Shown: positions 1-64,000 of the stretch, piece by piece
How positions within the stretch are numbered: the first letter of the stretch is position 1
Layout of the letters: every line of letters starts with the position of its first letter
NCBI RefSeq assembly: GCF_003334765.1
Contig: NZ_QOWT01000011.1
Origin: Escherichia coli
GTDB lineage: Bacteria > Pseudomonadota > Gammaproteobacteria > Enterobacterales > Enterobacteriaceae
Length of the DNA stretch: 64,000 nt
Reading direction: 5' to 3' (one strand)
The notes under the pieces: model-generated
The model's input: the letters and a program-made list of their open reading frames with translations, nothing else
What the model was told of the DNA's origin: nothing
Database searches by the model: none
Position numbers and translations under genes: made by a program

Positions 1-99
1 AAAGGTTCGGCAAAGAATAGACGCGGCAAAAACCAGGCGGTCGGCACTGTAAACGACCAAAAGTAAACCAACAATTAACAGTGCCGTAGCTAAAAGCAT
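1..99 (-). CDS. yrbG: 5' end (first 33 codons) of inner-membrane cation/Ca2+ antiporter-family protein YrbG; rest lies outside the window
   Basis: Reverse complement of 1..99 reads ATG-initiated MLLATALLIVGLLLVVYSADRLVFAASILCRTF, a hydrophobic N-terminus I recognise as YrbG; divergent from mlaF. Not in ORF track because truncated. Confidence 0.55.
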   Translation of the reverse strand, partial: MLLATALLIVGLLLVVYSADRLVFAASILCRTF

Positions 100-308
100 C
101 TAACGTCCTTTCTTCAGGTATACTCGCCGGTCCGCTGAAGATTTTCAGAAAGCCGTAACGGATGCTTAATTTTGACTTTATGCGGCTAAAAAGTAAAACA
201 AATGCCAGCTTTCGCTAACCACGGCGGGTAATATTCTGTAAATATGTTGGGTTCAAGGTTAAATTGAGCGCCATGCTTAGAAAATCAACGCAAGACGAAG
301 GGTGAATT

Positions 309-1908
<1,600 letters not shown>

Positions 1909-1912
1909 GTTC

Positions 1913-2464
1913 ATGCAAACGAAAAAAAATGAAATTTGGGTGGGTATCTTTTTATTAGCAGCACTGCTGGCGGCGCTGTTTGTTTGCCTGAAGGCGGCGA
2001 ACGTGACGTCCATACGTACTGAACCGACCTACACGCTTTATGCGACGTTCGATAACATTGGCGGCCTGAAAGCGCGCTCTCCGGTCAGTATTGGTGGCGT
2101 TGTTGTGGGTCGGGTGGCGGATATTACGCTGGACCCGAAAACCTATCTGCCGCGCGTAACGCTGGAAATTGAACAACGTTATAACCACATTCCAGATACC
2201 AGTTCGCTGAGCATTCGTACTTCCGGCCTGCTGGGGGAACAATATCTGGCATTAAACGTCGGTTTTGAAGACCCGGAACTGGGGACTGCTATCCTGAAGG
2301 ATGGCGATACAATTCAGGACACTAAGTCTGCGATGGTGCTGGAAGATCTCATTGGTCAGTTCCTTTACGGTAGTAAAGGCGATGACAATAAGAATAGTGG
2401 CGATGCGCCAGCTGCTGCGCCAGGTAATAATGAAACCACTGAACCTGTGGGTACAACGAAATAA
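1913..2464 (+). CDS. mlaD: Mla MCE-domain periplasmic subunit MlaD
   Basis: ORF track 1898..2464 starts at a TTG; in-frame ATG at 1913 gives MQTKKNEIWVG... (183 aa) with N-terminal membrane anchor. Confidence 0.9.
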   Translation: MQTKKNEIWVGIFLLAALLAALFVCLKAANVTSIRTEPTYTLYATFDNIGGLKARSPVSIGGVVVGRVADITLDPKTYLPRVTLEIEQRYNHIPDTSSLSIRTSGLLGEQYLALNVGFEDPELGTAILKDGDTIQDTKSAMVLEDLIGQFLYGSKGDDNKNSGDAPAAAPGNNETTEPVGTTK

Positions 2465-3117
<653 letters not shown>

Positions 3118-3118
<1 letters not shown>

Positions 3119-3411
3119 TGAGCGAGTCACTGAGCTGGATGCAGACGGGTGACACGCTGGCGTTATCCGGAGAGCTGGATCAGGACGTTTTGCTACCGCT
3201 TTGGGAAATGCGTGAGGAAGCGGTGAAGGGGATTACCTGCATCGATCTTAGCCGTGTCTCCCGCGTGGATACGGGGGGACTGGCACTGCTGCTCCATCTT
3301 ATCGATCTGGCGAAAAAGCAGGGCAACAATGTGACGCTTCAGGGGGTAAACGACAAAGTGTATACCCTGGCGAAATTGTATAATTTGCCTGCTGATGTTC
3401 TGCCTCGTTAA
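3118..3411 (+). CDS. mlaB: STAS-domain protein MlaB
   Basis: ORF track 3022..3411 has a long N-terminal extension overlapping mlaC; ATG at 3118 overlaps the mlaC stop (TAATG) and gives 97-aa MSESLSWMQTGD... Confidence 0.85.
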
Positions 3412-3570
3412 ATTTTTTCAGGCCGGATATGGCGTTAACCGCCTGTCCGGCAAACCTGCCTGCAAGTCGAGCCTTGTCTGATTTATCAGCGAGGCTTTTT
3501 GCTTATTTATGCCAGCGCAACTTTGCTCTAAGATGTTTCGCTGGTTTATTAACTGATGATTGAAGATCCC

Positions 3571-3825
3571 ATGGAAAATAATGAAATTCAGAGCGTGTTG
3601 ATGAACGCTCTCTCCCTCCAGGAAGTCCACGTTTCCGGCGATGGCAGCCACTTTCAGGTTATTGCCGTGGGTGAGTTGTTTGACGGCATGAGTCGGGTTA
3701 AAAAACAGCAGACGGTCTATGGTCCGCTGATGGAATATATTGCGGATAACCGCATTCATGCTGTGTCGATCAAAGCGTATACCCCTGCGGAGTGGGCGCG
3801 CGATCGCAAACTGAACGGCTTTTGA
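3571..3825 (+). CDS. ibaG: BolA-family acid-stress protein IbaG (YrbA)
   Basis: In-frame ATG at 3571 within ORF 3556..3825; 84 aa [14 protein letters not shown]... Confidence 0.85.
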
Positions 3826-3879
3826 GCTATGGGCGATTCGCCGGTAGCGGATATGAATTGTTAACTGAGAACAAACTAA

Positions 3880-5139
<1,260 letters not shown>

Positions 5140-5155
5140 TCGTCTGAGAGCTGGC

Positions 5156-5173
5156 AGCCCCGTTCGCGGGGCT
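5156..5173. terminator. GC-rich stem-loop between convergent murA and sfsB (agccccg-ttcg-cggggct); likely shared 3' end structure
   Basis: 7-bp perfect stem with tetraloop read directly; no immediately adjacent U-tract on either strand, so efficiency uncertain. Confidence 0.35.
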
Positions 5174-5186
5174 ACCGCCAGACCAC

Positions 5187-5465
5187 TCATTTTTTCGGTT
5201 TAGTGTAGCTACGCATCAACTGCGTTCTGTCGATAAACTCATGGGTCTGCGGATCATGGTAGCGTGATGGCCAGATAACCCAGGGGTCAGTTCCCAGGGC
5301 TTTCGCAATAATCATCTCTCCTTTCGGCCATGGGCGCGATAATGCATTCGCCAGCGTTGAGGAACTCAAACCATTTCTGCGAGATTCCGCCGCCATTGAC
5401 GTTCCCTTCTTGCGCAAACCCGCAATGATGTCAGCGGGATGCCAGTCAATGAAATTACTTTCCAT
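5187..5465 (-). CDS. sfsB: Ner-like DNA-binding protein SfsB (Nlp)
   Basis: ORF track 92 aa, MESNFIDWHPADIIAGLRKKGTSMAAESRRNGLSSSTLANAL... Confidence 0.9.
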   Translation of the reverse strand: MESNFIDWHPADIIAGLRKKGTSMAAESRRNGLSSSTLANALSRPWPKGEMIIAKALGTDPWVIWPSRYHDPQTHEFIDRTQLMRSYTKPKK

Positions 5466-5692
5466 TTTTCCTCACTCCTTAAGTTAGTCGCTTTCATTCA
5501 GAACACTTCTTCTGTCGAGCATCACTATACTCCTGATGGCCTATTGCTCTAAAAAGTTCCTGTAAAGAGTGTGAATATTCAGAATATATAAAGATGCACA
5601 TCCCTATTTTTCAGGTGTTATAGAGCTGAATAAGTGTTTTTATGGAACTTACTGGAACCATCCCGCGCGCTGCGCGGGATGAGGGGAGGGGA

Positions 5693-6664
5693 TTAACGAT
5701 CGCGTTGAACAGCGATGTGCGCGAGGCCGATGAGTGCTTCTCGCCAAGGGGTGTCCGGGAGCACCTGTAACGCTGCGATGGCTTTGTCTGCTTCTTCCTC
5801 GGCACGCTGACGCGTCCATTCAAGAGATCCACAAGCGTTCATTGCTTCCAGAACCGGTTCCAGAAGATGGCGACCGTTACCCTGTTCGATGGCGGTACGG
5901 ATCATCTGTGCCTGTTCTGGTGTGCCATGATGCATCGCATGCAGCAGCGGCAGCGTCGGTTTACCTTCGTTCAGATCGTCGCCGACATTTTTACCTAACT
6001 GTTCGCCATCGGCATTGTAATCGAGTAAATCGTCGATCAACTGGAAAGCAGTGCCGAGATAGCGCCCATAATCCTGCAGGCCTTTCTCCTCCTCCGGCGT
6101 ACAGCCAGCCAGAATCCCGGAACACTGCGCGGCAGCCTCAAACAGACGCGCGGTTTTGCTATAGATAACGCGCATGTAGTTTTCTTCAGTGATGTCCGGA
6201 TCGTTAACGTTCATCAGTTGCAGAACTTCACCTTCTGCGATGACGTTTACGGCTTCTGACATGACTTCCAGCACTTTGAGCGAACCGAGGCTGGTCATCA
6301 TCTGGAAAGCGCGGGTATAAATAAAATCGCCTACCAGCACGCTGGCGGCATTGCCAAATGCGGCGTTGGCGGTAGCTTTACCCCTGCGCATATCTGATTC
6401 ATCCACAACGTCGTCGTGTAGCAGAGTCGCCGTGTGGATAAACTCGATCAGGGCAGCAATGGTGACATGCGCATTTCCCTCATAGCCAACAGCTCGTGCA
6501 GCCAGTACAGCAATCATCGGACGAATACGTTTACCGCCGCCGCTGACGATGTAATAGCCTAACTGATTGATCAGTTGGACGTCGGAATTAAGCTGCTCAA
6601 GGATTGCCGCATTAACACCCGCCATATCTTGCGCGGTTAACTCATTGATTTTTTCTAAATTCAT
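5693..6664 (-). CDS. ispB: Octaprenyl diphosphate synthase IspB
   Basis: ORF track 323 aa; both aspartate-rich motifs visible (LLHDDVVDESD and FQLIDDLLDY). Confidence 0.95.
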   Translation of the reverse strand: MNLEKINELTAQDMAGVNAAILEQLNSDVQLINQLGYYIVSGGGKRIRPMIAVLAARAVGYEGNAHVTIAALIEFIHTATLLHDDVVDESDMRRGKATANAAFGNAASVLVGDFIYTRAFQMMTSLGSLKVLEVMSEAVNVIAEGEVLQLMNVNDPDITEENYMRVIYSKTARLFEAAAQCSGILAGCTPEEEKGLQDYGRYLGTAFQLIDDLLDYNADGEQLGKNVGDDLNEGKPTLPLLHAMHHGTPEQAQMIRTAIEQGNGRHLLEPVLEAMNACGSLEWTRQRAEEEADKAIAALQVLPDTPWREALIGLAHIAVQRDR

Positions 6665-6821
6665 CGCAAAAGCCGGGCTTTTCGCCCCGATTACCTTACT
6701 GTGAACAAAGGCAACTTAGGGTTTATGGTTAGGAATATAGGGTGATTGTACTGAAAAAATGGCACAGATAAACGTTACCGTACAAGTTGTGTTTTTTTTC
6801 TTCGTGTATTGACTGTAGCAC

Positions 6822-6850
6822 TTGTCAAAGGCGTGCGTTTTGCGTAATAT
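6822..6850 (+). promoter_or_regulatory. Candidate sigma70 promoter for rplU-rpmA (TTGTCA-17 bp-TAATAT)
   Basis: -35/-10 hexamers with 17-bp spacer read directly, about 70 nt upstream of the rplU ATG. Confidence 0.45.
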
Positions 6851-6886
6851 TCGCGCCCTATTGTGAATATTTATAGCGCACTCTGA

Positions 6887-7512
<626 letters not shown>

Positions 7513-7537
7513 GTTTTTCGCGTCCCGGTAACGGATG

Positions 7538-7568
7538 AAAGCCCCGCAACACGTTGCGGGGCTTTTTA
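7538..7568 (+). terminator. Rho-independent terminator downstream of rpmA
   Basis: gccccgcaa-cacg-ttgcggggc stem-loop followed by TTTTT. Confidence 0.8.
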
Positions 7569-7638
7569 CATTCGATAACCGGTAAAAATGCGCATGGTGC
7601 GACGTTAATCCGCAAATGCGCTTTGCAGGGAATACGGT

Positions 7639-8604
7639 ATGAAGCAGCAGGCAGGCATTGGCATTCTTTTGGCGCTCACCACAGCAATTTGCTGGGGGGC
7701 GTTGCCAATCGCAATGAAGCAGGTGCTGGAGGTGATGGAACCTCCGACAATCGTGTTTTACCGTTTCTTGATGGCGAGTATTGGCCTGGGTGCCATTCTT
7801 GCGGTGAAGAAGAGGTTGCCGCCATTACGCGTGTTTCGTAAGCCACGCTGGTTGATTTTGTTGGCAGTGGCGACCGCCGGGCTGTTTGGGAACTTCATCC
7901 TGTTCAGCTCATCCTTGCAATACCTGAGTCCGACCGCTTCGCAGGTGATTGGGCAACTCTCGCCAGTTGGCATGATGGTTGCCAGCGTATTTATCCTCAA
8001 AGAGAAAATGCGCAGCACTCAGGTTGTAGGGGCATTGATGCTCCTGAGCGGCCTGGTGATGTTTTTTAACACCAGTCTGGTCGAGATATTTACAAAGCTC
8101 ACCGATTACACCTGGGGAGTTATCTTTGGGGTCGGTGCGGCGACGGTTTGGGTGAGTTATGGCGTGGCGCAAAAGGTTTTATTGCGTCGGCTGGCCTCAC
8201 CGCAGATCCTGTTTTTACTGTACACTTTATGTACAATTGCGCTCTTCCCTCTGGCAAAGCCTGGAGTGATAGCGCAGCTTAGCCACTGGCAGCTCGCATG
8301 TTTAATTTTTTGCGGACTGAATACCTTGGTAGGATATGGCGCCCTGGCGGAAGCGATGGCTCGCTGGCAGGCAGCGCAGGTGAGCGCGATCATCACGCTC
8401 ACCCCACTGTTTACGCTGTTTTTTTCAGATCTTTTATCACTGGCCTGGCCCGATTTCTTCGCCAGACCGATGTTAAACCTTTTAGGTTATCTCGGTGCGT
8501 TTGTCGTGGTTGCGGGCGCGATGTATTCCGCCATTGGTCATCGTATTTGGGGCGGATTACGTAAGCATACAACGGTGGTATCGCAACCCCGCGCAGGCGA
8601 ATGA
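7639..8604 (+). CDS. yhbE: EamA/DMT-family inner-membrane transporter YhbE
   Basis: ORF track 321 aa, ten hydrophobic segments. Confidence 0.9.
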   Translation: MKQQAGIGILLALTTAICWGALPIAMKQVLEVMEPPTIVFYRFLMASIGLGAILAVKKRLPPLRVFRKPRWLILLAVATAGLFGNFILFSSSLQYLSPTASQVIGQLSPVGMMVASVFILKEKMRSTQVVGALMLLSGLVMFFNTSLVEIFTKLTDYTWGVIFGVGAATVWVSYGVAQKVLLRRLASPQILFLLYTLCTIALFPLAKPGVIAQLSHWQLACLIFCGLNTLVGYGALAEAMARWQAAQVSAIITLTPLFTLFFSDLLSLAWPDFFARPMLNLLGYLGAFVVVAGAMYSAIGHRIWGGLRKHTTVVSQPRAGE

Positions 8605-9792
<1,188 letters not shown>

Positions 9793-9816
9793 TCACTGAT
9801 GATAAACGCCAAATCA

Positions 9817-9914
<98 letters not shown>

Positions 9915-9944
9915 ATAAACAAAGCGCACTTTGTCAATAATCTG

Positions 9945-9975
9945 AAGCCCCGGCCATGTGCCGGGGTTTCTTTTT
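9945..9975 (+). terminator. Rho-independent terminator ending the obgE transcript
   Basis: ccccggc-catgt-gccgggg hairpin followed by TTTCTTTTT. Confidence 0.75.
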
Positions 9976-9977
9976 GA

Positions 9978-11411
9978 CTAATTGTTCTGATAAATATCTT
10001 TATACAAACGGCTTTCAAAACGCACTAACGGAATACGGCGATTACGCTGATCCGCAGGTTCTACTGCATAGCCAGAAAGATATTGCACAAACGCCATTCG
10101 TTGCCCGCTCGCTGTGGTAATGAATCCCGCCAGGTTATATACCCCCTGCAACGAACCGGTTTTCGCTGAGACTTTTCCATCCACGCCCGCCTGATGCAGA
10201 CCTGCACGGTACTGCAAAGAGCCGTCATAGCCCGCCAGCGGCAGCATGGAGATAAAGTTAAGTTCATTGTCGTGTTGGGCAATGTATTGCAGCACCTGCA
10301 TCATGGTGGCGGGGGCAATCAGGTTATGCCGCGAAAGCCCTGAACCATCGGCAATAATGGTGTTTCCAATATCGACACCGGCTTGCTGGCGCAGGATCTG
10401 ACGCACGGCGTCCGACCCGGCCCGCCATGTTCCAGGCACATTGAAGCGCGCATGGCCTATCATGCGGAAAACCGTATCGGCGATCATGTTGTCCGACTTT
10501 TTCAGCATAATCTTAAGCAGATCGTGCAGCGGGGCCGACTGTTTACTGGCAACTACCGTTCCAGGTTCGTTAACCTGAGTCTGGCGCAGCAGTGTTCCGC
10601 TCCAGGTGATACCCGCCTGTTTTAACTCATCTTTCAGAATTGCACCGGCATAGCTGGCTCCATCCTGCACGGCAAAAGCCAACGGGAGCGGCTCAGAACG
10701 TTGTGGCAGGCATCCCGTCAGCGTAAAGCGGTTCAGGTCGCCTGGCACCACATCCAGTTCGCAGTATTGCGCTTCGGCAGAACCACGGGGGAGGGTGCGT
10801 ACCTGGCTGAACATCGTAACGGGGTAATAAGATGCCACGCGTATAAAAGCCATATCACCAGGCTTTGGGGCACTGTAGAGCGAGACGGAGAAACAGTTGC
10901 GGTCAACTATGGCGGCGGCAGGCGGAGCGCTAAAGCATTGTGTCATGTCATTCCATGGCCAGCCGGGGGCTTTATCGTGGCTGGCGAAAATGGAGGTATC
11001 TATCAACACATTGCCATCGATTTGGTTGACGCCAGATTTTTTCAAAGTCGCGACCATATTGCGAATATCCTGACGTTTTAACGTCGGATCGGCACCAAAT
11101 CGCGCCACTAAGTCACCCTTAAGTACGCCGTTTTCCACATTGCCTTTGGTTTCAAGCGTCGTGGTAAAACGAAAATCGGGGCCGAGTTGAATCAACGCCG
11201 CCAGCGCAGTAATCACTTTCTGGGTACTGGCAGGCAGCGCCATCTGCTGACTGTGGTAATCAATAGCGGGGGCCGACGCGCCGACTTTTTGCACCATCAG
11301 GGCAAGGTTGGCACCAGCGGGGAGTTGAGTAATGTACTCATCAACATTTGCGGCCTGAACACTGAACGCTATACAGCTGGTCAATCCGATGATAAATCTG
11401 GAAAATCGCAT
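9978..11411 (-). CDS. dacB: D-alanyl-D-alanine carboxypeptidase/endopeptidase PBP4 (DacB)
   Basis: ORF track 477 aa; signal peptide, SxxK motif (ASTQK). Confidence 0.95.
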   Translation of the reverse strand: MRFSRFIIGLTSCIAFSVQAANVDEYITQLPAGANLALMVQKVGASAPAIDYHSQQMALPASTQKVITALAALIQLGPDFRFTTTLETKGNVENGVLKGDLVARFGADPTLKRQDIRNMVATLKKSGVNQIDGNVLIDTSIFASHDKAPGWPWNDMTQCFSAPPAAAIVDRNCFSVSLYSAPKPGDMAFIRVASYYPVTMFSQVRTLPRGSAEAQYCELDVVPGDLNRFTLTGCLPQRSEPLPLAFAVQDGASYAGAILKDELKQAGITWSGTLLRQTQVNEPGTVVASKQSAPLHDLLKIMLKKSDNMIADTVFRMIGHARFNVPGTWRAGSDAVRQILRQQAGVDIGNTIIADGSGLSRHNLIAPATMMQVLQYIAQHDNELNFISMLPLAGYDGSLQYRAGLHQAGVDGKVSAKTGSLQGVYNLAGFITTASGQRMAFVQYLSGYAVEPADQRNRRIPLVRFESRLYKDIYQNN

Positions 11412-11530
11412 AATCTCGCGCTAACAACCTGGAATCGAGCCGTCATACTACGGCGCAACGCCCTATAAAGTAAACGATGACCCTTCGGGAACTTCAGGGT
11501 AAAATGACTATCAAAATGTGAATTGTAGCT

Positions 11531-11564
11531 GACCTGGGACTTGTACCCGGGTCGGTATTTTTTT
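11531..11564 (+). terminator. Intrinsic terminator/attenuator within the greA leader (gives the short GraL leader transcript)
   Basis: gacctggg-acttgta-cccgggtc stem-loop followed by T7 run, about 95 nt upstream of the greA ATG; GraL assignment is from memory. Confidence 0.55.
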
Positions 11565-11658
11565 GCTTCTGGTCCCGGTAAGGAGTTATGCCGGGCAGGC
11601 CGAACAGCCGGGGTGGGTGAAGACTTGCCCTATCAGGAATATTCAAGAGGTATAACAA

Positions 11659-12135
<477 letters not shown>

Positions 12136-12175
12136 GAATTACCCAATACTCAAGATGTTGATGTATTGTAAAGAA

Positions 12176-12204
12176 AGGAAAAAGGCCGCTATGCGGCCTT
12201 TTAT
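12176..12204. terminator. Bidirectional rho-independent terminator between convergent greA and yhbY
   Basis: A-run, aaaggccgc-tat-gcggccttt hairpin, T-run. Confidence 0.7.
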
Positions 12205-12290
12205 CAACGAACAGAGCGTGGCATTTTGCTCTCCTGCCTGCGGAAAACCCCTCGTTTTACACAGCAAATGTGTGTAACTTTAGGATAATC

Positions 12291-12584
12291 TTAGCGTGGC
12301 AGCGAGATTTTACGTTCTTTAGTTGGGCGATAAAGCACCAGCGTTTTACCGATGACCTGTACATTACAGGCGCCGGTTTCGCGCACGATAGCTTCCACGA
12401 TCAAGGTTTTAGTTTCGCGATCTTCGGTGGCGATTTTCACCTTGATGAGTTCATGGTGCTCTAACGCTTGTTCAATCTCGGCCAGCACCCCTTCGGTCAA
12501 ACCATTACTGCCAAGCAGAACAACTGGCTTGAGCGGATGTGCCAGACCTTTCAGGTGCTGTTTTTGTTTAGTACTCAGATTCAT
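12291..12584 (-). CDS. yhbY: CRS1/YhbY-type RNA-binding ribosome assembly protein
   Basis: ORF track 97 aa MNLSTKQKQHLKGLAHPLKPVVLLGSNGLTEGV... Confidence 0.93.
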   Translation of the reverse strand: MNLSTKQKQHLKGLAHPLKPVVLLGSNGLTEGVLAEIEQALEHHELIKVKIATEDRETKTLIVEAIVRETGACNVQVIGKTLVLYRPTKERKISLPR

Positions 12585-12709
12585 CGTATTTTTTGCTTAC
12601 GTTGGGATTGAAAACGGGTCATTCTACCGCCATCTCCCATATATCACCAAATAGGCGCGTAAAAATTTACGCAATTGGTTACGATGAGTTATCCCCATGG
12701 GAAAGTTAA

Positions 12710-13339
12710 ATGACAGGTAAGAAGCGTTCTGCCAGCTCCAGCCGCTGGCTTCAGGAACACTTTAGCGATAAATATGTTCAACAGGCACAGAAAAAGGGGT
12801 TACGTTCCCGTGCCTGGTTTAAACTTGATGAAATACAGCAAAGTGACAAACTCTTTAAACCGGGAATGACGGTTGTCGACCTTGGTGCTGCTCCGGGTGG
12901 TTGGTCACAATATGTGGTCACCCAAATTGGCGGCAAAGGCCGCATCATCGCTTGCGATCTTTTACCTATGGATCCTATCGTTGGTGTGGACTTTCTTCAG
13001 GGCGATTTTCGTGATGAACTGGTGATGAAAGCACTGCTGGAGCGCGTTGGCGACAGCAAAGTCCAGGTTGTCATGTCCGATATGGCACCAAACATGAGCG
13101 GAACACCGGCGGTGGATATCCCCCGTGCCATGTATCTGGTGGAACTGGCGCTAGAAATGTGTCGTGATGTATTAGCGCCAGGTGGCAGTTTTGTAGTGAA
13201 GGTGTTCCAGGGCGAAGGTTTCGATGAGTATCTAAGGGAAATTCGCTCCCTGTTTACGAAGGTCAAAGTTCGTAAGCCGGACTCTTCTCGTGCACGTTCG
13301 CGGGAAGTGTATATTGTAGCGACCGGGCGTAAACCCTAA
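12710..13339 (+). CDS. rlmE: 23S rRNA (uridine2552-2'-O)-methyltransferase RlmE (FtsJ)
   Basis: ORF track 209 aa; SAM-binding motif [11 protein letters not shown]. Confidence 0.96.
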
Positions 13340-13438
13340 CCGGGAGATTTCAGACGAAAGTTTGAAAGATGCTGGATATAGAGTATCCTGACGCTGTTTT
13401 TAACACAGTTGTAATAAGAGGTTAATCCCTTGAGTGAC

Positions 13439-15373
13439 ATGGCGAAAAACCTAATACTCTGGCTGGTCATTGCCGTTGTGCTGATGTCAGTATTCCAGAG
13501 CTTTGGGCCCAGCGAGTCTAATGGCCGTAAGGTGGATTACTCTACCTTCCTACAAGAGGTCAATAACGACCAGGTTCGTGAAGCGCGTATCAACGGACGT
13601 GAAATCAACGTTACCAAGAAAGATAGTAACCGTTATACCACTTACATTCCGGTTCAGGATCCGAAATTACTGGATAACCTGTTGACCAAGAACGTCAAGG
13701 TTGTCGGTGAACCGCCTGAAGAACCAAGCCTGCTGGCTTCTATCTTCATCTCCTGGTTCCCGATGCTGTTGCTGATTGGTGTCTGGATCTTCTTCATGCG
13801 TCAAATGCAGGGCGGCGGTGGCAAAGGTGCCATGTCGTTTGGTAAGAGCAAAGCGCGCATGCTGACGGAAGATCAGATCAAAACGACCTTTGCTGACGTT
13901 GCGGGCTGCGACGAAGCAAAAGAAGAAGTTGCTGAACTGGTTGAGTATCTGCGCGAGCCGAGCCGCTTCCAGAAACTCGGCGGTAAGATCCCGAAAGGCG
14001 TCTTGATGGTCGGTCCTCCGGGTACCGGTAAAACGCTGCTGGCGAAAGCGATTGCAGGCGAAGCGAAAGTTCCGTTCTTTACTATCTCCGGTTCTGACTT
14101 CGTAGAAATGTTCGTCGGTGTGGGTGCATCCCGTGTTCGTGACATGTTCGAACAGGCGAAGAAAGCGGCACCGTGCATCATCTTTATCGATGAAATCGAC
14201 GCCGTAGGCCGCCAGCGTGGCGCTGGTCTGGGCGGTGGTCACGATGAACGTGAACAGACTCTGAACCAGATGCTGGTTGAGATGGATGGCTTCGAAGGTA
14301 ACGAAGGTATCATCGTTATCGCCGCGACTAACCGTCCGGACGTTCTCGACCCGGCCCTGCTGCGTCCTGGCCGTTTCGACCGTCAGGTTGTGGTCGGCTT
14401 GCCAGATGTTCGCGGTCGTGAGCAGATCCTGAAAGTTCACATGCGTCGCGTACCATTGGCACCCGATATCGACGCGGCAATCATTGCCCGTGGTACTCCT
14501 GGTTTCTCCGGTGCTGACCTGGCGAACCTGGTGAACGAAGCGGCACTGTTCGCTGCTCGTGGCAACAAACGCGTTGTGTCGATGGTTGAGTTCGAGAAAG
14601 CGAAAGACAAAATCATGATGGGTGCGGAACGTCGCTCCATGGTGATGACGGAAGCGCAGAAAGAATCGACGGCTTACCACGAAGCGGGTCATGCGATTAT
14701 CGGTCGCCTGGTGCCGGAACACGATCCGGTGCACAAAGTGACGATTATCCCACGCGGTCGTGCGCTGGGTGTGACTTTCTTCTTGCCTGAGGGCGACGCA
14801 ATCAGCGCCAGCCGTCAGAAACTGGAAAGCCAGATTTCTACGCTGTACGGTGGTCGTCTGGCAGAAGAGATCATCTACGGGCCGGAACATGTATCTACCG
14901 GTGCGTCCAACGATATTAAAGTTGCGACCAACCTGGCACGTAACATGGTGACTCAGTGGGGCTTCTCTGAGAAATTGGGTCCACTGCTGTACGCGGAAGA
15001 AGAAGGTGAAGTGTTCCTCGGCCGTAGCGTAGCGAAAGCGAAACATATGTCCGATGAAACTGCACGTATCATCGACCAGGAAGTGAAAGCACTGATTGAG
15101 CGTAACTATAATCGTGCGCGTCAGCTTCTGACCGACAATATGGATATTCTGCATGCGATGAAAGATGCTCTCATGAAATATGAGACTATCGACGCACCGC
15201 AGATTGATGACCTGATGGCACGTCGCGATGTACGTCCGCCAGCGGGCTGGGAAGAACCAGGCGCTTCTAACAATTCTGGCGACAATGGTAGTCCAAAGGC
15301 TCCTCGTCCGGTTGATGAACCGCGTACGCCGAACCCGGGTAACACCATGTCAGAGCAGTTAGGCGACAAGTAA
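13439..15373 (+). CDS. ftsH: ATP-dependent zinc metalloprotease FtsH (HflB)
   Basis: ORF track 13430..15373 starts at TTG; ATG at 13439 gives 644 aa [15 protein letters not shown]...; Walker A GPPGTGKT, zinc motif HEAGH. Confidence 0.95.
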
Positions 15374-15404
15374 GTTCCCGCATCAGATGACTGTATTTGT
15401 ACCG

Positions 15405-15435
15405 AAAACCCCGGGGCGTGCTCCGGGGTTTTTTC
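15405..15435 (+). terminator. Rho-independent (probably partial) terminator downstream of ftsH
   Basis: ccccgg-(8-nt loop)-ccgggg hairpin followed by TTTTTT. Confidence 0.7.
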
Positions 15436-15462
15436 TTATCAATTCATACCAGGGATAACATC

Positions 15463-16311
15463 ATGAAACTCTTTGCCCAGGGTACTTCACTGGACCTTAG
15501 CCATCCTCACGTAATGGGGATCCTCAACGTCACGCCTGATTCCTTTTCGGATGGTGGCACGCATAACTCGCTGATAGATGCGGTGAAACATGCGAATCTG
15601 ATGATCAACGCTGGCGCGACGATCATTGACGTTGGTGGCGAGTCCACGCGCCCAGGGGCGGCGGAAGTTAGCGTTGAAGAAGAGTTGCAACGTGTTATTC
15701 CTGTGGTTGAGGCAATTGCTCAACGCTTCGAAGTCTGGATCTCAGTCGATACATCCAAACCAGAAGTCATCCGTGAGTCAGCGAAAGTTGGCGCTCACAT
15801 TATTAATGATATCCGCTCCCTTTCCGAACCTGGCGCTCTGGAGGCGGCTGCAGAAACCGGTTTACCGGTTTGTCTGATGCATATGCAGGGAAATCCAAAA
15901 ACCATGCAGGAAGCTCCGAAGTATGACGATGTCTTTGCAGAAGTGAATCGCTACTTTATTGAGCAAATAGCACGTTGCGAGCAGGCGGGTATCGCAAAAG
16001 AGAAATTGTTGCTCGACCCCGGATTCGGTTTCGGTAAAAATCTCTCCCATAACTATTCATTACTGGCGCGCCTGGCTGAATTTCACCATTTCAACCTGCC
16101 GCTGTTGGTGGGTATGTCACGAAAATCGATGATTGGGCAGCTGCTGAACGTGGGGCCGTCCGAGCGCCTGAGCGGTAGTCTGGCCTGTGCGGTCATTGCC
16201 GCAATGCAAGGCGCGCACATCATTCGTGTTCATGACGTCAAAGAAACCGTAGAAGCGATGCGGGTGGTGGAAGCCACTCTGTCTGCAAAGGAAAACAAAC
16301 GCTATGAGTAA
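15463..16311 (+). CDS. folP: Dihydropteroate synthase FolP
   Basis: In-frame ATG at 15463 within ORF 15397..16311; 282 aa [32 protein letters not shown]... Confidence 0.95.
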
Positions 16312-17641
16312 TCGTAAATATTTCGGTACCGATGGGATTCGTGGTCGTGTAGGGGATGCGCCGATCACACCTGATTTTGTGCTTAAGCTGGGTTGGGCCG
16401 CGGGTAAAGTGCTGGCGCGCCACGGCTCCCGTAAGATTATTATTGGTAAAGACACGCGTATTTCTGGCTATATGCTGGAGTCAGCACTGGAAGCGGGTCT
16501 GGCGGCAGCGGGCCTTTCCGCACTCTTCACTGGCCCGATGCCAACACCGGCCGTGGCTTATCTGACGCGTACCTTCCGCGCAGAGGCCGGAATTGTGATA
16601 TCTGCATCGCATAACCCGTTCTACGATAATGGCATTAAATTCTTCTCTATCGACGGCACCAAACTGCCGGATGCGGTAGAAGAGGCCATCGAAGCGGAAA
16701 TGGAAAAGGAGATCAGCTGCGTTGATTCGGCAGAACTGGGTAAAGCCAGCCGTATCGTTGATGCCGCGGGTCGCTATATCGAGTTTTGCAAAGCCACGTT
16801 CCCGAACGAACTTAGCCTCAGTGAACTGAAGATTGTGGTGGATTGTGCAAACGGTGCGACTTATCACATCGCGCCGAACGTGCTGCGCGAACTGGGGGCG
16901 AACGTTATCGCTATCGGTTGTGAGCCAAACGGTGTAAACATCAATGCCGAAGTGGGGGCTACCGACGTTCGCGCGCTCCAGGCTCGTGTGCTGGCTGAAA
17001 AAGCGGATCTCGGTATTGCCTTCGACGGCGATGGCGATCGCGTGATTATGGTTGACCATGAAGGCAATAAAGTCGATGGCGATCAGATCATGTATATCAT
17101 CGCGCGTGAAGGTCTTCGTCAGGGCCAGCTGCGTGGTGGCGCTGTGGGTACATTGATGAGCAACATGGGGCTTGAACTGGCGCTGAAACAGTTAGGAATT
17201 CCATTTGCGCGCGCGAAAGTGGGTGACCGCTACGTACTGGAAAAAATGCAGGAGAAAGGCTGGCGTATCGGTGCAGAGAATTCCGGTCATGTGATCCTGC
17301 TGGATAAAACTACTACCGGTGACGGCATCGTTGCTGGCTTGCAGGTGCTGGCGGCGATGGCACGTAACCATATGAGCCTGCACGACCTTTGCAGCGGCAT
17401 GAAAATGTTCCCGCAGATTCTGGTTAACGTACGTTACACCGCAGGTAGCGGCGATCCACTTGAGCATGAGTCAGTTAAAGCCGTGACCGCAGAGGTTGAA
17501 GCTGCGCTGGGCAACCGTGGACGCGTGTTGCTGCGTAAATCCGGCACCGAACCGTTAATTCGCGTGATGGTGGAAGGCGAAGACGAAGCGCAGGTGACTG
17601 AATTTGCACACCGCATCGCCGATGCAGTAAAAGCCGTTTAA
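16304..17641 (+). CDS. glmM: Phosphoglucosamine mutase GlmM
   Basis: ORF track 445 aa; active-site phosphoserine loop SASHNP; overlaps folP stop by 8 nt. Confidence 0.97.
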
Positions 17642-17657
17642 AGCGTTAGATAACTGG

Positions 17658-17687
17658 CTAAAAAGGCGGCGATTGTCGCCTTTTTTC
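17658..17687 (+). terminator. Rho-independent terminator downstream of glmM
   Basis: ggcggc-gatt-gtcgcc hairpin followed by TTTTTT. Confidence 0.65.
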
Positions 17688-17868
17688 TCAGCGAACACAT
17701 CGGTTTTGCTGTTTTTTTCCGCAGTTGATACAATGCGATAAAATTGCCCTTGCGAAGGTCATTCGCTTTGGTTAGTATTCACACCCGCTTCAGTGGGAAA
17801 GATTAAAAACTCCCGCTTTATTGGTTGAAGCATTGGTACGCGGCAACTCCGCAAGGAACAGGTTGATT

Positions 17869-18201
17869 ATGTATGAAGCTCTTTTAGTAGTTTTCCTTAT
17901 TGTGGCAATTGGCCTTGTTGGTCTGATCATGCTGCAGCAAGGTAAAGGCGCTGATATGGGAGCCTCCTTCGGAGCAGGCGCTTCCGCTACGCTGTTTGGT
18001 TCAAGTGGTTCTGGTAACTTCATGACCCGCATGACGGCGCTGCTGGCAACGTTATTCTTCATCATCAGTCTGGTGCTGGGTAACATCAATAGCAACAAAA
18101 CCAATAAAGGTAGCGAATGGGAAAATCTGAGTGCACCGGCGAAAACCGAACAAACTCAGCCAGCTGCTCCGGCTAAGCCGACCAGCGATATCCCGAACTA
18201 A
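17869..18201 (+). CDS. secG: Protein-export membrane protein SecG
   Basis: In-frame ATG at 17869 within ORF 17821..18201; 110 aa MYEALLVVFLIVAIGLVGLIMLQQGKG... Confidence 0.95.
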   Translation: MYEALLVVFLIVAIGLVGLIMLQQGKGADMGASFGAGASATLFGSSGSGNFMTRMTALLATLFFIISLVLGNINSNKTNKGSEWENLSAPAKTEQTQPAAPAKPTSDIPN

Positions 18202-18215
18202 AAAGTAGTATCCGT

Positions 18216-18302
18216 GCCGAGGTGGTGGAATTGGTAGACACGCTACCTTGAGGTGGTAGTGCCCAATAGGGCTTACGGGTTCAAGTCCCGTCCTCGGTAC
18301 CA
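18216..18302 (+). tRNA. leuU: tRNA-Leu (anticodon GAG)
   Basis: 87-nt sequence GCCGAGGTGGTGGAATTGGTAGACACGCTACCTTGAGGTGG...GGTACCA with long variable arm; anticodon loop CTTGAGG; encoded CCA. Confidence 0.95.
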
Positions 18303-18310
18303 AATTCCAG

Positions 18311-18339
18311 AAAAGAGACGCTGAAAAGCGTCTTTTTTC
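18311..18339 (+). terminator. Rho-independent terminator of the secG-leuU transcript
   Basis: agacgct-gaaa-agcgtct hairpin followed by TTTTTT. Confidence 0.8.
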
Positions 18340-18760
18340 GTTTTGGTCCTGGTCTGAGGAATGGTTGTCAGGTATCTGTATCTCGTCCAGTTGCTTTACT
18401 CGTAGCTGGTACCTTGAAACGATGGTGCCGGTACGCCTTAGTTATAAATTTTTCCCTTCTACTGACATAATTGGCACTTTATTGTGTCAACTCCAGTTCC
18501 GGTACGAATACGGATATGTTTACTTCTCGATAAACCATCCTGCTCCTGTCAGTATAACGACTGATGGCTACGTTCTGCGTAATGTTTAGAGACGCATTGA
18601 TAATGTTATTTAATTACTGAGAACGCAATGGCCGCATCATTTAAAAAGAAAAAACTAACAGTGTTTCGTTCTGATATGGATCAGAGTTGAAAAACATGTC
18701 TGATATAAAATTAAACATTGTTGATAATTGTTTATATTGGTTGTGAACTTGGATTTCTGG

Positions 18761-20386
18761 ATGACAGTATTCAACAAATTTGCTAGAACTTTTAAATCTC
18801 ATTGGTTGTTGTATCTTTGTGTTATTGTTTTTGGTATTACGAACTTAGTCGCTTCTTCCGGAGCGCATATGGTTCAGCGCTTGCTGTTCTTCGTTCTGAC
18901 CATCCTGGTTGTAAAACGTATATCATCCCTTCCGCTTCGCCTGCTTGTTGCCGCACCATTTGTGTTACTGACTGCGGCAGACATGAGTATTAGCCTCTAT
19001 TCATGGTGTACCTTTGGTACAACTTTCAATGATGGATTTGCGATTAGTGTGCTCCAGAGTGATCCGGATGAAGTTGTCAAAATGCTGGGGATGTATATCC
19101 CTTATCTATGTGCCTTTGCTTTTTTATCCCTTCTTTTTTTGGCAGTAATAATAAAATATGATGTTTCCTTGCCGACAAAAAAAGTGACAGGAATATTATT
19201 GCTGATTGTCATTTCGGGCAGTTTATTTTCCGCTTGTCAATTTGCTTATAAAGATGCAAAAAATAAAAAAGCGTTCAGTCCATATATACTAGCGTCGCGA
19301 TTTGCTACCTATACGCCGTTTTTCAATCTCAACTATTTTGCTTTAGCAGCGAAAGAGCATCAAAGATTACTCTCAATTGCAAACACGGTGCCGTATTTTC
19401 AATTATCAGTCAGGGATACAGGTATTGATACCTACGTGTTGATTGTGGGGGAGTCTGTACGTGTCGACAATATGTCTTTGTATGGATATACACGCTCTAC
19501 GACACCGCAAGTTGAAGCACAAAGAAAACAGATCAAACTGTTTAATCAAGCAATAAGCGGCGCACCTTACACTGCGCTGTCGGTTCCCCTTTCTTTAACT
19601 GCTGATTCTGTTTTGAGTCATGACATTCATAATTACCCCGACAACATTATTAATATGGCTAATCAAGCAGGATTTCAGACTTTCTGGCTAAGCTCGCAAT
19701 CCGCTTTTCGGCAGAATGGTACAGCAGTTACCAGTATCGCCATGCGCGCCATGGAAACAGTTTATGTCAGAGGATTTGATGAATTGTTGTTGCCGCATTT
19801 ATCGCAAGCATTACAGCAAAATACGCAGCAAAAGAAACTGATTGTTCTTCATTTAAATGGAAGCCATGAACCGTCTTGTAGCGCCTATCCGCAATCCAGC
19901 GCCGTGTTTCAACCGCAGGACGATCAGGATGCCTGCTATGACAACTCCATTCATTACACAGATAGTTTGCTAGGTCAGGTTTTTGAATTATTAAAAGATC
20001 GCCGCGCCTCGGTCATGTATTTTGCCGACCACGGCCTGGAACGTGACCCTACGAAGAAGAACGTCTATTTTCATGGAGGCAGGGAGGCTAGCCAGCAGGC
20101 ATATCATGTCCCGATGTTTATCTGGTATAGCCCCGTTCTTGGGGATGGCGTGGATCGCACAACGGAAAACAACATCTTTTCGACAGCTTACAATAATTAC
20201 CTTATTAATGCGTGGATGGGGGTAACAAAGCCGGAACAGCCGCAAACGCTTGAGGAAGTGATTGCACACTATAAAGGAGACTCACGGGTTGTGGATGCAA
20301 ACCATGATGTTTTCGATTATGTGATGCTCAGAAAGGAGTTTACAGAGGATAAGCAAGGTAACCCCACCCCTGAAGGGCAGGGTTGA
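18761..20386 (+). CDS. yhbX: Inner-membrane sulfatase/phosphoethanolamine-transferase-family protein YhbX
   Basis: ORF track 18728..20386; ATG at 18761 gives 541 aa MTVFNKFARTFKSHWLLYLCVIVF... with N-terminal TM segments and a C-terminal sulfatase-like domain; AT-rich gene. Confidence 0.9.
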   Translation: MTVFNKFARTFKSHWLLYLCVIVFGITNLVASSGAHMVQRLLFFVLTILVVKRISSLPLRLLVAAPFVLLTAADMSISLYSWCTFGTTFNDGFAISVLQSDPDEVVKMLGMYIPYLCAFAFLSLLFLAVIIKYDVSLPTKKVTGILLLIVISGSLFSACQFAYKDAKNKKAFSPYILASRFATYTPFFNLNYFALAAKEHQRLLSIANTVPYFQLSVRDTGIDTYVLIVGESVRVDNMSLYGYTRSTTPQVEAQRKQIKLFNQAISGAPYTALSVPLSLTADSVLSHDIHNYPDNIINMANQAGFQTFWLSSQSAFRQNGTAVTSIAMRAMETVYVRGFDELLLPHLSQALQQNTQQKKLIVLHLNGSHEPSCSAYPQSSAVFQPQDDQDACYDNSIHYTDSLLGQVFELLKDRRASVMYFADHGLERDPTKKNVYFHGGREASQQAYHVPMFIWYSPVLGDGVDRTTENNIFSTAYNNYLINAWMGVTKPEQPQTLEEVIAHYKGDSRVVDANHDVFDYVMLRKEFTEDKQGNPTPEGQG

Positions 20387-20393
20387 TGTCGAA

Positions 20394-21752
<1,359 letters not shown>

Positions 21753-21788
21753 TTAATTAACTGATGATGAGCCTGGATTTCCGCTCTC

Positions 21789-21827
21789 ACTGAATTTTTA
21801 TGCAAAATAAATGAGTTTTCATTTAAT
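21789..21827. promoter_or_regulatory. Tandem ARG boxes (ArgR operator) in the argG promoter region
   Basis: acTGAATttttATGCAaa and aaTGAgTtttcATTtAat, two 18-bp units separated by 3 bp, matching the ARG-box consensus TGAAT-N4-ATTCA; 50-90 bp upstream of argG start. Confidence 0.55.
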
Positions 21828-21962
21828 CATCTTTTATCGGAGACAGGAAGAGTTTAGTGTGTTTTTTGTAAAATAATGCGCTTAAGGGAGAGCAGGAGAA
21901 GGCAAAAGTATTCAACAAATGAAAGTGAACTGGATATTCATTCACATGATTAGCAATAAACG

Positions 21963-21992
21963 TTGACAAAATGTGGCGTGGATCACTATAAT
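21963..21992 (+). promoter_or_regulatory. Consensus-like sigma70 promoter (TTGACA-18 bp-TATAAT) upstream of metY
   Basis: Perfect -35 and -10 hexamers read directly; about 90 bp upstream of the tRNA. Confidence 0.45.
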
Positions 21993-22040
21993 GCCTGCAG
22001 ATTTTACGTCCCGTCTCGGTACACCAAATCCCAGCAGTAT

Positions 22041-22069
22041 TTGCATTTTTTACCCAAAACGAGTAGAAT
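22041..22069 (+). promoter_or_regulatory. Proximal metY/nusA-operon promoter candidate (TTGCAT-17 bp-TAGAAT)
   Basis: Hexamers with 17-bp spacer; predicted start about 8 nt before the mature tRNA 5' end. Confidence 0.5.
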
Positions 22070-22084
22070 TTGCCACGTTTCAGG

Positions 22085-22161
<77 letters not shown>

Positions 22162-22283
22162 CTTTCCCTTAGAGTCCTTTTTCAAATATACTGTGAAGAC
22201 TTCGGCCTTCGTAGTGGGATTTGAAAAAATCCTTCTGGAAAGTGCTCCAGACCGCAGTTGCGGTTATAGGGTTCAGTTATATA

Positions 22284-22309
22284 AAGCCCCGATTTATCGG
22301 GGTTTTTTG
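22284..22309 (+). terminator. Intrinsic (partial) terminator between metY and rimP
   Basis: ccccga-ttta-tcgggg hairpin followed by TTTTTT. Confidence 0.7.
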
Positions 22310-22367
22310 TTATCTGACTACAGAATAACTGGGCTTTAGGCCCTTTTTTTATGTCTTGGGGGTGGGC

Positions 22368-22820
22368 TTGTCCACATTAGAGCAAAAATTAACAGAGATG
22401 ATTACTGCGCCAGTTGAGGCCCTGGGTTTTGAACTGGTTGGCATCGAATTTATTCGCGGTCGCACATCCACACTGCGCATCTATATTGATAGTGAAGATG
22501 GCATCAATGTTGATGATTGTGCTGATGTGAGCCACCAGGTAAGTGCTGTGCTGGATGTTGAAGATCCCATCACCGTTGCTTATAACCTGGAAGTCTCCTC
22601 ACCGGGTCTCGATCGCCCACTGTTCACGGCTGAACACTACGCCCGTTTTGTCGGAGAAGAGGTGACTCTGGTTCTCCGTATGGCGGTACAAAACCGTCGT
22701 AAATGGCAGGGCGTTATCAAAGCGGTAGACGGTGAAATGATCACAGTTACCGTCGAAGGTAAAGATGAAGTGTTCGCGCTGAGTAATATCCAGAAGGCGA
22801 ACCTGGTTCCCCACTTTTAA
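22368..22820 (+). CDS. rimP: Ribosome maturation factor RimP (YhbC)
   Basis: ORF track 22356..22820 (TTG); I place the start at the in-frame TTG at 22368 to give the 150-aa form [21 protein letters not shown]...; start codon uncertain by 4 codons. Confidence 0.85.
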
Positions 22821-22847
22821 TAGTCTGGATGAGGTGAAAAGCCCGCG

Positions 22848-24335
<1,488 letters not shown>

Positions 24336-24359
24336 TAAACTGTAGCAGGAAGGAACAGC

Positions 24360-27032
24360 ATGACAGATGTAACGATTAAAACGCTGGCCGCAGAGCGACA
24401 GACCTCCGTGGAACGCCTGGTACAGCAATTTGCTGATGCAGGTATCCGGAAGTCTGCTGACGACTCTGTGTCTGCACAAGAGAAACAGACTTTGATTGAC
24501 CACCTGAATCAGAAAAATTCAGGCCCGGACAAATTGACGCTGCAACGTAAAACACGCAGCACCCTTAACATTCCTGGTACCGGTGGAAAAAGCAAATCGG
24601 TACAAATCGAAGTCCGCAAGAAACGCACCTTTGTGAAACGCGATCCGCAAGAGGCTGAACGCCTTGCAGCGGAAGAGCAAGCGCAGCGTGAAGCGGAAGA
24701 GCAAGCCCGTCGTGAGGCAGAAGAATCGGCTAAACGCGAGGCGCAACAAAAAGCTGAACGTGAGGCCGCAGAACAAGCTAAGCGTGAAGCTGCTGAACAA
24801 GCGAAACGTGAAGCTGCGGAAAAAGACAAAGTGAGCAATCAACAAGACGATATGACTAAAAACGCCCAGGCTGAAAAAGCCCGCCGTGAGCAGGAAGCTG
24901 CAGAGCTCAAGCGTAAAGCTGAAGAAGAAGCGCGTCGTAAACTCGAAGAAGAAGCACGTCGCGTTGCTGAAGAAGCACGTCGTATGGCGGAAGAAAACAA
25001 ATGGACTGATAACGCGGAACCGACTGAAGATTCCAGCGATTATCACGTCACTACTTCTCAACATGCTCGCCAGGCAGAAGACGAAAGCGATCGTGAAGTC
25101 GAAGGCGGCCGTGGCCGTGGTCGTAACGCGAAAGCAGCGCGTCCGAAGAAAGGCAACAAACACGCTGAATCAAAAGCTGATCGTGAAGAAGCACGCGCAG
25201 CAGTACGTGGCGGTAAAGGCGGAAAACGTAAAGGTTCTTCGCTGCAGCAAGGCTTCCAGAAGCCTGCTCAGGCCGTTAACCGTGACGTTGTGATCGGCGA
25301 AACTATCACCGTTGGCGAACTGGCGAACAAGATGGCGGTTAAAGGCTCTCAGGTCATCAAAGCGATGATGAAACTGGGCGCAATGGCAACCATCAACCAG
25401 GTTATCGATCAGGAAACCGCACAGCTGGTTGCTGAAGAGATGGGCCATAAAGTTATCCTGCGTCGTGAAAACGAGCTGGAAGAGGCGGTAATGAGCGACC
25501 GTGACACGGGTGCTGCGGCTGAACCGCGCGCGCCGGTTGTGACCATCATGGGTCACGTTGACCACGGTAAAACCTCTCTGCTGGACTACATTCGTTCAAC
25601 GAAAGTGGCCTCTGGCGAAGCGGGCGGCATTACCCAGCACATTGGTGCATACCACGTTGAAACTGAAAACGGCATGATCACCTTCCTGGACACCCCGGGG
25701 CACGCCGCGTTTACTTCAATGCGTGCTCGTGGTGCGCAGGCAACGGACATCGTAGTCCTGGTTGTTGCTGCCGACGACGGTGTGATGCCGCAGACCATCG
25801 AAGCAATCCAGCACGCGAAAGCGGCGCAGGTACCGGTGGTGGTTGCAGTGAACAAGATCGATAAACCAGAAGCTGATCCGGATCGCGTTAAGAACGAACT
25901 CTCCCAGTACGGCATCCTGCCGGAAGAGTGGGGCGGTGAAAGCCAGTTCGTACACGTATCTGCGAAAGCGGGTACCGGTATCGATGAACTGCTGGACGCT
26001 ATCCTGCTGCAGGCGGAAGTTCTGGAGCTGAAAGCGGTACGTAAAGGTATGGCGAGCGGTGCGGTTATCGAATCCTTCCTCGATAAAGGTCGTGGTCCGG
26101 TTGCTACCGTTCTGGTACGTGAAGGTACTCTGCACAAGGGCGATATCGTTCTGTGTGGCTTCGAATACGGTCGTGTTCGTGCGATGCGTAACGAACTGGG
26201 TCAGGAAGTGCTGGAAGCGGGTCCGTCCATTCCGGTGGAAATCCTCGGCCTGTCCGGCGTACCGGCTGCGGGTGATGAAGTTACCGTTGTACGTGACGAG
26301 AAGAAAGCGCGTGAAGTTGCACTCTATCGTCAGGGTAAATTCCGCGAAGTTAAACTGGCGCGTCAGCAGAAATCTAAACTCGAGAACATGTTCGCCAACA
26401 TGACCGAAGGCGAAGTTCACGAAGTGAATATCGTCCTGAAGGCAGACGTACAGGGTTCTGTCGAAGCGATCTCCGACTCCTTGCTGAAACTGTCTACTGA
26501 CGAAGTTAAAGTGAAGATCATCGGTTCTGGCGTAGGTGGTATCACCGAAACCGACGCCACCCTGGCTGCGGCGTCCAACGCCATCCTGGTTGGCTTTAAC
26601 GTACGTGCTGATGCCTCTGCACGTAAAGTGATTGAAGCGGAAAGCCTGGATCTGCGTTACTACTCCGTCATCTATAACCTGATTGACGAAGTGAAAGCGG
26701 CGATGAGCGGTATGCTGTCTCCGGAACTGAAACAGCAGATTATCGGTCTGGCGGAAGTTCGTGACGTGTTCAAATCGCCGAAATTTGGTGCCATCGCAGG
26801 CTGTATGGTTACCGAAGGTGTGGTTAAACGTCACAACCCGATCCGCGTTCTGCGTGACAACGTGGTTATCTACGAAGGCGAGCTGGAGTCCCTGCGCCGC
26901 TTCAAAGATGACGTTAACGAAGTCCGTAACGGTATGGAATGTGGTATCGGCGTTAAGAACTACAACGACGTCCGCACTGGCGATGTGATCGAAGTATTCG
27001 AAATCATCGAGATCCAACGTACCATTGCTTAA
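24360..27032 (+). CDS. infB: Translation initiation factor IF-2
   Basis: ORF track 890 aa; repetitive charged N-terminal region ([19 protein letters not shown]), G-domain GHVDHGKT. Confidence 0.97.
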
Positions 27033-27049
27033 GGTTTTTAGGGTTCCAT

Positions 27050-27119
27050 GCGGGATAAGGCGTTTACGCTGCATCCGGCATGGATTGCCTGATGTGACGC
27101 TGGCGCGTCTTATCAGGTC
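27050..27119. repeat. REP/BIME pair in the infB-rbfA intergenic region
   Basis: gcgggataaggcgtttacgctgcatccggca and gcctgatgtgacgctggcgcgtcttatcaggtc, inverted REP-type palindromic units. Confidence 0.55.
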
Positions 27120-27153
27120 AACGTGAACAGCCCTTCCACCTGAAATTAATTTT

Positions 27154-27180
27154 AAAAAGGGGCTAACAGCCCCTTTTTTG
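27154..27180 (+). terminator. Intra-operon intrinsic terminator/attenuator upstream of rbfA
   Basis: A-run, aggggct-aac-agcccct hairpin, TTTTTT; directly precedes the rbfA RBS. Confidence 0.55.
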
Positions 27181-27195
27181 TCAGGAGAATTTATT

Positions 27196-27597
27196 ATGGC
27201 GAAAGAATTTGGTCGCCCGCAGCGCGTAGCGCAGGAAATGCAAAAAGAGATCGCTCTCATCCTGCAGCGTGAAATTAAAGATCCTCGCCTGGGCATGATG
27301 ACCACCGTTTCCGGTGTCGAAATGTCTCGCGACCTGGCGTATGCCAAAGTATATGTGACGTTCCTCAACGACAAAGATGAAGACGCGGTTAAAGCGGGCA
27401 TCAAAGCGTTGCAAGAAGCTTCTGGTTTCATCCGCAGCCTGCTGGGGAAAGCGATGCGCCTGCGTATCGTGCCGGAACTGACCTTCTTCTACGACAACTC
27501 TCTGGTTGAAGGGATGCGCATGTCAAACCTGGTGACCAGCGTGGTCAAACATGACGAAGAACGTCGTGTTAACCCGGACGACAGCAAGGAGGACTAA
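27196..27597 (+). CDS. rbfA: Ribosome-binding factor A
   Basis: In-frame ATG at 27196 within ORF 27178..27597; 133 aa [23 protein letters not shown]... Confidence 0.95.
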
Positions 27598-28541
27598 TGA
27601 GTCGTCCTCGTCGTCGCGGTCGCGACATTAACGGCGTTTTGTTGCTGGATAAACCTCAGGGTATGTCCAGCAACGATGCGCTGCAAAAAGTGAAACGTAT
27701 ATATAACGCCAACCGTGCCGGGCATACCGGTGCGCTGGACCCGCTGGCGACCGGCATGTTGCCGATTTGCCTCGGGGAAGCGACGAAGTTTTCCCAGTAT
27801 CTGCTGGACTCCGACAAACGCTATCGGGTCATTGCGCGTCTTGGACAGCGTACCGATACTTCTGATGCCGACGGACAGATCGTTGAAGAACGTCCGGTAA
27901 CCTTTAGCGCAGAGCAGCTGGCAGCGGCACTGGATACTTTCCGTGGCGATATCGAACAGATCCCTTCGATGTATTCAGCACTGAAATATCAGGGCAAAAA
28001 ACTGTACGAATATGCGCGTCAGGGCATTGAAGTTCCGCGTGAAGCGCGTCCGATTACCGTTTATGAATTGCTGTTTATTCGCCATGAAGGCAATGAGCTG
28101 GAGCTGGAAATTCACTGCTCAAAAGGCACTTATATCCGCACCATCATTGATGACCTGGGTGAAAAACTCGGCTGTGGCGCGCATGTTATTTACCTGCGCC
28201 GTCTGGCGGTAAGTAAATATCCGGTTGAACGGATGGTGACCCTGGAGCACCTGCGTGAACTTGTTGAGCAAGCTGAACAGCAGGATATTCCAGCCGCGGA
28301 GTTACTTGATCCATTACTGATGCCAATGGACAGTCCAGCTTCGGACTATCCGGTGGTGAATCTTCCGTTAACGTCTTCTGTTTACTTCAAAAATGGTAAC
28401 CCGGTTCGTACATCTGGTGCGCCACTGGAAGGACTGGTTCGCGTCACGGAAGGTGAGAACGGCAAATTTATCGGTATGGGCGAAATTGACGATGAAGGCC
28501 GCGTTGCGCCTCGTCGCCTGGTGGTTGAATACCCGGCGTAA
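27597..28541 (+). CDS. truB: tRNA pseudouridine(55) synthase TruB
   Basis: ORF track 314 aa; ATG overlaps the rbfA stop (TAATG); catalytic-Asp motif HTGALD. Confidence 0.96.
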
Positions 28542-28593
28542 TGTTAACCGTCTTGCGATAACAGGTCGCTACGAGTAGAATACTGCCGCTTAA

Positions 28594-28959
<366 letters not shown>

Positions 28960-28975
28960 TTCTTGCGAGTTTCAG

Positions 28976-29004
28976 AAAAGGGGGCCTGAGTGGCCCCTTT
29001 TTTC
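28976..29004 (+). terminator. rpsO rho-independent terminator
   Basis: A-run, ggggcc-tgagt-ggcccc hairpin, TTTTTT. Confidence 0.8.
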
Positions 29005-29051
29005 AAGCTGACGGCAGCAATTCACTGGAAACTAATGTATTGTTGCTATGA

Positions 29052-29152
29052 ATGATCTTCCGTTGCAGAGGTTCGCGCGGCTAATGAGAGGCTTTACCCA
29101 CATAGAGCTGGGTTAGGGTTGTCATTAGTCGCGAGGATGCGCAGAAGATCGG
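29052..29152 (+). promoter_or_regulatory. pnp 5'-UTR long stem-loop (RNase III processing/autoregulation hairpin)
   Basis: gatcttccgttgcag... pairs with ...tgcgcagaagatc about 85 nt downstream; lies between the rpsO terminator and the pnp start. Confidence 0.6.
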
Positions 29153-29205
29153 GTATTAACACCAGTGCCGTAAGGTACTGTCTAAGAAAGAGAAAGGATA
29201 TTACA

Positions 29206-64000: not shown

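Follow-up and report, generated by a model that had tools for sequence, protein, structure and literature searches.

The gene yhbX and the spacer upstream of it very probably form a single-gene foreign cassette that entered Escherichia before the sampled lineages split, with loss of the argG terminator and a Rho-dependent end to the argG transcript. The cassette would consist of a 416-bp AT-rich spacer together with yhbX, a paralogue of EptA, EptB and CptA, lying in an insertion/replacement hot spot that separates the convergent units secG-leuU and argG. The detail of the terminator loss is new; the gene, the overlap and the argG 3′ end are already in public annotation or published data.

Positions given below are those of the window, that is, the whole 64-kb stretch of E. 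coli DNA that was analysed. Positions 18200-20500 are 100% identical to E. coli K-12 MG1655, and the two sets of coordinates were calibrated on the leuU Term-seq 3′ end (MG1655 3322072 = window 18302). The features discussed are as follows.

17869-18201, + strand: secG (gene call)
18216-18302, + strand: leuU, tRNA-Leu(GAG), the left conserved flank (ARAGORN, Rfam tRNA match, RefSeq annotation)
18310-18339, + strand: secG-leuU intrinsic terminator (terminator scan; terminator-like on both strands)
18345-20392, + strand: variable cassette, spacer plus yhbX, 2048 bp, GC 0.421 (blastn boundaries, genome counts, composition)
18345-18760, + strand: AT-rich spacer upstream of yhbX, 416 bp (GC 0.385)
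18631, - strand: Rho-dependent termination position of antisense RNA over 5′ yhbX (Adams et al. 2021)
18700-18728, + strand: predicted sigma-70-like promoter match, CTGATA-17-GATAAT, 9/12, the best upstream of yhbX (consensus scan)
18761-20386, + strand: yhbX, 541 aa (ORF, annotation)
20357, - strand: dominant 3′ end of argG mRNA (Adams et al. 2021 Term-seq)
20360-20384, - strand: argG-sense RNA hairpin, covering the last nine yhbX codons and the first base of the stop (fold energy)
20387-20393, no strand: spacer between the convergent stops, tgtcgaa, 7 nt (sequence)
20394-21737, - strand: argG, argininosuccinate synthase, the right conserved flank (ORF, annotation)

A variable cassette between leuU and argG

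Within the species, the cassette has discrete boundaries. Of 5426 complete E. coli genomes, 5179 carry it; in 237 an unrelated HTH-gene cassette (1168 bp, GC 0.372) is swapped exactly for positions 18345-20392, and 10 have neither cassette. By blastn, the homology between yhbX-type and HTH-type E. coli stops at 18344 and at 20393, which places the breakpoints at 18344/18345 and 20392/20393. On the left, the last conserved element ahead of the variable cassette is the secG-leuU terminator, which is present at every syntenic outgroup locus listed; the boundary falls after this terminator, so crossover did not take place in the tRNA gene itself. The cassette holds no integrase or transposase ORF, and at its junctions neither direct repeats nor att remnants derived from the tRNA reach significance, the alignments being no better than those of shuffles.

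Outside E. coli, the comparison covers at least 14 syntenic Enterobacteriaceae loci, including Citrobacter, Enterobacter, Kluyvera, Phytobacter, Pluralibacter, Superficieibacter and Pseudocitrobacter; Salmonella, Klebsiella, E. albertii, E. fergusonii and the cryptic clades are outside the sample. The order nusA-rimP-argG-[gap]-leuU-secG-glmM is kept in the 14 loci listed, and in none of these 14 does the argG-leuU gap contain a YhbX homologue. The gap measures 114-565 bp in 10 of them and holds other cargo in the remaining 4, and in most of the listed loci the gap is short and both terminators are intact. In these relatives, the hot spot is bounded by two intrinsic terminators with cargo inserted between them. 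The comparison documents leuU-argG as a cargo-swapping hot spot across the Enterobacteriaceae.

Base composition and the possible role of H-NS

The original prediction held that yhbX is AT-richer than its neighbours, and the GC and codon-adaptation calculations bear this out. Its GC content is 0.430 (z = -3.0; the 54 other long ORFs average 0.525, sd 0.032), the lowest value among the 55 long ORFs of the window. GC3 is also low (0.421 versus 0.556; z = -2.2, third lowest), and the codon-adaptation index, calculated with nusA, infB, pnp, ftsH, deaD, greA and obgE of the same window as the reference set, is 0.371 versus 0.547, tied for lowest. GC2 is ordinary (z = -0.9), and the low GC is therefore not explained by amino-acid composition alone.

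The upstream region had been described as an AT-rich leader. It is indeed AT-rich, with a GC content of 0.385, but this value lies inside the range of the other intergenic regions in the window (0.27-0.61), and the word leader is an assumption. Windows of 1 kb over the spacer and the 5′ part of yhbX are in the lowest 0.5-2% of GC in the 64 kb, with about 61% AT, and this region ranks among the two kilobases of the window with the highest AT content. The spacer (18345-18760) has no convincing ORF, neither blastn nor tblastx matches it to any locus compared, and an Rfam search of 18340-20393 returned no family match. Two segments within it, 18410-18429 and 18486-18505, resemble parts of leuU by chance, since 129 of 500 shuffles score equally. 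Sigma-70-like sites are no more numerous in the region than expected by chance (9 found, 7.3 expected). Only about 33 nt separate the best promoter-like match (18700-18728) from the yhbX ATG.

There is roughly an even chance that yhbX is kept silent by H-NS coating the spacer together with the 5′ part of the gene. H-NS prefers AT-rich sequence of this kind, and the kilobase concerned, at about 61% AT, is in the lowest 1-2% of GC in the window. In addition, Rho-limited antisense transcripts, which are reportedly typical of H-NS-bound foreign genes, are found inside yhbX. The antisense position at 18631 (MG1655 3321743, + strand, class "orphan") has a Rho score of 2.86 (p = 2.4e-5), with coverage upstream/downstream of 199/22 in untreated cells and 240/76 with bicyclomycin (Adams et al. 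2021). Weighing on the other side, the motif TCGATAAATT is not enriched (4 two-mismatch matches in 2 kb, compared with about 2.6 expected window-wide), and the overall GC of the cassette, at 42%, is milder than that of classic H-NS targets. The supplementary tables of one H-NS chromatin paper have no yhbX entry. We infer that yhbX may be expressed at a low level or silenced by H-NS.

Loss of the argG terminator and the new argG 3′ end

In Citrobacter, Kluyvera, Superficieibacter, Pseudocitrobacter and the HTH-type E. coli, a stem of the GGCCGC/GCGGCC type followed by a U tract is found 14-24 nt past the argG stop. The sequence of this ancestral terminator is AAAGGCCGCAAATGCGGCCTTTTTTT, and the fold z-scores are -4.0 and -2.8. 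The yhbX-type strains have lost the argG terminator, whereas the relatives and the HTH-type E. coli keep a canonical one; a consensus scan of the minus strand over 18340-20394 found no terminator-like site. In the yhbX-type arrangement, cassette DNA begins one base past the argG stop codon. With the argG terminator gone, RNA polymerase that has transcribed argG continues, in the antisense direction, into the 3′ end of yhbX.

The TGA of yhbX occupies 20384-20386 and the argG TAA, read as its complement, 20394-20396, so that the two stops are 7 bp apart, as predicted, with tgtcgaa (20387-20393) between them as read from the sequence. It had also been stated that no hairpin lies between the stops; this is true for the 7-nt spacer, but a strong hairpin in the argG sense (20360-20384) starts 9 nt past the argG stop. 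Its sequence is AACCCUGCCCU-UCA-GGGGUGGGGUU, giving 11 pairs of which 3 are G-U. It folds with an energy of -17.1 kcal/mol (z -2.26) in the argG sense, compared with -11.9 kcal/mol (z -0.15) on the + strand. The hairpin is invariant in 5 divergent alleles, and it falls in a C-terminal tail of YhbX that has no counterpart in any YhbX relative.

Published Term-seq data put the 3′ end of argG mRNA at MG1655 3320017, + strand (Adams et al. 2021, supplementary file 1). This corresponds to window position 20357, which is 3 nt past the hairpin, gives a 3′ UTR of 37 nt, and falls within the yhbX ORF, 30 nt from its end if the stop codon is included. A Rho score of 3.76 (p = 1.4e-7) is reported at MG1655 3320019, from one DirectRNA-seq experiment in LB with low coverage of about 50 reads (Adams et al. 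2021, supplementary file 2). With bicyclomycin, coverage at the argG end is higher downstream (212) than upstream (64) (Adams et al. 2021), which implies that antisense starts within yhbX, and not argG read-through, may account for part of the signal. The first 200 nt past the argG stop have a C/G ratio of about 1.6, and are in this respect rut-like. On this evidence, termination of argG within the end of yhbX would depend on Rho, and exonucleolytic trimming back to the hairpin would leave a stable argG mRNA that ends 3 nt after a strand-specific hairpin derived from the non-conserved YhbX tail.

It is unlikely that the hairpin at 20360-20384 is instead a weak intrinsic terminator, which would mean that Rho is not needed and that the overlap with yhbX extends for only about 30-40 nt. 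The 11-pair GC-rich stem is certainly stable, the tail ACCUUGCUUAUCC is moderately U-rich, and Term-seq finds a single sharp 3′ end; but no run of U follows it, the hairpin is not called in the consensus scan, and the 3′ end comes 3 nt past the stem, whereas 7-9 nt is usual for intrinsic terminators. The significant Rho score of 3.76 at this position, and the overlap that ExcludonFinder calls from coverage, likewise argue against this reading.

Overlap of the convergent transcripts

The proposal that the two convergent transcripts overlap is supported for argG, both by the published Term-seq end 30 nt inside yhbX and by the ExcludonFinder list (NAR 2025), which records argG-yhbX as convergent and overlapping in no fewer than half of 58 MG1655 RNA-seq sets. 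We consider it rather improbable that this tail-to-tail overlap is a functional excludon, in which high transcription of argG in arginine limitation lowers yhbX, or the reverse, by transcriptional interference or by RNase III cleavage of the RNA duplex. The pair does belong to the published E. coli excludome, the argG 3′ UTR is complementary to the final 30 nt of the yhbX ORF, and antisense RNA over yhbX is detectable, limited by Rho. However, reciprocal expression data for argG and yhbX were not found, and about 4% of E. coli strains are without yhbX while others have frameshifts or IS insertions in it, which means that any coupling between argG and yhbX is dispensable. The overlap is more simply seen as a by-product of the terminator loss.

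A somewhat bolder version has a still smaller chance of being right. After the arrival of yhbX and the loss of the argG terminator, the non-conserved YhbX tail may have been shaped into a strand-specific hairpin that stabilises the argG 3′ end, with arginine starvation down-regulating an envelope-modifying enzyme through the convergent transcription. If true, a foreign coding sequence would double as the 3′ end of a host gene.

Age and origin of yhbX

Relatives of YhbX were sought among 1.84 billion representative proteins. The nearest clusters outside E. coli are 41-48% identical, and come from Buttiauxella, Pectobacterium sp., Mixta and Microvirgula, whereas for ArgG the identity across the same genera is 94-97%. 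The Buttiauxella and Mixta relatives, for both of which the locus was looked up, are at unrelated loci. In the data analysed, yhbX is confined to E. coli and Shigella, and looking up the clusters brought out no sister species of Escherichia; a published tree of phosphoethanolamine transferases assigns YhbX to E. coli alone, and to neither Salmonella LT2 nor C. rodentium.

Between E. coli lineages, dS is 0.054-0.097 for yhbX, taking the four alleles that differ most, and 0.046-0.13 for argG, and since the divergence of yhbX among strains matches that of argG, the acquisition is old. The dN/dS of yhbX is 0.07-0.18. Some E. coli strains have frameshifts or IS insertions in the gene, which is under purifying selection, yet dispensable. 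The original prediction of an old, horizontally acquired gene is upheld by four independent lines, namely the composition, the replacement by the HTH cassette, the absence from the outgroups, and the relatives at 41-48% identity; its age fits a dS that matches argG. The cassette would have entered the Escherichia lineage ahead of the divergence of the sampled E. coli lineages, and since then would have diverged in step with core genes, under purifying selection in most strains and with sporadic knock-outs by frameshift or IS. We infer the order of these events; because E. albertii, E. fergusonii, the cryptic clades and Salmonella are outside the sample, the time of entry is only loosely bounded.

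That yhbX could be an ancestral enterobacterial gene, repeatedly lost elsewhere and low in GC as a result of T-rich membrane-protein sequence and weak expression, is disfavoured and highly improbable: the N-terminal third does encode a multi-pass membrane domain with a strong T excess (AT skew -0.24 to -0.33), the GC climbs toward the soluble domain (GC3 by thirds, 5′ to 3′, of 0.36, 0.40 and 0.50), and genes of low expression are poorly codon-adapted in any case, but GC3 is low too (z -2.2) while GC2 is not, the gene is missing at 14/14 syntenic outgroup loci listed, most of them with a short gap and both terminators, its relatives are far less similar than ArgG and the two that were looked up are elsewhere in the genome, and E. 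coli itself contains a discrete alternative cassette.

The YhbX protein

YhbX is predicted to be an inner-membrane protein with the sulfatase fold, belonging to the phosphoethanolamine-transferase superfamily. Residues 224-467 match Pfam PF00884 Sulfatase (E = 4e-56), residues 41-459 align with full-length N. meningitidis EptA (5fgn), including the membrane part, and the full-length NCBIfam models for EptA, CptA and EptB match from about residue 18-43 onward. The residues E231, T271, H369, D423-H424 and H438 align with the catalytic residues of EptA 5fgn and do not vary among 9 relatives, so that the Thr nucleophile and the metal (Zn) ligands Glu, Asp-His and His are retained.

As an orthologue of EptA, EptB or CptA, however, YhbX gave best scores of only 155, 142, 105 and 94 bits, versus NCBIfam cut-offs of 500, 404, 493 and 660; its scores overall (93-155 bits) are far below every curated cut-off (404-900). 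[quoted passage not shown]

Comparison with known systems

The case is an ordinary one and largely known, and does not overturn current understanding. It does provide a small and clean example of an acquired gene rewiring its neighbour, in which argG would now be reliant on Rho and on a hairpin within a foreign ORF.

The locus resembles tRNA-adjacent islets and insertion hot spots, in that atypical DNA lies by a tRNA gene between conserved core genes, and in that the leuU-argG site carries alternative cargo in different strains and genera; it differs from the islets in consisting of one gene, with no integrase and no att-like repeats. Like the targets of xenogeneic silencing by H-NS, the yhbX cassette is AT-rich and probably foreign and has Rho-limited antisense transcription, but its AT bias is moderate. 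The protein shares the N-terminal membrane domain and the PF00884 sulfatase fold with EptA (PmrC), EptB, CptA/EptC, OpgE and MCR, although it forms a cluster of its own, whose nearest relatives are less than 50% identical. As with the known convergent excludons, argG-yhbX is a listed pair and the argG 3′ end is inside yhbX; here, though, the overlap can be traced to the evolutionary loss of a terminator. Lastly, the argG end is similar to the Rho-dependent ends at which trimming of the RNA stops at a protective stem-loop (Dar and Sorek 2018; Adams et al. 2021), having a stable hairpin that lacks a U tract, a 3′ end a few nucleotides past the stem, C-rich and G-poor RNA downstream, and a significant effect of bicyclomycin. 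What sets it apart is that the stem-loop, to which the argG transcript is presumably trimmed, is part of the opposing gene's coding sequence.

Gene layout and base composition

The window is E. coli K-12, and its region 18200-20500 matches MG1655 and strains like it with 100% identity. The features of the locus are as follows.

17869-18201: secG, preceded in the local order by glmM
18216-18302: leuU, tRNA-Leu(GAG)
18310-18339: leuU terminator
416 bp between the leuU terminator and yhbX: spacer
18761-20386: yhbX, 541 aa, stop codon 20384-20386
20360-20384, argG-sense strand: hairpin, covering the last nine yhbX codons and the first base of the yhbX stop
20394-21737, strand opposite to yhbX: argG, seven bases from yhbX, stop codon 20394-20396

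The GC content of yhbX is the lowest among the 55 long ORFs of the window (0.430 against 0.525 +/- 0.032, z -3.0), its GC3 is the third lowest (0.421 against 0.556), and it ties for the lowest codon-adaptation index, calculated with seven transcription and translation genes within the window as the reference set. GC2 is unremarkable, so the low GC is not merely due to a hydrophobic protein. Within the gene, GC3 rises from 0.36 to 0.50. The spacer has a GC of 0.385, and the kilobase that takes in the spacer and the start of yhbX is one of the two AT-richest places in the 64 kb, the other being the yra fimbrial promoter region. This confirms the original prediction that yhbX and its upstream region are AT-rich, and the 7 bp that it gave between the two stops is exact. 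Beyond argG, the tRNA-Met gene metY (22085-22161) and a rimP leader (22250-22350; Rfam RF01770, 102 bits) precede rimP-nusA-infB, the usual arrangement of this operon.

A replaceable cassette

Spacer and yhbX together form a cassette (18345-20392) present in 5179 of 5426 complete E. coli genomes. At the same site, 237 of the 5426, and one Shigella boydii entry, carry instead a 1168-bp cassette that is just as AT-rich (GC 0.372) and unlike it in sequence content. This encodes, on the argG strand, a 317-aa protein with a Cro/C1-type HTH domain (Pfam HTH_19, E 5e-5) at its N-terminus only; the C-terminal 270 aa have no assigned domain, and there are no NCBIfam matches. Examples are L001 2646-3813 (E. 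coli ECCNB20-2) and L002, in which the HTH-protein gene is interrupted by IS1. Homology between the yhbX-type and HTH-type arrangements ends at 18344 and restarts at 20393, so that the AT-rich interval originally delimited, 18340-20393, is nearly exactly one replaceable unit. About ten genomes carry neither cassette, and one of the roughly 5190 cassette matches is on a plasmid record, not a chromosome.

Probable foreign origin

Outside E. coli, the order nusA-rimP-argG-[gap]-leuU-secG-glmM is kept at 14 listed loci of other Enterobacteriaceae, and in none of them does the gap encode a YhbX homologue. The gap measures 114-565 bp at ten of these loci and holds unrelated cargo of 1.7-3.6 kb at the other four (L008 7341-9084, L007 7332-10128, L015 7332-10921 and L026 7329-10635). 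The cargo differs among genera, which argues that the argG-leuU site is a general insertion hot spot. It comprises two ORFs in Kluyvera, four ORFs in GC-rich DNA (0.58) in "Escherichia sp. ESNIH1", and, in common between Pluralibacter and strain RIT691, one ORF for a 183-aa secreted protein and a second that is lipoprotein-like. The short "empty" gaps (L004, L005, L009, L013, L021) are occupied by what look like the REP/BIME-type palindromic units of E. coli (GCCTGATGCGCTACGCTTATCAGGCCTAC type), with about three tandem copies in Pseudocitrobacter. In Citrobacter youngae and C. werkmanii (L004 7962-11836; L005) there is also an insert of about 3.9 kb between secG and glmM, which are 227 bp apart in E. 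coli, with a LysR-type-regulator-like ORF and two large ORFs.

Among 1.84 billion representative proteins, the nearest outside the E. coli cluster are only 41-48% identical, with nothing in between; these come from Buttiauxella, a Pectobacterium sp., Mixta gaviniae and Microvirgula, and a Proteus relative has 34% identity. Across the same genera ArgG is 94-97% identical. In Buttiauxella and Mixta the neighbourhoods are unrelated to argG-leuU. The closest relative, in Buttiauxella noackiae (L084 6001-7551, 46% identity), also stands alone, with a men-operon/elaB-like block on one side and kdpFABC on the other, and is far poorer in GC than the surrounding DNA (0.426 against 0.516); the Mixta homologue has no AT bias (0.613 against 0.595). 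A published phosphoethanolamine transferase tree has YhbX in E. coli and absent for Salmonella LT2 and C. rodentium. Three comparisons, of E. coli genomes, outgroup loci and protein relatives, thus support the horizontal acquisition originally proposed and mark the cassette as apparently foreign.

The cassette shows neither an integrase or transposase gene nor a significant repeat at its flanks. Two spacer stretches resemble leuU, 18486-18505 its 3' end (16/20, one gap) and 18410-18429 its anticodon region (15/20); this is probably chance and not a real remnant, the resemblance being matched or beaten by 129 of 500 shuffles.

The 3' end of argG

In Citrobacter, Kluyvera, Superficieibacter and Pseudocitrobacter, a GGCCGC...GCGGCC stem with a U tract, a canonical intrinsic terminator, lies 14-24 nt after argG (fold z -2.8 in Citrobacter), and the Kluyvera cargo sits beyond it. 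Enterobacter has a similar stem and U tract that differ in sequence. The GGCCGC...GCGGCC element also occurs in HTH-type E. coli, as AAAGGCCGCAAATGCGGCCUUUUUUU (fold z -4.0). In yhbX-type E. coli it is missing: cassette DNA starts one base past the argG stop, and a terminator scan of the whole cassette found no terminator-like site on the argG strand. The yhbX arrangement also goes with a change of the terminal Lys of ArgG to Gln (last two codons, 20397-20402), the C-terminus of the protein reading ...NKGQ here, ...NKVK in strains of the HTH type and ...NK[A/G]K in the nearest genera (Citrobacter, Kluyvera, Phytobacter, Superficieibacter, Pseudocitrobacter). The breakpoint may therefore extend into these two codons, point substitutions being an equally good explanation.

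It had been stated that no hairpin lies between the convergent stops. This is incomplete, as a hairpin on the argG-sense strand, AACCCUGCCCU-UCA-GGGGUGGGGUU, begins nine bases past the argG stop, inside yhbX. Its eleven pairs give -17.1 kcal/mol (z -2.26); three of the eleven are G-U, so that the complementary strand forms only a weak fold (-11.9 kcal/mol, z -0.15). The part of YhbX encoded there is a C-terminal tail absent from all relatives. Term-seq data show one dominant 3' end, at MG1655 3320017 (+), classed as "primary argG / antisense yhbX" (Adams et al., eLife 2021). With window position taken as 3340374 minus the MG1655 coordinate, a conversion calibrated with the CCA end that this table gives for leuU, the 3' end falls at 20357, three bases past the hairpin and 30 nt into the ORF of yhbX. 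In the bicyclomycin experiment of that study, 3320019 is flagged as a Rho termination region (Rho score 3.76, p 1.4e-7), with upstream/downstream coverage of 50/44 in the absence of the drug and 64/212 in its presence. In the first 200 nt of RNA read through past argG, C outnumbers G by about 1.6 to 1. The lack of a U run, an end 3 nt from the stem, the C-rich downstream RNA and the Rho dependence suggest a Rho-dependent, stem-loop-protected end rather than an intrinsic terminator.

Independently, ExcludonFinder (NAR 2025) includes argG-yhbX in its 165 convergent pairs with overlap, which were seen in half or more of 58 RNA-seq sets from MG1655. No 3' end of the yhbX transcript itself is on record. 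Given this listing and the argG 3' end inside yhbX, the original conclusion that the two transcripts overlap is right, and was already published.

The spacer and possible silencing

The "420-bp AT-rich leader" of the original prediction is indeed AT-rich (416 bp), but nothing points to its being transcribed as a leader. Of the promoter-like sites upstream of yhbX, the best lies some 33 nt before the ATG; such sites do not exceed chance numbers in the region, and the spacer has neither an Rfam match nor similarity to other fetched sequences.

AT-rich sequence of this type is preferred by H-NS, and Rho-limited antisense RNA within AT-rich foreign genes is typical of H-NS targets. Silencing of yhbX by H-NS is a prediction from sequence that could as easily prove wrong as right. 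Matches to the high-affinity H-NS motif occur in the cassette at about the window-wide rate, which favours neither outcome. RNA antisense to 5' yhbX has a Rho-dependent end in the spacer at 18631 on the minus strand (Adams et al., eLife 2021; Rho score 2.86, 199/22 reads without drug), and in DirectRNA-seq in LB its coverage, 199 reads per 800 nt, exceeds that of the argG 3' region (50). Inside yhbX, at 19175-19148, the minus strand has a promoter-like sequence. In a genomic-SELEX study, RpoH holoenzyme gave a weak peak between leuU and yhbX.

Age and maintenance of yhbX

Four divergent E. coli alleles differ from K-12 by 1.7-2.6%, with a dS (0.054-0.097) similar to that of argG (0.046-0.13), so the cassette diverged together with the core, in keeping with the "old" acquisition first suggested. 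dN/dS is 0.07-0.18, against 0-0.04 for argG, which indicates purifying selection, weaker than on argG. All the catalytic residues of the EptA/MCR family are kept, YhbX scores far under every curated orthologue cut-off, and no substrate is reported in the literature found.

The gene is dispensable: it is broken by IS1 (matches H7, H115) or ISSen4 (match H86) in some strains, and two of five divergent alleles have an annotated frameshift. In an inverted repeat inside yhbX (19133-19184, CTTTTTTTGGCAGTAA / TTGCCGACAAAAAAAG), 20 nt separate a T7 run from an A7 run. The A7 run (19177-19183) is one A short in the frameshifted allele L091; another such allele, L087, lacks a G at 19141-19142, adjoining the T7 run. 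The repeat may be a mutational hot spot switching yhbX off.

Standing of the locus

The yhbX arrangement appears to have swapped the ancestral intrinsic terminator of argG for a Rho-dependent, hairpin-capped end inside a foreign ORF. This replacement, neat but minor, is the sole detail that we did not find stated elsewhere. Otherwise, the key transcript facts on argG-yhbX are already published, and what occupies this hot spot, in the bacterial genome studied most closely of all, is a single-gene islet of an ordinary kind.

Follow-up and report, generated by a model that had tools for sequence, protein, structure and literature searches.

The TTGACA-18-TATAAT element upstream of metY was found to be, almost certainly, P-1, the upstream one of two sigma-70 promoters that precede metY in the metY-rimP-nusA-infB(-rbfA-truB-rpsO-pnp) operon. 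P-1 has been known since 1990, the literature covers where it starts, how strong it is, how it responds to cold and its CRP/ArgR surroundings, and there is nothing new in its interpretation as a second promoter. What may be new is an addition to these facts: P-1 lies just upstream of a remnant of the tRNA-Leu gene leuU, at the edge of what appears to be an old insertion carrying argG. This is a modest and testable evolutionary footnote. It would explain why two tandem promoters are found before metY, since P0, the proximal one, would be ancestral and is present everywhere, and P-1 occurs only where argG was inserted. It also draws attention to a stretch of 45 nt, a fossil tRNA 3' end, whose conservation exceeds that of the promoter spacers.

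The analysis covered a window of 64,000 bases, which is the whole stretch of DNA studied, and the following genes and RNA elements were placed around the promoter:

17869-18201, plus strand: secG
18216-18302, plus strand: leuU, an intact tRNA-Leu(GAG) gene with a terminator hairpin after it, bordering the argG-bearing segment on the left
18728-20386, plus strand: yhbX
20394-21737, minus strand: argG, divergent from metY
22085-22161, plus strand: metY, initiator tRNA-fMet (ARAGORN, Rfam tRNA, RefSeq annotation)
22250-22350: rimP leader (Rfam RF01770, 102 bits), a known element between metY and rimP
from 22368, plus strand: rimP, with a TTG start
22848 onward, plus strand: nusA
24360 onward, plus strand: infB

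The RF01770 match spans two terminator-like hairpins (22283-22306 and 22331-22343). When a 701-bp query around P-1 was compared with complete E. coli genomes, it matched 5426 of 5426, many at 100% identity, and argG, tRNA-Met and rimP were annotated under the matches. The argG-metY intergenic region of the window was identical to that of K-12 MG1655. Within metY, position 22131 is G in the window and A in K-12 MG1655; therefore, the window strain is not K-12. This is presumably position 46, at which tRNA-fMet1 differs from the K-12-specific tRNA-fMet2, and if so, metY of this strain encodes an initiator of the fMet1 type.

The promoter region between argG and metY contains the following elements:

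21789-21827, no strand assigned: pair of argG-promoter ARG boxes, 21789-21806 (15/16) and 21810-21827 (13/16), from a consensus scan
21929-21946, no strand assigned: putative ARG-box-like sequence ACTGGATATTCATTCACA, a 14/16 consensus match at -70 to -53 from the P-1 start
21963-21968, plus strand: P-1 -35 hexamer TTGACA, marked as such in PMC6511841 (Suppl. Fig. S9) and kept in 57/59 species with divergent argG
21969-21986, plus strand: P-1 spacer of 18 bp, AAATGTGGCGTGGATCAC, read from the sequence and overlapping most of a CRP-like match
21987-21992, plus strand: P-1 -10 hexamer TATAAT (sequence and PMC6511841, Suppl. Fig. S9)
21993-21999, plus strand: P-1 discriminator GCCTGC (21993-21998) and start A at 21999 (from PMC6511841; position computed here)
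21999-22084, plus strand: 5' leader of the P-1 transcript, 86 nt, removed during tRNA maturation
22041-22077, plus strand: promoter P0, TTGCAT (22041-22046), 17 bp, TAGAAT (22064-22069), start G 22077 (scan and PMC6511841, Suppl. Fig. S9)

Sigma-70 promoters have hexamers near TTGACA and TATAAT separated by 16-18 bp, and the promoter scan scored P-1 at 12/12 against the consensus hexamers, with an 18-bp spacer. The element had been described in an earlier note as a near-perfect consensus promoter; it is real, and its hexamers are perfect, the spacer of 18 rather than 17 bp being its one deviation from an ideal sigma-70 promoter. The position given in that note, about 90 bp upstream of metY and between the argG ARG boxes and metY, was borne out by the consensus scan, the -10 hexamer ending 93 bp before the first base of metY. 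On both strands of the window, P-1 was the sole occurrence of TTGACA-N16-18-TATAAT. The more proximal promoter candidate proposed there is also present; it was framed in our scan as TTTGCA-18-TAGAAT at 22040-22069 and is the published P0, for which the framing TTGCAT-17-TAGAAT is used. Coordinates were converted to those of K-12 (NC_000913.3) as 3318289 + (22085 - window position), which places the P-1 start, window position 21999, at 3318375 on the minus strand. P-1 may be the same as metYp2 of RegulonDB/EcoCyc.

Three promoters are known for this operon, P-1 and P0 5' of metY and P2 3' of it (Brandi et al. 2019, PMC6511841), so that the suggestion in the earlier note of a second nusA-operon promoter matches the published P-1 of metY-nusA-infB. 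P-1 is credited there to Granston et al. 1990 (Granston, Thompson & Friedman, J Bacteriol 172:2336). Its core is printed as ACGTTGACAAAATGTGGC(A/G)TGGATCACTATAATGCCTGCAGATT, in which the variable spacer base is G in the K-12 line, as in the window, and A in MRE600 (PMC6511841, Suppl. Fig. S9). The starts of P-1, P0 and P2 were mapped by primer extension, and the "+1 Adenine" of P-1 comes after a discriminator with 5/6 G/C (PMC6511841). This start, 21999, lies 86 nt 5' of the tRNA and 7 nt after the -10 hexamer, within the 5-9 nt downstream of 21992 in which the earlier note had looked for one. P-1 is a genuine promoter with experimental validation. The K-12 coordinates of the P-1 start (3318375, or 3316397 in the older numbering) and of the P0 start gave no hits in the probably incomplete records of three start-site studies (Cappable-seq, PMC4782308; Kim 2012, PMC3415461; ROSE, PMC10301672), which does not count against the mapped start. 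The sequence, start site, reporter activity, in vitro holoenzyme binding and conservation of P-1 are all established. In the cat fusion pKKAB132, which carries P-1 only and whose insert corresponds to window positions 21899-22033 as placed by its primers, a high level of cat mRNA was observed at 37 C, with about 4-fold induction upon cold shock, and its authors regard it as confirmed that P-1 is "a very strong promoter" (PMC6511841). On the chromosome, P-1 gave a weak primer-extension signal at 37 C (PMC6511841). The same TTGACA-18-TATAAT was recovered by genomic SELEX with the RpoD holoenzyme as the promoter for metY--pnp in the metY/argG spacer (Shimada et al. 2014, PMC3946193).

To describe conservation, a RimP-based scan with one genome per species was used, which yielded 80 Enterobacterales loci. 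TTGACA-18-TAnAnT was found at the same place, -122 from the tRNA, in 57 of the 59 Enterobacteriaceae species with divergent argG. The stricter pattern TTGACA-N18-TA[TC]A[AC]T was present at the same tRNA distance in 53/59 loci, and TTGACA-18-TAAACT in 4/59 (two Raoultella and two labelled Enterobacter or Raoultella sp.); the remaining 2/59 differed, having TTGCAA-18-TATAAT at about the same place. The -10 hexamer in other genera was TATACT (30 loci), TATAAT (15), TACAAT (6), TAAACT (4) or TACACT (1). The length of the spacer was constant at 18 bp in all P-1-bearing species, and its sequence was variable. The column entropies were as follows:

30 bp upstream of the -35 hexamer: 1.75 bits per column
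-35 hexamer: 0 bits per column, partly built in because the loci were picked by a pattern requiring the -35
P-1 spacer: 1.41 bits per column
-10 hexamer: 0.31 bits per column
P-1 discriminator: 1.36 bits per column

An unbiased alignment of the loci gave the same picture of conservation. Thus, the elements of a sigma-70 promoter are conserved at orthologous positions. Within E. coli, the 61-bp core of P-1 was found in 5424 of 5426 complete genomes, identical in 3370 and with 1-3 base differences in 2054. In the three core variants that were sampled, the hexamers were intact; all carried a G-to-A change in the spacer, and one also had two changes in the discriminator. The G-to-A polymorphism at spacer position 21978 is common in E. 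coli.

Three loci (L025, L032 and L068) have a divergent argG and neither P-1 nor the leuU remnant. They have a different promoter-like site, TTGCAA-18-TATAAT (TTGAAT-17-TATAAT in L068), at about -117 relative to the 5' end of metY, and the spacer of this alternative site holds an ARG-box-like TGAATAAAATCA. These species may have arrived independently at the same arrangement of two promoters.

Downstream of the P-1 start, a copy of the end of leuU was recognised:

22003-22035, plus strand: remnant of the 3' end and trailer of tRNA-Leu(GAG) leuU, TTTACGTCCCGTC-TCGGTACACCAAATCCCAG, the right copy of a direct repeat

Its left copy (18280-18311) is formed by the 3' end of intact leuU and the trailer, and the pair flanks the (yhbX-)argG segment. 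The remnant repeats the final 18-26 nt of leuU and about 9 nt of trailer. In most genera, the region reads GATTTTAC-GTCCCGTCCTCGGTACCA-AAATCCCAGCAG, in which the middle 18 nt (GTCCCGTCCTCGGTACCA) are the exact leuU 3' end and are followed by 9 nt similar to the trailer of that gene. The 45 nt from P-1 +2 to the P0 -35 (22000-22046) were nearly invariant over about 25 genera, at 0.24-0.6 bits per column, while the P-1 spacer, discriminator and upstream DNA varied freely; just after the P-1 start, the values were 0.24-0.39 bits per column, which is more conserved than the P-1 spacer. Gene conversion from leuU was considered as the keeper of the remnant and was excluded, since in several genera the T-arm of the live leuU is now GAGTCCCATCC, whereas the remnant still has the ancestral GTCCCGTCC. 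Because GTCCCGTCC was kept where the live leuU had changed, the remnant seems to be constrained in its own right, independently of leuU; its role may lie in the DNA ahead of P0 or in the initial stretch of the P-1 transcript.

The predicted structure of the 86-nt P-1 leader was not significant (MFE -12.4 kcal/mol, z = -1.06), and an Rfam search over the leader region returned no family in the leader, the only hits being the tRNA and the rimP leader RF01770. A 9-nt pairing of the leader (22025-22033) with the hairpin region after metY (22215-22223) was dropped as a chance match because the downstream partner is not conserved, most genera having CTGGATTTG and many none. With an offset of +1978, which we take to apply here, a cluster of p19-captured double-stranded RNA would fall at about 22005-22259 of the window. 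Placed in this way, it starts about 6 nt downstream of the P-1 start and extends beyond the tRNA, which implies that the P-1 leader and metY are also transcribed in antisense. The locus of metY is among the top p19-captured clusters, at U00096.2 3,316,137-3,316,391 (PMC7373196).

The history of the locus was read from the comparison of occupied and empty sites. In 16 species, the order is secG-leuU-AAATCCCAGCA-P0-metY, with neither argG nor P-1; the genera with this empty site include Cedecea, Buttiauxella, Atlantibacter and Franconibacter, together with loci labelled Mixta and Pantoea. The argG-bearing species have secG-leuU-terminator-argG (reverse)-argG control region-P-1-remnant-P0-metY. 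P0 was found both in species with argG at the metY locus and in those without it. The argG segment thus shows features of a tRNA-targeted segment, in that the tRNA 3' end is directly repeated at its other side and related genomes have an empty site. No integrase or other mobility gene was found: from leuU to the remnant, the only ORFs of 80 aa or more were yhbX, a 92-aa ORF lying within yhbX on the opposite strand, and argG.

The pattern of occupied and empty sites, with its repeat of the tRNA 3' end, suggests an insertion of argG into a cluster of leuU and metY, with P-1 at the right-hand limit of the inserted DNA. In this reading, P-1 is directed outward from the right end of an old argG insertion into a secG-leuU-metY cluster and replaced the lost read-through from leuU. 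The reading complements the identity of P-1, and we lean towards it. It is favoured by the 16 empty-site species, by the copy of the leuU end and trailer that lies right after P-1 in the argG species, and by the P-1 start, which precedes the repeat by 4 nt in the window. Against it stand the absence of an integrase or mobility gene and the nature of the cargo, argG being a housekeeping gene and therefore unusual in this role. Moreover, the direction of the event, insertion or loss, hinges on the position of the empty-site genera in the tree, and the arrival of P-1 with the segment and its later origin are not distinguished by the data. A literature search returned no paper linking leuU with the metY promoters; it was made without the primary promoter papers, so no claim of priority is made.

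yhbX was found in E. coli only among the sampled loci. The other loci that reach back to secG/leuU lack it, with about 190 bp from leuU to the argG 3' end, and its G+C content is 37-43%, compared with about 50-55% in its neighbours. Because of this low G+C content and the absence from other sampled loci, yhbX looks like a later insertion in the E. coli lineage. As a separate observation, an exact 14-nt direct repeat, AGTATTCAACAAAT, is present at 18766-18779, at the start of yhbX, and at 21907-21920, about 45 bp 5' of the P-1 -35; by a rough estimate, about 0.03 such pairs would be expected by chance in 4 kb.

A fuller scenario can be assembled from these parts, to which we would give even chances as a whole. 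P-1 would mark the right junction of an ancient argG insertion in secG-leuU-metY, and yhbX would have been gained later in E. coli. Read-through from leuU would no longer have reached metY after the insertion, its place being taken by a consensus promoter at the border of the insert, and the near-invariant copy of the leuU 3' end would have been put to use, either in the DNA ahead of P0 or at the beginning of the P-1 RNA.

As an alternative to a productive operon promoter, the element could be mainly a protein-binding or regulatory site, at which CRP, ArgR or a parked polymerase would adjust the activity of argG and P0. The best CRP-like match in the argG-metY intergenic region by consensus scan, AAATGTGGCGTGGATCACTATA at 21969-21990, agrees with the consensus at 12/16 specified positions, is centred at about -19.5 from the P-1 start and lies mostly inside the spacer, and the ARG-box-like sequence is directly upstream. 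Furthermore, a cat fusion with all three promoters produced far less cat mRNA than P-1 alone; this sharp drop of P-1 output in the presence of P0 and P2 was read by its authors as polymerase competition (PMC6511841). The title of Krin et al. 2003 tells of a coupling between two divergent promoters. However, P-1 transcripts from the chromosome are detectable and increase after cold shock (PMC6511841), and both CRP half-sites were retained at the homologous position in only 8/58 loci (Escherichia and Kluyvera), compared with the polymerase hexamers in nearly all. Since the hexamers were kept far more often than the CRP half-sites, selection acts on the promoter itself, and the regulatory-site alternative is improbable. 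That the element is a chance consensus match with no promoter activity in the cell is scarcely conceivable: although consensus scans alone are no proof of function and promoter-like sites were about as frequent in the window as in shuffles (3 versus 2.2), the 12/12 match occurred in 0 of 100 dinucleotide-preserving shuffles, conservation over about 25 genera is seen in the hexamers and their spacing and not in the flanks, and published primer extension and cat fusions have already refuted this explanation (PMC6511841).

Because the half-sites were kept in only 8/58 loci, CRP control of P-1 is probably lineage-specific and the promoter itself is not. CAP is said, in the work of Krin in 2003, to inhibit metY. 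Both metY and argG are RegulonDB CRP targets, and metY-argG is among the divergent pairs with one common CRP site (PMC3105977); the paper behind this listing is presumably Krin et al. 2003. The argG promoter is given as ATGAAA-17-AAAAAT (PMC3946193). The interference with this divergent promoter that the earlier note offered as its other option is in line with what Krin et al. announce in their title and with the listing in PMC3105977. A full-text literature search for the CRP-like and ARG-like site sequences gave no matches. FabR binding reported by ChIP-chip in the Salmonella metY-argG intergenic region was discarded, having been an artefact by the ChIP-qPCR of the same authors.

The working of P-1 is explained as follows. 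RNA polymerase holoenzyme binds the consensus -35 and -10 hexamers and starts at A 21999, and the transcript has an 86-nt leader and continues through P0 and metY. Processing by RNases frees tRNA-fMet, and the remainder extends into rimP, nusA and infB unless stopped at the terminators after metY. On its own, P-1 is strong; in its native setting, it competes for polymerase with P0, 78 bp downstream. The discriminator of P-1 has 5/6 G/C, the GC-rich character of stringently controlled stable-RNA promoters; across genera, at least 4 G/C were found in 38/56 unique discriminator sequences and 2-3 G/C in 18/56. The GC-rich discriminator suggests control by ppGpp and growth rate, which is the published explanation of the approximately 4-fold cold induction; ppGpp control of P-1 was "not directly demonstrated" according to the authors (PMC6511841). 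cAMP-CRP bound to the CRP-like site in the spacer would block polymerase, which fits the reported cAMP-CAP repression of metY. Both the sensitivity of P-1 to ppGpp and the exact position of CRP on it are what we infer here.

The P-1 of K-12 (Granston 1990; PMC6511841) and that of the window are identical in hexamers, 18-bp spacer, discriminator and start site, and the metY difference at 22131 between K-12 and the window strain lies outside the promoter. Like the tandem promoters of stable RNAs (rrn P1/P2 and tRNA operons), P-1 and P0 are two close sigma-70 promoters before a stable-RNA gene, and a GC-rich discriminator is common to P-1 and to those stable-RNA tandem promoters that are under stringent control. 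The spacer of rrn P1 is 16 bp, whereas P-1 has perfect hexamers and an 18-bp spacer. For P-1, relief of ppGpp inhibition after cold shock is the published interpretation (PMC6511841). The argG segment resembles genomic islands at tRNA 3' ends (attL/attR): it has an intact tRNA on one side, a copy of 18-31 nt of its 3' end on the other and an empty site in related species. It differs from such islands in having no integrase, in a cargo that in most genera is argG alone, and in a repeat copy that is under strong conservation of its own.

Follow-up and report, generated by a model that had tools for sequence, protein, structure and literature searches.

In Escherichia coli, transcription of the metY-rimP-nusA-infB-rbfA-truB unit is interrupted upstream of rbfA by a terminator named t3 in the work of Brandi et al. 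2019, where earlier S1-mapping is cited (PMC6511841). Northern analysis in that study revealed an RNA of ∼4.8 kb that spans rimP, nusA and infB and is undetected by an rbfA probe, and an RNA of ∼6.7 kb that was detected with rimP, nusA, infB and rbfA probes. The levels of mRNA ran in the order nusA > infB > rimP > rbfA, and infB mRNA is cited there as being about twofold more abundant than rbfA mRNA (PMC6511841). The rimP leader of the same unit (RF01770), with its terminators t1 and t2, is a 5' attenuator linked to the autoregulation of NusA.

The interval in front of rbfA has also been noted for its repeats. Naville and Gautheret 2010 (PMC2965389) flagged the BIME before rbfA as a candidate attenuator and clustered this element with those that precede gatY and cvpA. 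BIME-2 elements are defined by the combination of Y and Z2 REP units (PMC6379681). A well-described relative is REP325/naRNA4, from which the Rfam model RF02564 was built; it consists of REPs located between the co-transcribed genes yjdM and yjdN, of which the upstream gene yields more mRNA, and according to the abstract of 10.64898/2026.03.23.713779 this larger REP array acts partly through Rho and without a separate terminator hairpin. REPs have in addition been connected with translation; by the rule of Liang, Rudd and Deutscher 2015, as summarised in PMC12306157, a REP within 15 nt of a stop codon lowers translation of the upstream gene.

Here we describe the infB-rbfA interval in a 64-kb stretch of E. 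coli DNA (referred to below, at its full length, as the window). The window is K-12-like: a 401-nt query across the site was 100% identical to K-12 strains, and the flanks of the site in these matches are annotated as infB and rbfA. Window positions were converted as 3340374 minus the MG1655 coordinate, the locus lying on the minus strand of MG1655, where the gene order is metY, rimP, nusA, infB, rbfA, truB, rpsO, pnp. The infB reading frame occupies 24360..27032 on the plus strand of the window (MG1655 infB, 3313342..3316014) and ends in a TAA stop codon at 27030..27032. A spacer of 163 nt (27033-27195) separates it from rbfA, whose Shine–Dalgarno sequence AGGAG (27183-27187, plus strand) and ATG start codon (27196-27198, plus strand) are marked by invariant GGAG and ATG columns in an alignment of 75 sequences; the start thus lies one base before the position that a cursory reading would give. 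Three structured elements fill the spacer: two REP units, REP1 and REP2, and a hairpin with a T-run. This is the arrangement that a preliminary description of the locus had proposed, and inverted repeats, head motifs, the RF02564 match and folding all bear it out.

The site is very probably the already described terminator t3 inside the metY-rimP-nusA-infB-rbfA-truB(-rpsO-pnp) unit, with a BIME-2-like REP pair in front of it. In locus, organism and the leaky production of the ∼4.8- and ∼6.7-kb RNAs we find no difference from the published t3. Both halves, t3 and the REP pair, are already published, and the feature is therefore a known one. The t3 site has reportedly been mapped and named since the late 1980s. 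What is new here is comparative only, namely the constancy, throughout Enterobacteriaceae, of the terminator and of the distance that separates it from the rbfA start.

REP1 is an inverted, Y-type unit on the minus strand (27045..27084). It forms a 40-nt imperfect palindrome, with arms at 27045-27063 and 27066-27084 and a fold of -24.1 kcal/mol; its head motif lies at 27067-27079 on the minus strand with one mismatch in 13, and it differs at 2 of 32 positions from the near-identical Y-type REP at 9885-9916 of the same window. REP2 (27085..27122) is a Z2-type unit in forward orientation on the plus strand, and is a 38-nt imperfect palindrome with arms at 27088-27100 and 27105-27117 (-19.7 kcal/mol); its head motif, at 27087-27099 on the plus strand, also has a single mismatch, and the unit resembles the Z2 copy at 43339-43378. 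Over the 64 kb, the head motif gave 22 matches, against an expectation of 8.3 ± 2.9, with canonical REP copies at 9881-9916 and 43290-43378. On the plus strand, RF02564 matches the pair over 27049-27119 and scores 68.1 bits (E = 1.3e-10), above its gathering threshold of 59.5; this score reflects REP homology only and implies no nucleoid function. The MG1655 record annotates no REP at the site, but this is uninformative, as the version used carries no repeat annotation anywhere in a 35-kb region in which REPs are known.

The two units stand head-to-head on opposite strands, separated by a 7-nt linker, and so alternate in type in the manner of a BIME. Judged from this arrangement, REP1 and REP2 can be classed as a BIME-2-like pair in the infB 3' untranslated region. 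Like BIME-2, the pair consists of opposed Y and Z2 units with a short head-to-head linker, is extragenic and is transcribed; unlike BIME-2, it is a single Y-Z2 pair and not a tandem array, and its K-12 units are degenerate at the GTAG/CTAC tail. K-12 REP1 carries CCAT in place of GTAG, and REP2 ends in GGTCAAC and not in GGCCTAC. Because the GTAG tail is retained in other E. coli alleles (our loci L002 and L005) and in E. albertii, the K-12 units are decayed members of the family and not units of a different kind.

Two REP1 haplotypes are found in E. coli (27033-27090; L002, L005, L007). The K-12-like haplotype is matched by ∼4700 of 5426 genomes, is without the GTAG tail and shows a lengthened stem, TCCATGC/GCATGGA. 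The minority allele keeps GTAG and matches E. albertii, and the differences between the two are clustered on both arms of the palindrome. In the K-12 allele the base of the REP1 hairpin, at 27045, lies 12 nt past the infB TAA, as with the stop-proximal REPs to which the rule of Liang and colleagues applies; in the GTAG-bearing allele the REP1 stem begins further from the stop codon. Stop-proximal REP1 might in this way lower the yield of IF2. In the literature we found no evidence on infB for ribosome stalling, tmRNA tagging or a lower yield of IF2.

Between REP2 and the terminator lies an A/T-rich unique stretch of 31 nt, CCCTTCCACCTGAAATTAA (27123..27153, plus strand), which is single-copy in E. 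coli genomes and is not conserved beyond the Escherichia-like group. In alignment it corresponds to the 3' arm of the lone REP that other genera carry, AGCGCCACCCGGCAATAA. On sequence grounds, the stretch may be a decayed older REP that was left beside a newer Y-Z2 pair.

The terminator itself occupies 27154..27179 on the plus strand, with five A residues, a G/C core at 27159-27173 and six T residues at 27174-27179. The hairpin, AAAAAGGGGCT-AAC-AGCCCCTTTTT (27154-27178), is a perfect 11-bp inverted repeat that pairs 27154-27164 with 27168-27178. Its stem and loop, GGGGCT-AAC-AGCCCC, fold with -9.5 kcal/mol for the G/C core alone and with about -15 kcal/mol once five A:U pairs lengthen the stem, and the T6 follows directly after the core. 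These dimensions lie within those usual for an intrinsic terminator (stem of about 5-14 bp, loop of 3-8 nt). The fold has a z-score of -3.4 against shuffled sequences, and the in-context pair probability of the core is at least 0.98. A pattern search for GGGGC-N3-6-GCCCCTTTT gave one site in the 64-kb window, where 0.01 would be expected by chance; because the hairpin is symmetric, the pattern matches both strands. From the end of the T-run to the rbfA ATG there are 16 nt, close to the ∼15 nt initially estimated. Hairpins with short G/C cores tend towards NusA dependence, and the efficiency of t3 may rely on NusA or on the A:U extension.

A simple consensus terminator scan of the window does not list the t3 site. 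This miss probably arises because extension of the stem through the A:T pairs uses up the T-run; it would then be a limit of the tool and not counter-evidence, and t3 was assessed by folding and pattern search in place of the scan. The hairpin is symmetric (27155-27177, with A5 upstream and T6 downstream) and so reads as a minus-strand terminator too; no terminus on the MG1655 plus strand is listed nearby in the published TRS tables, which would be the mark of antisense use. A short stem of the form found in t3, GGG(G)C...G(C)CCC, with a U-tract behind it, is seen in the rimP-leader terminators and in the rpsO terminator (window 22283-22343 and 28981-28997; ∼3284-3303 in the compared loci). 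The rimP-leader terminators and the rpsO terminator resemble t3 further in being internal, leaky stops in the same long ribosome-biogenesis unit; t3 differs from the rimP leader in that the latter is the 5' attenuator of NusA autoregulation.

Published 3'-end data place a terminus at this hairpin in vivo. The TRS tables (PMC10687069 supplements) contain a minus-strand terminus at MG1655 3313188-3313197, equivalent to window 27177-27186, which overlaps the last T residues of the T-run. Its dominant position, 3313191-3313193, usually falls a few nucleotides downstream of the true read-start maximum in this data set; the terminus appears in three tables, with adjusted p down to ∼1e-218 and a signal of 0.85-0.98, a local statistic that does not amount to a calibrated efficiency of termination. 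The terminus is attributed to infB under the label 'alternative primary terminus in a transcription unit', and the hairpin given for it, at -15.2 kcal/mol, is the present one, in a sequence identical to window 27132-27183 (PMC10687069). In the same three tables no 3' terminus is called at the REPs (window 27084-27125, MG1655 ∼3313250-3313290). The supplements of Adams 2021, Dar and Sorek 2018, TERMITe 2025 and RepRanger 2025 contain no entry for the site. The preliminary description had predicted attenuation at this point, to be refuted by uniform transcript coverage with no 3' ends at the T-run; the TRS terminus is inconsistent with such coverage, and the attenuation is what the published t3 provides, in the form of a terminated ∼4.8-kb RNA alongside a ∼6.7-kb read-through RNA and an excess of infB over rbfA mRNA. 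The northern blots that were suggested as a further check likewise exist in print, and show a band that stops at t3 before rbfA (PMC6511841).

We searched for RbfA in one genome per species, which gave 80 Enterobacteriaceae loci, and located the infB stop and the rbfA start in each; core statistics are drawn from 79 species-level loci, and the alignment comprises 75 sequences. A perfect core stem of G/C pairs only, 5-7 bp long, was present in all 79 loci, as GGGGC in 61, GGGGGGC in 12, GGGGGCC in 3 and GGGGGC in 3. The loop, by contrast with the stem, is free, with 33 different sequences among the 79 loci, and at one stem position A:U is replaced by G:C on both sides in 12 sequences. At least five T residues lie within 8 nt past the core in 73 of the 79 loci, and the end of the core is 21-30 nt from the rbfA ATG throughout. 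As would be predicted for a working terminator, therefore, the stem is invariant, the loop varies and the T-tract is kept. Within E. coli the same holds: the 78 nt at 27118-27195 are single-copy and present in 5426 of 5426 complete genomes, with at least 80% coverage in 5425, and the stem is constant, while the loop is CTAACAG in K-12 and O157 and CTATGG or CTTATGG elsewhere.

Upstream of the terminator the picture is quite different. Spacer lengths in front of it span 62-289 nt, and the repeats present change with the genus. The spacer is free of repeats in Cedecea, Buttiauxella, Atlantibacter, Shimwellia and relatives, where 13 distinct spacer sequences contain no REP and nevertheless retain hairpin and T-run. 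Most genera carry a single inverted REP there. A Y + Z pair occurs in Escherichia, in Pseudocitrobacter and in some Citrobacter and Kluyvera, and an ERIC-like element is joined by a REP in Raoultella, Salmonella diarizonae, Citrobacter youngae and braakii and others. Since the upstream spacer and its repeats vary while the terminator stays constant, the terminator is the selected, ancestral part of the interval, and the REPs, like the ERIC elements of other genera, are later insertions into a permissive stretch between the infB stop and the terminator. Their repeated uptake there, as REP, BIME or ERIC, argues for passengers or fine-tuners and not for a core signal. In several genera an ERIC/IRU-like element with the core CACCCCGGTCACATAGTTATCTATGCTCCCGGGGATT lies in this spacer (L010, L016, L019, L021, L024, L042, L043, L051, L054, L060); in two of these the element carries a further insertion of ∼65-70 nt, and shorter spacers look internally deleted.

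We propose that RNA polymerase from the metY, nusA and infB promoters would transcribe the two REP hairpins and then the G/C hairpin with its U-tract. Formation of the hairpin at the U-tract would release part of the polymerases, giving rimP-nusA-infB mRNAs that end at the T-run, and the remaining polymerases would read through to make the rbfA-containing ∼6.7-kb RNA, the rbfA ribosome-binding site beginning 4 nt past the T-run. The expected outcome is less rbfA mRNA than infB mRNA. A scan for σ70-like promoters between infB and rbfA, which relied on plain consensus matching and might overlook a weak promoter of rbfA, found none; since no promoter was seen and the rbfA RNA on the northern blot is the long read-through species, expression of rbfA-truB seems to depend on this leak. 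We infer that the 3' ends at the T-run come from factor-independent termination, and can likewise only infer the size of the contribution of NusA to termination at t3, if there is any. The role of the REPs is probably only auxiliary, and would amount at most to a further obstacle for 3' exonucleases, a site for gyrase or extra Rho-dependent attenuation.

One reading in conflict with this proposal is that the 3' ends at the T-run belong to longer transcripts, ending downstream or through Rho, which exonucleases trim until they stall at the hairpin. Such trimming would be in keeping with the general knowledge that REP and other hairpins are exonuclease barriers, a property also noted in the abstract of 10.64898/2026.03.23.713779, and 3'-end sequencing alone reports steady-state ends, at which termination and exonucleolytic trimming to a stable hairpin are not separable. 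A barrier needs no U-tract, however, yet a T-rich tract follows the stem in 73 of 79 species; a hairpin with U6 behind it is the classical build of an intrinsic terminator; and the REP hairpins immediately upstream, which are much more stable (-24 and -20 kcal/mol), have no called 3' ends. We regard trimming as the source of the T-run ends as extremely unlikely. The empty interval at 27084-27125 in the three tables, set against the strong site at the T-run, weighs equally against the view that the REP pair is the main, partially Rho-dependent attenuator and the hairpin secondary. That view draws on Naville and Gautheret, who group the rbfA element with BIME-based candidates and cite work on attenuation by BIMEs (PMC2965389), and on the finding that REP325 limits read-through into yjdN and stabilises yjdM (abstract of 10.64898/2026.03.23.713779). 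REP325 lacks, however, what is present here, a separate canonical intrinsic terminator after the REPs that carries the mapped 3' ends; the 13 REP-free spacers keep hairpin and T-run, and between genera the REP content changes and the terminator does not. It is highly improbable, in our judgement, that the REP pair is the principal attenuator. That the region of about 27123-27179 has a function of its own, the infB 3' untranslated region giving rise there to a stable small RNA, appears scarcely credible. Hfq-binding small RNAs carry a 3' module of an A/U-rich stretch, a terminator hairpin and a U-run, and the region resembles such a module in having an A/U-rich stretch, the terminator hairpin and U6; moreover, the REP pair matches the small-RNA family RF02564. 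This match reflects REP homology only, though, and the nucleoid role of the RF02564 RNA is itself disputed (abstract of 10.64898/2026.03.23.713779); 27123-27153 is not conserved outside the Escherichia-like group; and our search, which covered sources other than RIL-seq interaction tables, found no report of such an RNA.

It is also possible to accept t3 as a terminator and to regard it as conditional, so that relief by CspA/C/E or modulation by NusA would induce rbfA in cold shock through antitermination. The short G/C core is of the hairpin kind that tends to NusA dependence. Overproduction of CspA, CspC or CspE was reported to reduce termination at an internal metY-rpsO terminator and to raise nusA and rbfA (Bae et al. 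2000, as summarised in PMC9765468), and transcripts of the operon rise when NusA-dependent termination is reduced (PMC6511841). The proposal of Bae et al. 2000 has been contested by Brandi et al. (PMC6511841), however; the terminator tested in the former work may have been one other than t3; and no competing antiterminator structure finds support at the locus. We consider a conditional t3 unlikely. Still less likely, and in our estimate very doubtful, is that the REP pair and the terminator form a composite switch in which folding of the REP domain tunes read-through into rbfA-truB. In such a switch AGCCCUU (27129-27135) would close the REP domain through GGGUU (27041-27045) or, alternatively, would pair transiently with the 5' arm of the terminator (AAGGGGCU, 27157-27164), and the inputs could be cold, Csp chaperones, helicases such as DeaD or a ribosome terminating 12 nt upstream.

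On the preferred reading, t3 as a leaky intrinsic terminator, some influence of the REPs on mRNA stability is conceivable, in that their hairpins may shield infB mRNA from attack by 3' exonucleases after a breach of the terminator hairpin. The half-life of infB mRNA at 37°C is 2.13 min, which is described as typical; for rbfA mRNA the literature search returned no half-life. Given this ordinary infB half-life and the lack of called 3' ends at the REPs, a strong effect of the REPs on stability is not favoured, and REP-based differential mRNA stability, which the preliminary description had also predicted, is plausible but unsupported.

The site sets the ratio of expression between two groups of genes in one operon, nusA and infB being needed in larger amounts and rbfA and truB in smaller amounts, with rbfA cold-induced; it is thus a genuine point of control over ribosome biogenesis.

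Several alternative structures in the interval were considered and rejected. Pairing of AGCCCUU (27129-27135) with the terminator 5' arm as an antiterminator would be transient only, with a gain of ∼0.8 kcal/mol before the 3' arm exists; once the 3' arm is made the probability of the terminator is ∼1.0, and the element is confined to the Escherichia-like group. A helix between CCUGA (27139-27143) and UCAGG (27181-27185), which would mask the Shine–Dalgarno sequence, has its middle pair unpaired in 65 of 75 sequences, and Pseudocitrobacter combines an E. coli-type 5' side with a TCTGG 3' side. For a regulated attenuator with an antiterminator switch, no mutually exclusive helix of similar stability and with covariation support was found. 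Location of the terminator within a dispersed repeat is ruled out by the single copy of 27118-27195 per genome, and the direct repeat AACAGCCC (27126 and 27165) is compatible with chance, as an 8-mer repeated within 300 nt.

The remaining observations concern the surroundings of the site and one unusual genome. Rfam models match nearby at the S15 leader (28632-28746), SraG (28976-29147), tRNA metY (22085-22158) and the rimP leader (22250-22350); SraG is antisense, between rpsO and pnp. In a single genome of the 5426, that of E. coli 22AH104 (NZ_AP043972.1), an IS4-family element of ∼1.29 kb has inserted inside the t3 hairpin (L003 2554-3847; window ∼27160-27172), and its target duplication of ∼10 bp, GGCTATGGCC, rebuilds the hairpin and T-run on the rbfA side.
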